Shown here piece after piece: positions 1 to 64,000 of a stretch of DNA of 64,000 nt. The notes under the pieces are model-generated. The model made no database searches and had not been told where the DNA came from. It saw only the letters and a program-made list of their open reading frames with translations. The position numbers and the translations under genes were made by a program. This DNA is from an uncultured Phycisphaerales bacterium (GTDB lineage: Bacteria; Planctomycetota; Phycisphaerae; Tepidisphaerales; Tepidisphaeraceae), in assembly GCA_963758525.1 (NCBI GenBank), contig CAVWVQ010000003.1:3712001-3776000 (forward strand). The letters run 5' to 3'. How positions within the stretch are numbered: position 1 is the first letter of the stretch; each line of letters starts with the position of its first letter.

Positions 1-907
1 GATAAACGTGAGCGAGTCGAGGAGCACGCCGATGACGTGGGGGGCGCAGCGGATGGAATAGCGGTCTTGAATCCGGCCATCGTGCTGGGCGCTGCCACTG
101 ACGTATTCAACATCATCGGCGATCCAGCGGGCGCAGGCGCTGGCCGGGGTGTGGCTTGGCGAGAAAAATGCGGTCGTCGAAGTGGCCGCGGTTGCCGCGG
201 AGGACGTCGCTGCTCATCGCCGTCAGCGCCGACGCCCAACGAGCAAGTTGCCTTGCCCGCTCGTAGGCAAGGCACGCCAGCGCGGTCATGACGCTGGTGC
301 CGTTCATCAGCGCGAGGCTTTCCTTGGGCCGAAGCTCGATGGGCTTGAGGCGCGCTTCCGCCAGCGCGGTCGCGGAGGGAACGACTTTCCCGTTGTAGGA
401 GACCTCGCGCTCCCCGATCAGGACTGCGGCGACGTAGGAAAGCGGCGTGAGATCGCCGCTGGCGCCGACCGATCCTTCCGAGGGGATTTGCGGGAGAATG
501 CGATGGTTCAACAGATCGCAGAGCCGTTGCAGCAGAAGCGGCCGCACACCCGAGCGTCCCTGCGCGAGGCTGACGAGCCTGACAACGATGACGGCGGCGC
601 TCTGGTCATCTTCGAGCATTTGACCGGTGCCGCAGCCATGAAAGCGGACGAGATTTGCCGCCATGCGTGCGGAGAGCTCGGGCGGAACTGCTTTTTCGCA
701 GGATTCGCCGAACCCGGTGGTGACGCCGTAGATGAGTTCGCCGCGGGAGATCAGCCGGTCGAGCAGTTCGACGCTGCGGTCGAGCCGCTGACGAAACGCC
801 GCCGACTCGTCGAGGGCGACGCGCGCTTCGCCCCGCGCCACGCTTAACACATCGGCAATACTGAGCGGCGTGGCCCCGATGGTGATGACAGGCTTTTCTT
901 CAGCCAA
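1..907 (-). CDS. Aromatic amino acid ammonia-lyase (HAL/PAL family, MIO enzyme); runs off window start, frameshift near 137
   Basis: YGVTTGFG, MIO motif GSVGASGDLTPL and LMNGT; after the shift near 137 another frame gives RIQDRYSIRCAPHVIG. Start placed at TTG 907 behind AAGGA (uncertain). Confidence 0.9.
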
Positions 908-1016
908 TTGCGTTGGTCCTTGCTGCGTTTTCCCAAATGCCCGGTGGAAGTTAGCGCAATGATAATCGGGATACGCGGCAATGCCAGAGGGGGTTCGGTC
1001 AGGGCGGCCCCCTCGG

Positions 1017-2186
1017 TCACCGTGTCGCGAGCTCGCCCGCTTTCGCGCCGGTCGCGAGGCAAATCCCTCCAACGCGGGTCGACGCCGCTGCGGCGCGGGT
1101 TGCGGAAATGCAGGTCCCGCCGGCGAACAGATTTTCGACCACCGCGCTCTGCAGCGCTTCGGGCGGGATGTCGTAGTGATCGCCAGGCGGCGGGTAGTCG
1201 TAGGACGGGCCCTTCTCCGAATCCCAGTTTTCGATCGGCCACCAGGCGTGAATCGCGTCGGGGCCGCGCTTTTTGCCGGAGAGTACGTCTGATTCGGTTA
1301 CGAGATATTTGCCACGCAGGCGTCGCCCGTCGCGGCGCAGGGCATGGGGTGACATCTCGATGATGGTCGCTGAGGTAAACGCGGCAATGCTTTCGCGGAC
1401 TTCCAGAATGACGCTGCGAACGAAAGGATTTGCCTGTTCGGGTGAAAATGCGTTGGGCGGAATCGCGAGCTTGAGCACGCCTTCGCCGGGGCTGGGGCCG
1501 GGATAGAAGACCGCGAATCTTGCGGCGTGAGGCAGCGATCCTTCGATGACAGCCTGATTGAGCGCATACGGAATCTGCAGGCGCAGCAGATCGGCGTCTC
1601 CAGTCAATCCCGCCCAGCGGATGGCATATCCGCCCAGCATGTCGGTGGAAGCGCGATCGGGCGGTTGCAGGGCGTCTTCGCCGACCAACTGCAGTATGTT
1701 GCCCCCGCCGGTGCAATCGACGACTGCGTTGACGGGAAACGTTCCGTCGACAGTCCCGGAAAGTCGCAGGGAAATGATGCGATCGCCCTCGCGGCTTACG
1801 GCAATCGCGCGGGTGTCCGTCCGAAGATCGACCTTTGAGTCGGCACAGATATCCGTCAGCGCGCTCTCCCACGCTGACGTGGGAAATTCGAGCACGGACG
1901 CGTGCCCGAACGTTCGCGGAACGACGCCCGACGGGGCGTTGCGGACCATGCGCGTTACCACTTCGCGCTGCAAGCCGGCGTTCAGCGTGTCAGCGGGCGC
2001 CGACGGAGCGGCGGCGTAGAGCCCGCAAAGAGAGCGGTGCATGGCGGCGGTCACGGAGCCGCCCAGACGATTGCCAGCGTCGATCAGAAGTACAGCGGCG
2101 CCGCGCCGCGCCGCGGCCGCGGCGGCGCAGACGCCGGCGGGGCCGGCGCCGACGACGGCGATGTCATATTTTTGTCGCGGCAGCAC
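1017..2186 (-). CDS. FAD-dependent oxidoreductase (FAD_oxidored family)
   Basis: VVGAGPAGVCAAAAAAR Rossmann motif, VVDCTGGG, and C-terminal YDIP...NLFAGGTCISAT...STRV. Confidence 0.85.
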   Translation of the reverse strand: MLPRQKYDIAVVGAGPAGVCAAAAAARRGAAVLLIDAGNRLGGSVTAAMHRSLCGLYAAAPSAPADTLNAGLQREVVTRMVRNAPSGVVPRTFGHASVLEFPTSAWESALTDICADSKVDLRTDTRAIAVSREGDRIISLRLSGTVDGTFPVNAVVDCTGGGNILQLVGEDALQPPDRASTDMLGGYAIRWAGLTGDADLLRLQIPYALNQAVIEGSLPHAARFAVFYPGPSPGEGVLKLAIPPNAFSPEQANPFVRSVILEVRESIAAFTSATIIEMSPHALRRDGRRLRGKYLVTESDVLSGKKRGPDAIHAWWPIENWDSEKGPSYDYPPPGDHYDIPPEALQSAVVENLFAGGTCISATRAAAASTRVGGICLATGAKAGELATR

Positions 2187-2196
2187 GGAGTGAATC

Positions 2197-2598
2197 TCAT
2201 CGCGGGAAACCGGGATCCGTTGGATCGTAGTCGACTTCCATCACGCTGTAGCCGGAGGTGAAGGCGCTGTCCTGGGAGTAGACGATTTCCCCGATTCCCT
2301 TGTAATAGGCGGTCACGCGGGAGTTGTCGCCGCCGTAATGGAACGGAATCCATGCTTTGCCGGTGACGTATGCATGCTGGGAGGTTGGGGGACCGATGGT
2401 CGCCTGCACCTGCTCCATGCTCATGCCGTTTTTCACTTTCGCGAACGGGCTGTCGGGGGGAATGGGAACGGCCGGCGCGGTGGCGGCGGGAGCTTCGGCG
2501 GGCCTTGCCGAGGCCGAGCTGGAATTGCTGGAGGAGCACCCGATCAGCAGGCTCGCTGGAAGTACGACGGCGGCACCTATAATGCGTTTGTTGAACAT
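2197..2598 (-). CDS. Small lipoprotein with SmpA/BamE-like domain
   Basis: Lipobox LLIGC after a hydrophobic signal; KVKNGMSMEQVQATIGPP motif; GGAG RBS before ATG 2598. Confidence 0.7.
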   Translation of the reverse strand: MFNKRIIGAAVVLPASLLIGCSSSNSSSASARPAEAPAATAPAVPIPPDSPFAKVKNGMSMEQVQATIGPPTSQHAYVTGKAWIPFHYGGDNSRVTAYYKGIGEIVYSQDSAFTSGYSVMEVDYDPTDPGFPR

Positions 2599-2644
2599 GG
2601 CGCGGTTCTCCATGAAATGTGGTTTGGCGATAAGGAAAAATCTA

Positions 2645-3880
2645 TCACCGCGGCATGGTACAGGCAATAGCGGCATTGATCCCGCCGAAAGCGAAGCTGT
2701 TCTTGAGGAAGGCATCGAACCTCGCGGCTTTCTTCTCGCGAACGTGGTTGATGCCGGCGCAGGCCGGATCGACCTCCTCGAGATTGTGCGTGGGGTAGAT
2801 CGTCTGGCTTCGCATCATTTCGATGGTGGCCGCTAATTCGATCGCGCCCGATGCGCCCAGCGTGTGTCCCATGTTCCCTTTGAGACTGCTGACCGGTACG
2901 TCGGGGCCGAAAACCGCCGCGATGGCGCTGGCTTCGGCGGCGTCTCCCTGGGGAGTGCCGGTCGCGTGCGCGCCGACATAGCCGATGTCGCTGGGCGAAA
3001 GCCCGGCGGATGAGAGCGTCGTCCGCATGCAGACTCGCATGGAAGAGTCGTCCGACTGACTGACATGCACGCCGTTGCTGCAGGTGTGATACCCGACCAC
3101 CTCGGCCAGAATGTTGGCTCCGCGACGCTTCGCGTGCTCGAGTTCTTCGAGAACGATGACGCCGGCACCTTCGCCGCAGACCAGGCCGTCGCGCTGCGCG
3201 TCAAACGGGCGCGGCGTGCGCGAGGGGCTGTCGTTAAATTTGCTGGAGGCAGCATAAAGGATGTCGAAAGAACCCACGACCGTCTCGTGCAGCTCCTCAC
3301 CCCCGCCGCAGAGAAGAACGTCCTGCCGCCCGAGCCGGATTTGATCGTATGCGGCCCCAACTGCCTGCAGTCCCGACGCACATGCAGCCGATGTCGCGGA
3401 GACGACACCTTTGATGCCGAAATATTGCGCCACGTTGAGGGCGACGGTGTGCGAGACGCATCGGAAAAATTCCGAGGCGCCCAACAGCATGTACTCACTT
3501 TTGGCCAGCAGCAGCTCGTAGGTGTGCGTGATCGCCTGCGGGCTTCCGGTGGTGGATCCCATGATGCATCCGAAGCGCGGATTGTCGGGGATCGTGGCCG
3601 GGTCGATCTGCGCATGTTGCAGCGCCTGGACGGCGGCTTGCACGCCGAAGATGCTCATCGTGCTCATCGTCCGGCGGGTCGCGCGGGGGATCCCCTTGGG
3701 ATCGCGCAGCTCGATCGACGCCCCGACCTGGCAGCGAAGCTTGCCGAAGCGGTTCCATGAAGGAGGCATCGCCCGGGTGGCGCAGACACCGGCCTCGAGG
3801 CCTTGCATCATTTCGGTCACGCTATAGCCGATCGGAGATACGACGCCGTATCCGGTTATGACGACGCGGTGGAAAGACAT
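2645..3880 (-). CDS. Beta-ketoacyl-ACP synthase (FabF/FabB-like, cluster-associated)
   Basis: Catalytic Cys (SAACASG), His (AHATGT), His (GHTLG), and NSFAFGG. Confidence 0.92.
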   Translation of the reverse strand: MSFHRVVITGYGVVSPIGYSVTEMMQGLEAGVCATRAMPPSWNRFGKLRCQVGASIELRDPKGIPRATRRTMSTMSIFGVQAAVQALQHAQIDPATIPDNPRFGCIMGSTTGSPQAITHTYELLLAKSEYMLLGASEFFRCVSHTVALNVAQYFGIKGVVSATSAACASGLQAVGAAYDQIRLGRQDVLLCGGGEELHETVVGSFDILYAASSKFNDSPSRTPRPFDAQRDGLVCGEGAGVIVLEELEHAKRRGANILAEVVGYHTCSNGVHVSQSDDSSMRVCMRTTLSSAGLSPSDIGYVGAHATGTPQGDAAEASAIAAVFGPDVPVSSLKGNMGHTLGASGAIELAATIEMMRSQTIYPTHNLEEVDPACAGINHVREKKAARFDAFLKNSFAFGGINAAIACTMPR

Positions 3881-5376
3881 GATTTCCCGGAAAGATAATC
3901 CTTAAACACATCGCGCCCCAGAAGACTTCGGCACACAAAGAACGCCGAGGTCATCGCTCCAAGCACCCCCGGCAACAGCGCGCTTTGGCCCGCCGCATAT
4001 AAATTCGAGAGCGGCAGCCGACCGGCGACATTAAACTGCCCGATTTTCTGACGAATGCCATAGGCGCTCCCATCAGGGCTGTGCAAATAGTCGCGGTACG
4101 TGAGCGTTGACGCGGAGTCGATCACGCGCGTTTCCCGGCATTCTGGAAGATGCTCGCGGATCCGTCCGAGGACCGATTCGGTCCGCAGCCTTTTATACTC
4201 AGCGTATTCCCGCGGCCGGCGTTTGAGCTTCGTCGCATTCCATCGATCGGTCGTTTCCGTGAAAGCCACCTCCAGCGCAGTCACCGTATGCACCGGGCCG
4301 CTCGACCCGCGCTCGCTGCTGCGCAGCACCATCATCGGCCCGTCGATCGGCTCGGGCGACCGGCAGGTCAGCATCTCATTCAAATCGGTATTCGGCAGAA
4401 TCGACGCCAGCGTGATCGCGTCCTTGCCCGCGGGGGTGTCCAGCGCACCGTAGAGCGTGAAAAAACCGTTGGTCGATTCAAAATCGTTGACGCGATTCGC
4501 AAAAGCTTTGGAAATGTGCTCCCTGGGGAGAATTGACAGAATGCTGCGCGGATGAATCGTGAAAATGCACCCGGCGGCGCTAACCTCCGTGCCGTCGGTC
4601 AATGCGAAACGCATCACTTTGCGTTTCTCGACATCGAGGCATTCCTGGATCGTGGTGCGCGTGCGGATTTCGACGTTATCCCGACGCAACACATCGACCA
4701 GCGCATCGACGAAGGCGTCGCCCCCATCTTCCACGCGCGCAAGCGATTCCTGCAATCCGAAGCAGACCCGGCAATGGGTTGCAAACGAGACTTCATTGGG
4801 CCGGGTTCCGTAACACATGCACAGGCCGCCGAGGATCGTCTGCAGCATTTGATCTGACGTGCAGTCGTCAAGGACGGTCTGGAGCGGAATGGTGTCAGCC
4901 TCAAGCGGCGGCGGAAATTCATCGAAGCCGGAGACGGTGAGCGTTGGGGTCGCATCGATGACCGCCTGGAATTTTTGGAAGTAACGGTCAAGGCCGGCGC
5001 GCTCGCGCGGGAAATCGCGCTTGAGTTTTTCGCGGACGATTTCCATACCGCAGGGGATGACGTACTGGGCTCCCAGTGAGGGGAAGATCATGCGATGGGA
5101 CGCGTCGCGCGGGAAAAACAGCGGGCGAATCTGATCGCGGACGCCGAGGATGGAAAGGAGCGTGTCGAGCACGCCATTGCGCTGGTCGTTGAATCCGCCG
5201 GTGAAGTGGAAGCCGACATCGTAGGGGATTCCCTCCACGCGGAAGCGCGCCAGTGATCCGCCGAGAATGGTCGCTTTTTCCAACAGCAGCACGCGCTTGC
5301 CGTGCTGGGAGAGGACGCGGGCGGCGGTGAGCCCGGTGATGCCGCTGCCGACGACGATGTAATCGTAGTTTTTCAT
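3856..5376 (-). CDS. Phytoene desaturase/retinol saturase-like FAD oxidoreductase
   Basis: IVVGSGITG, YDVGFHFTGG, TLTYRDY...GSAYG, NLYAAGQS; overlaps the KS start. Confidence 0.85.
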   Translation of the reverse strand: MKNYDYIVVGSGITGLTAARVLSQHGKRVLLLEKATILGGSLARFRVEGIPYDVGFHFTGGFNDQRNGVLDTLLSILGVRDQIRPLFFPRDASHRMIFPSLGAQYVIPCGMEIVREKLKRDFPRERAGLDRYFQKFQAVIDATPTLTVSGFDEFPPPLEADTIPLQTVLDDCTSDQMLQTILGGLCMCYGTRPNEVSFATHCRVCFGLQESLARVEDGGDAFVDALVDVLRRDNVEIRTRTTIQECLDVEKRKVMRFALTDGTEVSAAGCIFTIHPRSILSILPREHISKAFANRVNDFESTNGFFTLYGALDTPAGKDAITLASILPNTDLNEMLTCRSPEPIDGPMMVLRSSERGSSGPVHTVTALEVAFTETTDRWNATKLKRRPREYAEYKRLRTESVLGRIREHLPECRETRVIDSASTLTYRDYLHSPDGSAYGIRQKIGQFNVAGRLPLSNLYAAGQSALLPGVLGAMTSAFFVCRSLLGRDVFKDYLSGKSCLSTASS

Positions 5377-5474
5377 TGATCCGGGCTGCGGCGCGGGCCT
5401 CTATGCAGGAACGCGCTCCGCTGCGCGTCGCGGCCAACCCGTAAAGACACATCACAGGCAGCTTGGATGGGCGA

Positions 5475-6209
5475 TCAGGTCGCGAGGCCGCCGTTGATTC
5501 CGATGACCTGTCCATGAATATACATGGAAGGTTCACGACAGAGAAACTCAATGACGGCGGCCACGTCGTCCACCTGCCCAAATCGGGCCAGGGGGATCAT
5601 CGGGAGAATCTTGTCCTTCGGCAGATTCGCGGTCATGTCGGTTTCGATCAATCCCGGCGCAACCGCGTTGACGCAGATGTTTCGCTTGCCCACTTCGCGG
5701 GCCAGCGCCTTGCACGCTCCGATCAAACCCGCCTTGGCAGCCGAGTAATTCACCTGCCCGGCCTGGCCTACCTGCCCGGATACCGACGACACCGCCACAA
5801 TTCGGCCGCGACGGGCCCGCAGCATCGCGAAAAGCACCGCGTTGATTACGTTGTAAAAGCCATCGAGATCGGTCCGAATGACAGCCGTCCATTCTTCGGG
5901 TTTCATCCAGACCATCAGATTGTCGCGGGTGATTCCGGCATTGAAGACGACGATCTCCGGAGACCGCTCTTCCGCCCGGCCGCGCAGCGCCGCGTCGGTT
6001 GCCCCGCGGTCGCTGACGTCGAAGCAGAGCAACTCGCACTTGCGCCCAAGCTGCTCGATCTGAGCCTGTGTTTCGCGGGCCTGCTCGTGATTGCTGCGGT
6101 AGGTCAGCCAGATGTCGCAGCCTGATTTGGCCAATCGGATGGCGGTTGCCCTGCCGATGCCGCGGCTGCCTCCGACGACGAGCGCGACAGTGGGCTGGTC
6201 CTTTTCCAT
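5475..6209 (-). CDS. fabG: 3-oxoacyl-ACP reductase (FabG-like SDR)
   Basis: GGSRGIG, NAGITRD, YSAAK and VAPGLIETDM motifs. Confidence 0.88.
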   Translation of the reverse strand: MEKDQPTVALVVGGSRGIGRATAIRLAKSGCDIWLTYRSNHEQARETQAQIEQLGRKCELLCFDVSDRGATDAALRGRAEERSPEIVVFNAGITRDNLMVWMKPEEWTAVIRTDLDGFYNVINAVLFAMLRARRGRIVAVSSVSGQVGQAGQVNYSAAKAGLIGACKALAREVGKRNICVNAVAPGLIETDMTANLPKDKILPMIPLARFGQVDDVAAVIEFLCREPSMYIHGQVIGINGGLAT

Positions 6210-6265
6210 GGGGTGTCTATCACTATACCGCACGCCACACTGGCAGCAACGCGTTGCACCGTCGC

Positions 6266-7084
6266 ATGTTGCATCACCGCGGCTTCAATCGAATAATCGC
6301 GGGCGTGTTGTCAGATGGATCGGTGATCCCCGCGATTGAGTTGTCGGGCATTGTCCTCTTCGCCGGGATCGCCATCAGATGGCTGGTGCGGCGGCTTCTG
6401 CTTGCGTGCCTTGGCGTGAAATCGAACAGCGCGCTCGCCAGCGAGCCGATGGGTCGCGTGCTGCGTCGCTTTGAGAAAATGCGCACGTCCGTCTGGATGT
6501 TCGCGTGGTTCAAGGTGCGGCTCGATCCGATGTTTCGCGAATTGCCCGCGCTGCTGAAGGAACTGCCTTCCCCCCAGGCGATTCTCGATATCGGCTGCGG
6601 GCATGGCATCGCAGGTTCGGCGCTCCTCGAATGGTGCCCCGGCTCGACGATTGTCGGCATCGACCCGAGCGGATCGCGCGTGCGCGTCGCGTCGAAGGTT
6701 TTCGCCGGCCGCGGTCGGGCGATCCGGGGCGCCGTTCCCGATCTGCCGATCGAGCACCTCACCGGGCGCGTCGATGCGGTCCTTATTCTCGATGTCATCC
6801 ACTTTCTGACCGGTCCGCAGCTCGAAGCCACGTTTCGGCAAGTCCGCCAGCGCCTCGCCGAGGGTGGCTGGATCATCATTCGCGTGTCCATTCCCGAGGC
6901 GCCTTCAAAATCGCTGTTGTTTCGTCTCGAACCAATCCAACGGAGCTTCACGCGCGGCCGGGCGTACTACCGCACAGGCGACCGTATCGAGCAGATGCTG
7001 AAAGACGCGAAGTTCACCGTAAGGGAGCGTCAGATGTCCGGCATAGGCAGCGAACTCTGCTGGTTTATCGCGGTCGCAATTTGA
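6266..7084 (+). CDS. Class I SAM-dependent methyltransferase (start uncertain, 6266 or 6449)
   Basis: ILDIGCGHG motif I, GIDP, LDVIHF; FAWFKVRLDPMF N-terminal motif seen in lipid-cluster methyltransferases. Confidence 0.75.
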   Translation: MLHHRGFNRIIAGVLSDGSVIPAIELSGIVLFAGIAIRWLVRRLLLACLGVKSNSALASEPMGRVLRRFEKMRTSVWMFAWFKVRLDPMFRELPALLKELPSPQAILDIGCGHGIAGSALLEWCPGSTIVGIDPSGSRVRVASKVFAGRGRAIRGAVPDLPIEHLTGRVDAVLILDVIHFLTGPQLEATFRQVRQRLAEGGWIIIRVSIPEAPSKSLLFRLEPIQRSFTRGRAYYRTGDRIEQMLKDAKFTVRERQMSGIGSELCWFIAVAI

Positions 7085-7254
7085 CTCACCTGTAGCACGG
7101 CCGTCCCGGCTGCGATTCGAAGCTGCAGCCGACACGGCTGTGCTACGAGAATGGCTCATTCGTTTCTCAGTGAAAACCTGAGTGCTTGATGCTTGGCCGC
7201 TCTATCTCGCGATCTGGTCGCGTGGTAGCTTCAGTGACCGCGGCGAAATCGACG

Positions 7255-7680
7255 ATGAATGGACAGGCTCCTCCCGTGAATAACATCCCGCATAAGCTCG
7301 GTTTGCTGCTCGCCCAGTTTTCGTACGTTCGGCGCACCATTGACAAGCGCGCCGACTTGCGCGAGTTTCGCGGCCGTCCGACGCTTCGCATCTTCGTGGG
7401 CGTCTTTGCGATCTGCCTCAGTTTTGCCATGTGCTGGCCGGTGATCACCGCGCTGGGAACGCTTGGCGTCTATCTCCACCGGCCGTGGCTTGTCGTGATC
7501 TTCGGCCCGATCGTCTGGGGTGTCTCCCACTGCGTCTTCCTCTTCGGCATGGCCCTTTCCGGCGAAAAATACCTCCGCATCCTGCTTCGCTGGCTCACGC
7601 GCGTTTGCGTCGAGCAGCTTCTCGCGATGGCGCCGCAGTCATCACAGCTCGGCTGCGTTGCGGTCGCGCAGCCTGAATGA
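7255..7680 (+). CDS. Hypothetical membrane protein (2-3 TM segments)
   Basis: Hydrophobic stretches IFVGVFAICLSFAMCWPVITAL and WLVVIFGPIVWGVSHCVFLFGMAL. Confidence 0.6.
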   Translation: MNGQAPPVNNIPHKLGLLLAQFSYVRRTIDKRADLREFRGRPTLRIFVGVFAICLSFAMCWPVITALGTLGVYLHRPWLVVIFGPIVWGVSHCVFLFGMALSGEKYLRILLRWLTRVCVEQLLAMAPQSSQLGCVAVAQPE

Positions 7681-7877
7681 CCGTGCTCGATCCCGCCCGG
7701 GCCACAGGTACCGCGAAATGCAGAACACGAATCGACACGAATTTTGCACGAATCCTCACGAAGCAGATTTCCCCGCCTTTATTCGTGAGATCGTGCTTCA
7801 TTCGTGCAGATTCGTGTTCCCTCTTCATGGATTGCGCGGCACCTGGCAGATCGACAGCGCGTGTTCGCGCAAGGTCT

Positions 7878-8789
7878 TCAATTCCATAAGTCGAAGAAAT
7901 TAAAAAACTGCCAGGGATGCTGGTCGACGAACTGTTCAAGGCAATCCGCAAACTGCTGTGCGTAGGGCGCGTAATGCTCCGGTATTCGCCCGAGGCCGGG
8001 CGGGACGTTGATCACCTTCGCCAATCGCATCTCGTACGATCGGTCGGATGTTCTCGATGTCAGCATCACCACGACCGGCATGCCGCTGGCTGAGGCAAGC
8101 CGGTATGGGGTGACCGGCAACTGGATCGTCCCGCCGAGGAACTGCGCGCTGACGCGATTGCGCTCATCGCCGAAGGTGCGGTCGCCCATCATGGCAACGA
8201 TCTCGCCGCGAAGCAGCGCCTGGGTCATGCGCATCACGCCGTCTAGCCCGGTCCGGGGATCGATGATCGTCGCCCGGTCCGGATCAAACATCGAAAGCGT
8301 CCGGCGCTCGGGGATGAGCACGAGCCAGAAGTGCTTTGGAAAGGTCCTGGTCGTTGACATTCCCACCTGCCAGCTGCCGGCATGGGAGTGCAGCATGATG
8401 AAACCGTTGTCACCCTGCGCCATGTCGGCAAGGCGTTGGCGGTCTGGCGAACGTGCCGCCAGCGCGTCTCTGCCGAGCACGCCGACTGCCGTGATATCCA
8501 CCAGCGTTTCGCCGAACGTGCGGATGAGCCGATAGGAATCGAGGAATCGTCGCAGTCGGCCGCGCCGTTCCGGAAACCGCCGATCCAGATAAAATCGGGT
8601 TCGCGCCCGGATCGAAGGGTAGAGCAGCACGTACCAGAGCGTGGCGAACCACGAAATGTGATACGCGCGGGTGAGACCACCCCAGCGGAGCAGCCAGCCG
8701 AAGAATCGGAAGTGCCACGCCGGGCCGACGTTCGGCTCCGACCACTGTCGCATGCTGGCAGCCGTGTTTTCCCGATCGTCGTCGATCAT
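7878..8789 (-). CDS. Lysophospholipid/lipid A (LpxL-like) acyltransferase
   Basis: SHAGSWQ, AMMGDR, FLGG...PVTPY and C-terminal HPWQFFNFFDLW. Confidence 0.85.
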   Translation of the reverse strand: MIDDDRENTAASMRQWSEPNVGPAWHFRFFGWLLRWGGLTRAYHISWFATLWYVLLYPSIRARTRFYLDRRFPERRGRLRRFLDSYRLIRTFGETLVDITAVGVLGRDALAARSPDRQRLADMAQGDNGFIMLHSHAGSWQVGMSTTRTFPKHFWLVLIPERRTLSMFDPDRATIIDPRTGLDGVMRMTQALLRGEIVAMMGDRTFGDERNRVSAQFLGGTIQLPVTPYRLASASGMPVVVMLTSRTSDRSYEMRLAKVINVPPGLGRIPEHYAPYAQQFADCLEQFVDQHPWQFFNFFDLWN

Positions 8790-8857
8790 GCGCAGAGGGT
8801 TATGCAGCCAACAACCCGATTATGCGCAGCTCGTTAGTCGATCGCGAATCGCGCTCC

Positions 8858-8975
8858 CGTGGCATGGGCGTCCCGCCCATGCGGGTCGCGTGAAACGGCG
8901 AGGACCTTTGTTATCGACGGTTCTGAGACTTCCGCATCGCTCGCATGGGCGGGACGTGCCGGACGCCCATGCCAC
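8858..8975. repeat. REP doublet GTGGCATGGGCGTCCCGCCCATG
   Basis: Inverted pair here and at 60423-60536. Confidence 0.85.
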
Positions 8976-9049
8976 GAACCACGCGTCTTCATGAAGCAGA
9001 GTTGCTGCCCCTGCGCTACAGCCTGTCGGCGGGGCGGACGCCTCTCTTC

Positions 9050-10841
9050 TCACCCCTTCGGCGCCGCCGGCGCTAATCGAATATGCACTTCCTTGAGTTG
9101 CCGTTCGTCGATCGGTGACGGGGATCCGCACATCAAATCCGCGCCGCTTTGGGTCTTTGGGAACGCGATCACATCGCGGATGTTGGTGATTCCGCGCAGA
9201 ATCATGACCAGCCGGTCGAGGCCCAAGGCGATGCCGCCGTGCGGCGGCGCGCCGTATTGCAGCGCATCGAGCAGGAAGCCGAACTTGGCTTTCTGGGATG
9301 CGGGGTCGATGCCGAGCAGAGCGAAGACTTTCTGCTGAACGTCCATGCGGTGGATACGGATCGAGCCGCCGCCCACTTCGCTGCCGTTGACGACGATGTC
9401 GTAGGCTTTGCTGTTGACCGACTCGACGACCGCCCGGTCGGGGCTTTCGAGTTTTGCCAGGTCCTCATCCAGCGGCGCGGTGAAGGGGTGATGCGTCGCG
9501 GAGAAGCGTTTTTCTTCCTCGTCATATTCCACCAGCGGGAAGTTGACGACCCATACCCAGGCAAATTCCGTCGATGCCGGAAGCTGCAGATCGCGGGCCA
9601 TCTTCAATCGCAACTCGCCGAGGACTTTGTGAACGACTTTGGGTCGATCCGCCGCAAAGCAAAGGAGGTCGCCCTCTTTGGCGCTGGTCCGCTCGATGAT
9701 CTTCGCCGCGATCGGCGCGAGAAACTTCGCCACGCCGGTGTCGAAGCCGGTGGCCGTGACCTTGGTGACGGCCAGCCCCTTGGCGCCAAATCCCTTGGAC
9801 CACTCGGCCAGCGCGTCGGTCTCCTTGCGCGGCAGCTTCGCGCCGCCAGGCACCACAATCACCTTCACCATCGGCGCATCGCGGAAAACCTTGAAATCGG
9901 TCGTATGCGCCAGATCGGTGATGTCGCTTAGCTTCATGCCATAGCGCAAATCCGGGCGATCGGAGCCGTACGTGCTCATCGCTTCGGCATATTCCATGTG
10001 CGGAATCGGATTGGGAATTTCCTTGCCGAGGATTTCCTTCCACAGCAGGCGCAACAGCCCCTCCATCGTTTGGATGATGTCCTCGCGGTCGATGAACGAC
10101 ATCTCGACGTCGAGCTGCGTGAACTCCGCCTGCCGGTCGGCTCGGGGGTCCTCGTCGCGAAAACATCGGACGATCTGCATGTATTTGTCGCAGCCGGCGA
10201 CCATCAGCAACTGCTTGAAAAGCTGCGGCGACTGCGGGAGCGCATAGAAACTTCCCGGAATCAGCCGCGAGGGAACCAGGAAATCGCGCGCGCCTTCCGG
10301 CGTCGATTTGGTCAGGAACGGCGTTTCGATCTCCCAGAAGCCCAGGTCCCCCAGGTAATCGCGCATCATCTTCGTGACGCGATACCGCGTGCGAAGGGTC
10401 TCCTGCATCTCGGATCGGCGCAAGTCCAGGTAGCGATACGCCAGCCGTTTTTCCTCGTTGACCGTCTCGCGCTCATCCGGCGTGAAGGGGGGCGTCGGCG
10501 AAATGCTCAGCACTTCCATCGACTTGACGCGCACTTCAATCTGCCCCGTCGGCAGCTTGGGATTGACCATTCCCTCGCCCCGCGGCGTCACCACGCCAGC
10601 CGCGCTGACGACCCATTCACCGCGCAGCTTCGCGCACGTCTTCGTGAACCGCGGGCCCGCACGTGTCGCTGTCGAAGACAAGCTGCGTGAGTCCGTCGCG
10701 GTCGCGCAGATCGATAAAGACCAGCCCGCCATGATCGCGATAGGAGTGAACCCATCCCGCCAGGCGGACCTCCGCGCCAACATCAGAGCCGCGAAGCTGG
10801 CCGCAAGTGTGAGAACGATATTTGGTTTTGATGGCGTGCAT
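9050..10841 (-). CDS. aspS: Aspartate-tRNA ligase; one frameshift near 10635
   Basis: N-terminal [10 protein letters not shown]...[13 protein letters not shown] (ORF 10617-10841) joins ORF 9050-10783 containing [22 protein letters not shown] and [14 protein letters not shown]. Confidence 0.96.
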
Positions 10842-11137
10842 GGGGAGGGTTCAGGGTTCGGGGTTCAGGGTTCAGTAAGAGAAATTCGAATGACGAAGTT
10901 CGAATCCTCGAATCAAATCCGAAGCTCGAATTTCGAAACGGGGAGCCAATCTATCGTGGTCCTAACCGCGTCACGCGACATGATCTGTCCAGGGCTCGCA
11001 GTACCTCGAAGTTCTTTGCATTTGTTTCGTGTTTCGAATTTCGTCATTCGAGTTTGATTGTTTGATTCGAGGATTCGAGCTTCGTCATTCGAGCTTTGAG
11101 TTTTCGATCTTCGTCATTCGGAATTTCCGTACTCGGC

Positions 11138-12217
11138 CTACGGCTTCACCGTCCATCGTGGCTTGGCGAACCACTCGCGCATCACGTCCTCCGCCGGCTT
11201 GCCCTTGGGGGAATACCCGCGGCTGTCCGCATCGAGCGTCCACTCCCAGAACATGAAGCCGCCGGACTGCGGCTGCCCCCACCAGGCGCGGAAAAAACCC
11301 TGGTAGAGCTTGCGCTGCAGATCGTTGTCGATGCCCGCGCTCTCCTGCGTGTAATCCCACGGCTCATGCGCCGCGTTGCTGATGCTGCACCAGCCGGCTT
11401 CCAGCAGAATCAGCGGCTTGCCGATTTTCTCTTCAAAGCGGAACAGGTCCTTCTGGATTCCTCTCCATCGCGAGACGATTTCGTCCACGCTCACGTCGCG
11501 GTTCTCGCCCAGGATGTAATAGCTGTTCATCCCGATCAGATCCAACTGGTTCCAGAAGGGGATCGACGTGTAATGATCCCAGTTGGACGAGTAGGTCAGC
11601 AAACCCTTGTACTCGTGGCGAATCATCTGGATCGTCTGGGTCCACTCGTCGGCAAACCGTTCGGTGCTGACCAGCTCCGATCCAACGCTGAACACGTCCA
11701 CCCCGGTCTTTTGAGCCACGCCCGCGTAGAGCGAGATCATCTCCCGGTAGCTGTCCCACCACTTCTGCCAGTCCGTCGGATGAATCGTCCCGCGCCAATC
11801 GTGCTCGCCGGGATTGTCCAGCAGAACGATCGGCATCAGGATCACGCGCAGCTTTTTCGCCTTGGCATGCAGAATCAGCTCGCCGAGCTGCTGCTCGTTG
11901 AGGGTCTTGCGGACGTCGATATAAATCTTGCTGCTCGAACCGTTTTCCTGACGCGAATCGACGACGATGGAAACGGTGTCGGCTCCCTCCGCCGCGATCT
12001 CGTCGAGCGCTTTGAGATACTCCGCCAGCCGCCACGGCTGCTGCAACTGCATCGCGACGCCGATGTACGGCATCCCGCTGGTCGTCACCGCCGCGGAAGC
12101 CGCCGGCGCCTCGGGCTCCGACGAATGCACGCCCGTCGCCGCCGTCGGCCAGAGCACGCATCCCATTGCCGCGAAAAAGACCAGCAACGCGCTGATAACC
12201 AGAAAGTGACCCTTCAT
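11138..12217 (-). CDS. Secreted glycoside hydrolase family 113-like TIM barrel
   Basis: Signal peptide; ILMPIV, WRGTI, GSEL (acid/base Glu), TYSSNWD, LEAGW (nucleophile Glu). Confidence 0.8.
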   Translation of the reverse strand: MKGHFLVISALLVFFAAMGCVLWPTAATGVHSSEPEAPAASAAVTTSGMPYIGVAMQLQQPWRLAEYLKALDEIAAEGADTVSIVVDSRQENGSSSKIYIDVRKTLNEQQLGELILHAKAKKLRVILMPIVLLDNPGEHDWRGTIHPTDWQKWWDSYREMISLYAGVAQKTGVDVFSVGSELVSTERFADEWTQTIQMIRHEYKGLLTYSSNWDHYTSIPFWNQLDLIGMNSYYILGENRDVSVDEIVSRWRGIQKDLFRFEEKIGKPLILLEAGWCSISNAAHEPWDYTQESAGIDNDLQRKLYQGFFRAWWGQPQSGGFMFWEWTLDADSRGYSPKGKPAEDVMREWFAKPRWTVKP

Positions 12218-12326
12218 GTCTCCTCACTTAAAGAGCGAAGACTATACGCAGACGCGTGCGAGTGCGAAAGATGCGGGCGAGGAATTGAGCCAGCCCCGTT
12301 TTGTGAGAGCCCCCGACCCAGAACCC

Positions 12327-12436
12327 GGTTAGCCGCGACGCGCAGCGGAGCGCGTATTGGAACCGGAAACAGCGTGGTGTTACCACAGTTGACCCCTCGG
12401 GACGAATACTCGCTCCGCTGCGCGTCGCGGCTAACC
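12327..12436. repeat. REP-like family GCCGCGACGCGCAGCGGAGCG, inverted doublet
   Basis: Doublets here and at 19373-19477; single copy at 5411-5434. Confidence 0.85.
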
Positions 12437-12487
12437 GTTGATCGATGCGATAACAAACCGCTTCGGAAGTCGAACCTCCCCTCGCAA

Positions 12488-13867
12488 TCACCCCCGGCTC
12501 ATCAGCAGCCGATGCTTCTCGCTCACCGGCAGCAATCGTCCATCCTTCCCCGCGATATTCATCAGCTCCAGCCACTGCTCAAACTCCGGCGCCGGCTTGA
12601 GGTGCATCAGTTGCCGAAGGTAAGCCGCGTCGTGAAAGCTGGTGGACTGATAGGCAAGCATCACATCATCCGCCCCCGGCACGCCCATGAAATAATTGCA
12701 ACCGGCCAGTGCCAGCAGCGTCATCAGCGTGTCGCTGTCGTCCTGATCCGCCTGCGCGTGATTCGTATAACACACATCCACCCCCATCGGCAGTCCCAGC
12801 AGCTTTCCGCAAAAATGATCCTCCAGCCCAGCGCGGATGATCTGCTTTCCGTCGTACAAATATTCCGGCCCGATGAACCCGACGACCGTATTCACCAGCA
12901 ACGGCTCAAACTCCCGCGCAACCGCGTATGCGCGCGCCTCCAGCGTTTGCTGATCGACGCCATGGTGCGCATCGGCGCTCAGCGCCGATCCCTGGCCGGT
13001 CTCGAAGTACATCACGTTGTGCCCGAGCGTGCCGCGCTGCAGCGACAGGGTCGCCTGATGCGCCTCGCGCAGCAGTTTGAGGTCGATCCCAAAACTTCGG
13101 TTTGCCGATTCCGTCCCCGCGATGGATTGAAACGCCAGGTCGACCGGCGCTCCTTCTTCGATCGCGCGGAGCGTGGTCGTGAGGTGCGCCAGCACGCACG
13201 ACTGCGTGGGAATCTGATATTCGCGGATGAAGCCGTCGATCATGTGCAGCAGCGACTTGACGGCCGCGACATTGTCGGTGGCCGGGTTGATGCCGATGCA
13301 CGCGTCGCCGCAGCCGTAAAGCAGTCCGTCGAGAATGCTCGCCGCGATGGCCGCCGGATCATCCGTCGGATGGTTCGGCTGCAGCCGGATCGCAAGCCGT
13401 CCGGCCAGTCCGAGGGTGTTGCGAAACCGCGTGATCACCCGGCACTTGCTGGCGATCAGAATCAAATCCTGATTCCGGCACAGCTTCGACACCGCCGCCG
13501 CCATCTCCGGGGTCACCCCCGGCGCAACGGCCGACAGTGATTCGGTCGTCGTCGCATAATCCAGCAGCCATTCGCGGAACGCGCCGACGGTGAAATTAGA
13601 AATGGGCGCGAAGGGTGCAGCATCATGCCGGTCGATAATGAGCCGGGTAACTTCGTCGATCTCATATGGAACAACCGGCTCCTCGAGGAACCGCCGCAGC
13701 GAGATATCCGCAAGAACCGTGAGAGCCGCGACCCGCTCGCGGGCATCGCCCGCCGCGATCCCCGCCAGCACATCGCCCGAGCGCAGCGGCGATGCCTTGG
13801 CCAGGACCTCTTTCAGATCGGCGAAGGAATAATGGGTTCCACGAAGATGGACCGAGTACGTCGACAC
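12488..13867 (-). CDS. eutB: Ethanolamine ammonia-lyase large subunit
   Basis: RSGDVLAG, RLQPNHPTDD, YFETGQGSALS, EDHFCGKLLG, YQSTSFHD. Confidence 0.96.
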   Translation of the reverse strand: MSTYSVHLRGTHYSFADLKEVLAKASPLRSGDVLAGIAAGDARERVAALTVLADISLRRFLEEPVVPYEIDEVTRLIIDRHDAAPFAPISNFTVGAFREWLLDYATTTESLSAVAPGVTPEMAAAVSKLCRNQDLILIASKCRVITRFRNTLGLAGRLAIRLQPNHPTDDPAAIAASILDGLLYGCGDACIGINPATDNVAAVKSLLHMIDGFIREYQIPTQSCVLAHLTTTLRAIEEGAPVDLAFQSIAGTESANRSFGIDLKLLREAHQATLSLQRGTLGHNVMYFETGQGSALSADAHHGVDQQTLEARAYAVAREFEPLLVNTVVGFIGPEYLYDGKQIIRAGLEDHFCGKLLGLPMGVDVCYTNHAQADQDDSDTLMTLLALAGCNYFMGVPGADDVMLAYQSTSFHDAAYLRQLMHLKPAPEFEQWLELMNIAGKDGRLLPVSEKHRLLMSRG

Positions 13868-13962
13868 GGGGAGTATGAGTGTGTTTACTCCAGCGGGCGA
13901 CTAAATTGAAGCAATGTTCGGCAGCAGACGCGGCGGCCGGAAACGCTTGAGGAGCCCACGCC

Positions 13963-14070
13963 ATGAACGATGACCCGATCGTCGAAGCAGTTCGACGCGA
14001 TCGCGAAAAGTATGGCGCGTCGTTCAACTACGACGTGCACGACAGTTTCGGTCTCGCGGTCGCACCCGAA
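13963..14070 (+). pseudogene. Truncated small protein (DPIVE-VR-R family, often a toxin-antitoxin partner), cut off by a REP doublet
   Basis: GAGGAG RBS then MNDDPIVEAVRRDREKYGASFNYD; the similarity I recognise ends before the palindrome at 14069. Confidence 0.4.
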
Positions 14071-14907
14071 AGCCAACGGATTGCCATCCGTTGGTTCCCG
14101 CTTTCAGCTTCGATTCCCGCCCTCGGAGAAGACCAACGGATGGCAATCCGTTGGCTTTGGCGCTGAGCCTCCCGCTCCCATTTGCAATCCCGCTCTTCGC
14201 GCGTGACATTCGCCCGGGCAACGGGAAAGTCGTCAAATATTCCCTCGGACAGCGCTGCAAAGCCTCATAGTTGCGTCGCTGCTCCCCGATAAAGCCAACG
14301 GATTGCCATCCGTTGGTCCCCGTTTTCCCACTTGTAAGCCGCTTTTCCTTTCATCGCTCCCATCGTTCGCTCGCAGAAAATGTCCCCCCGCGCCCGTTCC
14401 GCTGCTAAGGGGCTCTCCGCCGTCAACATTTACTCCCTCCTCGATCGGCACAGAGCAACTTCAAAAGTGTGCCAATTCGTGCCATTTCGTGCCACTTTAC
14501 GGAGTGAAGCTGAGGTCGGGACTTTCTGATTGCAAATTCGTGCGGCAGTAAATGTCGCGTCGCAAACGAGGGATTTCGTAGGTTCACGGCATGAATCGAA
14601 CCATTGAAAAGCATGAAACCGCTGGCGCGGCCGTAGACCGGCGAAGCAGGTGCATCGTACGCGGCGAGCGTGCGGGGATACCCCGTTTTCAGCGAACGGC
14701 GCGCAACTGTTCGCGCGGTGTCGCGCCACGCTGGAGAGTATCCTGCGGGATGGTGAGGAGTTGCGCGCCGGATGCGACATGCGGCGCTGCAAAATCTGTC
14801 GCGCGATGTCGCAAGCTGGGGGCCGGGGTCACGAGTCGGGAGTGGGGAGCAAGGAGCACGAAGCAATAAGCATGATCAATTCCCGCGGATCGCCATCCGT
14901 TGGCTTT
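14069..14907. repeat. REP-like palindrome family AAAGCCAACGGATTGCCATCCGTTGG, 4 copies in two inverted pairs
   Basis: Copies at 14069-14094, 14131-14158 (inverted), 14291-14316 and 14886-14907 (partial, inverted). Confidence 0.85.
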
Positions 14908-14995
14908 GGGAGACTGGCGATCAAAGCTAAGCGATCCCTGCTCATCGCTCCTGACTTTCGACTCTCGGCGCTCTCCACGACGCGGAATCGATCTT

Positions 14996-15352
14996 ATGCG
15001 GGTTTGGGCCGATATAATTGGTGTTGTCGCATACGAAAGGCGCCCGCTGGAGAAACAGATCGTTCCAACTTCGCAACCGCCGCAGGCGAGAGCCTCGCCG
15101 GTGGAGTTCTGGCTGACGATGTCGGCATTCGTCGGGGCGGGGCTGGTTTATCTTTCGCTGTTCCTTCAGTCGGCGATCATCTTTGGGATTGGCGAGGTGC
15201 TTTGCCTGGTGGTGTCGGTGCCGATCGTGTTGCTGCATCGCGACGAAATTCGCAAGTGGTGGCTGGCACGGGGGAAATGTCCGGGCTGCGGGCGGGATCT
15301 TCGCGGCGTGAAGGGAGCCTGCCCCAACTGCGGGCGCAAAATGATCGTTTGA
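14996..15352 (+). CDS. Small membrane protein with C-terminal zinc ribbon (start uncertain)
   Basis: Two TM segments followed by CPGCGRDLRGVKGACPNCG. Confidence 0.7.
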   Translation: MRVWADIIGVVAYERRPLEKQIVPTSQPPQARASPVEFWLTMSAFVGAGLVYLSLFLQSAIIFGIGEVLCLVVSVPIVLLHRDEIRKWWLARGKCPGCGRDLRGVKGACPNCGRKMIV

Positions 15353-15366
15353 CGTTGGTCAAACCG

Positions 15367-16929
15367 TCAGTCGGCCAGGCGAATCTGTTTGGGGGAGTCG
15401 ATGCGGATTTCGGGACGACCTTTATAGATGGTGACGATGCCGTCGATGGCGATCTTGCGGCCGACGATTCCTTTTCCGTTGTCGCCGCCGAATTGTTCCT
15501 GCATCCGTTTCAGGACCGAGCCGGGACAGAACAGTTCAAATCCGATGTCTTCATCGGCGTCTTTGAAGGTGACGCGCATGTTGCCCGAACTGGTGATGTG
15601 CGTCTTATTGGGCACGCCGACGACCGTGATGGGTTTTCCGGAGAGCGGGTTTTTCGGGTCGTTGGCGATGGCGAGGAGGGTGGTGAAGTCGGAAACCGAG
15701 AACGTGGATGCCGGTCCGTTGGGGACTGGGGCAGGAGTGGCCACGGGCGCGGGTGCGGCCGTGGCGACGGGCGCGGGCGCGGGATCGGCGGGTGGCGCGT
15801 CGGCGGGAGCGGCGTCGGGCGCAGAGGCGCAACAAAAGCGTGTTTTGGCTGGGAAGTTTCGATCAGGATCACTGCCGCGGAGATCACCGCGACGAGGACG
15901 GCGCCGCCGCCGATCAGGAGGTTGCGGCGGAGACTCGACGATGCGGACGGTGTTGTCAGCATGGAGCCGGAACTGCCGGCGTAGCTCGTTGCGCCGACCG
16001 GACCCGATCCGCGACCGCCGATCGATGGGAGCGCGCCGGAGGCGCACAGCGGAATCGTATGAACGCGCAGGGCGCTGGCGAATTGCTCGGCCGACGCAAA
16101 ACGGTCCTTGGGCGCTTGGCCAGGCCCTTTTGGATGATTTCACCCAGTCCGGCCGGCAAGTCGGGCACGCGCTCGCGCAGATCGGGAATCGGAGCAGAGA
16201 CGTGCTGATCGAGGATCTCTTTTGCCGTGCCACCGTCATATGGCGGGCGTCCGCTCAGCAGGTAACAGACCGTCGCCGCGAGGCTGTAGACATCGGAAAG
16301 GGGCTCGGCGGGCTTGCCCCGGACAATCTCAGGTGCGATGTAGAGCGGGGTGCCGACCGCTTCGGTGCCCAGGTAGAACGAATCGTTGGGGTCGTCGATG
16401 CGGGCGAGGCCGAAGTCAGTGAGCTTGCAACGTCCGCCGCGCGAGAGCATGAGATTCGACGGCTTGATGTCGCGGTGAATGATCCCAAGCTTGTGCGCGT
16501 GCCCCAGCGCCTCGGCGGCTTCGGCGCCGAGCTGGCAGGCGCGTACCACGTCCATCGGCCCGCTCGCCTTCACCAGGTCGCGCAGGCTTCCCCCTTCCAG
16601 CAACTCCATGGCGATGTAGAAAACATCGCTGGTCTGGTTCACCTCATAGACCTGCACGACGCCGGGATGTTCTATCGAAGCCGCCGACCGTGCCTCGCGA
16701 ACAAACTGCTCCAGGCCGATGGTCCTGTCTCCCAACTTGAACTGCATCGGCAGCAGCTTGAGGGCGACCTGCCGCTGCAGATCGACATCCTCGGCGCAAA
16801 AACGCGGCCCATGGCGCCCTGTCCCAGCAGCGCCACGAGTTTGAATCGCCCGACGCGACGCCCCAGCCAGGCAGGAGCCAGCTTCACGTTGCGAGCGACC
16901 GGTTTTTTGGGGGTGTCCCCGACGTTCAT
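15367..16929 (-). CDS. Ser/Thr protein kinase with TM helix and C-terminal extracytoplasmic (OB-fold-like) domain; several frameshifts
   Basis: LGQGAMGRVF, HRDIKPSN, DFG, GTPLYIAPE and DVYSL spread over three ORFs; TM segment LLIGGGAVLVAVISAAVILI; shifts near 16800, 16100 and 15830. Confidence 0.85.
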
Positions 16930-17077
16930 CAGGCGGGAATTGTCATCCACACGGGTTCAAGAAAAGATGAGCGTTACAATAAGGTTGGGTTCAGATTCGA
17001 TTGGTTGCGATCGGCCTCGGCGCTACCCGCAACCTCTTGGGGTAAAGTGCGATGCGTTGCAGCGTAGGTGAAACCCT

Positions 17078-19349
17078 GATGCGGCTTCTTTCAAAAAGAT
17101 GGCTCGGCCTGACCATTGCCCTGGGCGCCATGGCTGGGCGACCGTCGCCCTTGGCGCGGTCGATCCGATCAAATTGGACGCTGCGATCGACAAGGGCAAG
17201 CAGTGGCTGCTGGCCAATCAGACGAACGGAATCTGGGAGCAGTGGCAGAGCGCTACCGACGAGAACCAGAAAACGGGATGGACCGCGCTGGCGCTGGACG
17301 CGCTCCTGTCGGCGGGGACCAAGCCAAACGATCCGGCACTGCTCCCGGGATCAAATACCTTGAGGAGACCGAGACGAACGGCGTCTACGCGCTGGGGATG
17401 CGGATGCAGGTGTGGGAACGGCTTCCCGCTTCGCCGCAGGTCATGCGGGCCGCCAGGGAAGACGCCACCAAGCTGCTGCATGGCGTCGGGCACGACGGGG
17501 AATACGCTGGAATGTACGGCTACACGATTACCTCAAGGGCCTACAGCCATAGCCGGGCGCAATATGCGGTGCTGGGCATGAGCGCGGCCGAGCAGATGGG
17601 GATTGAGGTGCCTGGCGACTATTGGAAGTTGGTTGAAAAGGGTTGGATCAACCATCAACTGCCCGAAGGCGGATGGACGTACAAGCAACACGACGACAGC
17701 GGGCACCCGCCAACGGCGGGGCTTACGGCGGTCGGCGTGGCGACGCTGTACATCGTCGCCGACATGCTCCACGAAGCGGAGAGCATCGATTGCCATCAGA
17801 CTTTTTCGCTCCCTGCCATTAACCGCGGCCTCAGCTGGCTTGCCCTGCACAACGGCGAGATCGCCAATGGCGATGAAACGCCGCGCAATTACCCTTACTC
17901 GGCCCTCTATGCAGTGGAGCGCGTCGGCGCCGCCAGCGGGATCAAATCTTTTGGCGCGGTGAACTGGTTCGAGAAGGGCGCCCAATGGCTCGTGAATTCG
18001 CAGAACTCTGACGGGCACTGGGACCCCAGCGGCGAAGATCACAGGAGACTGGGCGACATGGTGGATACGTCGTTTGCGCTGCTGTTTCTCTCGCACGGGC
18101 GAGCGCCGCTGATGATGCAGAAGCTGGACTACAGCGCCGATCCGCAGAAGCCCGCCGGATGGAATCGCCGGCCGCACGACGTGGCGAACCTGGCGCAGTT
18201 CACAGGAGAGCGACTCGAGCAGGAACTTTCCTGGGCGGTGGTCACTCTCTCTTCGCCGGCAACGGAGTATCACGACGCGCCGATTCTGTATCTGGCGGGA
18301 AGCGAGCCGCTGGTGCTGAGCGATGCCGCCAAGGCGAAGCTGCGCGAGTTTATCGAAGCGGGCGGCATGATCGTCGGCAACGCGGAGTGCGCCGGCGGCG
18401 CATTTGCGCAAACCTTCGAGAAGCTGGGCGCGCAGATATCCGCTTCGGAATTTCGAGCGCTGCCGGCGAACCATCCGATCTTTACCGACCAGCAGTTTCC
18501 CAGCAAGAAATGGCAATTGCGCCCCATGGTGCTCGGGCTGTCCAACGGCGTGCGCGAGTTGATGATCCTGTTTCCCAACGGTGATTTTGGCAAAGTCTGG
18601 CAGCTCAAGGAGACCAGGACGCGCGAGTCGGTGTTCGAGCTGGGCGCCGACGTCTTCGAATATGCCGCGGGAACCCGGCAGCTGCGCGACCGGGGGGCGC
18701 AGATCATCGTGACTCCCGATACGACGATCAGCGCGACCTCCACCATCAGGCTGGCGCGGCTGAAGTACGCCGGCAACTGGGACCCCGAGCCGGGCGGATG
18801 GCGACGGCTGGCAGCGCAGATGCACAACAGCCGGAAGATCGATCTGGATGTGGCGCCGGTCGGACTGAAAGGGGACCTGGGCAAGAGCAAAATCGCGCAT
18901 CTGACGGGCACCACCGCGCTACGACTCTCTGATGAAGAAAAGGTTGCTCTGAAGGCATTCCTCAGCGCCGGCGGCACCCTGATCGTCGATGCCGCCGGCG
19001 GCTCAACCGACTTTGCGGCATCGGCCGAGCTGGAACTCGCCGGCGTCGTTGGAAGTCCCTTTCTCACGCTCGCGAGCGATGACCCGGTTTACTCCGCCGG
19101 CGGCGTTCCGCTGGGGAAGGTCCAATATCGACGCTTCCGGGCGCAGGCGCGGGCGCGCTGGATGTTCCGCGCGTCAAGGCGAGCAAGATCGGCCAGCGCT
19201 ACGCGGTGTTTCTCAGCCCCGACGATCTTTCCGCGGGACTGGTGGGAGAGCCGGTGGACGGAATCTTCGGGTATGAGCCCGAGGCGGCCACGGCGGTGAT
19301 GGAACGGTTGATCCTTGCGGCAGCGCACGGGTCTGGGAAAGCTGGGTGA
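17078..19349 (+). CDS. Secreted prenyltransferase/squalene-cyclase-repeat plus DUF4159 protein; frameshifted
   Basis: AIDKGKQWLLANQ, QLPEGGW and QNSDGHW repeats; APILYLAG, GNWDPEPGGW and GGTLIVDAAGG; final frame GIFGYEP...AG stop at 19349. Confidence 0.8.
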
Positions 19350-19540
19350 ACATGCTCGATGGGTTCGTTCGTGGTTAGCCGCGACGCGCAGCGGAGCGCG
19401 TATTCGCATGAATTGCGCGACGGTGTGAACTTGCGCTGCTTCTCCTTCGAATACGCGCTCCGCTGCGCGTCGCGGCTGACCCCGGATAACCACGAACGAA
19501 CCCGGTGATGAAGCGCCCCGCAAGGTCGCGAGCTGCAGTT

Positions 19541-20038
19541 TCATTCCCGCTTGCGCACCGCTTCCTCCTGGCATCGTTCGATGACAACGGTGCAGGCGAG
19601 AATGAGAACGTCGTCCTGCCCGTCGGCGATGTCGACGCCGTACGTGTCGGCGATGCTGAACCACTTTTCGGAGACTTGAGCGATCTGCTGTCCGCCGCGT
19701 GTGATCGTGTATTGGTGGTCGGTGAAATTGCCGCGGGCTTCCAGATCGCCCGGGCCGTGCTCGTCGTCAACGGTGAAGCGATGGCCGAACATTGTGAAGA
19801 GCGATTCCTTGACGACGGCCTTGAGCGCCCCGCCGTGATAGATTTCATAGGTCGGCCCCCAGGAAAGCAGCTTCTTCTGAACGACGGCCAGTTCGTTGCC
19901 CTGCATGTCCTGGAAGATCAGCCGGTCGCGCAGCGTCAGGACCTTTCCGTCGACGAAAAAGACATCGTTGCCGTCGGCATCGCGGATGGTGAAATCGCTG
20001 CCGAGGGAGAAAAGCTTTTTCTTCATTACGTATCGCAT
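19541..20038 (-). CDS. LURP-one-related/scramblase (Tubby C-like) protein
   Basis: MRYVMKKKLFSLGSDFTIRD...VSEKWFSIADTYGVDI. Confidence 0.88.
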   Translation of the reverse strand: MRYVMKKKLFSLGSDFTIRDADGNDVFFVDGKVLTLRDRLIFQDMQGNELAVVQKKLLSWGPTYEIYHGGALKAVVKESLFTMFGHRFTVDDEHGPGDLEARGNFTDHQYTITRGGQQIAQVSEKWFSIADTYGVDIADGQDDVLILACTVVIERCQEEAVRKRE

Positions 20039-20170
20039 GGATTGCTCGTTAGTGGAGGGATCGATTCTTTTGTTCCGCGAAGGGCAAGCCACGGCGGGAA
20101 CCGATTGGAAAGCTTGCTCCCGTCGCTCCCTCGAATTCTCCTGTCACGTTCCAATCACCAATCACCTGAG

Positions 20171-22786
20171 TCACTTCTTCGTCGCCGGCGGCGGAGCATT
20201 CAGCAGGACCATGTTGCGCACGATTTGGGTGGCGGTTTCGGGAGTGTAGCCGATGATTCCGTCGGTCGGCTGTCCCACCAGGCCGGCGGCGAGGTCTTCC
20301 TTGCTGAGATAGGCGGCGATGCGGCCGTTTTGGGTGATGCCGAAGATTCTGGCGGTGCGAAGATTGCCCAGCGTCGTGTGTGCGAAGGTGCGATATTGGA
20401 TCGATTCAATTTTGGCGTCGGGCAATGTGTAAAGAGGGTCGTCGGGCTGCAGGGGCAGCGACAGGCCCTTGGCCGCGGAATCGGGGAAGAGGTTGCGGAG
20501 CATCAACTCGGCGGAGGTGGAGAATTCGTTGGACCCGCCGCCGGCGTCGACGATGAGCACGCCGCCGCTGGCGACGAACTTGCGCAGCTCGTCGGTCTGG
20601 GCGTCGGTGAGGTTGAACTGCGTGGTGCCGGTGAGATCGGCGATCTTGAATCGAGCCGAGGCGGCAAGTCGTTTTTCGTCCGCGGCGGCGTACTCGGCTT
20701 CGATTTCCTTGACCTTGGCGGCGCACAGCGCCTTGAGCTTGTCCTCATCGCCTTCGGTGGCGGCCATCTCCTGAGGCGTGATTCTCTTGAACGCGAGCTT
20801 GCGGATTTCACCGGCGGAGGGGCGTTTGGGGCCATTCTCGTCGGGGGCGGCGTTGAGTTCACCGCTGCCGAGCTTGATGGTTTTTATTTCGAGGTCGGTG
20901 TGGAAGTCGTTGTGAAGTATAGCCGCCAGCCGCGGCCAGCCGCCCGGCTCGGGGTCCCAGTTGCCGCCATACTGGAGGCGGGCAACGCGGATCGTCCGCT
21001 CGTTCTTGATTTTGGGGTTGGGAAGCACGAGGCAGCTCTGACCCCGCGTCAGCAGGTTTTTCTTATCGACGGCATACAGGAAAATGTTCGCGCCCAGGCC
21101 GAGCGCTTCGGGCCTGGCGCCGGTCGGCGGGCTCTGCCAGACCCGGGGCGGATCGCCGCCGTCCAGGAGAATCATCAGCTCTCGGATGCCATTGGTCAGT
21201 GCCAGCACTTTGAAATGACCTTTGACGATGGGCATCTCCTCGCGAAAGATCGGGCTGTTCGGCTCAAGCTCACGAAATTCGTAGCCGAACAGTTTGGTGC
21301 CGAGCTTCAGAAAGCTGTCGCTGAACGGCTTGCTGTTATAATCGGCGTTTGCGACGATCATCCCGCCGGTATCGATAAATTCCTTGAGCTTCTTTTCATC
21401 GGCATCGCTGAGATTCAGCTCCTGGTCTCCGCCCAGATAGAGAATGGGGGCATCGCGCAGTTCGGCGGCAGGGACTTCAAGCGTAACCAGTTGCCAGTTG
21501 AGATTGGTTTCGATCTGATCGCCGGTCCATTTGGCGAGATTGGCCACGTCGCGCGGACGATTGTTCCAGTCGGCGTCGGCGGATTTGCCTCCTTTCTCAA
21601 ATTCGTAGTGCAGTTTGTTCATCATGACGGGCGCCCGGCCGCGGGAAAGGAAGAGAACCGCGAAACAGGTATCTGTCAGATTGTTGCCAACGCCGCGGAG
21701 CGGCCAGCGGCCATCTTTCTCCTGGGTGGCGACAAAATGCTCCGCGCCTTTTTCAAACCAGTCGGTGGTTCCAAAATACTTGGTGCCGCTGGCGACGCCG
21801 ATGCGTTCGACGCCGTACCACGCGTAGGTGGTTTCGACCTCGTGGAAATGCTTGGTCATCCAGCGCAGCCCGTTTTCGATGTTGGCGTTGAAGATATTGC
21901 CGTGGTGCTCGCCGACGTCGGAAAAGGTTTCGTCCTGGGTGATGAAGAGCGTGGCGATGCCTGCCGCGGTCATGGAGGCGCTGGCGTTGGGCTGGCTGCC
22001 CTTATGCGTTGGCGAGGAATCGTAGGCCCATCCCCCGTCGTTGAACTGCGCCTGCCGCCAGATTTCGTCGAAGGTGTGCCAGTAGCGGGTGTCGACCCTG
22101 CCCCCCGCATCCTCAAGCGCCCAGAGCCCGAGAATGCCGTACTGGCTCACGCTGTGATCCATGCGGTTTCCCTTGCCGCTGCCGTAGTCCCAGAGCCCGC
22201 GGTTGTCGCCGGTGGTGTTCACTCCACCCACAATCCGATCGATGTCACGGTCGATGTACTCTTTCAGCTCGCCCCGGTCTTTGGGATTTCCCGCAAGTAT
22301 ATGCCATACCTGCGCCCGCAGCCCAAGCGAATAGATGCCGATCACATCGGCTTTTTTGAGAAAGCTGATGGCGCTGGCGACCCGTTTGTCCTGAGGCGAT
22401 TCGCCCGCGGCCAGGAGCGCGTAGGTCGCCAGCGACGTGAATCCGCCAAAGGCGTCTCCCTGCGTCTTCTGCCAGTCATGGGCGGTCCCGACGCGGGTTT
22501 CGGAGGTTTCCCAATGCCCGCCGGCTTTTTGCTGAGAGTAAATGTACGCGACCCCTTTTTTAATCGCCTCGTCGATCTGCTCGGGCGTGACGGGCCCTTC
22601 CACCACAGGAGCCGCCTCTTTTGTTGGCGTGGGCTTCTTCGGTTTCTTTTCCGCCGCGCCCGCTGTCGCTGCAATCACGAGGGCGATCACAATAAACGCA
22701 GTCAATCCACACGAACAAACGGCGGCCATGCGAGTGATGCGGGCAGAAACGCTCGGAAAAGGGCGGGAAGGAGCAATGTTCATCAT
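20171..22786 (-). CDS. Secreted prenyltransferase-repeat plus DUF4159 protein (paralogue of 17078-19349; start uncertain)
   Basis: IDEAIKKGVAYIYSQQ, QFNDGGW, QEKDGRW, APILYLGG, GNWDPEPGGW, GGVLIVDAGGG; intact frame. Confidence 0.85.
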   Translation of the reverse strand: MMNIAPSRPFPSVSARITRMAAVCSCGLTAFIVIALVIAATAGAAEKKPKKPTPTKEAAPVVEGPVTPEQIDEAIKKGVAYIYSQQKAGGHWETSETRVGTAHDWQKTQGDAFGGFTSLATYALLAAGESPQDKRVASAISFLKKADVIGIYSLGLRAQVWHILAGNPKDRGELKEYIDRDIDRIVGGVNTTGDNRGLWDYGSGKGNRMDHSVSQYGILGLWALEDAGGRVDTRYWHTFDEIWRQAQFNDGGWAYDSSPTHKGSQPNASASMTAAGIATLFITQDETFSDVGEHHGNIFNANIENGLRWMTKHFHEVETTYAWYGVERIGVASGTKYFGTTDWFEKGAEHFVATQEKDGRWPLRGVGNNLTDTCFAVLFLSRGRAPVMMNKLHYEFEKGGKSADADWNNRPRDVANLAKWTGDQIETNLNWQLVTLEVPAAELRDAPILYLGGDQELNLSDADEKKLKEFIDTGGMIVANADYNSKPFSDSFLKLGTKLFGYEFRELEPNSPIFREEMPIVKGHFKVLALTNGIRELMILLDGGDPPRVWQSPPTGARPEALGLGANIFLYAVDKKNLLTRGQSCLVLPNPKIKNERTIRVARLQYGGNWDPEPGGWPRLAAILHNDFHTDLEIKTIKLGSGELNAAPDENGPKRPSAGEIRKLAFKRITPQEMAATEGDEDKLKALCAAKVKEIEAEYAAADEKRLAASARFKIADLTGTTQFNLTDAQTDELRKFVASGGVLIVDAGGGSNEFSTSAELMLRNLFPDSAAKGLSLPLQPDDPLYTLPDAKIESIQYRTFAHTTLGNLRTARIFGITQNGRIAAYLSKEDLAAGLVGQPTDGIIGYTPETATQIVRNMVLLNAPPPATKK

Positions 22787-22965
22787 GAATCTCTTGCGAT
22801 GGCACTCCACGAGGGTGGTATATCCGAACGACCATGGAATCTTAACTAAACGCTGTCTGTGGCGACAGTTTCAATTTGCTGGACTAGGCGCGGGAACCGC
22901 TTCATCACCTTGCACGGCAAGTCCGAGCGTTTCGCGACGCGGGAGAATCGCTACAGTTTGCCAGC

Positions 22966-23655
22966 ATGACTCAGGAAGCTTCACCCGGGGGGATGGACCG
23001 CCGCCGGCAGATACGCGCGGTCATTTTCGATATGGACGGCCTGATGATCGACAGCGAAAGCGCCTACTGGGATGTGGGAAGGCGGATTGCGCGGTCGTTT
23101 GGGAAAGAGGTGACGGACAAAACGCTGGGAAACATGATGGGGCGCAAGCCGATCGAGTCGATGCAGATTTACGCGAAGGATCTGGGCCTGACCGTGGCTC
23201 CGCAGGAACTGCTGGAGCGGCGGGATACGGAAGTGTTTGCGATGCTCCAGCGGGGCGTGAAGCCAATGCCTGGACTACTGGCCACGCTGGACGCATTTCA
23301 AGGGAAGTACCGGCTGGCCATCGCGACCAGCGCGACGCGGCGGTTCCTGGACGTGGTCATCGGACAACTCGGCATCGCATCCCGATTCGACGCGCTGCAG
23401 ACTTCCGACGACGTGGTCAATGGGAAGCCCTCGCCGGAGATCTATCTCAAGGCCATGGCAAAGCTCGGACTCAGCGGCGACGCCTGCGCGGTGCTGGAGG
23501 ATTCGTCCAACGGCGCCCTGGCTGGAAAACGCGCGGGAGCCTGCACGATTGCCGTGCCCTCGCAATACACAAGCTGGCAGGATTTCAGTTTCGTGGACTA
23601 TGTTGCCAAAGACCTGGAGGATGCGGCGGCACATCTGTCCAGGACCACATCATGA
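22966..23655 (+). CDS. HAD-superfamily phosphatase (beta-PGM-like)
   Basis: FDMDGLMIDSE, IATS, GKPSPEIY, LEDS. Confidence 0.92.
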   Translation: MTQEASPGGMDRRRQIRAVIFDMDGLMIDSESAYWDVGRRIARSFGKEVTDKTLGNMMGRKPIESMQIYAKDLGLTVAPQELLERRDTEVFAMLQRGVKPMPGLLATLDAFQGKYRLAIATSATRRFLDVVIGQLGIASRFDALQTSDDVVNGKPSPEIYLKAMAKLGLSGDACAVLEDSSNGALAGKRAGACTIAVPSQYTSWQDFSFVDYVAKDLEDAAAHLSRTTS

Positions 23656-24110
23656 CCGCGAAGACCAAATCCGCGCCGCGGTTCAGCTCCGAGGAGTTTT
23701 ACAAGCTGATTCGCAGCCAGATCGAGCACGAGGACAATCTGATCGGCACGCGCCTCAACTGGTTCGTCGCTTCGCAATCGTTTCTCTTCTCCGCATATGC
23801 GATCGTCGTGAGCAATCTGACCGGACTCAAGCCCCCGTGGGTCAATGCGCAACAGCGCATTCTTTTCTCCATCATCCCGGTGCTGGCGATTTTCGTCTGT
23901 CTTCTCATTCAGGTCAGTTGCGCGGGAGCAATTCTGGCGATGCGCCGCCTGCGACGCCTGTACGCAATGCATGTTGAGCACGCGCCCGACCACGGGCTTC
24001 CCCCCGTTCAGGGGTACTCGCACAACTATTTCATGGGCCAGGCCAGCCCGCTGCTCCTCCCGCCGGGCTTTCTCGCGGTCTGGTTGATTTTGCTGATTCA
24101 TGGGATGTAG
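23652..24110 (+). CDS. Small integral membrane protein of unknown function
   Basis: ATGA overlap with the HAD gene; HEDNLIGTRLNWFVASQSFLFSAYA followed by TM helices. Confidence 0.7.
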   Translation: MTAKTKSAPRFSSEEFYKLIRSQIEHEDNLIGTRLNWFVASQSFLFSAYAIVVSNLTGLKPPWVNAQQRILFSIIPVLAIFVCLLIQVSCAGAILAMRRLRRLYAMHVEHAPDHGLPPVQGYSHNYFMGQASPLLLPPGFLAVWLILLIHGM

Positions 24111-24247
24111 GTCGGGTGATTGGAACGTGGAACGTGACGGGGAGGATGAAACGCGAAACGTGAAGACGTGACAAGGGGCCTTTTCGCGCTTCACGTTTTC
24201 ACGTTTCATCTCTGTCACGTTCCAATCACCAATCACCAGAACCATTT

Positions 24248-24276
24248 TTGACCTTTCGTTCCAGAACCGCTACACT
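24248..24276 (+). promoter_or_regulatory. Sigma70-type promoter of the TetR-RND operon, probably leaderless
   Basis: TTGACC-N17-TACACT; GTG start 7 nt downstream with no RBS. Confidence 0.6.
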
Positions 24277-24283
24277 GGGGTCT

Positions 24284-24880
24284 GTGGCTCGGCCGAAGGA
24301 ATTTGATACCAACGTGGTGGTGCAGGACGCGATGGAGGCGTTCTGGACGCGCGGTTACGCGGGAACGTCGGTCAATGATCTGTTGGAAGAGACCGGGCTG
24401 AACCGTGGAAGTCTGTATGGAAGCTTCGGGGACAAGCACAGTCTCTTTCTGACAGCGCTGGATCGCTACGATGAGCAGGGGTGGGCGAAGATTCGGGAGA
24501 TTCTCGACCAGCCGGGGCGGGCGCGGGACGTGATTGAGAATTGGATTCGCGCGTCGGCCGATTCGTGCGCGGGCGAAGACGGCCGGCGGGGATGTCTGCT
24601 GTGCAAAGCGGCTATGGAGCTTGTGCCGCATGACGCGGAAGTTGCCGCGTGGATGAAACGGGTGGGGAAGCGCAATGCCCGCTATTTGGCGCGGCTGGTC
24701 GAACGCGGGCAGCGCGAGGGGGACATCGACGCGAATCTCGATGCCCGCACGGTGGCCCGCTTTCTCTGGAATTCCCTGGCGGGACTTCGATTGATGGGGA
24801 CGACCTCGCCAACCCGGCGAGAGGTGCGGGAAGTGATCGATCTGGTGTTGCGGGTGATCAACTGTCAGGGAGAAGCGTGA
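24284..24880 (+). CDS. TetR/AcrR (NemR/ComR-like) regulator
   Basis: ARPKEFD...FWTRGYAGTSVNDL...GLNRGSLYGSFGDK HTH; GCLL motif. Confidence 0.92.
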   Translation: MARPKEFDTNVVVQDAMEAFWTRGYAGTSVNDLLEETGLNRGSLYGSFGDKHSLFLTALDRYDEQGWAKIREILDQPGRARDVIENWIRASADSCAGEDGRRGCLLCKAAMELVPHDAEVAAWMKRVGKRNARYLARLVERGQREGDIDANLDARTVARFLWNSLAGLRLMGTTSPTRREVREVIDLVLRVINCQGEA

Positions 24881-26088
24881 TGCGGAAGTTTCCGCCGATG
24901 CGACATTCATGTGTTGGTCTGCTGTTGCTGGCAGGCGCGGTCGGCTGCAAGCCCTCGGGCGCCGCGCCGGGCGCCGGCGCGCCTCCGGGCGGCGGGCGTC
25001 CGCCGACGCTGGTCGTGGCGGCTGATGTGGTCACGCGGGATGTGCCGGTCTATCTCGACGAGATCGGCACCTGCGTCGCGCGCGAGAGCGTGAGCATCGA
25101 GCCGCAGGTGTCCGGCAGGATCATGGAGATTCAGTTCCAGGACGGTGCGGATCTGAAGAAAGGGGACAAGCTCTTCAAGATTGACTCGCGACCCTATGAA
25201 GCGGCGCTGGCCGGCGCGGAGGCACAATACGACAAGGACCGTGCGCTTGCCGCCAACGCTCGGGCCAACGCGATACGGCAGGAACAGCTCTTCGAAAAGA
25301 AGCTGGTCAGCCCCGCCGACTACGACCTGGCGCGATATACCGCCGACTCGCAGGATGCGTCGGTGAAAATAGACGCGGCGACGGTGGAGACCGCCAAGCT
25401 GAATCTCGAATACTGCTCAATCGTCTCGCCGATCGACGGACGAGCCGGGCAGCGACTGGTGGATATCGGCAATGTGGTGCGCTCCGACAAGGATTCGCCG
25501 TTATTGAGCATTCAGCGCCTCGATCCGGTCTACGTTGATTTCACCGCGACTGAAGCCGAGCTCCCGGAAATTCAGCGCAACATGGCAAGCGGCGCCCTGA
25601 AGGTGACGGTACGCATTCCGCGTGACGGGCCGGCGACCAGCGCGCTGCCCGAATCGACCGATGCGGCGCACGACGGATCACTGACATTCCTCGACAACGC
25701 GGTAGCCAACGGCACCGGCACCATCAAGCTCCGGGCGACCCTGCCGAATTCGGACCACCTCTTTTGGCCCGGCCAATTCGTGCGCGTGCGCCTGATCCTC
25801 ACGACATTAAATAACATGGCCGTCATTCCCGCAGATGCGCTCCAGTTGAGCCAGCAGGGGACGTTTGTGTATGTCATTGGCAGCGATATGACCGTCCAAC
25901 CCCGGCCGGTGAAGGTGGGCCAACGGCAGGGAGCCCTGGGCGAGCAGGTGGCGATCGAATCGGGTTTGAAAGCTGGCGAGAAAATTGTGGTGACCGGGCA
26001 ACTCACGCTCGGGCCGGGCGCGCCGGTGCGGTTCAACAAGCCCGAACCTGCGACACAGCCTGTTGCAGACGCGGGGGGCAAGTCGTGA
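24880..26088 (+). CDS. RND efflux periplasmic adaptor (MdtA-like lipoprotein)
   Basis: Lipobox AVGC; PQVSGRI, IVSPIDGRAG, GTIKLRA, FWPGQFV. Confidence 0.92.
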   Translation: MRKFPPMRHSCVGLLLLAGAVGCKPSGAAPGAGAPPGGGRPPTLVVAADVVTRDVPVYLDEIGTCVARESVSIEPQVSGRIMEIQFQDGADLKKGDKLFKIDSRPYEAALAGAEAQYDKDRALAANARANAIRQEQLFEKKLVSPADYDLARYTADSQDASVKIDAATVETAKLNLEYCSIVSPIDGRAGQRLVDIGNVVRSDKDSPLLSIQRLDPVYVDFTATEAELPEIQRNMASGALKVTVRIPRDGPATSALPESTDAAHDGSLTFLDNAVANGTGTIKLRATLPNSDHLFWPGQFVRVRLILTTLNNMAVIPADALQLSQQGTFVYVIGSDMTVQPRPVKVGQRQGALGEQVAIESGLKAGEKIVVTGQLTLGPGAPVRFNKPEPATQPVADAGGKS

Positions 26089-29000
26089 CGAATCTTTCCG
26101 ATCCCTTCGTTCGTCGCCCGGCGATGACGACGCTGCTGACGGTGTCGGCGATCCTGTTCGGCGTCATCGCGTATCGATCGCTGCCGGTCAACGATCTGCC
26201 GGCGGTCGACTATCCCGTGATCCAGGTGCAGGTGGCGTATCCCGGCGCCAGCCCTGACACGATGGCGAATAATGTCGCCACGCCGTTGGAACGGCAGTTC
26301 ATGCAGATCCCCGGCCTGGACATCGTTACGTCCAAGAGCCAGCAGGGAAATTGCAGCATTACCTTGCAATTCGCGCTGAGCAAGAGTCTCGACGCTGCTG
26401 CGACTGACGTGCAGACGGCCATTTCGCAGGCGAGCGGAAGTTTGCCCGTCGACCTCCCGTCGCCGCCGACGCTCGCAAAGACCAATCCGAACGATCAGCC
26501 GATTCTGTATGTGGCGCTCACCAGCGACACGGTCACCGCCGCAAAGGTGTATGACTACGCGAGCACGCAGGTGGGACAGCGGATCAGTATTCTGCAGGGC
26601 GTCAGCCGCGTGGTGGTCTACGGCACCAAGGGAGCCATCCGCATCAAGGCCAATCCCTCTGCGATGGCGATTCGCGGCATTGCGATCGACGAATTGGCCG
26701 CCGCCATTCAGGCCGGAACGAGCTATCAGGGCGCTGGCCAGTTCGATGGCCCGGACCGAACACTGCTCCTGCAGCCTCACGGCCAGCTCGACACTGCGGA
26801 GCAGTACGACAACCTGGTTGTCGCGTGGCGGAACAATGCTCCGGTGTATCTGAAGGACGTTGCGGAGGCGAAGGACTCCATCCAGGACGAGCGCATCAAC
26901 ATGCGATTCTGGGCGCGCGGGCACACCACGCCGACCGCGACGGTCGTCGTCGCTGTCTTCCGCCAGGCAGGCGCGAACGCCGTCGAAGTTTCCAAAGAGG
27001 CGCGGGAACTGCTTCCCATCGTCCGCAAAGAACTGCCTCAATCCGTTGAGATCACGCCAATCTACGATCGCTCGGTCTCCATCGTGAATTCGGTGCAGGA
27101 TGTGAAGCTGACGCTCATCATCGCCTTCGTGCTGGTGGTGATGGTGATCTATCTGTTCCTCGGGCGAGCCAAGGACACGCTGATTCCGGTGGTGGCGCTG
27201 CCGCTGTCGTTGCTCCTGACGTTCGTCGTCATGTGGGTTCTGGGTTACAGCCTCGACAATCTCTCTTTGATGGCGATGACGCTGGCGATCGGCTTCCTCG
27301 TCGATGACGCCATCGTCTTCCTGGAAAACACTGTGCGCCGGATGGAGCAGTACGGCGAGAGCCCGCTCACGGCGACGTTGCACGGCGCATCGGAAATCAG
27401 CTTCACGATCCTGGCGATGACCATTTCGCTGGCGGCGGTGTTCCTGCCGCTGGTGCTGATGAGCGGCCTGGTCGGACGCATCTTCCGCGAGTTCGCGGTC
27501 TGCATTATCGTCGCGATTTTCGCATCGGGCATTGTCTCGCTGACACTGACGCCCCTGATGTGCTCACGCCTGCTCGATGAACGCAAGAAGGGCCACAAGA
27601 AAACCGTCATCGAGCGCGTGGTTGGCGGCATCGAGCATCGCGTGCTCGACTGGTATGGCCGATCGCTCACGTTCTTCCTGCATCTGCGCGTCCTCTCGCT
27701 TGCCATCTGGCTGATCTGTCTTGCGGGCACGATTCTTCTGCTCGTGCAAATCCCCAAATCGTTCCTTCCCGTCGGCGACAGCGGATTCATCTGGGGCGCG
27801 TTCATCGCTCAGGACAGCTCGTCGCCCCAGCAGATGCGCCAGTATCAGCTTCAGTCGGAGAAAATCCTCCAGACCAATCCGAACGTCGGGATGACGTTCA
27901 CGATGACCGGCAACGGACAGTTCATCAATTCGAATATGGGAATCGTGCTGGCGTTCCTGAAGGATCGCAAGGAGCGCGAGCCGATCCAGGCGGTCGTCGG
28001 AGAGCTCGGCGGCGGTCTGTTTGGCACCGTGCCGGGAATCATTCCATTCCTGCGTCCCTTCCCGGTGTTGGAGATCAGCACGGGCGCGACCAATCAGAAT
28101 CAAGGGCAGTACGCCTACGCCCTTTCCGGCGTGAATCCGCAAGAAGTCTACGACGTTGCGGAAAAGCTCCTGGCAAAGATGCGCACCTATGACGGCTTCG
28201 TTCAGCCGGTCACTTCCGACTACTTCGCCAACACCCCGAACCTCGACGTGGACATCCTTCGCGACAAGGCGGCAACCTACAACGTGTCGGTTGCGAGGAT
28301 CGAAAACCTGCTGCGAAATGCCTATTCGCAGAATTACCTGTATCTGATCAAGAAGCCGACGGACCAGTACCAGGTGATTCTGGAGTGTGCCGACTCGGAC
28401 CGCGCGCTGCCGGAGAACCTGAGCTTGCTCTATGTCCGCTCGGACGATGGAAAAAATCTCGTCCCGCTGAATGCGGTTGTGAAGTGGCATCAGTCTCTTG
28501 GGCTGCAGACGGTCAACCATCTGAACCAGTTCACGGCAGTGACGATTTCGTTCAACCTCAAGCCGGGCGCGTCGATCGGCGAAGCGACCAAATTCATCGA
28601 GAACGCGGCGAAAGAGGTCGTGCCGGTCACCATCCGCGGCAGCCTGCAGGGAGAGGCTCAGACCTTCAGCGAGACGATTAATACCCTCGTCATTCTCATG
28701 ATCCTCGCCGTCTTCGTCATGTACGTGATCCTCGGCATCCTCTACGAGAGCTACGTGCATCCGCTCACGGTGCTTTCATCATTGCCAGTGGCGCTGGTCG
28801 GGGGATTGGCGACGCTGGCGCTCTTCGGGCAGGAGGCCTCCCTCTACGCGTTCGTCGGCATGTTCATGCTGATGGGGATCGTGAAGAAAAACGGAATCAT
28901 GATCGTCGACTTCGCGCTGCAGCGCGTCGCGCGTGGGGACTCGGCCGAGAAGGCGATTCATGACGCGAGCATGGACCGCTTCCGTCCGATCATCATGACC

Positions 29001-29315
29001 ACGCTGGCTGCCTTGATGGGCGCCCTGCCGCTGGCGCTGGGCATTGGCAACGACGCCGATTCGCGCCGGCCGCTGGGATTGGTCATCGTCGGCGGCTTGA
29101 TCGTCTCGCAGTTCATCACGCTGTACATCACGCCGGTGATTTATCTGTGTCTTGAAGACTTCCAGGAGAAGGTGCTCGATCGCACCTCGTTCTTCCGTTC
29201 CACGCGCATCATTCACGGCCACGACGAAACGGTGACTCCAAAGTTCCCCCTTGGCCAGGACGGCAACGGCAACGGCGGCCATGCGGCAGGGACGCCGGAG
29301 CCGGCGATGGGATAG
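26085..29315 (+). CDS. RND efflux permease (MdtB/MdtC-like)
   Basis: 1076 aa; GFLVDDAIV, GIVKKNGIMIVDFA, RFRPIIMTT. Confidence 0.95.
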   Translation: MTNLSDPFVRRPAMTTLLTVSAILFGVIAYRSLPVNDLPAVDYPVIQVQVAYPGASPDTMANNVATPLERQFMQIPGLDIVTSKSQQGNCSITLQFALSKSLDAAATDVQTAISQASGSLPVDLPSPPTLAKTNPNDQPILYVALTSDTVTAAKVYDYASTQVGQRISILQGVSRVVVYGTKGAIRIKANPSAMAIRGIAIDELAAAIQAGTSYQGAGQFDGPDRTLLLQPHGQLDTAEQYDNLVVAWRNNAPVYLKDVAEAKDSIQDERINMRFWARGHTTPTATVVVAVFRQAGANAVEVSKEARELLPIVRKELPQSVEITPIYDRSVSIVNSVQDVKLTLIIAFVLVVMVIYLFLGRAKDTLIPVVALPLSLLLTFVVMWVLGYSLDNLSLMAMTLAIGFLVDDAIVFLENTVRRMEQYGESPLTATLHGASEISFTILAMTISLAAVFLPLVLMSGLVGRIFREFAVCIIVAIFASGIVSLTLTPLMCSRLLDERKKGHKKTVIERVVGGIEHRVLDWYGRSLTFFLHLRVLSLAIWLICLAGTILLLVQIPKSFLPVGDSGFIWGAFIAQDSSSPQQMRQYQLQSEKILQTNPNVGMTFTMTGNGQFINSNMGIVLAFLKDRKEREPIQAVVGELGGGLFGTVPGIIPFLRPFPVLEISTGATNQNQGQYAYALSGVNPQEVYDVAEKLLAKMRTYDGFVQPVTSDYFANTPNLDVDILRDKAATYNVSVARIENLLRNAYSQNYLYLIKKPTDQYQVILECADSDRALPENLSLLYVRSDDGKNLVPLNAVVKWHQSLGLQTVNHLNQFTAVTISFNLKPGASIGEATKFIENAAKEVVPVTIRGSLQGEAQTFSETINTLVILMILAVFVMYVILGILYESYVHPLTVLSSLPVALVGGLATLALFGQEASLYAFVGMFMLMGIVKKNGIMIVDFALQRVARGDSAEKAIHDASMDRFRPIIMTTLAALMGALPLALGIGNDADSRRPLGLVIVGGLIVSQFITLYITPVIYLCLEDFQEKVLDRTSFFRSTRIIHGHDETVTPKFPLGQDGNGNGGHAAGTPEPAMG

Positions 29316-29378
29316 GCTTAAAATCCGAACGACGAAACCCGAAACCAGAATCAAATTTGATTCTGGTTTCTGGTTTCG

Positions 29379-30902
29379 TCATTCTGATTTTGACACAAAC
29401 GCCCGAACGTCCTCCCCCAGCTTCGTCAGCGACGTTCGCTTGTGATACAGCATGTGCCCCCCCTCATAGAAGTTGTGGATGATATGTTTCCGCAGTTCCG
29501 GGCTGAGCTGCATGTGGTCGATGCTGTAGTTTGCGGCGGCGAAGGGCGTCGCCAGGTCGAAGTAACCGCTGGCGAACATCACGCGCAGGTTGGGGTTGTC
29601 GGTCATCGCGCTGGCGAGCGTGCGCGAAACATCGAGATAACCGTTTCCGGCCTGTCCCATGTTCCATGGCTGGACTTTGCCGGTGAGCACTTCGTAGGTG
29701 AGATCATTCTCATACTTGAGGGTTTGCCGCACGTAGTTATTAAACGTCGCGGTGTAGGCGGAGAGATACGGCTGAAAGCTCGGATCGAAGGTGGCAGAGT
29801 TGTCCAATGGCTCGGCATTGAAGCCGGTGAGACGGCCGTCAAATCGCCCGATGACCTGCCGCTGATCGGCGAGCAGCGCTCCTTCGAAACGATCGGGCCG
29901 GATGCGCAAATCCGCTTTTTCGACGAAGTCGAGCGGAAGCCCGGTGAACCGCGCCAACGTGGTGTTGATCGCGCTCCGCTGGTCGGCGGAGAGCGCGGCG
30001 TTGCGGGCCAGCGCCGGGCCATAGGTTTCGATTGACCACTGCGTTGCCTGGGCGATGGTTTTCTGCAGATCCGCCTGCAGATCGGGGGCGAGCTTGTGGT
30101 GATACCACGCCACGGCCGCGTAACTCGGCAGATAGAGTTGATAAGGCAGGTCATTCCCCGGCCCGGACTCGATCGTCGCGAAGTTCAGTACCGACGAAAT
30201 CAGGATGATTCCATTGAGCCCGATTCCATCCGCCTGCTGCAGGTAGTCGGACAGACCGGCCGCGCGGGTGGTGCCATAGCTTTCACCGGCCAGATATTTG
30301 GGGGAGAGCCAGCGCTGGTAGCGGGTGGTGTACAGCCGGATGAATTCCGCCACCCAGTGAATGTCTTCGTTGACACCGAAAAATTGTTCTGGCTTCTCCC
30401 CCTGCGCCGGGCGGCTGTAACCGGTGCCGACGGGATCGATAAAAACAAGGTCGCTGGCGGCAAGCCAGGTGTCGGGGTTTTCTTCAAGATGATAGGGCAG
30501 GAGCGGCAAGTCGCTGGTTTCGTCGAGCGCCACGCGTTGCGGCCCGACCGCGCCCAGATGCAGCCAAACGGAAGCCGAGCCGGGCCCGCCATTGAAGAGA
30601 AACGTGATGGGTCGCTTGGAAGCGTCTTCGCCGGCGGGGAGTCGCTCGTACGCCACGAAAAAGAAATCGGCCTTCGGTTTGTCGGCGTCGTCATGCACGC
30701 CAATGCGCCCGGCAGTAGCGCGATACTTCAGGGGCTTTCCGTCGATGGTGATCTGGCCTTCACTGACCGACAGCTTTTCAGGACCGCCTGGTCCCGAGAG
30801 CGCCGCTCCAGGCTGGGTCGCCGGCGCCGATGTCGGCGCTTGAGCAAGGACGAGAGATGGAATCAGTGCGATGAATGCAACGCAGGAGAAAACAATGCGC
30901 AT
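29379..30902 (-). CDS. Secreted serine carboxypeptidase family S10
   Basis: FNGGPGSAS, IDPVGTGYS, GESYG, GYFDLATP, GGHM. Confidence 0.92.
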   Translation of the reverse strand: MRIVFSCVAFIALIPSLVLAQAPTSAPATQPGAALSGPGGPEKLSVSEGQITIDGKPLKYRATAGRIGVHDDADKPKADFFFVAYERLPAGEDASKRPITFLFNGGPGSASVWLHLGAVGPQRVALDETSDLPLLPYHLEENPDTWLAASDLVFIDPVGTGYSRPAQGEKPEQFFGVNEDIHWVAEFIRLYTTRYQRWLSPKYLAGESYGTTRAAGLSDYLQQADGIGLNGIILISSVLNFATIESGPGNDLPYQLYLPSYAAVAWYHHKLAPDLQADLQKTIAQATQWSIETYGPALARNAALSADQRSAINTTLARFTGLPLDFVEKADLRIRPDRFEGALLADQRQVIGRFDGRLTGFNAEPLDNSATFDPSFQPYLSAYTATFNNYVRQTLKYENDLTYEVLTGKVQPWNMGQAGNGYLDVSRTLASAMTDNPNLRVMFASGYFDLATPFAAANYSIDHMQLSPELRKHIIHNFYEGGHMLYHKRTSLTKLGEDVRAFVSKSE

Positions 30903-31010
30903 GGCGAGATGATAGCGCCGCTGCGCGCAGCCGTCCAAGCCGTGAATGAGCATCGCATAAGAACCGCGAAGAGGCCGGGACTGGAAGAAGGCATTGCGGA
31001 TCTTGCGATC

Positions 31011-31078
31011 GTAGGGCGGGATTCATCCCGCCGTTTTCCCGGCCGGCCAACAAATCGGCGGGATGAATCCCGCCCTAC
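31011..31078. repeat. REP doublet GTAGGGCGGGATTCATCCCGCC
   Basis: Inverted pair here and an equivalent pair at 51536-51605. Confidence 0.88.
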
Positions 31079-31193
31079 GCGGAGCCGATCGCCGCTTTCG
31101 AGCGTCACACTCTCATTGTGAGTCAAACCGGGATGCTTGCCGGGCGTAGCGCGCTGTCGAATAATGGCTGGCTTCATACCTTGGAGAAACTCG

Positions 31194-32617
<1,424 letters not shown>

Positions 32618-32677
32618 GAGATGTCAGGGTTCAGGGTTCAGGGTTCAGGGGTCAGGCGCGAGGAGTCAGTTGAAGAG

Positions 32678-32781
32678 TTGCAAATTGGGGATTGCAAAAT
32701 GCAAAATGCAAATTGTTGGGAGGGGGGAGACGTCCCCGGTTTCCAATTTGCAATTTGCAATCCCCAATTTGCAATTTGCAA
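32678..32781. repeat. Inverted blocks of the heptamer TGCAAAT/ATTTGCA
   Basis: Tandem units on both arms; same unit at 53169-53208. Confidence 0.88.
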
Positions 32782-32928
32782 CTCTTCGCAATGCGAATCG
32801 CTTCCCGGAATGCGGAACTCGATTGTCCTCTCCGCCTGACGCGCAAGTTCTGCACGATCGCCTTGTGGGCATCCTATAAAGGCTATTATCAGCCCTTCAT
32901 CGGGCGCAGCAGCTGCGCTCACGACGGT

Positions 32929-32957
32929 TAAAGTTTGCGCCTCGGTTCATCCGAACA
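32929..32957 (+). promoter_or_regulatory. Candidate sigma28 (FliA)-like promoter upstream of flagellin
   Basis: TAAAGTTT-N13-TCCGAACA versus consensus TAAAGTTT-N11-GCCGATAA; imperfect. Confidence 0.35.
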
Positions 32958-33336
32958 TGATTGCGGAACGTACAGCGGCGATGAGAAACCGCCGCGGCGG
33001 CCGAACGGATTCGGCCGGCTCAGATGAGTCTCGAACAAGGAGGTTCGCAACCCGCAATACACTTCCTTCCTCCGCCGGGCGGAGCGCCGGCAGTTCACCT
33101 TTCAATTTCGCCTGATCGAGTCCGCGCCGCCGCCATGGCTGCGGTCAGATTCACTCAGAGCAAAATCGTGTTAGCGCGATTTGGACGCGACCTGGACGTC
33201 GCTTTCGATTCGTGACGGGCCGCAACCGGACTATTCACCGGGTGCGGAACGCGTTGATTCAATAACTTCGTGCCGGAGACGGAACTCCGGCACTCCAACA
33301 GGTTCGCCGCGGCGAACCAATATCACGGAGGATATC

Positions 33337-34749
33337 ATGGGTCAGATCAATACCAATATTAATTCACTTGCGGCGCTGCATGCGTTGAGCACCAACCAGG
33401 CGTCGCTGTCTCAGAGTCTCAACCGTCTGTCGACGGGCCTGAAGATCAACAGCGGCAAAGACGATCCGGCAGGGCTGATCGCCAGCGAGTCGCTCAAAAG
33501 CGAAATCAACGGGATCAACCAGGCGATCAGCAATTCGCAGCAGGCCGGAAACGTCCTCAACACGGCCGACGGCGCGCTCAATGAAGTCTCGTCACTGCTT
33601 CTGCAACTGCAGAGCCTCAACAACCAGGCCGCCAACGGCGGCGCTCTCTCGCCCGATGAATTGGCCGCCAATCAGCTCCAGGTCGATTCGATTCTCAACA
33701 GCATCAATCGCATCTCGAATACGACTTCGTTCAACGGCATTCAGCTTCTCAACGGATCGCTGGACTACACCAACAGCGGCGTCAACGCGAGCGACATCAG
33801 CAACGTTCAGGTGAATGCCGCGCAGATTCCTCAGGGCGGATCGGTGAACGTCGCCGTGCAAGTGCTCGCCAGCGCCAAGCTCGGGACGTTGACGTATGCG
33901 TCGTCGGGTATCGGCACGACACCGACCACCATCGAGGTGACCGGGTCGATCGGCACCGAGCAACTCTCCTTTGCCGCCAGCGCGCACAACAGCGCCATCT
34001 CGGTTGCGATCAACCAGCTCAAGGCGTCAACCGGTGTCAGCGCGACAGTGGCGGCCAACGGTTCGCTGAAGATCAACTCGACGGCCTACGGATCGGCCCA
34101 GTTCGTCAGCATCAAGACGATCGCCGGTTCGTTCGTCAACGGGAAGAACAACGGCGCCGATGCCACTGTCGACATCAACGGAAGCCAGGCAAGCGTGCAA
34201 GGCACCGTCGCGTCCATCCGAGCAGGCACCCTCGACCTGACGCTGAATCTCAGCAGCGCATTTGCTCAGAACACCTCGGCGGCGGGCGGCGTCACCAACT
34301 TCTACATCACCGGCGGCGGCGCCAAATTCCAGCTCGGCTCGGAAGTCACCGCACCCGGACAGGTTCAGATCGGTGTTGCGGCGGTAGGCACCGGCAGCCT
34401 GGGCAACAGCACCGACGGATACCTCTCGGGTCTTGCCAGCGGCGGCACCGCGTCCCTGCAATCGGGCAACACGATTCAGGCGCAGAAGATCATCACCGAC
34501 GCGATCAGCCAGGTGGCGACTCTCCGAGGCCGGCTTGGCGCGTTCCAGTCGGACGTGATCGACGCGAACACCAACAGCCTCAACGTGGCCTTGGAAAACG
34601 TCACCGCCAGTGAAAGCAACATCGAAGATGCTGACTTCGCGCAGGAAACCGCCAATCTCACCAGAGCTCAGATCCTGGTGCAGGCCAACGTTTCCGTGCT
34701 CGCCCAGGCGAATTCCCAGCCGCAGGCGATTCTGAAGCTGCTCGGGTAA
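33337..34749 (+). CDS. fliC: Flagellin
   Basis: INTNINSL...RLSTGLKINSGKDDPAGL N-terminus; RGRLGAFQ...IEDADFAQETANLTRAQIL C-terminus; GGAGG RBS. Confidence 0.96.
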   Translation: MGQINTNINSLAALHALSTNQASLSQSLNRLSTGLKINSGKDDPAGLIASESLKSEINGINQAISNSQQAGNVLNTADGALNEVSSLLLQLQSLNNQAANGGALSPDELAANQLQVDSILNSINRISNTTSFNGIQLLNGSLDYTNSGVNASDISNVQVNAAQIPQGGSVNVAVQVLASAKLGTLTYASSGIGTTPTTIEVTGSIGTEQLSFAASAHNSAISVAINQLKASTGVSATVAANGSLKINSTAYGSAQFVSIKTIAGSFVNGKNNGADATVDINGSQASVQGTVASIRAGTLDLTLNLSSAFAQNTSAAGGVTNFYITGGGAKFQLGSEVTAPGQVQIGVAAVGTGSLGNSTDGYLSGLASGGTASLQSGNTIQAQKIITDAISQVATLRGRLGAFQSDVIDANTNSLNVALENVTASESNIEDADFAQETANLTRAQILVQANVSVLAQANSQPQAILKLLG

Positions 34750-34781
34750 TTTGTTCCCCTCGCGATAGCAGGGTAACCCCA

Positions 34782-34813
34782 CGGAGAGCGGCTCAACGAT
34801 GAGCCGCTCTCCG
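34782..34813 (+). terminator. Strong hairpin after flagellin (terminator or stability element)
   Basis: CGGAGAGCGGCTCA/TGAGCCGCTCTCCG perfect 14-bp stem; no strong U tract. Confidence 0.6.
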
Positions 34814-34981
34814 ACCCTTTGATGCAGGGGGAACAGCGGATGTTTGAAACCTCCGCTTCCTCCCCGTGGAGTCGCCGAGCTTGCTCGCGGTTTCGTCAAT
34901 GACCCTTGCGCGAACACGAGTATCAATCTTCGCTTTGCAAGATATTGAAGCTTGCCGCTTGCCGCGGCCGATAATGGAGTG

Positions 34982-36205
34982 ATGCGGCATGGAGGCGGCG
35001 TCATCCATCGAGCGCTGGAACGGTTCTCGTCGGCAGTGCGCGCGCGGCGCGCTGCAGCGGTCCATGGTGATCTTTCCCAACTGCTGGGCCGACCGCCGGT
35101 CAATCTCGACACGCCCGAGTTGCAGCGTTTTCTTGCGGGCAAGCGCGTTCTCGTGACCGGGGCGGGCGGGAGCATCGGTTCGGAAATCTGCCGGCAGGCG
35201 ATGAAATTCTGCCCTCAACGGCTCGTGCTGCTGGAACGCGGGGAAAACAGCCTTTTCGAAATCGATCGCGAATTGCGCCATCAATGGGTTGGCGCGGACA
35301 TCCGCGCCGCGATGGTGGATATCACTGATCCCATGCGGGTCGGGAAGCTCTTCGCGGTCGAGAGGCCGCAGGTCATCTTCCATTGCGCTGCCCACAAGCA
35401 TGTGCCGATGATGGAGGCGCATCCCTGGGAGGCGATCGCCAACAACATTTTCGGCACGCGCACCATCGCTGACGCGGCACTGGCGGGCGGGTCGGCGGCG
35501 TTTGTCATGGTCAGCAGCGACAAGGCCGTCAATCCCACCAGCGTGATGGGAGCCACGAAGCGGTTTGCCGAACTCTACATCCAGAGTCTGACGGGTGCAT
35601 GCCGTCCGACGGATGGCGCGCCCCGGACGCGATTCGTTGCCGTGCGCTTTGGCAACGTTCTGGGGAGCAGCGGGAGCGTTGTTCCGATTTTTGAACGGCA
35701 GATCGATGCGGGCGGGCCCGTCACCGTGACTCACGCCGACATGCGTCGCTATTTCATGACGATTCCCGAAGCGAGCCAGCTCGTGATGCAAGCCGGCGCA
35801 ATCGGGAAGGGGGGCGAAATCTTCGTGCTGGACATGGGGGATCCGATTCGCATTCTCGACCTGGCCACGATGATGATCCGCCGGCGCGGGCTGGAGCCGC
35901 ATCGCGATATTGCCATCCGTTTCACGGGAATTCGCCCGGGCGAAAAACTCTATGAGGAATTGGCCAAGGACGATGAACAGACCAAGCCGACTGCCCACCC
36001 CAAGATCCGCGTCTGGCAACTCGCGTCTGCGGACGCCCGCACGATCGCGATCCACTTGAAGCTGCTGAGCGAAGCCGCCACCAAAGATCGAGACGCCGCG
36101 ATTGCCGCGTTGTCGCAGTGCGTCCGCGAGTATCACGCCGACCGCTCCGCGGCCGACCCCGATCGCGCCAAGCCGCCGCTGCGTCTGGTCACCGAAGCGG
36201 CGTAA
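34982..36205 (+). CDS. CapD/PglF-like UDP-GlcNAc 4,6-dehydratase, catalytic domain only
   Basis: LLGRPPV, VTGAGGSIGSEI, AAHKHVP, SSDKAVNPTSVMGATK, VRFGNVLGSSGSV, GIRPGEKLYEEL. Confidence 0.9.
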   Translation: MRHGGGVIHRALERFSSAVRARRAAAVHGDLSQLLGRPPVNLDTPELQRFLAGKRVLVTGAGGSIGSEICRQAMKFCPQRLVLLERGENSLFEIDRELRHQWVGADIRAAMVDITDPMRVGKLFAVERPQVIFHCAAHKHVPMMEAHPWEAIANNIFGTRTIADAALAGGSAAFVMVSSDKAVNPTSVMGATKRFAELYIQSLTGACRPTDGAPRTRFVAVRFGNVLGSSGSVVPIFERQIDAGGPVTVTHADMRRYFMTIPEASQLVMQAGAIGKGGEIFVLDMGDPIRILDLATMMIRRRGLEPHRDIAIRFTGIRPGEKLYEELAKDDEQTKPTAHPKIRVWQLASADARTIAIHLKLLSEAATKDRDAAIAALSQCVREYHADRSAADPDRAKPPLRLVTEAA

Positions 36206-36250
36206 AATCACGAGAGGCCTCGCTCCGCTCGCAACAACGAAAGAGAAGAG

Positions 36251-36397
36251 CCGCGAAGACGCGAAGGCGCGAAGACAGCCGCGAAGAAGAAAGAAGAATT
36301 GTGCAGGCGCACCTCTCGAGAGTGACTGGGCCTGCTTCTTCCCAATTTAGAAGAATTTTCCTTCGCGTCTGCCTTCGCGTCTTCGCGTCTTCGCGGC
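36251..36397. repeat. Inverted blocks of the octamer CGCGAAGA/TCTTCGCG
   Basis: About four units per arm between the CapD-like gene and trpS. Confidence 0.85.
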
Positions 36398-36452
36398 TCT
36401 TATCTTCTCCCCATGGCTTGACAATCCGCATGCGTCGGCGGAAAACCAGCGC

Positions 36453-37541
36453 GTGAATAACGATCTCCCCCGCATTCTTACGGGCGATACGCCCACCGGA
36501 AAACTCCATCTGGGCCATTACGTCGGCAGCATCGAGAACCGGCTGGCGCTGCAGGATGCCTACGACTGCTACTTCATCATTGCCAACAAACACGCCTTTA
36601 CCACGCGTGCCGACACTCCTGCGGATATTCGGCAGAGCGTGATCGATATCGCAACCGACTACCTCGCCGCCGGCATCGACCCGGGCAAGAGCACGATCTT
36701 CATTCAAAGCGAGGTGCCGGCCATTGACGAGCTGGCCAATTATTTTGGAATGCTCATTCCGTATCCGCGACTCATGCGAAACCCGACGCTCAAGGACGAG
36801 ATCCGCGATAAGCAACTGGGCGAAAATTACTCATTTGGCTTCCTCTGGTACCCCGTCGGGCAGATCGCCGACATCCTGGCTTTCCGTCCGGCCATGGTAC
36901 CCGTCGGCGAAGATCAGTTGCCGCATCTGGAGCTGACGCGCGAAGTCGCCCGGCGATTCAATCAGCTCTATTGCGATGTCGATCCCCAGACGCAGGACAA
37001 AGATTACGTCAAGGCCGGCGGCCTTTTTCCGATCATCGAGCCGAAGCTCGGGCGGGTGAAGCGTCTTGTCGGCACGGGTGGGCCCGGGCCAAGCGGCGAG
37101 CTTTTGAAGATGAGCAAGTCGCTCAACAACGCCATCTTTCTGTCGGATGATGCGGACGCCGTCCAGAAGAAGGTGATGGGGATGTACACCGATCCCAAGC
37201 GCATCCGCGCGACCGATCCCGGCACCGTCGAGAACAATCCTCTGTGGATCTTCCACGAGACGTTCAACACCGACACCGCATGGATCGCCGACCAGCAGGA
37301 GGCTTACCGCCAGGGAAAAGTCGGTGACGTGGTCATCAAGCGCAAGCTCGTGGAAGTGCTCAACACGCTGATCGCGCCGATCCGCGCACGGCGAAAGCAG
37401 TACGAAGCTCGGCCCGCAGACGTGATGGACGCCCTCAGTGCCGGCACGCAACGCGCCAATGTCGTTGCCGAGGAAACGCTTGCGTTGGCAAAGCAGAAGT
37501 TAAAACAGGATTATTTCGGCAGAAAGCTGGATATTTTGTAG
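36453..37541 (+). CDS. trpS: Tryptophan-tRNA ligase
   Basis: TGDTPTGKLHLGH, VPVGEDQ, KMSKS. Confidence 0.95.
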   Translation: MNNDLPRILTGDTPTGKLHLGHYVGSIENRLALQDAYDCYFIIANKHAFTTRADTPADIRQSVIDIATDYLAAGIDPGKSTIFIQSEVPAIDELANYFGMLIPYPRLMRNPTLKDEIRDKQLGENYSFGFLWYPVGQIADILAFRPAMVPVGEDQLPHLELTREVARRFNQLYCDVDPQTQDKDYVKAGGLFPIIEPKLGRVKRLVGTGGPGPSGELLKMSKSLNNAIFLSDDADAVQKKVMGMYTDPKRIRATDPGTVENNPLWIFHETFNTDTAWIADQQEAYRQGKVGDVVIKRKLVEVLNTLIAPIRARRKQYEARPADVMDALSAGTQRANVVAEETLALAKQKLKQDYFGRKLDIL

Positions 37542-37606
37542 GGATGTTCGGCGGCCCGGTGGTCCTGAGCCAGGTCTGGTATGCGGTTCGCTGAAATCGC
37601 CGACCG

Positions 37607-38617
37607 ATGGCGCAGTCTGCAACAATGTCCGTCCCGTCATCCGCCAAAGGCGGCGGCGGGTTTTGGGGAATTCTTCGAAGTACTGGTCAAAACTGGCTCG
37701 CCGATAACGCGATGCGCCTCTCGGCCGCGCTCTCGCTCTACACGATCTTGTCCCTGGCCCCGCTGCTGGTGATCACGTTCAAGGTCGTTGCCATGATCTG
37801 GCATGGACAGGAAGTCGCACGCCAGCAGATCATGCGGCAGATGAGCCAGCTGATGGGCTCGCAGGCAGCCGACGCAATCAAACCCATGCTTGACGGCACG
37901 AGCAAGCCAGGCGGAGGGCATGTCGCGACGATTGTCAGCACGCTGGTCCTGCTCTTTTCCGCAACCGGGGTATTTGTCGAACTGCAGGATTCGATGAATA
38001 CCATCTGGGGTGTTAAGCCGGCCCCCAACCGTGGGATATACGCCTTTATTCGCAATCGTCTGCTGTCGCTGGGCATGGTGTTCGGCATCGCGTTCCTGCT
38101 GCTGGTGTCGATGTTTCTCACCGCTGTGTTGAGCAGCTTCGCGAACTGGCTGATATCCAACTCGGGGTGGCTGTTGATCGCAGTCGACGTCATCGTCTCG
38201 TTTGTCGTGGTGTGGATTCTGTTTGCGGCGATCTTCAAGTTCCTCCCGGATGTGCAGTTGAGCTGGCGGCACGTGGGTGCGGGCGCGCTGCTGACGGCGG
38301 CTTTATTCACGATCGGGAAATACGGTCTGGCGATTTACTTCAAGAAGGCGGCACCCACTTCGGCGTTTGGTGCCGCTGGCTCGCTGGCGGCGGTGCTGCT
38401 ATGGGTTTACTACTCCGCGTTTATCTTGTTTTTCGGCGCGGAGTTCACCAAGGTGTGGACGCTGGCGAAGGATCACACGATCAAGATTGAGCCTTTTGCC
38501 GTAGCCGCACAGCAAGCTCCCCGTTCCGCGGATCAGAACGCCGCGCCGCAATCAGTCCGTTCGGTCCCAAACGAGGTACCGCATCATGAGTCAAGGTATC
38601 AACCCAATGCCCGATGA
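37607..38617 (+). CDS. YihY/BrkB family membrane protein
   Basis: AALSLYTILSLAPLL, FGAAGSL...LLWVYYSA...FGAE. Confidence 0.92.
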   Translation: MAQSATMSVPSSAKGGGGFWGILRSTGQNWLADNAMRLSAALSLYTILSLAPLLVITFKVVAMIWHGQEVARQQIMRQMSQLMGSQAADAIKPMLDGTSKPGGGHVATIVSTLVLLFSATGVFVELQDSMNTIWGVKPAPNRGIYAFIRNRLLSLGMVFGIAFLLLVSMFLTAVLSSFANWLISNSGWLLIAVDVIVSFVVVWILFAAIFKFLPDVQLSWRHVGAGALLTAALFTIGKYGLAIYFKKAAPTSAFGAAGSLAAVLLWVYYSAFILFFGAEFTKVWTLAKDHTIKIEPFAVAAQQAPRSADQNAAPQSVRSVPNEVPHHESRYQPNAR

Positions 38618-38813
38618 GCTGATGGAGAAGCTGCGTCAAGCCACCGGCCATTTCCATGACTCCCGCAAAGGCCTGGAACAGGCGATGGACACTCCTGAGT
38701 ATGAGCATCAGACCCGAGTCGAAGCTGCGCACGACCAGGTCCGTCAGGCCGAGCACGAGCTGGAAGCAATCGAAGATGAGATCAGCAAGCGGTTGCCGGC
38801 GAGCGAAAAGTGA
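38586..38813 (+). CDS. Small coiled-coil hypothetical protein
   Basis: Charged helical ORF with GC-type codon usage filling the gap between genes. Confidence 0.55.
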   Translation: MSQGINPMPDELMEKLRQATGHFHDSRKGLEQAMDTPEYEHQTRVEAAHDQVRQAEHELEAIEDEISKRLPASEK

Positions 38814-38831
38814 TCGATGGCCCCATCGATT

Positions 38832-40016
38832 TTATCCGCGATCCTTGGAGGCAATGGGCTCGCTTGCGAAATACGTCCGGCCGCGCCACGAAGCGGGTCG
38901 TCGCTGAATCCGCATCACGGCAGCTTGCCATTGAATGATCAGGAGTGCGAGGACGGCCACGGGATGCAGCAGCACAATCATCACGCGCTGGCGGAACCGC
39001 CACGCTGAAACGAAACGAATGATCAGGCCCGCCGAGGCCGCGATGAGCGAGAGGATCAACGCCCGTGAGTGAAAATCATCAAGCGAACGATATTGGCCGG
39101 TCATCAGAATCCAGCCAACGAGCACGTAGGGAAGCACTTGCCCGGACAGCAGGATGATTGTCCACGGAACGATCGCCCTTTGTGTTGCCAGGCCTTCGGC
39201 GGCGTTCTTCAGCAGTCCGTTCCACGTCGCGGATGCGGATGGATACATGCGGCAGTCAGCCACGTCGGTCGCGTCGAAAATCGCGGTCAGAAAACCCGCC
39301 CGTCGCATTGCCCGCGGAAGGGCGATTCCGTCGTGCAGTGAGCCGCGAATCGAGGCGTGACCGCCGGCATGGCGATAATCGCTTTTGCTTGCGATGAACA
39401 TCTGGCCGCACCCCGCGCCCAACCCGGGAAATCGCGAGCGTCGCATCATCCAGACCGGGCAATACCCCAGCAAAATGAAATGGATGAGCGGAATGACCAG
39501 GCTTTCCAAAAAGGTGCCGGTGGTTTTGCGCGGGAATCCGCTCAGCAGGGAAACCGGAGCCTCTTTCATCTCCAAGGCGATGCGCCGCAGCGCGTCGGGC
39601 CGCAAGCGGACGTCTGCGTCGATCCACACCAATAGATCGTGAGCGGCTGCCAGCGAAAGCTGGTGACACGCGTGCTGTTTCCCGCACCATCCCGCCGGCA
39701 GCGCACCGGCGCGAAGGAGCCGCACCCGCGCGTCGCCGCGGGCGATCTGCGTTACGATTTCTGCCGTTGCGTCTTCCGACGCGTCGTCCAGCACAATCAG
39801 CTCAAACTCAATGCCCTGATTTGAAAGGACGCTGTCAACGGCGCCGCGGATCGAATCAGCTTCATTTCGCGCGGGGATCAGCACCGATAGCGGTGCGAGC
39901 GGCCTGGCATCGGTTCTGCGGGGAAGCTTTCGGAAGGCGCCCAGGTTCCGAGCGAAGATCGCCAGCGGGATCAGTGCGGACAGCAAGCCCGCCGATGAGA
40001 GGCACAAGAGGATCAT
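38832..40016 (-). CDS. crtQ: GT2 glycosyltransferase, CrtQ-like
   Basis: VLIPARNE, LDDASED, GWCGKQHAC, DAD, WRGR; located in the carotenoid operon. Confidence 0.8.
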   Translation of the reverse strand: MILLCLSSAGLLSALIPLAIFARNLGAFRKLPRRTDARPLAPLSVLIPARNEADSIRGAVDSVLSNQGIEFELIVLDDASEDATAEIVTQIARGDARVRLLRAGALPAGWCGKQHACHQLSLAAAHDLLVWIDADVRLRPDALRRIALEMKEAPVSLLSGFPRKTTGTFLESLVIPLIHFILLGYCPVWMMRRSRFPGLGAGCGQMFIASKSDYRHAGGHASIRGSLHDGIALPRAMRRAGFLTAIFDATDVADCRMYPSASATWNGLLKNAAEGLATQRAIVPWTIILLSGQVLPYVLVGWILMTGQYRSLDDFHSRALILSLIAASAGLIIRFVSAWRFRQRVMIVLLHPVAVLALLIIQWQAAVMRIQRRPASWRGRTYFASEPIASKDRG

Positions 40017-40765
40017 TGCGCCGACTCTCCGTGTCCGGCCGAGAAGCGCGCTCCGGTTGCCGCGGCACGCATTCGTCGCCACAGATCGTAGAACAGCGAA
40101 ACGTTCGCGCGCCCGCCGAGCAGCAACGCGAACTTCCCCGGATCCTGGCCGATGGCTTCCGACATCAGCGCATCCTGGCACGCCTGCAGACCGAGTTGCA
40201 GCGATTTTTCATCCGGCGATTCGACCGGCACTCCAAAGCGGCACAGCGCCTCGGGAAATCGTTCCTGCCAGAACGGATATTCCATCGCAAGGGGCACGAA
40301 CATGGCGTGCGGCGCCCTTCGCGCCAGGTGCCAGAGGCCGGGCAGCAACTCGGTCGGGCGGCGGCGCGGATCGACGAAGCGCGCCTCGGGCGTGATCCAG
40401 AGAATGGATCCGGGTTGATTGAGAACCTCGAGGCCGGTCCGCAAAAACTGGCTCGCGCCGCGAGGCGAAGTCTTTTCGACGGGGAAAAAGCCGATTCTTC
40501 GGAAGAACCGGTATTTTTGCAGTGATGCCGCGTCAATCGGCGTGTAGTGCCGCCGCGATTCCCAGAAGCGATCGGCCAGGAGCACGGCGATCATCGGATC
40601 CCACCAGGAGGCGTGATTGAGGAAGATGACCATCGGCCGGTCGTCGCGCGCGCTTGGAGGGAACCCCGCAAGCGAGAGCCGAAGCGCGTGAAACGACCGA
40701 GCCACGTACCACCGCGCGTAGCGGGAAAAGAACCGGAAGAATGTCGGGGAAAAGTCCGGTGTCAT
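40013..40765 (-). CDS. PlsC-family acyltransferase (probable carotenoid acylation)
   Basis: NHASWWD (HX4D) and ITPEARF motifs. Confidence 0.85.
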   Translation of the reverse strand: MTPDFSPTFFRFFSRYARWYVARSFHALRLSLAGFPPSARDDRPMVIFLNHASWWDPMIAVLLADRFWESRRHYTPIDAASLQKYRFFRRIGFFPVEKTSPRGASQFLRTGLEVLNQPGSILWITPEARFVDPRRRPTELLPGLWHLARRAPHAMFVPLAMEYPFWQERFPEALCRFGVPVESPDEKSLQLGLQACQDALMSEAIGQDPGKFALLLGGRANVSLFYDLWRRMRAAATGARFSAGHGESAQ

Positions 40766-40834
40766 TATCGCAGAGTAGAGCGACTCACCCTCTCTCTCGG
40801 AGTACCGGGAGAGGGGGTAACGAGACGACGAAAT

Positions 40835-42351
40835 CTAAGCAAAGTCGCGATCCAGGGCGTCGGCGGCGATCCATCCGCTCATCATCACCATCGGCATACC
40901 CGGGCCGGGATGAGCCGATCCTCCCGCGAGATACAGCCCCGGCACCTGGGCATTGCGATTGTTTGGCTTAAACGCCCCGAGAAATCGGCCATGACTCGCC
41001 AGGCCGTAGATCGCGCCCTGAAGCACGTGATAGCGATCGTTGATGTCCTGGGGAGTAAGGCAATGCTCGACAACAATGCGATCCTCAATATCCGCCATTC
41101 CCGCGCATCGCTTGAGTTTGTCGAGGATCACACGTCGATACGCGGGCAGCATCTGTTTCCAATCGTGATGCGGCCGCAGGTAAGGCGTATGCACCAGAAT
41201 ATAGAGAGCCTCGCCGCCCGGCGGGGCCACTCCCGACTCGGTGCGCGACGGAGCGCAAACATAGGCCGTCGGATCAGGCGCCGGTTCACCGCGCCGGTAG
41301 ATAGTTTCAAATTCCTCGTGCGGATCGCGAGAGAAGATAAAATTGTGATGCAGCAGGTGATCGTACGCCTTGGAAAGACCCAGGTAGAGCACGACGCCCG
41401 AGCAGGCCGGCTCCGCTTTGTGACGGCGATTAAACTTCTTGGCGGCCGATCCGTTGATCAGCTCGCGGAACGTGCGCACGGAATCCATGTTGGAAACGAT
41501 CGCGTCGCAGCGCAGCGTTGCGCCGTCGCCGGTCTCGACGCCGACAGCGCGGCCGCCCTCGATAACGATCCTCTTCACTTCCGTGTTGAGCTTGAACGTC
41601 ACGCCGAGCTCCCCGGCGAGTTTCGCCAACGCAACTGGCACGGCCCGCGTTCCCCCGATCGGGTACCAGATGCCGTCGTGGGTCTGCATGTGCGCTACGC
41701 CACAGAGCACCGCCGGCGATTGATCGGCGCGGAGCCGACGTATTGCGTGAAATGATCGAGCATCTGCGCAACGCGCGGATCGGGCGTCATCGAGCGGATG
41801 GTCGACGCCACGCTGCGTCCCATGCGCAGCGCCATCACATCGCGCAGAGTCGAGAGGCTCATCGAATTGCCGAGCGAAAACATGTCGGCGATCGATCCGA
41901 TCGGTCGCCAGAAGAAGAATCGATCGGAGACATCGTGCAGGCGATGCGACATCCTGATGAACTGCCGGTATCGATCGCCGCTCTGCGTGTTGGGGGCATA
42001 TTTGTCGAGAGTGTGTGCCATCGCATCGGTCTGTTCGGACAGATCGAGCACTGACTGGTCCTCGAAGAAGCACCGCCATTGCGGATCGAGGCGCACCAGT
42101 TCGACAGCATCGCTCAACTTTCGGCCGGCCTCGCTGAAGACGCGTTCGAGGACAGCGGGGAGGGTGAGGATTGTCGGCCCCATATCGAAGCGAAAACCGC
42201 GGTCTTCGAGCAGGGCGGCCTTGCCGCCGACCCATTCGTTGCGCTCGATGAGCGTGACGCCGTACCCCCGTGCCGCGAGCGTACACGCTGAGGCGAGCCC
42301 GCCAAGGCCGCCGCCGATGATCGCAACGTCTGCTTTGTGCTGGCCGGTCAT
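40835..42351 (-). CDS. crtP: CrtP/CrtNb-like diapocarotenoid oxidase (phytoene desaturase family); frameshift near 41720
   Basis: GGGLGG, FDMGPTILT, DHFTQYVGS, then GIWYPIGG, GAIYGLASHG and GGSAHPGPGMPMV. Confidence 0.8.
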
Positions 42352-43646
42352 TTCGGCAAATCCTTTGCGGCTGTGGTTTGTGAATCGCGATGCCGTCGCG
42401 CGGCCCGGATCAACCGCAGCAGGCCCGCGAGCCGGCTTCCGATGGTTCTGCCGTGCGACGCCGCGAGTTGTCCGGCGAGAATTGCCGGTGTGTTTCCATT
42501 GGGAGGCATCAGATGCAGCCGGGGACCGCGCCGCCGGGTGCTGATGGTTTTGAGCGTCGTCATTTCCAGGAGCCCCTCGGCTCCGCGCGTCACGCCAAAA
42601 CCGCTTTGTCCGCGCCCGCCAAACGGGAGCCGCGGGTCAGCGGTGGGGACGATCAGGTCGTTGATGACAATCGAACCCACATCCAGTTGCGCGGCAACTT
42701 GGCGCGCGCTTTCGAGTGAGCCGAATATGGACGCGCCCAGACGATAGGGATGAGCATTGGTCTGCTCGATCGCCTCGACTGCACACGTGCGCACGATACT
42801 TTCGAATCCATCCACCTGGCTCAGCAACCGATCCGCGATGGATGCATCGACGAACAGTCTGCGGGGAGCGATGCAACTGTTGCCGCCGTTCAATTCCAAA
42901 CCAAATCGCAAACACCGCGCGGCAAGATCCACATCCGCATCCGCGAGAACGATCGCGCTGTCGCAACCGGAAAGCTCCATCACGCTGGGAATCAGATGCG
43001 GTGCGAGGGTTCGTGCGACGGCACGACCGGTTTCGGCCGATCCCGTGAGGATCACTTTGTCGATTTCGCCCAACCACGGCTCGATCGCCTCGGGAGATTC
43101 ATCGAGCACGATGCACGCCTCCCGCGGAACGCCCACGCCATGAAGCGTTTCCGCGAGCAACATCAGCACCGGGCGCGTGCCGGGCGCGGGTTTGAGCAAA
43201 ACGCGATTGCCGGCAACGAGCGCCTGAATAGCGCCGATGCCAGGGATCATGAGCGGGTAATTGACTGGCCCGATGATCAGGATCGTTCCCAGCGGCTCGT
43301 GGCGTATTTCCGCGTCAACGCCCAAGAGCCAAAACGGTCTGCCACGCCGGCCCAGATATTGGGGACGCAGTGCACGAGGTGCCGCCCTGGCGAGAAAGCG
43401 GCAGGCGTCGGCCAGCGGAATGATTTCCGCGGCCAGCGTCTCTTCTGCCGAAGTCCGAAACGGCAGGCGAATCGCATCGATCCACGGCTGCGGATCGTCC
43501 GCCAGGATGTGGCGCAGTGCGCAGACTCGCGAAATACGTTCCTTCAACGGCACCTGCGCCCAGCCCGGCGCGATGGCATCTGCTGCTTCGTCGCGCTGCT
43601 GCAGCGCGGCGTCGGAGGCGCGAAGTTGAACCGTGCCGTGCGTCAT
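42348..43646 (-). CDS. Aldehyde dehydrogenase (AldH/CrtNc-like)
   Basis: PVNYP, LKP, LTGSAETG, MELSG, catalytic Cys in NSCIAP, PFGGRGQSGFG. Confidence 0.85.
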   Translation of the reverse strand: MTHGTVQLRASDAALQQRDEAADAIAPGWAQVPLKERISRVCALRHILADDPQPWIDAIRLPFRTSAEETLAAEIIPLADACRFLARAAPRALRPQYLGRRGRPFWLLGVDAEIRHEPLGTILIIGPVNYPLMIPGIGAIQALVAGNRVLLKPAPGTRPVLMLLAETLHGVGVPREACIVLDESPEAIEPWLGEIDKVILTGSAETGRAVARTLAPHLIPSVMELSGCDSAIVLADADVDLAARCLRFGLELNGGNSCIAPRRLFVDASIADRLLSQVDGFESIVRTCAVEAIEQTNAHPYRLGASIFGSLESARQVAAQLDVGSIVINDLIVPTADPRLPFGGRGQSGFGVTRGAEGLLEMTTLKTISTRRRGPRLHLMPPNGNTPAILAGQLAASHGRTIGSRLAGLLRLIRAARRHRDSQTTAAKDLPK

Positions 43647-45196
43647 GAGTGCGATGGGCTGCTGAATGTCGGAATCAGCTCCATTTCGTCCGGAACGGCC
43701 GCGATATCCGAGGCAACGCCAAAGTCGTTGAGCAGCAACCGGCTGGTGATGCGCGCCGACTCGAAAATGACCGGCAGGCCGCTGCCCGGATGCGTGCCGC
43801 CGCCAACCAGGTAGACTCCTTCGACGCCTTCGAACCGATTCTTGGGGCGAAGGTGCAGCATCTGTCCCAGATTGTGTGCCAGGTTGAACGTCGCCCCGCG
43901 ATAAATTGGCCCGAACCGCGCCCAGTCATCCGGTGTCACCATTTTCTCGAAGACGATGCGTTTTGCGATGTCGCCAAATCCCAGCTTCGGCAGTTGATCA
44001 AGCGCGATCTGGCGAAACCGCGGCGCTTCCAATTCCCAATTGACGTTCGGATGCTGATGCGTCACCGGCACCAGCACATAGATCGTGCTTTGACCCGCCG
44101 GCGCCAGCGAAGGGTCGGTCACGCACGCATTCTGCACGTAGATCGAAGGATCGCGCATCGTCAGCACATGGCGGTCCTGAATGTCCTTCAAATTGTCGTG
44201 ATATTTGTCGGAAAGATAGATCGTGTGATGCGGCAGCGGATAGCGACCTTCAACGCCCAGATAAAGCATGAAGGTCGAACAGGAATACTCCTTGGTCGCC
44301 AGCTTCTCGTTCGACCATTGTTTGCGCAGCGCGTTGGGGATGAGTTTGCTGACGGTTCCGGCAAAATCTGCGTTGATCACAACGGCATCAGCCGAATATG
44401 TCCCTTCGGCAGTGCGCACGCCAGTCGCGCGATGCCCGTCAAAAACGATTTCCTCCACCGGCTCGCGCAGGTGCAGTTGCACATCCATCTCCCCGACAAT
44501 GCGCCCCATGGTTTCACTGACCGCGCTGCATCCGCCGATCGGATGAAACACGCCGTGCTCGTATTCGAGGAACGAAAGAATCGAAAAGAGGCTCGGGCAC
44601 TTGTACGGCGACATCCCCAGATATTTCGATTGAAACGAGAACGCCAGCCGAATCCGCTCATCCTTGAAGTATCGCCCCAACTCCCGGTCCAGGGAGTTCC
44701 ACGGTCGAAGCGTCGGCAGCAACTTCATCATGCGCAGGCTCAGGACGTCGCGCAGGCTCAGGAATGGCGACTCCAGGCATGGCTTGAACAACGCCAGTTT
44801 GCGCCGGTTCTCGCTCATAAATCGATCGATCGCGGCGGCGTCCTCAGGCGAGATCTTCGCCACCGCCGCTTTCATGCGCTCCAGGTCGGGGGTGGCGAGC
44901 AATTCGCCTCCGCCGCTGCCAAACATGACGCGGTATTGCGGATCGAGCTTGATGAACTCGATGTCGCGATCCAGGTCACGGCCGACGGACTTGAAGATCG
45001 AGCGAAGGACGTGAGGGTAGAGGAAAAACGTTGGTCCGACATCGAATCGGAAACCATTGGCTTCGATGGCCGACGTGCGTCCCCCGACGCGCGCATGACG
45101 CTCGAAAATATGCACTTTCAGACCCGCGCCAGCAAGCAGCATGGCTGTAGCCAGGCCGCCGGGCCCAGCGCCGATGACAATCACCTCACGAGCCAT
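43643..45196 (-). CDS. crtN: CrtN-like diapophytoene/squalene desaturase
   Basis: GAGPGG, FDVGPTFF, FQSKYLGMSP, GGGTHPGSGLP. Confidence 0.85.
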   Translation of the reverse strand: MAREVIVIGAGPGGLATAMLLAGAGLKVHIFERHARVGGRTSAIEANGFRFDVGPTFFLYPHVLRSIFKSVGRDLDRDIEFIKLDPQYRVMFGSGGGELLATPDLERMKAAVAKISPEDAAAIDRFMSENRRKLALFKPCLESPFLSLRDVLSLRMMKLLPTLRPWNSLDRELGRYFKDERIRLAFSFQSKYLGMSPYKCPSLFSILSFLEYEHGVFHPIGGCSAVSETMGRIVGEMDVQLHLREPVEEIVFDGHRATGVRTAEGTYSADAVVINADFAGTVSKLIPNALRKQWSNEKLATKEYSCSTFMLYLGVEGRYPLPHHTIYLSDKYHDNLKDIQDRHVLTMRDPSIYVQNACVTDPSLAPAGQSTIYVLVPVTHQHPNVNWELEAPRFRQIALDQLPKLGFGDIAKRIVFEKMVTPDDWARFGPIYRGATFNLAHNLGQMLHLRPKNRFEGVEGVYLVGGGTHPGSGLPVIFESARITSRLLLNDFGVASDIAAVPDEMELIPTFSSPSHS

Positions 45197-45310
45197 CCAT
45201 TCCGTCCCTTTCTGGAGATGAAAATTTGACCCGGGAAGCGAAATTTCCCGGTCCTCGCATCGCATGGCATTCTAGGCATGTGTCGCGGCGGATGCATCTC
45301 AGGTCGGCTT

Positions 45311-45994
45311 TCAGAATTTTTCACGCGGGCACGGCAGCGCAATCACCGAATCTCCCGCGATCGCGAAGATGCGGCGGGCCTGCTGTGCCGGCATGTGGCA
45401 TCCACCGGTAAACGAACCAAACGCGGGCAATATTCCCACCTGTTCGTCAAAGACAAAGCACGGGACGCGCACGCTGGAGCCGTCAAAATCGCGCAACGCG
45501 CAGACGGGATGGATGTGGCCGCCCAACAGGGGCCGGCAATTGGGAATGTCGGGGAAATGCGAAAGGAACAATCCGTCGACCTCCAGAGGACCGGCCACTT
45601 CCTCAAACTTCCATTCGTCAGGGCAGGCGCCCGCGCTGCGGTCATGATTGCCGCGAATCAGCAGCATCTCGATATTGCCATGCGATCGCCGCCACTGGCA
45701 AATGGCTTCCATGATCTGCGGATGGCGCCCGCTGCGTGCATGGAGAAAGTCGCCAAGGATGATCATCCGGCGGGCCCCGGTGAGTGCCAGCACGCGCGAA
45801 AGACGCTCCAGATCTTTGCGGCTGCTCCCGGCGGGCACCGGAACTCCCGCGCTGCGGAAAGCCGCGCCTTTGCCCAGATGAACGTCCGTGACGATCACGC
45901 TTTGCCGCGCCGGCCACCAGATCGCGGGACCGGCGAGCAGCTCAAAGCGGTGCGACGCAAAATCCACCGCGATTCTCGACTTCTCTCGGATCAT
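45311..45994 (-). CDS. pdeM: Ligase-associated DNA damage response endonuclease (metallophosphoesterase)
   Basis: DVHLGK, LGDFLH, GNHD, GHIHP, PAFGSFTGG. Confidence 0.9.
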   Translation of the reverse strand: MIREKSRIAVDFASHRFELLAGPAIWWPARQSVIVTDVHLGKGAAFRSAGVPVPAGSSRKDLERLSRVLALTGARRMIILGDFLHARSGRHPQIMEAICQWRRSHGNIEMLLIRGNHDRSAGACPDEWKFEEVAGPLEVDGLFLSHFPDIPNCRPLLGGHIHPVCALRDFDGSSVRVPCFVFDEQVGILPAFGSFTGGCHMPAQQARRIFAIAGDSVIALPCPREKF

Positions 45995-48562
45995 CCGTTG
46001 AATCCTGTTTCATCGCCGCCGCCTCCAGCTCGCGGGCCAGGCGCTCAATCCTCTGCGTCGGGTTCTCCGATCGCAACTGCTGCGATGCGATGCGCTCGGC
46101 AAACAGCGGAAACGCCAGCGGAGTCACCTTCGCGGGCGAAGTCATGACGAGTTGCTCAGCAGCCAGTTGCAGCAGGGCCGACTGAAGACGGGTGAATTCG
46201 AGTTGACGCGTCAGCACTTCCTGCCGAGCCTGAATCAGCAGAAGATTCTCCGGGTCGAATTCCTTGAAGACATCATAGAACAACCCGCTGGAGGCTTGCA
46301 GCGCCCTGACGCTTCGCGGCGCGCCGGGCCGGGTGGGAACCAGCAGCCCCGCGATGCGCGCGATCTCGCGGAAGTGCCGCCGCGCCGATTCGCCCGTGTT
46401 GACGCATTCGGAAACATCCTCCAGCAGATTCGCCGGCGAGAGAACCTCGCGCCAATCCGGCTCTGATTCTGCCAGGGGCCGCTGCGAAAGCAGTTCGAGT
46501 CCGTAATCGTTAAATGTCGCGGTGATGGGAGAAAGACGGCGGCGCGCAAAACGATGCGTGATCAGCGCCGCAAGTCCTTCGTGAACAAGACGTCCCTGAA
46601 ACGGATACAAAAAGTGATGGTGCCCGTCGCGGCTGGTGACGGATTCGACCAGAAGCTGTGCCCGTCGCGGAATGACCGACCATCGCTGCTGCAGTTCAAG
46701 GATGGGGCGAACGTGCTGCATTTCCGCGTCGACAAAGCGATGCTCGGCTGCTTCGTCGAGCCGAACGCGAACCGACTCGGCCAGGCTTCCCGACATAGCC
46801 ATCTTCCCGCCCAACCATTTCGGGACGGTCCCGCGCTTTGACTTGGAGGGTTTCACCTGCAGCGTCATCTCGTGCATCCGGACCGTTTGCAGCGTTCGGC
46901 CCGCGAAGTTGAACAGGTCGCCGGGGCGCAGCCTGCTGGCAAAAGATTCCTCCACGCTGCCCAGATATTTCCCACGGACGAACTTCACGTTGACCGCGCC
47001 GTCGGCGGTGATCGTCCCGATATTCATGCGATGCATGCGCGCCAGTTGCGGCGATGCAGCGACCCACTTGCCATTTTCCTCAATGATCCGAGCGAAACGC
47101 GGGTAGGCCGCCAGGCTCTGCCCGCCGCGTCTGGCAAAGTCCATGACCCACTGCCAGTGCAGATCAGTCAGAGCCGCAAAAGCGTTCGTCGATCGCACCT
47201 CGGCAAGAAGCTCGCGGTCATCAAATCCGCCGCCCGCGGCCACTGTCACCACATGTTGCGCCAGAACATCCAGCGCCAGCGTTACCGGCTCGCGCAGTTC
47301 GACCGCGCGGCGATCCACCGCGCGTCGCACCGCTGAAAACTCAACCAGCTCAAACGCCTGTGTCGGCACGCAAACAATCTTGCTCGTCGCGCCCGGCTGA
47401 TGTCCGCTGCGCCCGGCCCGCTGAATCGCGCGGGCGATATTCTTGGGGCTTCCAATCTGAATGACCTGATCAACCGGCCAGAAATCCACGCCCAGATCGA
47501 GGCTCGAAGTGCAGACCACCGCGCGCAGTTGTCCTTCACGCAGCATCTGCTCGACGCTCGATCGAAGCTTGCGGTCCAGCGAGCCATGGTGCAACGCGAT
47601 CTTTCCCAGCCAGTCCGGCGCGCCTGCATCACTGCGCGGAACCACATCTCGCTCTGCGACCTTGTGTTGGTAAAGACCAGCGTGCTGCCGGCCGACTCGA
47701 TCAACTGGATCACAGGTTCGACCATCCGCGTCCCAAGGTGGCCGGCCCAGGGAAACCGCTCGATCCGCGCTGGGAGAACGCTGTCGACAAAGATCGGCTT
47801 TGTGTCTGGCGCAATAATGGATCTGGCGTTTGGGGCTGCGACAGGGCCGACCAGCGCCGCAAGCGCTTCGTGTCGATTGGCGATCGTGGCGCTCAAACCC
47901 CAGGTGCGCGTCGCCGGCGAAAAGCGGCGCAGCCTCGCCAGCGCCAGCTCGGCTTGCACGCCGCGTTTGGTGCCGATCAGTTCGTGCCATTCATCGACGA
48001 TCGCACAGCGCAGCGTTTGCAGTCGTGCCGGCGAATCGTCGTACGAAAGCAGCAATGAAGCGCTTTCCGGCGTAGTGACGAGAATCGTCGGAAGCCGCTC
48101 CTTCTGACGCCGGCGGAGCGCGGCAGATGTATCTGATGTCCGCAGCTCCACGCTCCAGGGAAGTTGCAGTCCCTCCACCGCCAATTGCAATGCGCCAACC
48201 GTGTCAGCGGCAAGCGCCCGCAGCGGCGTGATCCAGATCATTGTGAGCGGCGCGGTGCGCGGCACTCTACGCCGACTTCTCGCGTCTCCTCTTTCCCCCT
48301 CCCCCGGAGTACCAGGGGAGGGGATTTGAGTGCCAGCCGCTCTCAGCGTCGACTCGGAGGATGACGCGTCGAGGAACTCGATCATCGGCCCCAGCGCCGC
48401 GGCCAATGTTTTGCCAATGCCCGTCGGCGCTTGAATCAATCCGTCGCGCCCGGCGAGATATTCATTCCAAGTGTCCCGCTGAAAATCGAAGGGCACCCTG
48501 CCTTGCGCAGCAAACCAGTGCTCGACCTGCGCAGTTCCAGAGACGGCCGCCCGCTTGCTCAT
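45942..48562 (-). CDS. Ligase-associated Lhr-like DEXH helicase; frameshift near 47620
   Basis: PTGIGKT, TPLRALA, DEWH, GLSAT, HHGSLD, TSSLDLGVD, QRAGRSGH. Confidence 0.92.
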
Positions 48563-50175
48563 CGCGCCTCCACGGTCTGCAGTAACGCAAACACCGATTG
48601 CAGCGTGTCAGCCTCTCGCGGCTTCTTGTCCTGACGCATGCGGAGGATTCGCGGGAATCGCAACGCAACACCCGACTTGTGCCGGTCGGATCGACGGATC
48701 GCTTCAAAGCCGATCTCGAAGACGAGTCGGGGCTCGATGATATGCACAGGTCCGAATCGGGCGGTGGTGTATCTTCGCGCGAAGCGATCGACACGGACGA
48801 TCTCGTCATCGGTGAGCCCGCTGTAGGCCTTGGCGACAGTGACCAGCTCATCCCCGGACCAAACGCCAAATGAATAATCGGTCAGCAGCCCCGCCCGCCG
48901 GCCGCGTCCAGGCTCGGCGGCGATGAGGACGGCGTCGAGCGTGAACGGTTCAATCTTCAATTTCCACCACAACCCGGCCGGCCGGCCCGCGCGATACGTC
49001 GAGTCGGCGCGTTTCAGCATCACACCTTCAACGCCACGCTCGCGCGACGCGTCGATCAGCGCTTGAAGCTCATCCCATTCCTGGAAATCGATGATCGGAG
49101 ACAGCGCAATGCACGAATCGCCGGGCACCGCCGCGAGGCGCGCTGCCAGCGCACCGCGCCGGAATTCGAGCGGATCTCGGCGAAGATCGCGGCTGTCGAG
49201 CTCAAGGAGATCGAAGGCCACGAATCGAACCGGGACGTCAGGCCAGAAGCTCGGCTCGTGCTGCTTGCGATTGAGGCGCGTCTGCAGATCAGAAAAAGCC
49301 ATCGGCCGATTGTCAGCAGCGTTCCATCCGACAATCTCTCCATCAATCACAATCCCGTCAGGCAGGTCGGATGCGCACTGAAGAATTTCGGGAAACGCTC
49401 CCCCGATCATTTCATCGCCGCGCGACCAGAGCGCGGTCTTGCCTTGTCGGCGGACGATCTGGGCGCGAATGCCGTCCCATTTCCACTCGATGAGCCAATC
49501 CGTCCGCGACCCCAGCGTTTGAGGCGCGGCATCCAGGGCATGGGCGAGCATGAAGGGATATGGCAGACACGCATCGCCGCAGGGCTCGGCATCGGCGGGG
49601 GAGAGCAGCCGCGCGAACGAGTGCTCGCCGGGCGTCCAGTTTCCCGCCAGCCGATGGGCGATCACCGCCGGCTCCACTTCCGCTAGCTCGGCGATTGCGC
49701 GAACGAGAAGCTGCTTTGAAACTCCGACGCGGAAGCTCCCTCCCAGCAGCTTGTGAAAGACCAGCCGCTGATCGACATCCAGCCGTAGCCAGGCTTGCGC
49801 CATGGTTTCCTGCTGTGCGGACGGTGACATGTGCGGCAGGGGGCGGACGGTCCTTTCGATCAGCTCATGCAGCGGCGGCGGCGATTCGCCTTCGGCTGCG
49901 CTGCCGGTGAGGAGCGCAAGTGTCTCCGAAAGATCGCCGACGAGCTGATGGCACTCGTCGACGAGCCAGGGGGGATGGCCGCTCGCGTCTGCGGCCCACC
50001 GCCGCAGCAATTTGCCCGCAATCCGCCTGCCGATCTTTCGGCCCGAAAGCAGGAACACCGCCCAGGCCGCATCGGGGGCGGGAGCGCTGCGGAAGTAAGC
50101 GACCAGTGCCTCGACCTTGTCCGCGGTGCGTGTGGTCTGGTCCAACGCAAGGTACAGATCCGTAAAGCGCTTCAC
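48559..50175 (-). CDS. ATP-dependent DNA ligase
   Basis: EWKWDGIR adenylation motif, DGEI, EGVMLK, LRFPR. Confidence 0.95.
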   Translation of the reverse strand: MKRFTDLYLALDQTTRTADKVEALVAYFRSAPAPDAAWAVFLLSGRKIGRRIAGKLLRRWAADASGHPPWLVDECHQLVGDLSETLALLTGSAAEGESPPPLHELIERTVRPLPHMSPSAQQETMAQAWLRLDVDQRLVFHKLLGGSFRVGVSKQLLVRAIAELAEVEPAVIAHRLAGNWTPGEHSFARLLSPADAEPCGDACLPYPFMLAHALDAAPQTLGSRTDWLIEWKWDGIRAQIVRRQGKTALWSRGDEMIGGAFPEILQCASDLPDGIVIDGEIVGWNAADNRPMAFSDLQTRLNRKQHEPSFWPDVPVRFVAFDLLELDSRDLRRDPLEFRRGALAARLAAVPGDSCIALSPIIDFQEWDELQALIDASRERGVEGVMLKRADSTYRAGRPAGLWWKLKIEPFTLDAVLIAAEPGRGRRAGLLTDYSFGVWSGDELVTVAKAYSGLTDDEIVRVDRFARRYTTARFGPVHIIEPRLVFEIGFEAIRRSDRHKSGVALRFPRILRMRQDKKPREADTLQSVFALLQTVEAR

Positions 50176-51248
50176 GAATCTTCCCTCCGCGCAAATTCCA
50201 ACTCGGCGCCGGCCGGCAACGCTGCATCTTCTTCGCCCGAAGCGGGATCGACTTCTCCCTCTTCACCCTTGAAGCGTGTTTTGAAGGCAGCGGCGTCCAT
50301 CCCGCGCTCCCGCAGCAGGCGCACGAGCGGATCGGTGAAGCCGTGCGTGGCGATGACATGCTCCGCGCCGGTTTCCGCGATCGTCGAAAGCAGTTGCGGA
50401 AAGTCCGCATGATCCGAAAGCACAAATCCGCGATCTGCGCCTCCCCGCCGACGGAACCCGCGCACCTGCATCCAGCCGGATGCGACGCCCGTCGCAACCG
50501 GCGCAAATTTCCGCAGCCAGACCGAATGGAGCGCCGAGGGCGGCGCGATGACCATGGCACGGCCGCGATGCACTTTGGCGGCCTCCGCGCTCGCGTAGTG
50601 CGTCGGCGGCAGCTCGACGCCGGTTTGACGATAGGCGTTGGTGACCGCATCGACCGCGCCATGCAGGAGGATCGGGCCGATCGACGGATCCAGCCCGCCC
50701 AGCAGTCGCTCCGCTTTGCCGAGTGAGTAAGCGAACAGCGCGCTGGTCCGCCCGGCGGCGATATTATCCCGCCACCATTGGTTGACATCCTCCATCACGA
50801 GCTTCGGGTCGTTCCAATGGAAAATCGGCAGGCCGAACGTGCACTCGGTGATGAACGTGTGACAGCGAACCAGCTCAAAGCCCCGGCAGGTGACATCCGC
50901 ATGGCGTTTGTAGTCGCCGGTAAAAACCCAGACCTCGCCGCGATGCTCGATACGCACCTGCGCCGAGCCGAGGACATGGCCCGCGGGGTGGAGCGAGACA
51001 TGCACGCCGTTGATATCAATAACTTGCTGATAATGCAGCGCGTCGACGACGATGTCGCTGCCGAGACGCTGGCGAAGCAGTGCCGCGCCGTCGGCGGGGC
51101 AGAGGTATCGCTGCGAGCCGCGGCGAGCGTGGTCGGAGTGCGCGTGGGTGACGATGTTGCGTGGGACGTCGCCCCAGGCGTCTATGTAAAAATCGCCGGC
51201 CGAGCAGAAGAGTCCTCGACCGGTGTTGACGATCAGCGGTTCCGACAT
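50172..51248 (-). CDS. Ligase-associated DNA damage response exonuclease (MBL fold)
   Basis: THAHSDH, AGHVLGSA, TECTFGLP, SDHAD, THG. Confidence 0.93.
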   Translation of the reverse strand: MSEPLIVNTGRGLFCSAGDFYIDAWGDVPRNIVTHAHSDHARRGSQRYLCPADGAALLRQRLGSDIVVDALHYQQVIDINGVHVSLHPAGHVLGSAQVRIEHRGEVWVFTGDYKRHADVTCRGFELVRCHTFITECTFGLPIFHWNDPKLVMEDVNQWWRDNIAAGRTSALFAYSLGKAERLLGGLDPSIGPILLHGAVDAVTNAYRQTGVELPPTHYASAEAAKVHRGRAMVIAPPSALHSVWLRKFAPVATGVASGWMQVRGFRRRGGADRGFVLSDHADFPQLLSTIAETGAEHVIATHGFTDPLVRLLRERGMDAAAFKTRFKGEEGEVDPASGEEDAALPAGAELEFARREDS

Positions 51249-51308
51249 CGCCGAATCTTAGGCAGTTCGGCGCGCTCGGGGTGCGCGCGGTCGCTGCTGC
51301 GCGCTGCT

Positions 51309-51466
51309 CCCTCTCCCGGTACGCCGGGAGAGGGCTGGGGTGAGGGTGATTTGGAGAGCGAGAGGTCTCTGTTTGATGGGAAGAGCGATCATCGCCCGAG
51401 ACGAGAGTCCTTTCACGTTCGAAATCACCCTCACCCCAACCCTCTCCCGGAGTACCGGGAGAGGGG
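51309..51466. repeat. REP doublet CCCTCACCCC..CCCTCTCCCGG(AGTA)CCGGGAGAGGG
   Basis: Inverted pair; further copies at 40788-40817 and inside the helicase at 48294-48324. Confidence 0.88.
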
Positions 51467-51659
51467 GCAGGACGCGGCGTTGGTCGTGCATCGGTGCAGG
51501 CGTCGGCCCTCAACAGAAACCGGAGAGTTCTATATGTAGGGCGGGATTCATCCCGCCGCTTCTTTTGTCTACGGCAAAATCGTGGCGGGATGAATCCCGC
51601 CCTACATTCGAGAATGTTCTTCACGCAAAGATTTTCTTCTTGATTTTATAATTTTTCAT

Positions 51660-51685
51660 GCAACAATTCAGGTCTAATCGGCGTT
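51660..51685 (+). promoter_or_regulatory. Candidate ECF-sigma promoter of the tRNA array
   Basis: GCAAC-N17-CGTT at the end of an AT-rich stretch (51630-51660). Confidence 0.45.
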
Positions 51686-51703
51686 ATGTCGATGGAGAGA
51701 CCT

Positions 51704-51787
51704 ATGCGGCACTTGAGTTCATCTAAGTTTAACGGTTGCCAACCAGAGCGACTCGCATCAAACCGAGCCGAACTGGTCAACTTATAA
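51704..51787 (+). CDS. Putative 27-aa leader peptide MRHLSSSKFNGCQPERLASNRAELVNL
   Basis: GGAGAG RBS; rich in A/T-ending codons; stop codon overlaps the first of several alternative hairpins. Confidence 0.5.
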   Translation: MRHLSSSKFNGCQPERLASNRAELVNL

Positions 51788-51856
51788 CTCCTCGCCGCCG
51801 CCGGCCGGGAGTTCTTCCCGGTCGAAAGTAATATTTCATAGAACCGGGAAGCAATT

Positions 51857-51945
51857 GGGCGTTCAGCTCATTTTGCTGGAACACCTCTCTTACAAAGAGG
51901 AGGTCCGTGATTTGAGCGGCCGTTGGCCCGGGAATCTCGCGGTTC
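51857..51945 (+). pseudogene. tRNA-Val(TAC)-like sequence with disrupted T arm and 3' end
   Basis: GGGCGTT, D arm, and CCTCT-CTTACAA-AGAGG anticodon arm intact; no TTCRA loop or complementary acceptor strand. Confidence 0.6.
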
Positions 51946-52010
51946 CGAGGCGTATTGCGCGGCCAGGTGATTGTATTCACTATGGACGCATTACAAAGGC
52001 AGCGGTCCGC

Positions 52011-52081
52011 GCACTCGTAGCTCAATGCAGAGTCGCCGGCTCTTAACCGGTCGGGTGCAGGTTCAAATCCTGCCGGGTGCA
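52011..52081 (+). tRNA. tRNA-Lys(CTT)
   Basis: GCACTCG/CGGGTGC acceptor, GCCGG-CTCTTAA-CCGGT, TTCAAAT loop; no CCA. Confidence 0.88.
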
Positions 52082-52102
52082 TGAATTGAGAAACTATGGA
52101 AC

Positions 52103-52176
52103 GGTTCAGTAGCCCAACTGGCAGAGGCGCCTGACTCAGAATCAGGATGGTGCAGGTTCGAATCCTGCCTGGACCA
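52103..52176 (+). tRNA. tRNA-Leu(CAG) with short variable loop
   Basis: CCTGA-CTCAGAA-TCAGG, 5-nt variable region, A73. Confidence 0.85.
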
Positions 52177-52190
52177 TGAAGCGGTACAAC

Positions 52191-52263
52191 GTCGCGGCAG
52201 CTCGATTGGACGAGCACGGCCCTCCGAAGGCCATGGCTGAAGGTTCGAATCCTTCCCGTGACA
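52191..52263 (+). tRNA. tRNA-Arg(CCG)
   Basis: GTCGCGG/CCGTGAC acceptor, loop CTCCGAA, GAAGG-TTCGAAT-CCTTC. Confidence 0.88.
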
Positions 52264-52277
52264 TGGAAAAGAACATT

Positions 52278-52349
52278 GGGCCCGTCGTCCAACGGTAAGA
52301 CTCCTGGCCTGCAACCAGGAAATGAGGGTTCAACTCCCTCCGGGGTCCA
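52278..52349 (+). tRNA. tRNA-Ala(TGC), atypical (C33; one extra G in the 3' acceptor strand)
   Basis: CCTGG-CCTGCAA-CCAGG; G3:U70 and A73 if one G is bulged. Confidence 0.7.
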
Positions 52350-52352
52350 TGA

Positions 52353-52428
52353 GTGACATGCGGCATTGTTCTCCTGCGGCGGTCTCAAGAACCGCGCAGG
52401 TGTGGGTTCGACTCCCACCCGTGGCACT
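52353..52428 (+). ncRNA. tRNA-like RNA lacking a D arm, with extended anticodon arm (loop CTCAAGA)
   Basis: Perfect T arm GTGGG-TTCGACT-CCCAC; CCTGC(G)GCGGT/ACCGC-GCAGG stem; imperfect GTGACATG/CGTGGCAC closing stem. Confidence 0.65.
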
Positions 52429-52442
52429 GAAAGGAGTTTATC

Positions 52443-52757
52443 ATGTTCGTAAACAACTCGGCCAGACCACACAAGGAGACCATGTATCTGATGTGTCAGC
52501 TCTCCAAGCCGGTGGAGGGGGGCGTTGCCCGGATGACGTCCTGGATCCGCCAGGCCGTCGCCAAACCCGGGGCGGTGTTGGGCCGTTTGGAAGACACAGA
52601 GACGGGTGTCTTCGAGACAGGTTGGCAAGTTGACTCAGCCAGTGGACCCGCTCTCCCGGAGTCGCTTTTGTTAAAGCGGTCTCACAAGAAGGTGTTCGCA
52701 TCCATCAAAGACGAAGAGGCGGCTCGAGAACATGTACGTCAAAGCAAGAATCGCTAA
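52443..52757 (+). CDS. Hypothetical 104-aa protein embedded in the tRNA array
   Basis: Strong AAGGAG RBS; pattern C-x-L...TSWI...A-x-x-G...GW-x-V. Confidence 0.75.
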   Translation: MFVNNSARPHKETMYLMCQLSKPVEGGVARMTSWIRQAVAKPGAVLGRLEDTETGVFETGWQVDSASGPALPESLLLKRSHKKVFASIKDEEAAREHVRQSKNR

Positions 52758-52839
52758 ATCACATTGATCAGGCGGTTGCACCAGAGCGACGTGGATCAGG
52801 AGCGTCGGCAACGATGGAGGGTTTGTCATGTGATCTCCT

Positions 52840-52922
52840 GGAGGGTTGGCCGAATGGTATGGCACCCGTCTCGAAAACGGGCAAACCGAAAGGTGATGGG
52901 GGTTCGAATCCCTCACCCTCCT
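52840..52922 (+). tRNA. tRNA-Ser(CGA)
   Basis: GGAGGGT/ACCCTCC acceptor, CCCGT-CTCGAAA-ACGGG, long variable arm. Confidence 0.92.
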
Positions 52923-52968
52923 CTGACTCGGTGGTCGAGCAGGAACGGTCGAGCACTGGAAAAGATCC

Positions 52969-53053
52969 GGAGGGTTGGCGGAGCGGTCTATCGCGTCGCG
53001 TTGCTAGCGCGAAAAGCACTCGTGCTTCGAAGGTTCGAATCCTTCACCCTCCT
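52969..53053 (+). tRNA. tRNA-Ser(GCT)
   Basis: GGAGGGT/ACCCTCC acceptor, TCGCG-TTGCTAG-CGCGA, variable arm AAGCAC/GTGCTT. Confidence 0.92.
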
Positions 53054-53130
53054 TTTAGGGTTCAGGGTGTCAGGGTTCAGGGTTCAGTGAGGCGTTGTTG
53101 CCGCTGGTGCCCAACCTGACGCCAGGAGTC

Positions 53131-53142
53131 GTTCTTTGACAA
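53131..53142 (+). promoter_or_regulatory. boxA-like antitermination element
   Basis: GTTCTTTGACAA resembles rrn boxA (GCTCTTTAACAA). Confidence 0.6.
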
Positions 53143-53283
53143 TTCGATGCATCAAATGCAGGTGCGGAATTGCAAATTGAGGACTGCAAATTGCAAATTG
53201 CAAATTGTGGGGATGGGGAGGCTCCACGAATTTGCGATGGGCTTGAGCGTCGGCAGCACGCAATACTGCTCTCCGCAGCACTT

Positions 53284-53355
53284 GTGGACTTAGCTCAGCG
53301 GTAGAGCGGAGGCTTGAAGAGCCTCGCGTCCCTGGTTCAATCCCAGGAGTCCACA
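53284..53355 (+). tRNA. tRNA-Phe(GAA)
   Basis: GTGGACT/AGTCCAC acceptor, GAGGC-TTGAAGA-GCCTC. Confidence 0.92.
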
Positions 53356-53364
53356 TTCGGAGGT

Positions 53365-53480
53365 TTAGGGTTCCGGGAGGGTTCAGGGTTCAGGGTTCAG
53401 GGTGTCAGGGTGGAGGAACGGAAAATGTCTTTTTGCTGAACCCTGAACCCTGAACCCTGAACCCTAAATCCTGAACCCTA
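53365..53480. repeat. Inverted blocks of the heptamer GGGTTCA/TGAACCC
   Basis: Tandem heptamers; same unit at 10848-10875, 32624-32655 and 53057-53087. Confidence 0.9.
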
Positions 53481-53484
53481 AGAA

Positions 53485-53556
53485 GCAGTGATAACTCAGT
53501 CGGCAGAGTGCCGGTCTTCCAAACCGGAGACGTGGGTTCGATTCCCCCTCACTGCA
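53485..53556 (+). tRNA. tRNA-Gly(TCC)
   Basis: GCAGTGA/TCACTGC acceptor, CCGGT-CTTCCAA-ACCGG; one T-stem mismatch; A73. Confidence 0.88.
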
Positions 53557-53638
53557 ATGCGCGGCGCACAATCGCCGCTATTAGCGGGTGTCCGAAGGGC
53601 ACCGTCACGCGAGCAAGTGCATGCGGACATGCACGCTT

Positions 53639-53709
53639 CTGGGGATAGTTCAACGGCAGAACGTCCGGATGTGGCCCGGAATGCGGAGGTTCAACTCCTT
53701 CTCCCCGGA
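53639..53709 (+). tRNA. tRNA-His(GTG) without genomic G-1/C73
   Basis: CTGGGGA/TCCCCGG acceptor, TCCGG-ATGTGGC-CCGGA; T at -1 and A at 73. Confidence 0.82.
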
Positions 53710-53728
53710 CTGATTCCAAACGTGAGAC

Positions 53729-53801
53729 TCAGGGATAGTTCAATTGGCAGAACGTCCGACTCTGACTCGGAAAGTTGAAGGTTCGAGTCCTTCTCCCTGG
53801 G
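53729..53801 (+). tRNA. tRNA-Gln(CTG)
   Basis: TCAGGGA/TCCCTGG acceptor, TCCGA-CTCTGAC-TCGGA. Confidence 0.9.
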
Positions 53802-53802
53802 C

Positions 53803-53874
53803 TGAGTCGTAGTTCAACTGGTAGCAATGCCGGTCTTTGAAGCCGGAGATCGTGGTTCAAATCCACGCGGCTCA
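53803..53874 (+). tRNA. tRNA-Gln(TTG)
   Basis: TGAGTCG/CGGCTCA acceptor, CCGGT-CTTTGAA-GCCGG. Confidence 0.88.
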
Positions 53875-53950
53875 ATCCGCGCCGGCGCGAGAAGGCAGCG
53901 GAGAAGAAATGGAACAAGAGGAAAGGTGGTTCATCGGATCCCGCGTCCAT

Positions 53951-54023
53951 ACCCATGTAGCTCAACTGGTAGAGTGCGCGACTGTTAATCGCGTCGTTGG
54001 TGGTTCGAATCCACCCGTGGGTG
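53951..54023 (+). tRNA. tRNA-Asn(GTT)
   Basis: ACCCATG/CGTGGGT acceptor, CGCGA-CTGTTAA-TCGCG, G73. Confidence 0.92.
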
Positions 54024-54147
54024 CTGGCTTCGCCAGAGCAGGTGAACCGTTGAACGGGCGAACAGGAGACGGAAAAAACTTGGCCTCGTCTCCTGATCCG
54101 CTGCTCACCTTTCTCCTGTTCTCGTTCGCGATGCATCGCGCAGCGCC

Positions 54148-54220
54148 GCTCCCGTCGTCCAACGGACAGGATGCCCGGCCTTCAACCGGATGATGATGGG
54201 TTCGATTCCCTCCGGGAGCA
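54148..54220 (+). tRNA. tRNA-Glu(TTC), atypical (C33; bulge in T stem)
   Basis: GCTCCCG/CGGGAGC acceptor, loop CCTTCAA, TTCGATT loop. Confidence 0.78.
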
Positions 54221-54317
54221 TTACTCTTTGTGGCGCAGGCTTCGAGCCTGCTCCGCTCGGCAGGCTGGAAGCCTGCACCACAAAATAGGAAGGGTGATCG
54301 GGCGCCTGATTGTTGTT

Positions 54318-54391
54318 CAGCGTGTGGCGCAGTTTGGCAGCGCACGTGCCTCGGGCGCACGGGGTCGAAGGTTCGAATCCTTCCACGCTGA
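54318..54391 (+). tRNA. tRNA-Pro(CGG)
   Basis: CAGCGTG/CACGCTG acceptor, CGTGC-CTCGGGC-GCACG, A73. Confidence 0.93.
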
Positions 54392-54403
54392 TTGAAACAG
54401 ATT

Positions 54404-54477
54404 GAGGAGGTGGCCGAGCGGTTCAAGGCCTGGGCCTGCAAAGCCCGTGTTCGCTGGTTCGAATCCAGTCCTCCTTT
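54404..54477 (+). tRNA. tRNA-Cys(GCA)
   Basis: GAGGAGG/CCTCCTT acceptor, TGGGC-CTGCAAA-GCCCG, U73. Confidence 0.9.
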
Positions 54478-54580
54478 TCCTGATGTTGCAATTATTCACA
54501 AACCTGGCATTCCTCGAAGGGATATATATAAGAGACGAGCAAAGGCTCGTCCCAATGAGTGTGTACTGCACGGAGGTGCA

Positions 54581-54802
54581 ATGATGTGGCAGCCCCAGCT
54601 GAATGATCGCGTACGATTGCTCCACGATGTCCCGGATCTGCTGTTGCACAGCGGCGACGTGGGTGTGGTAAAGAGCGTTTGGTTTGCGCCCCAAACGGCG
54701 TACGAAGTCGAATTCGAGCAGCCGAAGTCCGCTTATCGGGTTCGCAAAATTCTGCAGCCCGCGGAAGTCGAGCCTGACGCGGCGCCCCGTCAACAAAACT
54801 GA
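54581..54802 (+). CDS. DUF4926-like small protein
   Basis: GGAGG RBS; DRVRLLHDVP...GDVGVV...AYEVEF. Confidence 0.75.
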   Translation: MMWQPQLNDRVRLLHDVPDLLLHSGDVGVVKSVWFAPQTAYEVEFEQPKSAYRVRKILQPAEVEPDAAPRQQN

Positions 54803-54952
54803 GCGGGCCCTCTGATCGGTTGAGCTCGCTCTCCGTCGGCAGTGAATTCACTCCGGAAGCGCCCCTGCGAAAATCGATCAAGCCAGGCGGGGATGGCTCC
54901 TCAGGTGAAAGCGGGGAACCGACGTCGTCGCAGCCCGTTGCTTTGCAGAACG

Positions 54953-55414
54953 TCACCACCAGTAATTGAACATCAGCTCGCGCGACCATGCGGGCTGCGT
55001 CACCGCGCCTCTGGGCAAAAACTCCTCCATCACCGGCTTGATGTCCACCACCGGCGACCCGTCGATCGCGTCGAGTCCCGCGACTGTCAGCGTTTTTCCC
55101 TTGAGGCTCACGACCCGCGCTACGCAGGTTCCCAGTCGATTTGGCCGGTCTTTACCGCGCTGCACAAAGATGCCCACCCGCGGCCATTGTTCGTTACCGC
55201 GCGGGTGCCGGGCGCCACGCACGATGTCGCTCTCGTCGACGCGGTGAAAATGATAGATGACTTCAACGTGCGAAAAAGCCTCGATGCCGTCCAGCGCTTC
55301 GTCGCCGAACGCGTCTGACAGCTCGATCTTCGACACGACATCGCCCCAGAGATCGTCGCTCAAGTCCGTCCGTGTGCTGCTGACGTAGCCAATCGGCTCG
55401 ACTGCGATCATCAT
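54953..55414 (-). CDS. TsaA/TrmO (YaeB)-like SAM-binding tRNA methyltransferase domain
   Basis: PIGYV, FSHV, GIF...RPNRLG, GLDAIDGSPVVDIKP. Confidence 0.88.
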   Translation of the reverse strand: MMIAVEPIGYVSSTRTDLSDDLWGDVVSKIELSDAFGDEALDGIEAFSHVEVIYHFHRVDESDIVRGARHPRGNEQWPRVGIFVQRGKDRPNRLGTCVARVVSLKGKTLTVAGLDAIDGSPVVDIKPVMEEFLPRGAVTQPAWSRELMFNYWW

Positions 55415-55420
55415 GATTGC

Positions 55421-55973
55421 TCAATTCTCTGCGCGGATCGCGGCGAGCATCGCATCTGTCTCGATGCTGCCGAGATATCGCCGACCGTTGATGAAGAATG
55501 CCGGCGTTCCGCGCACGCCGCTTTTTTCGCCGCTGTCGTAGTGGTCGCGGACGCGCCGGGACCACGCGTTGGATTCCATCTCCCGCCCGAATCGGTAGAC
55601 CTCCAGTCCCAGTTGCAGCGCCAGATGCGTGAAGTCCACGTTCTCCAGATCCTTCTGATGCTTGTAGAGCGACTCGTGCATCTCCCAGAAGCGGCCCTGT
55701 TCGCCCGCGGCCTCCGCGGCCATCGCGGCGACGCTGGCGCGGGTGGACCGAGCCGCGCGGGAAATGGCGGAATACAAAGCGGAGCTTATCACCGAGGCGC
55801 TGCCGCAACTCGTTGACGATCGGCAGAGCATTGAGGCAGTCCGGGCACTCATAGTCGCCATACTCCACCAGCGTGACCGGCGCGTCAGGCGATCCGAGCG
55901 CGTGATCCGTGTTGGAAACGGGGACGGCGAGCAGTGCCGGTTGTTCTGAGGGGAGGGGAATTGAATGATTCAT
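55421..55973 (-). CDS. DsbA-family thioredoxin-fold protein; frameshift near 55740
   Basis: GSPDAPVTLVEYGDYECPDC...FRHFP, then AAEAAGEQGRFWEMH...GVRGTPAFFING. Confidence 0.9.
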
Positions 55974-56053
55974 GTCGTACCACGGGTTTCCAACCCGTGC
56001 GTGCTGCGCAGCGGGGAATGAGTTCCTCTGGGTTCCCGATTGTCACCTTGCAG

Positions 56054-56094
56054 CGAACAATTTCGACTCGAACTTCCACCTGCGACACTGTTCG
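56054..56094 (-). promoter_or_regulatory. Candidate nhaA-II-like (monovalent cation) riboswitch in the DsbA leader
   Basis: CGAACAG/TTGTTCG stem enclosing GTGTC-GCAGGT...GTCGAAA; about 16 nt downstream of a TATAAT box (56111-56116, minus strand). Confidence 0.4.
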
Positions 56095-56304
56095 TCCATT
56101 GAAGCTGCGGATTATAGTCATGCGGGAGGAACAGACCAAAGGGAGTGGCGAAATGACGCAATGAGTAAATCGCAATGAATCCTTTTTTCTCCGCGAAGGG
56201 CAAGCCACGGCGAAGCCGTTGGCGAGACCCGTGTGACCGGTGCCCCCGTCCCTTCCGTTTCCGATTCCTCCCCTCCGTGCCTCCGTGCCTCCGTGCCTTC
56301 CGCT

Positions 56305-57549
56305 TCATTCAACCCGCTTCATCACGACCGCGGTATTATGCCCGCCAAATCCGAAGCTGTTGCTCATCACGTATTGCAGTCGCTTCTCCCTCGGCCGGTT
56401 CGGGACATAATCCAGATCGCATCCCTCGCCCGGCTCTTCGAGATTGATCGTGGCGGGGACCAGATTCCGATCGATGGCCAGCGACGACACGATGATCGAA
56501 AGCGACCCCGCCGCCCCGATCAAATGGCCGGCTTGCGCCTTGGTGGAGCTGACCATCAGCCGGTCGGCGTGGGCGCCGAAGACCGCACGAATCCCGCGCG
56601 TCTCGGCGATATCTCCCAGTTCGGTGCTCGTGCCGTGGGCGTTGATGTAGTTCACATCATCCGCGTTGATCTTCGCATCCGCCAGGGCAAGACGCATCGC
56701 CGCGGCGGCCCCCGCGCCGTTGACCTCCGGCGAGGTGATGTGATACGCGTCGGCACTCACTCCGTATCCCACGAGCTGCGCGTACAGGTGCGCTCCGCGA
56801 CGCCGTGCGTGCTCCTCTTCCTCCAGCACAATCACGGCGGCTCCCTCCGAGAGGACAAACCCGTCGCGCCCCCGATCCCATGGACGACTCGCCCTGGCCG
56901 GATCGTCGTTGCGCGTGGAGAGCGCCCGGGCCGCGCAAAAACTTCCCAGGCCCATTTCGCACAGAACCGCCTCGGCGCCGCCGGCGACCATCACGTCCGC
57001 CTGACCGGTGCGGATTGCCCGCGCCGCGTCGCCGATCGCGTTCGATCCGGTCGAGCAGGCCGTGGAAACCACGGTGTTCAGTCCCTTCAAGCCGAATCGG
57101 ATCGAGACGTTGGCCGCCGCAGCATTCGTCATCAGCCGGGGCACCGTAAAGGGGCTGACGCGTCCGACTCCGCGCTCGAGCAGGACGCGATATTGTTCCT
57201 GGATCGTCTCCAGTCCTCCGATGCCGCTGCCGATGATCACGCCGCAGCGATCAGGGTCTTCGGTGGCAAATTCGATTCCCGCGTCGCGCACCGCGCCGAT
57301 GGCGGCAGCCAGACCGAATTGGGCAAATCGGTCCATCCGCCGCGCTTCCCGCGGGTCGACTCCGGATCGCGTGACGTCGAAGCTGGCGCACTCCCCGCCG
57401 AAGCGGACGGGAAAGGCGGAGCAGTCCCACCGCTTGATGAGTCCCACGCCGCTGCGGGCGCTGATCAGCGCGTCGATCAGCTCATCGCGTGATTCCCCCA
57501 GCGGCGTAATCAGTCCCAGCCCCGTGATGACCGCCCGCGGTTCGCTCAT
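56305..57549 (-). CDS. fabF: Beta-ketoacyl-ACP synthase II
   Basis: STACSTG, NAHGTST, GHLIGAAG, SNSFGFGG. Confidence 0.93.
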   Translation of the reverse strand: MSEPRAVITGLGLITPLGESRDELIDALISARSGVGLIKRWDCSAFPVRFGGECASFDVTRSGVDPREARRMDRFAQFGLAAAIGAVRDAGIEFATEDPDRCGVIIGSGIGGLETIQEQYRVLLERGVGRVSPFTVPRLMTNAAAANVSIRFGLKGLNTVVSTACSTGSNAIGDAARAIRTGQADVMVAGGAEAVLCEMGLGSFCAARALSTRNDDPARASRPWDRGRDGFVLSEGAAVIVLEEEEHARRRGAHLYAQLVGYGVSADAYHITSPEVNGAGAAAAMRLALADAKINADDVNYINAHGTSTELGDIAETRGIRAVFGAHADRLMVSSTKAQAGHLIGAAGSLSIIVSSLAIDRNLVPATINLEEPGEGCDLDYVPNRPREKRLQYVMSNSFGFGGHNTAVVMKRVE

Positions 57550-57600
57550 AGAAAGACTCCGTGAATCCCGTCCGGCCCGCGCAGCCGCGGTTGCTTTTGA

Positions 57601-57616
57601 TATGACGGTCGTCATA
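57601..57616. promoter_or_regulatory. Palindromic TetR operator between fabF and tetR
   Basis: TATGAC-GGTC-GTCATA inverted repeat in a divergent intergenic region. Confidence 0.7.
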
Positions 57617-57670
57617 CTATCGCTCCAGGCCGTACAAAGGCAAGCATCTCAACCGGACCCGACCGTCGTC

Positions 57671-58318
57671 ATGCGCTATTCCGCGAAGCACAAGCAGAAG
57701 ACCCACGAGCGGATTGTCACCAAGGCCGCGAGGCTCTTTCGCGAAGCCGGGTACACCGGGTGCGGCGTTGATTCGGTGATGCGTGCCGCCAGACTCACCC
57801 CCGGCGGCTTCTATGCTCATTTCCGCGACAAGGAGGCCTTGCTCACCGAAGCACTGACTCATTGCCGCACCGACGCCGCCCGTTTCATTGCCGCGGCGAT
57901 CGACGACGGGCGCGACCCGCTGGTGGCGTGGGTCGAGGCTTATCTCAACCGTGAACACCTCGATGCCCCCGGCACCGGCTGCCCGCTGCCGACCCTCGCC
58001 GGCGAAATCGCCCGCCAGCCTGCCAAGGTGCGCCGCGTGTTTACCAAGACGCTGCGCGCGTACATTGCCACGCTCGGCGCGCTGCACCCGCGGAAGCGCG
58101 GGTCGCGCCGCTCCGACGAAGCGATTGTTACGATCGCGACGCTTGCCGGCGCGGTTCTGCTGGCCCGGGCCGTGGAAGACGGCGACCTCTCCGAACGAAT
58201 TCTCAGCGTGATTCACCAGCGCGTCGCTCCCGGCGTTCCTCCCAGGCGCTTCCGCAAGCCTTCCGCTCGCACGGCCAGAGTGCGCCGCCCGCGAAGCATC
58301 GATAGCAAGTCGGCTTGA
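57671..58318 (+). CDS. TetR/AcrR regulator
   Basis: MRYSAKHKQKTHERIV...LTPGGFYAHFRDK; GCPLPTL. Confidence 0.92.
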   Translation: MRYSAKHKQKTHERIVTKAARLFREAGYTGCGVDSVMRAARLTPGGFYAHFRDKEALLTEALTHCRTDAARFIAAAIDDGRDPLVAWVEAYLNREHLDAPGTGCPLPTLAGEIARQPAKVRRVFTKTLRAYIATLGALHPRKRGSRRSDEAIVTIATLAGAVLLARAVEDGDLSERILSVIHQRVAPGVPPRRFRKPSARTARVRRPRSIDSKSA

Positions 58319-58366
58319 GCGGGCGATCAAATGCCGGTGCGCGAGCGTAGCTGAAGCGGGAGCGCC

Positions 58367-59330
58367 TCATTCCGCGGGGCGCAATAGGATGCGCGACTTC
58401 CCGCGCACGGCTTCTTCGTACGCCGCTGCCGCCTGCGACAGCGGCCGCGGAATTCCGGCAATGGCTCGCAATGTTCCGGATTGAAATGCGGGCGACATCG
58501 CAGCGAGCATTGTTGCGCATGCCACCGCGTCAAGGTCTCGGGAGTCGACGCCGATGATGCACAGCATCTTCCGATAGACGTCGCGCAGGTTGAATGTGAC
58601 GATCCCATTCTGCGGCGCGGTGATCACCGCAAGCCGCCCCTTCAGTGCCGCTGCTTCCACCGCCTCGGCGAACATCATCCCGCTGGTGTCCAGGACGATA
58701 CTCGCTCCCAGTCCGTCGCTGTGCGCGCGAACTTGCGCCGCAAAATCGGACGATCGCGACGAAATCACTTCGTCCGCCCCGTGCTCCCGCGCGGCGGCGA
58801 AGTCCTTGTCATCCCGCACCGCGCCAATCACCCGCGCCGTGCAGCCTGGCAATCTGCACGGCCGCCGAACCGACTCCTCCCGCCGCGCCGATGATCAGCA
58901 CGCGATCCGCGGAGGATATGCCCGCGGATGTGACCAGCGCCTGCCACGCGGTCACGAATGTGACTCCCGCGCTTCCCGCCGCGTCGGCAGTCAGCCCCGC
59001 CGGCCGCAGAGCAACTCCATCGCGCGGCAGCAGAATGTATTGCGCGTGGCTGCCGTCGCGCGTGAAGCCGACGTCCCCGCCGGTTCCCCACACTTCTTTC
59101 CCAATAAGATCCGCTGGTCCGCGCGCCACGACCCCGGCAAAATCTCGACCAGGGACGCGCGGCAAAGTCGTCCCGTGCATCACGCCGGTCACATTTTTCA
59201 CATCACTCGGATTGATCGACGCCGACTGCACCTCCACCAGCACCTCGTCTCCGGCCGGCTCGGGTGTTGGAATCTCCTCGACTCTCAGATTCTTTACGTC
59301 GCCGAATTGCCGAATGAGCACTGCGCGCAT
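58367..59330 (-). CDS. MDR/quinone oxidoreductase-like dehydrogenase; frameshift near 58850
   Basis: MRAVLIRQFG, SINPSD, PGRDFAG, GAAGGVGSAAVQIA, continuing in ORF 58367-58852. Confidence 0.88.
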
Positions 59331-59430
59331 GGACCTGCCTTTCGTGTTTTTCCATGAACGTCCGCGGCCTACGCTGGCCTTCGGGCAGCCGCTAAACGCG
59401 GGCGTCAAGGCACAATCTGATTCAGAGCAA

Positions 59431-60410
59431 TCAGGGCCGCGTTTGGGGGGACTCTCGCTCCCCGGCAGCCGCACCTTTGGAACGATCCGCTCAATCTGCG
59501 TCCGGTGTTTCTCCAGCCAAGGGGGCAGCATCAGCTTGCGGCCTAATTCCTCCGCCGGTTGATCCGCGGTGAATCCGGGATTCTCCGTCGCGATTTCGAA
59601 CAAAACGCCGCCCGGCTCGCGGTAATAGATCGAATGGAAATACGTTCGATCCATCACCGGCGAGACATTGAATCCCGCGTCCACGATCTTGCCGCGCCAT
59701 GCCAGTTGCCCGGCATCATCTGCCGTTCGAAAAGCCACATGATGCACCACACCGGCTCCCATCGTCCCCACCCGCGCCGCCGGAAGGCAGACCAGATCGA
59801 CGGTTGCAGCAAACCCGTCGCCTGCTCCGGCATGATAACGAAATCGATCCTGGTCACTTTCGCCGGCTTTGAATCCCATCACTTCGGTCAGCAAACGAGC
59901 CGTGCTCTCATACCCTCCCTCGGAAATCGTGATGCTGTCGAACCCGCGAATCGCCAGCTCTTGCGGTATCGTCCCGCCCGTCCACGGCGTCCCCCGCGGC
60001 TCTTTGTTGCCGATGATCTCCAACTGCATGCCGTCCGGGTCAACAAAGTTGATGACCGGCTGACCAAATCGCTCGCTCCCCGCCGCCGGCTTGATCCCGT
60101 GCTCCGCCAGCCGCGCCCGCCAGAACTCGATGGCGCTGCTCGGCACCGCGAACGCCGTGGTCGTCACCTGCGGCGGCCCAATGTGGCCCCGGTATGCGCC
60201 GGGCCATGCGAAGAAGGTCATGACGGTTCCCGGCCGACCCAGTTCGTCGCCGTAATAGAGGTGGTAGCTGCCCGGGTCGTCGAAGTTCACCGTCAGCTTT
60301 ACAAGACGCAGGCCGAGCACGCCAGCGTAGAAGTTGATGTTGTTTTGCGCGTCAGCGGTGATGGCGGTGACGTGATGGAGTCCTTCGAGCGTGGGTCGTA
60401 TTGGATTCAT
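59431..60410 (-). CDS. Ring-cleaving dioxygenase (VOC, MhqO-like); stop probably lost to an indel
   Basis: GLHHVTAI, KLTVNFDDP..YHLYYG, HHVAFR, DRTYFHSIYYREPGGVLFEIAT. Confidence 0.9.
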
Positions 60411-60569
60411 AAGAACATTCCCCGTGGCATGGGCGTCCCGCCCATGTTCAGGAGCGCCCGACGCTAGAGAAAACCTCGACAGCGAGAAAAACACTCACTC
60501 CGGCGCATTCCAACACGGGCGGGATACCCGTGCCACCCGTGCCACCGGGCGAGCAAAGTTTCGCTAAAC

Positions 60570-61232
60570 TCATTTGTCTGTTGCCGTCGCGCCGGCGACC
60601 AGGTTCAACATCGCCCGGCAGGCGTCGATTTCATCCTCGTTGATTCCGTGGCCCATCCCGGGATAGCGCCGCAGTTCCACCTCCGCGCCCATGCGGGCCA
60701 GGACTTGCTCGGTTTCGCGAACGCGCTCGAACGGGACGTGGGAATCCGGATCGCCGCTGCCGAGAAATACCGGCGTTCCTGCCAGCGACCCCGGATAGTT
60801 TCGCGGTGTGCCCGCTGGTCCGATCAACCCCCCGGTGAGGGCAATGACCGCTCCGTACCGTCGCGGATGCCGGGCGGCGAATTCGACGCTCAAACAAGCG
60901 CCCTGCGAAAATCCCATGATCACGATTCGTTCGCTCGGCACGCGGCGCGAAAGCAAATTGGCGACGAGCGTTTCCACACGCGCCAGCGCCGAGTCGAGCC
61001 AGGGCTGATTCGCCGCGATCGGCGCGAGAAACGAGTTGGGATACCAGGTGTTCAGCGCCGCCTGCGGCGCGAGCGCGGCGAATCGCTCATCGGCCAGCTC
61101 GCGATAGAGCGCCATCATGTCATGGGCGGATGCGCCGCGGCCGTGCAGCATGATGATGGCTCCGGCCGCCTTGTCGGACGACGGGCCGGCGGCGAGGACT
61201 TCGCCATTTGCGTGAGGTGAGTGGTTGTCCAA
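60570..61232 (-). CDS. Phospholipase/carboxylesterase (alpha/beta hydrolase; start uncertain)
   Basis: LHGRG, GFSQG nucleophile, DPDSHVP, MGH. Confidence 0.88.
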   Translation of the reverse strand: MDNHSPHANGEVLAAGPSSDKAAGAIIMLHGRGASAHDMMALYRELADERFAALAPQAALNTWYPNSFLAPIAANQPWLDSALARVETLVANLLSRRVPSERIVIMGFSQGACLSVEFAARHPRRYGAVIALTGGLIGPAGTPRNYPGSLAGTPVFLGSGDPDSHVPFERVRETEQVLARMGAEVELRRYPGMGHGINEDEIDACRAMLNLVAGATATDK

Positions 61233-61436
61233 AGCCTGCTCCGTTGCACCGGGGAATATGAGTGCATATACCGTAGCGTCAGGAGAATTAACTGCCAATG
61301 AGCGGGCGGTGCTTCGATTTGGTTCAATTTGAGATTCGGGGCAAGTTTCAGCGCGTTGGGCCGCTTGATCATCTCACAATGATGACGCAACTCCACGGCA
61401 GACTCCCGCGCCCGACTCCTCCGGGCGCGCTGCCGG

Positions 61437-64000
61437 CTACTTCGCGGCGGCAAACTCGCGCGAATGCATCATCGCGGCGGAAACGCTTCGATGCAGCAGA
61501 TCCGCTCCCAGCGAACCGTGCAGGCTGGCCAAATACTCGGCCGACTGGACCTCGGCCAGCGCTTCGCGGGCTCTGGCGAGCGTGCTGCGAACGTGCAGGC
61601 GCTCGGCTTCATGGGCGTAACCGGGGCGGAGCAGGAACGCCTCGAGCGCGTCGACGTGGCGCTGCCAGACGTTGGCGTCGATCCGTTGTTTGGCGGCAAG
61701 ACGCCGGGCATACCACTCGCTGGATAGCAGGTAGTCGCGGGTGAAAAGCTGGCGCACCTTTGGATGGTCCAACGGGAGATGTTCGAAGTGCCCGTCCCGC
61801 ATGATGTGCAGCAGCGCCGCCAGCGGGGGGCAGGCCCACGCGATGCTGCCGTCGTCGAAATAGGCGCGGGCGACGCGCTGCTGCGTGGCGAGAATGTTAT
61901 CCACGCCTTCGATGAACGTCGCCAGATCCTGGAGCTCGGGCCGGAGCATTTCGTCGGTGAAGACGACGTGCGGGTGATTGAATACCCGGCCGAAGTAGGT
62001 GTTCACAAATCGCCGCGTGATGCGGTAGCCGAGGCGGCTTGCGAGAACGGTTCGGCCGTCATGCTCGAAGTCGGCGCACTTTTCCAGATAGCCGTTGCGG
62101 ATCAGGAAAGCGGGCGATCTTTCCTGCACCGACATTCGGCACCAGATCTCCGGCACCAGCAGGCTCACATCATGATCAACGCGCACATGCGGCCCCACAT
62201 AGCCGGCGGCGGTGATGAAGACATCGGATTCACACAACACGTAGGAGACCAGCGCGTTGTTGAGATCGATGATGGGCGGAAGCGCGTTAAACGGGCCCTT
62301 GGTCAACGCCCCTTCCGAACCGGCGCCGGTGGTGGAGGGGCTCTTGCCGGTCATGGAGCAGATGATCTCCATGAACAGCTCGGGAAGGTCCATGTAGTGA
62401 ATCGGATTATGCACCGCCAGCGCGCGAATGCCGGCGGCAGGTTCCGGCGGATTGTTCCGCCGGCCCGGAAGCACCGCGCTGACGGGCGTGTGCGCGGGCT
62501 GATCGGGCGCGATGCGGCGATGAAGCCGCAGCGCGATGTCCGCCAGATAGGTTTCCCGCGGGTTGATCAGATCATTGCGTTTCTGCAGATAGCGCGGGTT
62601 CTTCGAGGGCTTACCATCCACAAGGCGCGGATATGCCGGTGAGAGGAAATACCCGCAGCCGGTGCCGGCGGCGCTTTCCCGGGCGACGGCGCGGATCAAT
62701 TGCCGCATCGGCTCGGTATATTCATCGAACCCGATCGAGTCCTCCATCAACTCGCGGGCCTTGCTGGCGGGGATCGGCTCGTAGTTTGAGAAGAAATGGC
62801 CCGACTCGGAAAAGTCCCTTTCCGTTCGCTTGTCGTACCCGCGATGGATCGCGTCGTCGGGGCGCTGAAACAGCAAGGTTTCGCAATTGGTGATGAACTT
62901 CACCGAGGCATTCAAATATTGCTTGTTAAGCCCTTCGAGCCGATTCGCTGACACCACGATCGAAGCGCTGATGTCGTCTTCCATTTGCAGCTTGACGGCG
63001 GGCTGAAAGTCCTTGCGCAGCCCGAAGGTTCGCCACGAGCCGTCATGGTCGTAGCCGACGCGAAGGTAATTGGTCACGAGCTTGCGATTGTCGCATTTCA
63101 GCTCGTTACCCGGTTTGCCGTTGATGATGTCGACGCTGAAATGCTCCTGCCAGTTGTCGTTCCACTCCGCTTTGTAGAAGCGTTTGACGACGAAGACAAG
63201 TTCCTTGATGTACTGCGGAATCGTCGCGAGCCACGCGTTGTATTCCGGGGTGTACTCCCGCGAATGGGGCGTCAGCAGTTGAATGACCGATCCCAGCGAA
63301 CGGGCGTTGCTGAGAATCGGCCGGCTCTTGTCCTTTCGCTTCTCAAGGTCCTTGAAACGATCCGCGTAGTCGCGCCGGATCAGCGCTGCCACGCGCTCAA
63401 AGTCGCTGTCAAAATCCGCGACGAAGACCGGGCCGGCGATGATCGCATCGGTGATCGGCTTGCTGATTTCCGATTTTCCGCCGCCGGAAACCGTGCACGG
63501 TTTGTGGCAAAACGTCGGCTCCGCCACGGTTCCGACCAGGCGCCAGGCTCTCCCGCCCGGCGGCTTCTCCATATGCACTTTGTAGCCGGAGGGCCGCACG
63601 TACGTCTTGCCGGGGAGCAGCCGCATCGACCTTTCGCAAGGCTTTCCCTCCGCGTCGGTCCAGGGCCAGCTCACCTTCTGGGCAAGCAGGTCGAAAGCCA
63701 CATTCTCCGAGACGTAGACGATGTCGCTGTACTTCTTGTCGGTCGCGTATCCGTCGAGATGCACGTCCATGCGCTGGGCGTAGGTCGAGATCATGTCCGC
63801 GTAGCTGTGATCCAGCCGGGGGACGTGCAGATGTCCGCTGAACTCCTCGCCCAGGTCATAGCTGGGATAGACCAGAGCGCCGCCGGCGTGTTCTTCTTCG
63901 CATGCGCCAAACAGATTCGCCGCGAAGCTGATCTGCGTCTTCACTTCCTTCTTGCAGTAGCCGTAATAGTTGTCCGCGATGACCGTGACGATGACGCCCG
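61437..64000 (-). CDS. Pyrophosphate-type phosphoenolpyruvate carboxykinase; 5' end outside window
   Basis: DNYYGYCKKEVKTQIS, CHKPCTVSGGGKSEISK, QRPDDAIHRGYDK, GKSPSTTGAGSEGALTKGPFN. Confidence 0.85.
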   Translation of the reverse strand, partial: GVIVTVIADNYYGYCKKEVKTQISFAANLFGACEEEHAGGALVYPSYDLGEEFSGHLHVPRLDHSYADMISTYAQRMDVHLDGYATDKKYSDIVYVSENVAFDLLAQKVSWPWTDAEGKPCERSMRLLPGKTYVRPSGYKVHMEKPPGGRAWRLVGTVAEPTFCHKPCTVSGGGKSEISKPITDAIIAGPVFVADFDSDFERVAALIRRDYADRFKDLEKRKDKSRPILSNARSLGSVIQLLTPHSREYTPEYNAWLATIPQYIKELVFVVKRFYKAEWNDNWQEHFSVDIINGKPGNELKCDNRKLVTNYLRVGYDHDGSWRTFGLRKDFQPAVKLQMEDDISASIVVSANRLEGLNKQYLNASVKFITNCETLLFQRPDDAIHRGYDKRTERDFSESGHFFSNYEPIPASKARELMEDSIGFDEYTEPMRQLIRAVARESAAGTGCGYFLSPAYPRLVDGKPSKNPRYLQKRNDLINPRETYLADIALRLHRRIAPDQPAHTPVSAVLPGRRNNPPEPAAGIRALAVHNPIHYMDLPELFMEIICSMTGKSPSTTGAGSEGALTKGPFNALPPIIDLNNALVSYVLCESDVFITAAGYVGPHVRVDHDVSLLVPEIWCRMSVQERSPAFLIRNGYLEKCADFEHDGRTVLASRLGYRITRRFVNTYFGRVFNHPHVVFTDEMLRPELQDLATFIEGVDNILATQQRVARAYFDDGSIAWACPPLAALLHIMRDGHFEHLPLDHPKVRQLFTRDYLLSSEWYARRLAAKQRIDANVWQRHVDALEAFLLRPGYAHEAERLHVRSTLARAREALAEVQSAEYLASLHGSLGADLLHRSVSAAMMHSREFAAAK

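Follow-up and report, generated by a model that had tools for sequence, protein, structure and literature searches.

A spare tRNA array of the Tepidisphaeraceae and a leader ORF with an RNA switch that probably controls it

Why does a genome that already has housekeeping tRNA genes carry a second row of tRNA genes, and what turns such a row on? The regulation of individual tRNA genes in bacteria is largely open. We addressed this question with a locus in a window of 64,000 nucleotides, the whole stretch of DNA analysed here, from an uncultured Phycisphaerales bacterium, a soil-type planctomycete. As the preliminary description had stated, the locus has 15 intact, co-oriented tRNA genes. They lie on the + strand (52011-54477), non-periodic and closely spaced over about 2.5 kb (Table 1). 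It had also pointed out that none of them encodes CCA. This is correct, but none of the 49 housekeeping tRNA genes encodes CCA either, so the absence is a genome-wide feature and was rejected as a trait of the array.

The proposal of a back-up module is borne out as far as redundancy is concerned, since all 15 anticodons of the array also occur in housekeeping copies. In fact, the genome holds two other spare tRNA clusters, and the 23 ARAGORN-called tRNAs of the three clusters have no anticodon in common between them, while 0 of these 23 anticodons are absent from the 49 housekeeping genes. The array is therefore self-contained only in part, being one of three complementary pieces. The best scores of the cluster tRNAs are 57–72% to housekeeping genes and 74–99% to the array slots of relatives. 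Relatives' arrays comprise up to 29 tRNA genes in a single fixed order; they are patchy (47 of 141 Tepidisphaeraceae genomes), and their insertion site is variable, with different upstream neighbours in nearly all of 39 loci. The array shares these properties with L-arrays (PMC8421152): it is co-oriented, supernumerary (adding isodecoders and no new anticodons), patchy and variable in site. If it also behaves as they do, it would be silent in unstressed cells and induced by translational stress. With 15 intact and two decayed genes it is smaller than a tRNA array unit, which comprises 20 or more tRNA genes at a density of at least 2 per kb (PMC4758250), a size that several relatives reach. L-arrays have already been listed for Planctomycetes (PMC8421152); what is new here lies in the control region.

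Table 1. Features of the tRNA array and its control region (positions in the window).
Feature	Position	Strand	Remarks
sigma70-like promoter	51640..51667	+	predicted; -35 TTGATT, 16-nt spacer, extended TG, -10 AACAAT; start near 51674
5' hairpin	51678..51692	+	just upstream of Shine-Dalgarno; loop carries CGTT, earlier read as an ECF -10
Shine-Dalgarno and leader ORF	51694..51787	+	Shine-Dalgarno 51694-51698; 27-codon ORF 51704-51787
Two-state switch	51786..51851	+	strand 1 51786-51796 (including stop codon), strand 2 51803-51813, strand 3 51814-51824, A/U-rich tract, strand 4 51843-51851
Decayed tRNA-Val(UAC)	51857..51929	+	retains the anticodon arm but neither D nor T arm; nhmmer E 1.5e-6 to Val slot
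tRNA-Lys(CUU), Leu(CAG, short variable arm), Arg(CCG), Ala(UGC)	52011..52348	+	tRNA calls
Decayed tRNA-Leu(CAA)	52354..52426	+	5' quarter replaced; 3' 51 nt share 96% identity with the intact Leu(CAA) of L011
Cargo ORF	52429..52757	+	ORF 52443-52757, 104 aa, small beta protein
Likely remnant of Ser mini-ORF start	52816..52833	+	Shine-Dalgarno, ATG then stop; by synteny
tRNA-Ser(CGA), Ser(GCU)	52840..53053	+	tRNA calls
Internal rrn-type boxA	53131..53142	+	mid-array
tRNA-Phe(GAA), Gly(UCC), His(GUG; Gln-derived body), Gln(CUG), Gln(UUG), Asn(GUU), Glu(UUC), Pro(CGG), Cys(GCA)	53283..54477	+	
Inverted heptamer-repeat element	53362..53480		dispersed genomic repeat, outside control circuit
Hairpin 3' of array	54532..54553		T-tract on minus strand only
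DUF4926 ORF	54581..54802	+	may or may not be co-transcribed with array

The same promoter, leader ORF and switch head about 60 loci, nearly all in the same family. Of 69 loci found by pattern matching, 7 were duplicates and 19 were set aside because they lacked strand 1 and a sense tRNA, which left 43 leaders for analysis; 19 further leaders were found by a covariance model. A search of 301 genomes of the class with two mismatches returned mostly noise, and its 30 loci were left out. In a sample of 150 other genomes of the phylum the covariance model gave 4 weak matches, none with a uORF or tRNA, and 8 viral matches to the switch core were rejected as the ordinary terminator of one phage. Rfam contains no family matching the leader, in the window or in four relatives. 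With two mismatches allowed, the 19-nt switch core occurs exactly three times in the 6.47 Mb of this genome, each time before a spare tRNA cluster. No tRNA gene follows 3 of the 43 leaders and 4 of the 19 further ones. RtcB, an ATP-dependent RNA ligase and a copy of EF-Tu are among the genes that this leader heads.

What, then, does the leader read? An ORF led by a Shine-Dalgarno sequence and ending 0–3 nt before strand 1 is present in 39 of 43 leaders, against 0.6 expected, and in all 19 covariance-model leaders, one of them without a clear Shine-Dalgarno. The leader in the window uses all 13 amino acids of its array plus Val, whose tRNA is a pseudogene here, and it lacks T, Y, W, I, D and internal M, the six amino acids served only by the sister clusters. 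Leaders of near-complete arrays contain 18.3 different amino acids, where 13.9–14.4 are expected, and 11 of 11 lie above expectation. In a set of 23 reduced arrays, 46% of the codons in the leaders correspond to tRNAs that the array has kept, compared with 35 ± 1.5% after permutation (p < 5e-5), and in 9 of them their own leader ranked first of 44. The match replicates in 8 unseen arrays (p = 0.0065); pooling gives 31 reduced arrays, which were dereplicated to 26 clusters, with z of 7.6–8.3, and the pooled match without this genome has p = 1e-4. In the pooled set, 18 of 20 amino acids are commoner in the leader when their own tRNA is present. Matching of isoacceptor codons gave no signal (152 versus 159 and 160 versus 156 expected), so the control codons follow the regulated function at the level of amino acids and not of isoacceptor codons. 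Several arrays with only one or two tRNAs (L048, L097, L106, L170 and L172) have no leader match. We propose that the leader is rewritten when an array copy loses tRNA genes.

The structured leader noted earlier is real (z -4.4; 0 of 200 shuffles as stable), and its four strands are predicted to adopt either 1:2 together with 3:4, or 2:3. Folding without a ribosome gives 1:2 and 3:4 in 43 of 43 leaders; folding with strand 1 masked gives 2:3 in 42 of 43. In truncated RNAs at equilibrium without a ribosome, 2:3 is still more stable than 1:2 in 31 of 43, so an attenuator model needs kinetics. Covariation is found at the base of 2:3 only, and helices 1:2 and 3:4 have no two-sided covariation in the 43-row alignment. 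Strand 4 is present in all leaders, although its invariance and that of the core are circular because both are in the search pattern. A U-rich window follows 2:3 with an average of 4.7 U in 8, compared with 2.9 in 8 after strand 4; it starts mostly 7–14 nt past the core, not flush with the stem. Because no canonical U-tract directly follows 2:3 in the 43 leaders (on average 2.3 U among the first 8 nt behind it), we can only infer the off state. Helix 1:2 was also considered as a U-tract terminator but discarded, since the U's that follow it are paired with the stop codon and are variable among the new leaders. Rho is present in the genome.

The leader amino acids match the array tRNAs and an RNA switch follows, and therefore the cell likely turns its spare tRNAs on when ribosomes slow on those amino acids. 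We consider it likely that the region is a multivalent attenuator that works by ribosome timing and is switched on by slow decoding, with terminator type and polarity as we infer them. RNA polymerase would first make hairpin 1:2. A ribosome reaching the stop codon in time would cover strand 1, and 2:3 would form ahead of the A/U-rich tract, ending transcription by weak intrinsic or Rho-dependent termination. At a slow leader codon (uncharged or cleaved tRNA, antibiotic), 1:2 would persist, 3:4 would lock it and hide pyrimidine-rich stretches, and the polymerase would read through. The boxA in the middle of the array may then renew antitermination of the NusB/NusE type over the untranslated RNA. 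Since a stall anywhere in the leader would have the same effect, the leader would act as an amino-acid census. Dozens of array copies with differing tRNA lists, each with a tuned leader, form a natural control experiment. The model predicts that starvation for Thr, Tyr or Trp induces one cluster of this genome, at C3:44 kb, while the window array stays off, which a 200-nt reporter could test. It also suggests a way in which tRNA damage could bring spare tRNAs and RNA ligases into play, and how tRNA supply is adjusted in a lineage without a found RelA/SpoT domain, and it offers a compact, programmable amino-acid sensor.

The opposite polarity is unlikely. Here 3:4 would be the off state and 2:3 the antiterminator, as in the numbering of the trp attenuator, and fast leader translation would allow the array to be made in rich conditions, as an RNA-level substitute for stringent control. 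The strand order fits the textbook scheme of 1:2, 2:3 and 3:4, a search of this genome, which is 90.9% complete, detected no RelA/SpoT domain, and strand 4 lies beyond the U-rich tract, where it is superfluous for an intrinsic terminator at 2:3. However, no U-tract follows strand 4, repair genes (RtcB, RNA ligase) stand under the same leader, and the geometry of the Arg mini-ORFs of relatives points to stalling as the on signal; moreover, in Anabaena it is translational stress that turns on the L-array carrying rtcB (PMC8421152). Slightly less likely still is that the switch governs the fate of the precursor RNA and not termination, with 1:2 and 3:4 protecting or presenting the 5' end for processing and 2:3 exposing it to nucleases. 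Neither state has a canonical terminator, strand 4 is kept throughout, the mini-ORFs inside relatives' arrays are predicted to act at the folding level too, and the product of the array is RNA, so its stability could serve as a control point. Against this, the U-rich window after 2:3 is regular, and a conserved boxA implies a real threat of termination to the transcript.

The promoter provides the remaining alternative. The preliminary description had assigned an ECF-type promoter, and control could lie mainly with an ECF sigma factor or an Anabaena-like repressor, the leader ORF and helices being passengers of a duplicated, decaying element. In most of 39 leaders the sigma70-like layout lies 35–38 nt upstream of the ORF's start codon, with TTG at -35 in 35 of 39 and a promoter score of 13.7 versus 11.9 for shuffled sequences, while AAC-N15-18-CGT occurs in only 8 of 39. 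CGTT, present in 21 of 39, is the loop of the 5' hairpin, whose central stem pair is G-C in 13 leaders, A-U in 8 and G-U in 5, with no fit in 13. We thus rejected the ECF assignment. In favour of control at the promoter, the -10 begins with A in 25 of 39 leaders, whereas 26 of 32 housekeeping tRNA promoters have T there; a relaxed G/C-A-A-Y ... CGT with a spacing of 16–17 nt, which may mark an overlapping ECF promoter, occurs in 16 of 39; and the window array contains two decayed genes. However, the tRNA content would not be followed by an ORF that is a mere passenger, and the published TrcR motif (tandem 9-nt repeats over the -10 and start site) occurs in 0 of 43 leaders; we regard control at the promoter as very improbable.

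Returning to the attenuator, we compared it with known systems. The trn operon of Anabaena PCC 7120 (PMC8421152) is likewise long, co-oriented, non-periodic, redundant, patchy, linked to rtcB and served by a sigma70-type promoter. It is repressed by TrcR on direct repeats (PMC10272220), so that the only worked-out L-array relies on a protein repressor, whereas here a leader-ORF switch without a TrcR-type repeat is used and the sensor would be translation itself. The array also differs in being split into three complementary units and in the absence of an HNH gene among 39 upstream ORFs. According to bioRxiv 2023.06.02.543512, the whiB7 uORF attenuates by this mode and its amino-acid content sets what is sensed; the whiB7/wblC uORFs of actinobacteria are similarly variable, cover most amino acids and are predicted to give read-through upon slow translation. 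The system proposed here differs in controlling tRNA genes directly, with a composition that follows each copy's tRNA list, and in having 27–35 codons, no canonical U-tract terminator and an apparently unrelated RNA sequence.

The leader-peptide attenuators of amino-acid operons, such as trpL, hisL, ilvL and the multivalent thrL, share with it a Shine-Dalgarno-led leader, four strands with exclusive pairings and control codons that match the regulated function. Here, in contrast, the stop codon lies before strand 1, so the position of the stall is irrelevant; up to 20 amino acids would be sensed and the output is tRNA, not enzymes. In the literature covered, mostly outside the subscription journals, we came across no description of tRNA genes controlled by a leader ORF.

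The boxA-like site of the earlier account is confirmed and matches the commonly given rrn consensus, in both cases within an untranslated stable-RNA transcript. It is placed in mid-array after tRNA-Ser(GCU), unlike the rrn signal in the leader, and NusB/NusE binding there is predicted. Of 20 spacers after Ser(GCU), 13 carry it, and 15 of 43 loci have a match, 14 at the same slot (0.1–0.7 expected); the same motif occurs about 520 nt upstream of the 16S gene of this genome. Leader ORF, switch and boxA are thus conserved far beyond chance, in agreement with the RNA-level control circuit first suggested.

Two aberrant tRNA-like segments do exist, but they are not the tRNA mimics proposed. They are decayed Val(UAC) and Leu(CAA) genes in syntenic slots where relatives carry intact genes: Val(UAC) is intact in L110 with the same anticodon arm, and Leu(CAA) has decayed differently there. 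The 104-aa ORF is genuine, with a Shine-Dalgarno sequence and real homologues. It is inserted at the Shine-Dalgarno/ATG position that starts a Ser-rich mini-ORF in relatives. It belongs to no Pfam, NCBIfam or PHROG family and has no match in the Atlas or, by Foldseek, in PDB; its best VIA Z is 4.4, and by fold it matches only two uncharacterised phage proteins.

Relatives carry such mini-ORFs, with Ser or Arg codons, directly upstream of single tRNAs, and these are predicted to act at the folding level. A ribosome stalled on their AGA/AGG (or Ser) codons would mask an anti-acceptor sequence, and that single tRNA would then fold and mature. For tRNA-Arg(UCU) the presumed anti-acceptor is CGGTGC. 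We tentatively propose, with slightly less than even confidence, a two-tier, protein-free feedback on tRNA supply in Tepidisphaeraceae, made of a census attenuator rewritten with tRNA gain and loss and of single-gene mini-ORF switches. If true, the second tier, in which translation gates the maturation of a single tRNA, would represent a form of regulation that is new. Pairing of the Ser anti-acceptor hardly exceeds that in shuffled sequences (0.71 versus 0.63), and apparent anti-acceptor counts for Ser(GCU) and Lys(UUU) were discarded, as they stem from the tRNA that precedes, at its 3' end. The exact Arg module pattern occurs in 0 of 400 other genomes of the phylum and in 0 viral contigs, both samples.

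At the far end of the array, the hairpin that follows it has a T-tract on the minus strand only, so this hairpin does not define a 3' end on the + strand. Repeats like the heptamer element also lie near 53057-53086, 53168-53209 and 54228-54283, and the long spacer hairpins are genome-wide dispersed repeats with 99, 20 and 31 matches.

The peptide encoded by the leader ORF is not conserved in sequence; its amino-acid content tracks the tRNA genes of the array. In the window, 26/26 leader codons specify either one of the 13 amino acids of its own array or Val, whose tRNA gene there is decayed; all of these are represented, and T, W, Y, I, D and M codons are absent (chance about 0.001). The leader of the Thr/Tyr/Trp cluster devotes 11/28 codons to those three amino acids, that of the Ile/Arg/Lys/Asp/Met cluster 11/28 to its five, and leaders of Gln-only clusters contain 9/28 and 10/20 Gln codons. 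Near-complete arrays have 18.3 amino acids per leader, compared with 13.9–14.4 expected. Among 23 reduced, fully seen arrays the leader-array match was 0.46 versus 0.35 ± 0.015 (p < 5e-5), and it was replicated on 8 previously unused arrays (p = 0.0065). Pooled over 31 arrays (26 clusters once similar peptides are merged), the match gives z 7.6–8.3, and p is 1e-4 without the window's own genome (G000). The match is missing in loci L048, L097, L106, L170 and L172; it holds by amino acid, and at the isoacceptor (codon) level none was found. As the sensed amino acids are matched to the supplied tRNAs, the circuit would constitute negative feedback.

The leaders were assembled from 52 loci of a genome-collection scan and 17 fetched by handle or from G000; after removal of 19 that lacked strand 1 and 7 that were duplicates, 43 of these 69 remained, and the core and strand 4 formed part of the search pattern. 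An SD-led ORF with its stop 0–3 nt 5' of strand 1 occurs in 39/43 leaders (0.6 expected from shuffles), two of the remaining four have the stop 7 nt further on, and all 19 leaders newly found by a covariance model have such an ORF. The structured leader of the preliminary description is borne out. The 1:2 plus 3:4 fold is predicted in 43/43 free RNAs; the alternative 2:3 fold is predicted in 42/43 nascent RNAs with strand 1 masked. Covariation at the base of 2:3 comprises 10 two-sided cells (2/500 shuffles), and changes in 1:2 and 3:4 are one-sided only. Neither hairpin is abutted by a clean U-tract, and the first 8 nt past 2:3 contain 2.3 U on average; a U-rich window a few bases 3' of 2:3 has a mean of 4.7/8 versus 2.9 after strand 4. 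Rho is present in G000, and a RelA/SpoT domain was not found in this genome, which is 90.9% complete.

We regard the leader as probably a kinetic attenuator that is on when decoding is slow, with the trp, his and thr attenuators as background. A ribosome at the leader stop codon would set the 2:3 state, the more terminator-like of the two. This reading is preferred because 2:3, so set, is more terminator-like, because repair genes share the leader and because the leader-array match would then make a negative feedback. The opposite polarity of the same switch is unlikely. Slightly less likely again is that the switch, with its two alternative folds, controls the fate of the precursor RNA. Control by the promoter only is the most improbable of these readings.

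The promoter layout in 39 leaders is sigma70-like, with a TTG hexamer (35/39), a spacer of 16–18 nt, in many cases a TG, and a -10 resembling (A/T)ATAAT, mostly 35–38 nt 5' of the start codon. The ECF promoter proposed earlier gave way to this layout, as AAC-N15-18-CGT occurs in only 8/39 leaders. CGTT, found in 21/39, is a hairpin loop whose stem pairs vary between G-C, A-U and G-U. A relaxed ECF pattern at 16–17 nt spacing is present in 16/39, and the A at -12 is unusual; an overlapping ECF promoter is possible, but the ECF pattern is not the conserved feature of the leaders.

The 19-nt core motif has exactly three copies in G000, one 5' of each spare cluster, and tRNA genes lie within 4 kb in 40/43 leader loci. 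Titled records among the scanned loci are Tepidisphaeraceae, Tepidisphaerales or Phycisphaerales, with one exception. The covariance model matched 47/141 family genomes; elsewhere in the phylum, over 150 genomes, it gave just 4 weak matches, none a leader. Rfam holds no family for the leader. In one phage (loci L180–L187) the sequence of the 2:3 hairpin recurs, together with a perfect U-tract, in an ordinary terminator at the end of a gene, with no strand 1 and no tRNA. L-arrays are defined in PMC8421152, which includes Planctomycetes among its listed groups and shows that stress induces the array by way of promoter repeats. The repressor is named TrcR (PMC10272220), a tRNA array unit is defined by 20 genes (PMC4758250), and the composition of the whiB7 uORF determines the signal sensed (bioRxiv 2023.06.02.543512). 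Among the papers listed by literature searches, none was seen to deal with control of tRNA genes, or of their maturation, by a leader ORF; the array belongs to a known kind, and its control circuit appears undescribed.

In relatives, mini-ORFs that may form a second tier of control also precede single tRNAs. An SD-led one lies 5' of tRNA-Arg(UCU) in 18/19 arrays, typically with AGA/AGG codons and then AAA CGG TGC, whose last six bases are complementary to the 5' end of the tRNA; predicted pairing of that strand to the leader has a probability of 0.94 versus 0.49 shuffled. Given the length of a ribosome footprint, this anti-acceptor sequence would lie under a ribosome that stalls at an AGA codon. 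Before tRNA-Ser(CGA) an SD-led ORF occurs in 18/20 arrays (111/227 codons Ser), usually reading into the tRNA gene with a stop often in the D arm (L049, L058, L091 and others), and its pairing signal is weak. Any other tRNA slot has at most 4 such mini-ORFs. The Arg(UCU) cluster of G000 still has its Arg module. The start site of the Ser module in the window is taken up by the cargo ORF, with only a likely start-stop remnant left.

ARAGORN and Rfam agree on the 15 intact tRNA genes, and every array anticodon also occurs among the 49 dispersed housekeeping genes (44 anticodons), as expected of a back-up set. The array genes indeed lack CCA; this is uninformative on the array, since 0/49 housekeeping genes encode it. 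Among the ARAGORN-called genes, no anticodon is shared between any two of the three spare clusters. Relatives carry a 25–29-gene array in one piece, which the three clusters combined nearly rebuild; we infer array duplication and then reciprocal loss. The supposed tRNA mimics turned out to be decayed genes; in relative L110 the Val gene is intact and the Leu gene decayed by a different route.

Features of the window (plain positions), of G000 contig C3 and of other loci
Feature	Position	Strand	Remarks
Ligase-associated DNA damage response cluster	45311-51248	-	divergent from array; exonuclease, ATP ligase, DEXH helicase, PdeM
DEXH helicase frame break	near 47950		gene in two frames
Leader ORF	51704-51787		27 codons
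Direct repeat, 17–19 nt	51734-51752; 52774-52790		inside leader ORF; 3' of cargo ORF; nowhere else in G000
RNA switch	51786-51851		core at 51803
Decayed tRNA genes	51857-51929; 52354-52426		match Val(UAC) and Leu(CAA) slots
tRNA array	52011-54477	+	15 intact genes
tRNA-Leu, window copy	52103-52176
Cargo ORF	52443-52757		104 aa
boxA	53131
tRNA-His(GUG)	53639-53710		same chimera in L110, 2073-2150
TrmO-domain tRNA methyltransferase gene	54953-55414	-	converges on array 3' end
Spare cluster 2	C3:44047-43672		Thr, Tyr, Trp
Spare cluster 3	C3:3600000-3600529		Ile (by Rfam), Arg, Arg, Lys, Asp, Met, then rtcB
Arg module (L016)	C3:3600150-3600202
Rho-like genes	C3:4358004; C3:3994036		one above family cut-off
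Housekeeping tRNA-His	C3:539433		A73, without G-1
tRNA-Asn	C3:765290		tandem copy, damaged
tRNA-Cys	C3:890237		second copy, odd
Lone fourth CAU tRNA	C3:4473167		outside all three clusters
Extra EF-Tu gene	L053:4732-5928

The array tRNA-His(GUG) combines a His anticodon loop with the body of a tRNA-Gln(CUG), matches the Gln slot at 74% and ends in A73; the His slot is absent from its best three slot matches, and the gene adjoins Gln, outside the His slot. It may be a His tRNA that was recruited or, alternatively, a His-to-Gln misreader. Array tRNA-Leu genes (CAG, GAG, CAA) are all 73–77 nt without a long variable arm; housekeeping Leu genes are 82–85 nt with one.

The boxA motif and the cargo ORF proposed earlier are both confirmed. 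The boxA recurs 3' of tRNA-Ser(GCU) in 13/20 arrays and is the same motif as that about 520 nt 5' of the G000 16S gene. The cargo ORF proved to be a real protein family with 12 close and 471 distant representatives. Metagenomic homologues have ARAGORN tRNA genes at 7/14 loci; at L111, L116 and L117 the region 5' of the homologue holds tRNA-like sequences, uncalled by ARAGORN, in which motifs of the T arm and D arm are present. Scans of 20 and 15 among 145 listed proteins identified RtcB, ATP-dependent RNA ligase, EF-Tu, SPFH, ThiF and VWA proteins as other cargo under the same leader. Extra EF-Tu genes lie within or just 3' of leader-controlled units in L053, L160 and L170, the last two judged on N-terminal sequence alone. 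In L048, L079, L080, L098 and L175, loci with few or no tRNAs, the leader is followed by ORFs of one small, unnamed family.

Follow-up and report, generated by a model that had tools for sequence, protein, structure and literature searches.

Can a short open reading frame (ORF) placed ahead of a block of spare tRNA genes list the amino acids that the block serves, and is the block switched on by what a ribosome meets on that list? The question is raised by a stretch of 64,000 nucleotides from an uncultured Phycisphaerales bacterium (contig CAVWVQ010000003.1, positions 3,712,001 to 3,776,000), referred to as the window in the following, in which a 27-codon leader ORF (51704..51787, plus strand) precedes an array of tRNA genes whose isotypes, according to comparative tests, it covers. 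According to the part of PMC8421152 considered here, little is known of how bacteria regulate individual tRNA genes. Candidate purposes of spare tRNA arrays comprise tRNA damage, starvation, antibiotics and anti-defence functions. As a leader of this kind would state what its array responds to, the purpose of a spare array could be tested one amino acid at a time. The one long tRNA array (L-array) whose regulation has been worked out uses a repressor, whereas here, if the reading given below is true, attenuation would act on the tRNA genes themselves and with up to 20 inputs.

The leader ORF and the array behind it

Translation of 51704-51787 (+) gives MRHLSSSKFNGCQPERLASNRAELVNL*, in which 14 amino acids occur besides the start Met; D, I, T, W and Y as well as an internal M are absent from MRHLSSSKFNGCQPERLASNRAELVNL, and the only Val codon stands at the third place before the stop. 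The start codon is preceded by a Shine-Dalgarno-like GGAGAG (51694..51699, +), of which the GGAG lies 6 nt ahead of the ATG, by a small 5′ hairpin ahead of this ribosome-binding site (51679..51691, +) that is predicted by folding and has similar counterparts by eye in homologs, and by a putative sigma70-like promoter, TTGATT-16 nt-AACAAT (51640..51667, +), with 8/12 consensus matches. A promoter scan of the leader region in the window called none, this candidate scoring below the cut-off; the best promoter-like sites of 85 deduplicated homologs read TTG... and AATAAT and mostly lie 34-40 nt ahead of the start. A Shine-Dalgarno-like tetramer accompanies 115 of 139 unique homologous ORFs, a count that is partly circular since the Shine-Dalgarno score helped to choose the starts. 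An Rfam search of positions 51200-55000 returned only tRNAs at gathering score and no T-box or other cis-element.

Behind the leader, 15 tRNAs of 13 isotypes are called by ARAGORN (52011-54477). On the plus strand these are Lys(CTT), Leu(CAG; with a short variable arm), Arg(CCG) and Ala(TGC) at 52011..52348, Ser(CGA), Ser(GCT), Phe(GAA) and Gly(TCC) at 52840..53556, and Gln(CTG), Gln(TTG), Asn(GTT), Glu(TTC), Pro(CGG) and Cys(GCA) at 53729..54477, all recognised by Rfam as well, together with a tRNA that carries a His anticodon (GTG) on a Gln(CTG)-type body (53639..53710, +; ARAGORN and array profiles). Two damaged genes were detected with profiles built from homologous arrays, namely a relic of tRNA-Val(TAC) in the presumed ancestral first slot (about 51857..51929, +; 26 bits with the array Val profile), for which neither ARAGORN nor Rfam makes a call, and a tRNA-Leu(CAA) with a degenerate D arm (about 52360..52427, +; 40 bits with the array Leu(CAA) profile). 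G-1/C73 features take part in His identity; canonical array His genes possess them, and the GTG-anticodon tRNA at 53639-53710 does not. The same variant on a Gln body is present in a further array (L159), the leader of which has five His codons. The Leu tRNAs of the arrays, in the window (52103-52176) as in homologs, lack a long variable arm and measure 74 nt, compared with 83 nt for the housekeeping Leu(CAG). Within the array there is also a small ORF of 91-104 aa (52443..52757, +), for which a family search matched no family; it has a close relative inside array L159 (L159:1537-1878) and possibly a similar one in L077.

According to the first-pass annotation of this DNA, the leader uses exactly the 14 amino acids served by the array. 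The match holds only with the Val relic counted, because the ARAGORN calls cover 13 isotypes, and with intact genes only it fails. Among 26 random residues the chance of exactly this 14-set amounts to 2.7e-5 with the composition of long ORFs of the genome and to 3.7e-5 with the pooled composition of leaders, and that of zero residues outside the set to 0.0018; these single-locus figures are post hoc, and the real test is covariation across loci. The accompanying claim that codons match the anticodons of the array stood for part of the leader, with 12 of 26 post-start codons exact and 3 of 26 by wobble, whereas 11 of 26 are unread by array tRNAs under simple wobble rules and the match across homologs is weak.

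Conservation, range and cargo

Homologs were searched with a pattern made of three short RNA segments behind the ORF (segments 1-3, see below), which holds no information on a stop, an ORF or segment 4. It matched 33 genome loci and 114 metagenome loci, with 0 matches in the viral sequences scanned. Titles of 30 of the 33 genome loci read Tepidisphaeraceae, Tepidisphaerales, Phycisphaerales or Phycisphaerae, and two of the 33 lie outside these titles and have neither ORF nor tRNAs. The remaining one of the 33 is a contig of 2.6 kb under the title Undibacter sp. (L060), which has a full leader with array, either by misbinning or by transfer. Of 140 other genomes in the window's family, 48 gave matches at E<=1e-6 to a model of the 3′ element. 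In 150 genomes of the phylum the best non-self match of the covariance model reached 26 bits, and three matches of this kind (L314-L316) proved on inspection to be without ORF and without tRNA.

Altogether there were 154 motif matches, 141 of which have at least 150 nt upstream; a stop lies within 6 nt in 135, and in 133 of the 141 an ORF of 25-41 codons ends 0-4 nt ahead of segment 1 (duplicates included in both counts). By the same rule, 73 of 78 unique anchors have an ORF, compared to a mean of 3.6 and a maximum of 13 at 78 shifted anchors, so that the upstream ORF, whose position the first-pass annotation had proposed to follow across homologous arrays, is indeed conserved.

Genes for EF-Tu (L053:6748-7941), an OB-fold RNA ligase (L077:8525-9547), a TROVE/Ro60-like protein (L052:4289-6007) and RtcB (L032:6678-8186) are located inside or just behind leader-headed tRNA blocks. 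The leader family marks small or degenerate tRNA units along with associated repair genes. A common unnamed protein recurs downstream of leader-headed units (L052:6207-6893, L061:7022-7510, L119:668-1501) and has no Pfam or NCBIfam match. Some leaders have no tRNA behind them at all (L069, L083, L085, L128 and L129), which suggests loss of the tRNAs or reuse of the leader for protein genes; that of L128 is Gln-rich and lies ahead of a TIM-barrel gene.

RNA segments and the proposed switch

Past the ORF, on the plus strand, segment 1 (CTCCTCGCC, 51788..51796) begins with the first base behind the stop, where a terminating ribosome would cover it. Segment 2 (GGCCGGGAG, 51803..51811) is predicted to pair with either 1 or 3, segment 3 (CTTCCCGG, 51814..51821) with either 2 or 4, and segment 4 (CCGGGAAG, 51844..51851) is the complement of segment 3 and is conserved though it lies outside the search pattern. 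The gap between the stop and segment 1 measures 0-2 nt for 129 of 133 ORFs. The predicted energies in the window are -12.4, -17.4 and -15.8 kcal/mol for the pairings 1:2, 2:3 and 3:4, respectively. When a ribosome was placed at the stop in the folding model, 2:3 formed at 91 of 91 loci; when it was placed 4-20 codons upstream on the full leader, 1:2 formed at 88-90 of 91. On short nascent RNA with the ribosome upstream, equilibrium folding still favours 2:3 over 1:2 in 58-73 of 91 loci, and because 2:3 wins there the ON state needs helix 1:2 to be kinetically trapped.

The leader is probably an attenuator read by the ribosome, through which the spare tRNA genes would be transcribed upon slow decoding of any of the amino acids covered. 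A ribosome reaching the stop would mask segment 1, so that segment 2 pairs with segment 3 and a G-poor portion of the 3-4 spacer (51830..51843, +) stays exposed as a candidate Rho-loading or pause stretch; a ribosome held at least 4 codons upstream would leave 1:2 intact, and segment 3 would pair with segment 4. Helix 1:2 would act as a kinetically trapped pause hairpin, and 2:3 would represent the OFF state, in which transcription may end by a non-canonical, probably Rho-assisted route.

No U-tract stands behind either hairpin, the 8 nt that follow containing on average 1.6 and 2.0 T at 90 loci, and a terminator scan of the window called none at the leader helices. The helix cores among convincing homologs consist of invariant pairs with no compensatory change; a strong covariation signal in one alignment (A2) was rejected as it came mostly from low-scoring, likely spurious matches. 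Owing to the lack of both a U-tract and core covariation, we infer the terminator, likely Rho, and the polarity. The 3-4 spacer has 8% G and 24% C across homologs but is short, and Rho is encoded in the genome by one match over the family cut-off, which together suggest a Rho-assisted OFF state like that of mgtA. Two rho-like genes are found in all (G000:C3:4358004-4359239 and 3994036-3995112), one over and one under the cut-off. The geometry of RNA polymerase pausing behind a hairpin base is the basis for a count of nucleotide 11 past the base of 1:2, which is a pyrimidine in 82 of 91 loci. In a homologous locus (L055), contigs of RNA runs span leader and array, but X1 spans the flanks at similar depth as well, and the contigs are without ends or strand information.

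The lack of a U-tract behind either hairpin would also agree with a sensor of the same kind that works post-transcriptionally, the choice of helix setting the processing or decay of the tRNA precursor, as would the fact that 3:4 forms a long closed hairpin directly ahead of the first tRNA slot. Such a mode of action is nevertheless unlikely in view of the tight placement of segment 1 behind the stop, a segment order like that of a co-transcriptional switch, the presence of Rho and the G-poor spacer.

As to the direction of the attenuator, the geometry, the cargo, the spare nature of the tRNAs and the stress induction of the Anabaena array all point to stalling as the ON signal, and RtcB, EF-Tu, RNA ligase and TROVE/Ro60-like cargo fits a stress-ON polarity. 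The opposite, an array that is ON with the leader fully translated and OFF when the ribosome stalls, would make 3:4 the terminator, in keeping with trp-type attenuators, where III:IV is described as the terminator and II:III as the antiterminator (PMC1183508, as far as its text was available), and neither hairpin has a U-tract here to decide. This arrangement is improbable, however, since the genes carried along (RtcB, RNA ligase, TROVE-like) serve repair and the response to stress, since the related Anabaena L-array is described in the available text as induced by translational stress (PMC8421152), and since one codon per amino acid for up to 20 types suits the detection of any single shortage.

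Leader composition and array content

What a stall-activated attenuator would sense can be read from the composition of the leaders, the ORFs having been called blind to residues. The discovery set comprised 126 loci with ORF and tRNAs, which gave 52 complete clusters and, after removal of ORFs at least 70% identical, 32 loci, 21 of them partial arrays with at most 15 isotypes. The held-out set started from 60 model matches, of which 22 were dropped as duplicates and 14 remained after the same filters, nine being partial.

Isotypes of a partial array are represented by one or more codons in the leader of that array in 115 of 116 cases in the discovery set (shuffled, 88.8±4.4) and in 36 of 36 in the held-out set (27.3±2.5), that is, in 151 of 152 for all 30 deduplicated partial arrays (115.8±4.9), the permutations overstating the independence of loci because of kinship. 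Likewise, the share of leader residues that falls within the own tRNA set is 0.431 for all 30, compared with 0.283±0.015 in shuffles (0.480 versus 0.313 in the discovery and 0.320 versus 0.220 in the held-out set). The coverage test is null in frames +1 and +2, and coverage persists with ARAGORN-only tRNA calls (133/134), with size-binned shuffles (151 versus 122.0±5.0) and without Arg (131/132 versus 95.7, maximum 113). For each of the 20 amino acids the mean leader count is higher where the tRNA is present, and the leaders of the 14 full arrays hold a mean of 18.7 distinct amino acids in 26-34 codons, compared with 14.6±0.4. The covariation of leader composition with array content that the first-pass annotation had proposed to test is therefore found in both sets, and its reading of the ORF as a multi-amino-acid sensor is, by virtue of the fixed ORF position and this covariation, well supported; we regard the sensor role as very likely.

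The word 'exactly', in turn, does not survive as a rule, since leaders cover and enrich the amino acids of their array and do not exclude others: of 448 amino-acid slots that partial arrays lack, the leaders still use 300, the own tRNA set ranks first in only 15 of 30 partial arrays, and several units of 1-3 tRNAs, mostly Arg, have broad leaders. These leftovers, as well as the near-all-20 leaders of full arrays, which resemble the M. smegmatis whiB7 upstream ORF (uORF) as described in the accessible part of PMC10274678, would be expected of a general sensor of translation stress (antibiotics, ribosome damage), the composition being a loose by-product of an ancestral all-20 leader. Drift, however, is not expected to enrich the retained isotypes, and leaders with nine Gln before two Gln tRNAs, nine Ala before one Ala tRNA and seven Thr before Thr, along with the nearly complete coverage of retained isotypes while lost amino acids decay, make a sensor of this general kind improbable. 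Contrasts with the nearest full-array leader, for which there are only 7 distinct comparators, show a depletion of the lost amino acids in 20 of 20 cases. A tree of the non-coding flanks has low resolution, with good support for 9 of its 43 branches; on it the partial arrays do not cluster, with 13 changes versus 12.8 in shuffles and at least 3 forced, and this suggests that they may have arisen by repeated reductions.

At the level of codons the correspondence is weaker. Matching to anticodons was tested and set aside as a rule, for 413 of 592 leader codons are readable by own-array anticodons, which slightly exceeds the shuffles (397.8±5.9) and does not exceed the 420 expected from genome codon usage, an approximate reference taken from long ORFs in all frames. 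The GC3 of leaders is 0.575 as against 0.728 for the genome, and CCA makes up 30 of 64 leader Pro codons, while the arrays mostly have Pro(CGG). The leader-array match is thus mostly per amino acid and only weakly per anticodon, and because leader codons are often unmatched, as with Pro CCA, many sensed codons are not directly rescuable by the array. The leader pN/pS of 0.66 over 46 close pairs is as expected if selection acts on composition and not on order; 5 of 7 indels are in frame. The signal would be a shortage of charged, intact tRNA for a given amino acid, through damage, loss or under-charging, and not of one isoacceptor, and ribosome-stalling drugs would be further triggers. That stalling switches the array on, and that cleaved tRNA is among the triggers, as stated in the first-pass annotation, is conjecture at this stage, a canonical terminator having been looked for and not found.

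Three leader-headed units in one genome

By blastn, two further copies of the flanks of the window leader occur in the genome, and all three leader copies were confirmed by the covariance model (74.5, 72 and 65 bits), so that three natural variants in one genome can serve as internal controls. The leader of the unit near G000:C3 44390 (minus strand) precedes Thr(CGT), Tyr and Trp tRNAs and has 29 codons with seven T, three Y and one W. In the unit near 3599750 the leader has a GTG start, two I, one D, one internal M, one K and six R, and is followed by a degenerate Ile(GAT), Arg(ACG), Arg(TCT), Lys(TTT), Asp, Met(CAT) and rtcB. The T, W, Y, D, I and internal M of these two sister blocks are all absent from the window leader. 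Full arrays of relatives have the order Val-Ile-Arg-Lys-Arg-Lys-Leu-Arg-Ala-Leu-Leu-Ser-Ser-Asp in their first half, continued by Phe-Gly-Gly-Thr-Met-Gln-Gln-Asn-Glu-Glu-Pro-Tyr-Trp-Cys-His, and the three blocks represent complementary subsets in this order, the His-anticodon gene being the exception. From this we infer that one ancestral array may have been triplicated and then partitioned, each leader following its own block. The ARAGORN-called anticodons of the three blocks are duplicated elsewhere in the genome in 23 of 23 cases; the tRNAs are thus spare, or supernumerary.

A comparable division of labour is seen in a genome of the same genus (G506), where the leader of a 19-isotype array without Val contains exactly those 19 amino acids and that of a solo Val tRNA has five Val, and in a further array (L064), which an additional leader in its interior divides in two, the ORF of this leader having codons for all six isotypes that follow. 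That the match is due to chance or linkage and the ORF is not regulatory is very improbable and refuted by comparative sequence tests, since, even if the single-locus match is post hoc and needs the damaged Val and atypical His genes, the fixed ORF at nearly all anchors, the held-out replication, the null frames and the contrasts between paralogs within one genome all speak against it, unless the rule for calling ORFs, which was blind to residues, should prove to bias their composition.

Judged by these sequence comparisons, the leader is a real, conserved and composition-coded element of spare tRNA blocks. On balance we favour a self-indexing, modular tRNA backup, in which the leader would list the amino acids served and re-evolve whenever a block is split or pruned, and in which failure of decoding would be sensed for each amino acid and only the matching block, with RtcB, RNA ligase or Ro60-like repair genes, would be turned on via a non-canonical, Rho-type attenuator. 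The same self-indexing logic appears to recur in another family of the class, although the leader there is unrelated in sequence; in that family, full arrays (L317-L320, in G142, G163, G234 and G246) stand behind a 52-56-codon ORF containing all 20 amino acids in 4 of 45 genomes; there the uORF is followed by a different hairpin and a T-rich tract, and as the genomes are 79-90% alike they amount to about one independent case. Such a leader would make a small and reprogrammable sensor for the supply of aminoacyl-tRNA.

Comparison with known systems

Multivalent leader-peptide attenuators are those of ilvGMEDA and pheST. With the trp and his attenuators, as far as described in the accessible text of PMC1183508, the present leader shares a uORF followed by four segments with mutually exclusive helices, which are predicted here, and regulatory codons that match the downstream function, the uORF here having a ribosome-binding site at a fixed position. 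In contrast, the regulatory codons of trp and his lie in region I (PMC1183508), so that a stalled ribosome masks region 1, a feature absent here, where the four segments are all past the stop; they form repeated runs of 1-3 amino acids, as against up to 20 amino acids in the leaders described here; and III:IV is an intrinsic terminator (PMC1183508), none of which was found here. The cargo, too, differs in consisting of tRNA genes.

Closest in sensing is the uORF attenuator of mycobacterial whiB7/wblC, equally a short uORF, whose amino-acid content sets which starvation and shortages are sensed and at which stalling leads to read-through, according to the portion of PMC10274678 at hand; the folding model predicts the same here. 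The M. smegmatis uORF contains nearly all 20 amino acids, similar to the full arrays and compared to 14 in the window unit. The whiB7 uORF differs, in the text available, in controlling a transcription factor and not tRNA genes, without a gene-by-gene match to the cargo, and in having a terminator and antiterminator (PMC10274678), whereas no U-tract terminator was found here; this comparison is by description and not by sequence. With the Rho attenuators mgtL/mgtA and corL/corA, finished uORF translation restructures the leader and termination is favoured without an intrinsic terminator (PMC12360218, in the part available), as would hold here if termination depends on Rho; these leaders, however, are described as sensing Mg2+ through one codon type and as controlling transporters.

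As regards the cargo, the L-arrays, among them the Anabaena trn operon, are likewise supernumerary long tRNA arrays and are listed for Planctomycetes (accessible text of PMC8421152 and PMC10272220), and their tRNAs duplicate housekeeping anticodons, here in 23/23 cases. The Anabaena trn operon is stress-induced with rtcB co-regulated, but by a DNA-binding repressor, TrcR, at the promoter (PMC8421152, as far as available). The strings 'leader' and 'attenuat' are absent from PMC8421152, PMC10272220 and PMC4758250, as is 'tRNA gene' from PMC2965389, and a literature search, which covered main texts and few subscription papers, returned no leader-peptide attenuation of tRNA genes.

Surroundings of the array in the window

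Palindromic or heptamer-repeat inserts with a REP-like look are scattered between and around the tRNA genes (51310-51465, 51530-51610, 53065-53090, 53370-53470 and 54230-54285). A repeat-like resemblance by eye between the leader and 52775-52835 was dropped, as blastn found none. Divergent from the array, on the minus strand (45311-51248), an ordinary ligase-associated gene run codes for a metallo-beta-lactamase-fold protein, an ATP-dependent DNA ligase, an Lhr-like helicase, which apparently spans two ORFs, and a metallophosphoesterase. Past the array (54584-55414) follow a DUF4926 gene and, on the opposite strand, a TrmO-like tRNA methyltransferase.

Follow-up and report, generated by a model that had tools for sequence, protein, structure and literature searches.

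The window analysed here, a stretch of 64,000 nt from an uncultured Phycisphaerales bacterium, contains a conserved leader-peptide switch placed before a block of spare tRNA genes. In the reading that we prefer, and to which we assign a probability of roughly 0.6, stalling of a ribosome within the leader would likely lead to read-through into the tRNA genes, and a ribosome that reaches the leader stop codon would likely bring about termination. A promoter-like site and a ribosome site come first in the unit; a leader about 29 codons long follows, then four pairing segments whose distance from the stop codon is fixed, and finally a redundant tRNA array.

The first-pass annotation had described three mutually exclusive hairpins directly after the stop codon of a leader ORF. 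Re-reading of the + strand confirmed all six pairing segments in sequence and position: AACTCC (51786–91) with GGAGTT (51808–13) for helix 1:2, GGCCGGGA (51803–10) with TCCCGGTC (51816–23) for 2:3, and CTTCCCGGT (51814–22) with ACCGGGAAG (51843–51) for 3:4. The C-rich region 1 (51786–51797) overlaps the leader TAA (51785–87) and pairs with region 2; a ribosome standing on the stop codon would cover region 1. Region 2 (51802–51813), whose GGCC begins 15 nt past the stop, can pair with region 1 or with region 3 (51814–51824); the latter has either region 2 (a 9-bp hairpin, the proposed OFF state) or region 4 (51843–51851) as its partner. Region 4 repeats the CCGGGA core of region 2 and is not followed by a U-tract. 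The G-poor, A/U-rich spacer between regions 3 and 4 (51825–51842) is unpaired in the 2:3 state and otherwise lies inside the 3:4 hairpin.

The predicted energies of the single helices are −15.2 (1:2), −17.4 (2:3) and −15.8 kcal/mol (3:4). The minimum-energy fold of positions 51780–51860 combines 1:2 with 3:4 (−31.3 kcal/mol, z −3.0; 1/200 shuffles was equally good). A chain of three exclusive helices of at least 6 bp occurred in 7–40 of 1000 dinucleotide shuffles (the range depending on the energy cut-off) and in 24–54 of 1000 random windows of the genome. The chain in a single copy is thus modest evidence, but its conservation, with two more copies in the genome and model matches in 50 out of 141 family genomes, indicates that the hairpins form a real element. 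Among curated Rfam models (including T-box and other cis-regulators), tRNAs alone reached the gathering score in the window, and a search of 51550–52500 at E values up to 5 gave no relevant match apart from tRNA.

A search of the genome with the element revealed three strong copies. Copy 2 precedes tRNA genes for Thr, Tyr and Trp, and copy 3 those for Ile, Arg, Arg, Lys, Asp and Met together with the only RtcB gene of the genome. Across the family, a covariance model gave matches at 66 places; removal of three false matches and one weak match that was not fetched, and addition of locus L070, resulted in a final set of 63 units in 49 genomes, nearly all from one planctomycete family. Loci L188, L190 and L191 (no proper element) and five reverse-strand self-matches were left out of the counts. 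tRNA genes are present behind 56 units, and none was called behind the other seven. In a 151-genome sample of the class, matches outside this family were weak only (E 3e-5 or worse); two of them were examined and had neither leader nor tRNA. In four tRNA clusters of other families, taken from a 301-genome sample of the phylum, the switch motif was absent upstream wherever the sequence was readable.

The exact 19-mer used as the first search seed is present in 41/63 units. When a genome collection was scanned with it, 33 of 80 loci were real units (regions 1 and 4 present), and 32 of these 33 are titled Tepidisphaeraceae, Tepidisphaerales or Phycisphaerales. The remaining loci, including L123 (which passed the filter and has no leader context), were treated as chance matches, and the eight matches in viral contigs all stem from a single unrelated hairpin, which has a U-tract and lacks regions 1 and 4. 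From metagenomes, 80 of 112 matches were retrieved, of which 68 were new, with tRNA genes behind 48/54.

Other leader platforms were also observed before tRNA blocks, at L212/L008 (G026), L043 (G021), and L044 and L211 (other family). At L212, in the same family, a Leu-rich leader is followed by an ordinary U-tract terminator and then by two tRNA-Leu genes. Further platforms are a leader rich in S, R and L that stands before a Ser/Arg/Leu/His/Asp/Tyr/Cys block, and a switch of another kind, also free of a U-tract. L211 is one of the four other-family clusters mentioned above, and its leader switch differs from the present one.

Pairing is retained across the 63 units in 98% of cells for 1:2+3:4 and in 95% for 2:3. 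Of the check proposed in the annotation, conservation and covariation in homologues, the first part came out strongly but the second weakly: two-sided changes affect 0/8 pairs of 2:3 and 3/16 pairs of 1:2+3:4, mostly one terminal pair. The distance from the stop codon to the GGCC of region 2 is 12–18 nt in 61/63 units (15 nt in 31), and that from region 3 to region 4 is 20–35 nt in 62/63. Region 4 is found in all 63 genome units and in 60/67 metagenome units. Over the 63 units, the spacer contains 11% G and 69% A+T, and region 1 58% C.

Upstream of the leader, on the + strand, a −35-like hexamer TTGATT (51640–51645) and a −10-like hexamer AACAAT (51662–51667; 36 nt 5′ of the leader start, and retained in the close metagenome relative L227) constitute a putative promoter. 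A strict sigma-70 promoter scan found no site. The 63 leaders share, in their upstream DNA, a conserved TTG.. / ..GGAATAAT profile, whose −10 ends 36–39 nt before the start codon in 44/63. A 5′ hairpin with the Shine-Dalgarno sequence GGAG (51694–97) occupies 51670–51703 (+; −12.4 kcal/mol); such a hairpin folds below −3 kcal/mol in 61/63 units, and a Shine-Dalgarno-like match is present in 57/63.

The putative leader ORF (51704–51787, +; 27 codons, MRHLSSSKFNGCQPERLASNRAELVNL) was identified by an ORF call, its match to the array and frame-keeping indels; translation might alternatively begin at one of the in-frame ATGs at 51686 and 51692. A short leader ORF is predicted in 63/63 genome units (modal length 29 codons) and in 60/60 metagenome units with sufficient upstream DNA. 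In two loci (L164 and L189) the open leader frames are far longer (about 70 codons or more); one of them is very Ala-rich and stands before Ala/Met/Asn tRNAs. Related leaders differ by 42 non-synonymous versus 24 synonymous changes, and 5/5 indels between them are multiples of three. Since the indels keep the frame while amino-acid changes are common, frame and composition, rather than the peptide, appear to matter. All three kinds of stop codon are used among the units, and the leader ends are biased, with Arg at position −2 in 24/63.

The composition of the leader tracks the amino acids of the array locus by locus. The fraction of own-array amino-acid types covered by the leader is 0.967, compared to 0.858 with leaders swapped (55 units; 0/20,000). 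These 55 leaders form 41 sequence clusters. When each cluster was represented by a single leader and arrays had to be complete, the values were 0.970 vs 0.841 (n=32); leaving this genome out gave 0.974 vs 0.820 (n=19). Related loci are only partly independent even when clustered. Locus L164, with its uncertain start, was omitted from the matching tests, and the frame of L189 was set by hand. Held-out metagenome loci gave 0.979 vs 0.898 (n=50; 0/10,000), and the 21 metagenome leaders unlike any genome leader 0.988 vs 0.881 (2/10,000). Leaders before near-complete arrays contain 18.3 different amino acids per 30 codons, compared to 13.9 in protein windows and 13.7 in their own shifted frames.

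The 14 amino acids of the present leader are those of all 13 tRNA types in its array plus one outsider, Val (chance 1e-5 to 1e-4), and 0/62 other leaders fit this array equally. The single Val codon is accounted for by a decayed tRNA-Val(TAC), the first gene of the unit (51856–51930, +; profile match 51865–51915, E 9e-6), which starts 5 nt past region 4 and has an intact counterpart at the equivalent place in L227. A weak terminator-like site at 51856–70 falls within this decayed gene and was rejected. The three leaders of the genome each suit their own block: that of the Thr/Tyr/Trp copy has 11 T, Y or W residues in 28, and that of the present unit none. This represents a re-tuning of three leaders that followed the splitting of an array inside a single genome. 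Elsewhere, two Gln-rich leaders stand before tRNA-Gln alone. The match at the codon level is weaker (736/965 codons readable vs 720 expected; 19/5000). It is driven by Lys (AAG in 7/7 cases where tRNA-CTT alone is present) and by Arg (AGA/AGG 12/67 with tRNA-TCT, 0/50 without). Ten complete metagenome loci did not reproduce the isoacceptor match (102 observed vs 101 expected), and a codon-level comparison with pooled leader usage gave no excess (333 vs 329).

The array behind the switch consists of 15 called tRNA genes (52011–54477, +) for Lys, Leu, Arg, Ala, Ser (two), Phe, Gly, His, Gln (two), Asn, Glu, Pro and Cys. All 15 anticodons have a further copy elsewhere in the genome, and all 23 called tRNAs behind the three unit copies are redundant likewise. 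A partial tRNA-Leu(CAA) is present at 52376–52426 (+; E 1e-12 to the array-tRNA profile, below the Rfam cut-off). Homologous units contain up to 30 tRNAs in a conserved order, and arrays are seen to decay and split.

Several further features of the array were recorded. The tRNA-Leu(CAG) (52103–52176, 74 nt) is without the long variable arm that is usual for tRNA-Leu, and the tRNA-Ala(TGC) (52278–52348) has an unusual body; both are conserved across arrays. An A/U-rich motif, GGTTGTAT...(T/A)CAA (51966–51995 of the window), often forming a hairpin, occurs in about 20/63 units, mostly between tRNA-Arg(ACG) and tRNA-Lys(CTT). The array contains an ORF of 104 aa with a ribosome site (52443–52757, +) and no Pfam or NCBIfam match; a DUF4926 ORF follows its last tRNA, and a gene of a TrmO-family tRNA methyltransferase (54953–55414, −) converges on its end. 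Repeated palindromes and heptamer-like tandem repeats (GGGTTCA/TGAACCC) lie in intergenic DNA before and inside the array (51310–51470, 51540–51605, 53056–53090 and 53366–53480).

The effect of ribosome position was examined by folding of the 63 units, with the edge of the ribosome placed 6–12 nt past the A-site codon, a value assumed from general knowledge. With a ribosome at the stop codon, 2:3 was predicted in 63/63 transcripts ending before region 4. With a ribosome at least four codons upstream (edge +9), the full transcript was predicted to contain 3:4 in 60–61/63 units and 1:2 in 58–59/63. In transcripts short of region 4 and free of ribosome cover, 2:3 beats 1:2 at equilibrium in about half of the units, and in full transcripts with the ribosome at the stop codon 3:4 still wins at equilibrium in 39–43/63. 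Because 3:4 often wins at equilibrium, 2:3 would be transient, and the decision must be a kinetic one that depends on whether 1:2 is the first helix to form. The nearest codon lies at least five codons from the stop for 386/509 array amino acids (11/13 in this leader); since the sensor codons are mostly far upstream of the stop, a stall at such a codon would correspond to the 1:2+3:4 state. The annotation had likened the pairing to that of classical attenuators. A switch of the leader-peptide attenuator type is borne out, but the classical roles, with 3:4 as the stop signal, are not, the predicted folds showing the reverse, with 2:3 confined to ribosomes on the stop codon or a few codons short of it.

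In the proposed mechanism, a ribosome that reaches the stop codon would cover region 1, so that 2:3 forms; one that is stalled at least four codons upstream would leave 1:2 free to form, after which 3:4 would lock this state. If stalling turns the tRNA genes on, then 3:4 belongs to the ON state. The logic is thus likely inverted with respect to trp, with 2:3 presumably as the OFF state and 1:2+3:4 as the ON state, the reverse of the trp numbering. That a stall switches the genes on rather than off is quite probable: the controlled tRNAs are spares, some units carry ligases or EF-Tu, an Anabaena array is induced by stress, and the mgtA, corA, tufB and whiB7 leaders offer precedents. The signal would be the loss of any working tRNA in the set, through cleavage, damage or failed charging, and the spare tRNAs would likely be made only when ribosomes stall for lack of one.

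The partner genes were surveyed using 91 and 60 partly overlapping ORFs, mostly from 171 candidates, followed by tblastn of all units. RNA ligases (RtcB, DRB0094-type or RLIG1-like) were found in or just behind 4/63 genome and 3/68 metagenome units, and an intact-looking EF-Tu gene likewise in 4/63 and 3/68; most units have neither. An unnamed protein family of about 60 residues (M.RLISLF...EP.YF.QLL.YLRE) was observed in 14/63 units (L173:6760-6930(-), L185:7584-7772(-), L172:5873-6049(-) and 11 more); it has no member in this genome. It lies close behind the switch in four tRNA-less units, has 43 homologues and no Pfam domain, and is a candidate translation-stress factor. A second small unnamed protein (about 87 aa, with a basic N-terminus; L181:1243-1503(+) and a matching ORF in L182) is the product of the gene that comes first after the switch in two units devoid of tRNAs.

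The opposite polarity, in which 1:2+3:4 is OFF and 2:3, with a ribosome at the stop codon, is ON, would have the array made only while all its amino acids are decoded well, and would locally take the place of stringent control over stable RNA, RelA/SpoT being mostly absent from the lineage. We consider it unlikely. It agrees with the trp-style numbering, with the retention of region 4 in every genome unit and with a match that is mainly at the amino-acid level. No RelA_SpoT domain was found in this genome (91% complete), it is present in 12/141 genomes of the family, and no long RSH is reported for the PVC bacteria examined, one planctomycete among them, in the part of PMC3153485 consulted; this absence makes a stringent-like brake conceivable. 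However, 3:4 is without a U-tract, and it hides the C-rich and G-poor stretches instead of laying them open. It is spare tRNAs that are controlled; the housekeeping copies are without the element, the genome having just the three strong matches. The RNA ligases of some units suit damage repair, and under this polarity a lost tRNA would prevent the making of its own substitute.

The output of the preferred switch, in which a stall turns the genes on, is its least certain part. The note that no U-tract follows 3:4 holds both here and in homologues: at least 5 T in the 8 nt at the base of 3:4 were found in 2/62 genome units, and a U-tract at 3:4 in 2/60 metagenome units. Nor is 2:3 an intrinsic terminator of the ordinary sort: just 3/63 units show a U-tract at the base of this stem. 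The genome does use ordinary U-tract terminators (7/31 hairpins behind tRNA or tmRNA genes, 13/78 convergent ends). It encodes a canonical Rho (TIGR00767 above the cut-off) and NusB; a second Rho-like ORF (G000:C3:3994036-3995112(-), locus L161; 440 aa, 412 bits) scores below the cut-off.

A boxA-like antitermination motif, GTTCTTTGACAA, lies inside the array (53131–53142, +). Its core is shared with the rRNA leader of this genome and with a CRISPR leader, and is present in 14/63 units, and the motif resembles the boxA consensus given in the part of PMC13753749 consulted; such motifs suggest that the array transcripts may be Rho-sensitive. The CRISPR array concerned, G000:C3:3909960(-), bears in its leader the motif of the rRNA leader and the tRNA array.

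Since Rho is present and the array has a boxA-like site, Rho access, one of the outputs suggested in the annotation, is a fair guess, and Rho is the likeliest, though putative, effector of the OFF state. In the 1:2+3:4 state, region 1 and the spacer are sequestered by pairing or inside a hairpin; when 2:3 forms, they lie open on its two sides. Rho might then load on the freed C-rich region 1 and the G-poor spacer with the help of a pause behind 2:3, in the manner of the leaders of mgtA, corA and tufB. At a median of 36 nt and 8 YC dimers, the proposed site is short. In full-length folds the two states differ little in exposure, and just 21/61 units have more YC dimers open in the 2:3 state.

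With the same polarity, the output might be something other than Rho: 2:3 and a displaced U-rich run could serve as an intrinsic terminator or a factor-assisted pause site, or a nuclease could enter at the open spacer and degrade the precursor. This seems rather improbable. At least 5 T within an 8-nt window starting 5–14 nt behind 2:3 were found in 37/63 units, compared to 4/63 behind 3:4; the spacer is A+T-rich, 2:3 exists mainly before region 4 is made, and across units the first tRNA may begin 8–22 nt past region 4. Against this, the U-run is missing in 26/63 units, some of its U's merely pair with GAAA in the 3:4 stem, the recognisable terminators of the genome have the U-run directly at the stem, and a terminator right behind 2:3 would have no need of region 4.

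It is very improbable that the element is a vestige without working control, carried along with horizontally moved, decaying tRNA arrays. The decay and splitting of arrays, the seven units with no called tRNA and the weak covariation would suit such a view; however, leader composition is re-tuned to each sub-array after splitting, and the frame, the spacing and all four segments are kept while the leaders diverge into their 41 clusters. A tnaC-type device, in which the dwell time of the ribosome at the stop codon decides by holding 2:3 and shielding a Rho site, with composition secondary, would fit the fixed distance from the stop to region 2, the biased leader ends and the mechanism known for tnaC and speFL (PMC12360218, as seen in part), but is scarcely credible given the lack of a conserved arrest peptide, the use of all three stops, the free tolerance of amino-acid changes and a composition that tracks the array.

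Returning to the preferred reading, the units may form a self-auditing tRNA reserve, a broader picture to which we give even odds. Each spare block would have its own test message, written with the amino acids, and in part the exact codons, that the block serves, and re-spelled when the block splits; a stall at any point of that message would flip a Rho-gated switch without a U-tract and free the replacements, in some units together with ligases or EF-Tu. If so, this would be a ppGpp-independent response to translation damage in a family mostly without RelA/SpoT, and the leaders would be a readable record of the tRNA losses that each genome guards against. Each leader predicts the shortages that induce its own block, which allows sharp tests. 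The unit would also give a handle on translation stress in planctomycetes largely without RelA/SpoT, and a 76-nt switch with a re-spellable sensor would serve as a general reporter of tRNA loss.

Attenuators of amino-acid operons are classically represented by trp, his, thr and ilvGMEDA. With this type, and with the uORF attenuator of Corynebacterium ilvB (PMC11109978, consulted in part), the unit shares a promoter, a leader rich in the relevant amino acids, here enriched for those of the array and provided with a ribosome site, and mutually exclusive 1:2, 2:3 and 3:4 helices. It departs from the trp type in two defining respects, the U-tract terminator at 3:4, which is lacking, and the polarity of ribosome position in the predicted folds: the stop codon precedes region 1 instead of lying beside region 2, so that a ribosome at the stop favours 2:3. 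In addition, its targets are tRNA genes rather than biosynthetic enzymes, and its sensor codons are spread across the whole leader. Of the eight uORF candidates in PMC11109978, the two described in the consulted text are not at tRNA genes, and the main text is silent on planctomycetes. A literature search for leader or attenuator control of tRNA genes, with most subscription papers and supplements outside its scope, found none.

Judged from its sequence, the unit may operate in the manner of the uORF attenuators known from mgtA/tufB or whiB7. According to the portion of PMC12360218 consulted, the mgtA (mgtL), corA, mgtC and tufB leaders of Salmonella and E. coli are uORF-controlled Rho-dependent attenuators, and those of mgtA, corA and tufB switch on at a stall. 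Like these attenuators, the unit has a short uORF, alternative stem-loops and no intrinsic terminator, and a stall would lead to a termination-resistant fold and fast translation to a Rho-prone one; tufB is controlled in this way, and here an extra EF-Tu gene lies behind some units. Unlike them, it has non-coding tRNA arrays as its target, a sensor for as many as 20 amino acids whose composition is re-tuned to the tRNAs that follow, and a putative role of Rho; there is no sequence relation. In the mycobacterial whiB7 uORF attenuator, stalling leads to antitermination (PMC10274678, as seen in part). The near pan-amino-acid uORF, whose composition decides which shortages are sensed, is common to both systems, but whiB7 attenuation controls a transcription factor via a terminator/antiterminator, whereas in the present unit the genes under control are themselves mirrored in the leader, and a U-tract terminator is lacking.

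The genes behind the switch resemble the long supernumerary tRNA arrays (L-arrays; PMC10272220, consulted in part), being clustered and redundant with housekeeping copies. In Anabaena, the trn operon L-array and rtcB are induced by translational stress (PMC8421152, consulted in part), and there, too, rtcB and translation genes lie near a redundant tRNA array. Control of the Anabaena L-array is ascribed in that source to promoter repeats and the repressor TrcR, and the words "leader" and "attenuat" are absent from its main text. Why many bacteria retain long, apparently silent arrays of redundant tRNA genes, and what triggers them, has so far been answered for Anabaena via a repressor. The present unit would provide another answer, legible in the sequence itself, in which decoding feeds back directly on the transcription of tRNA genes.
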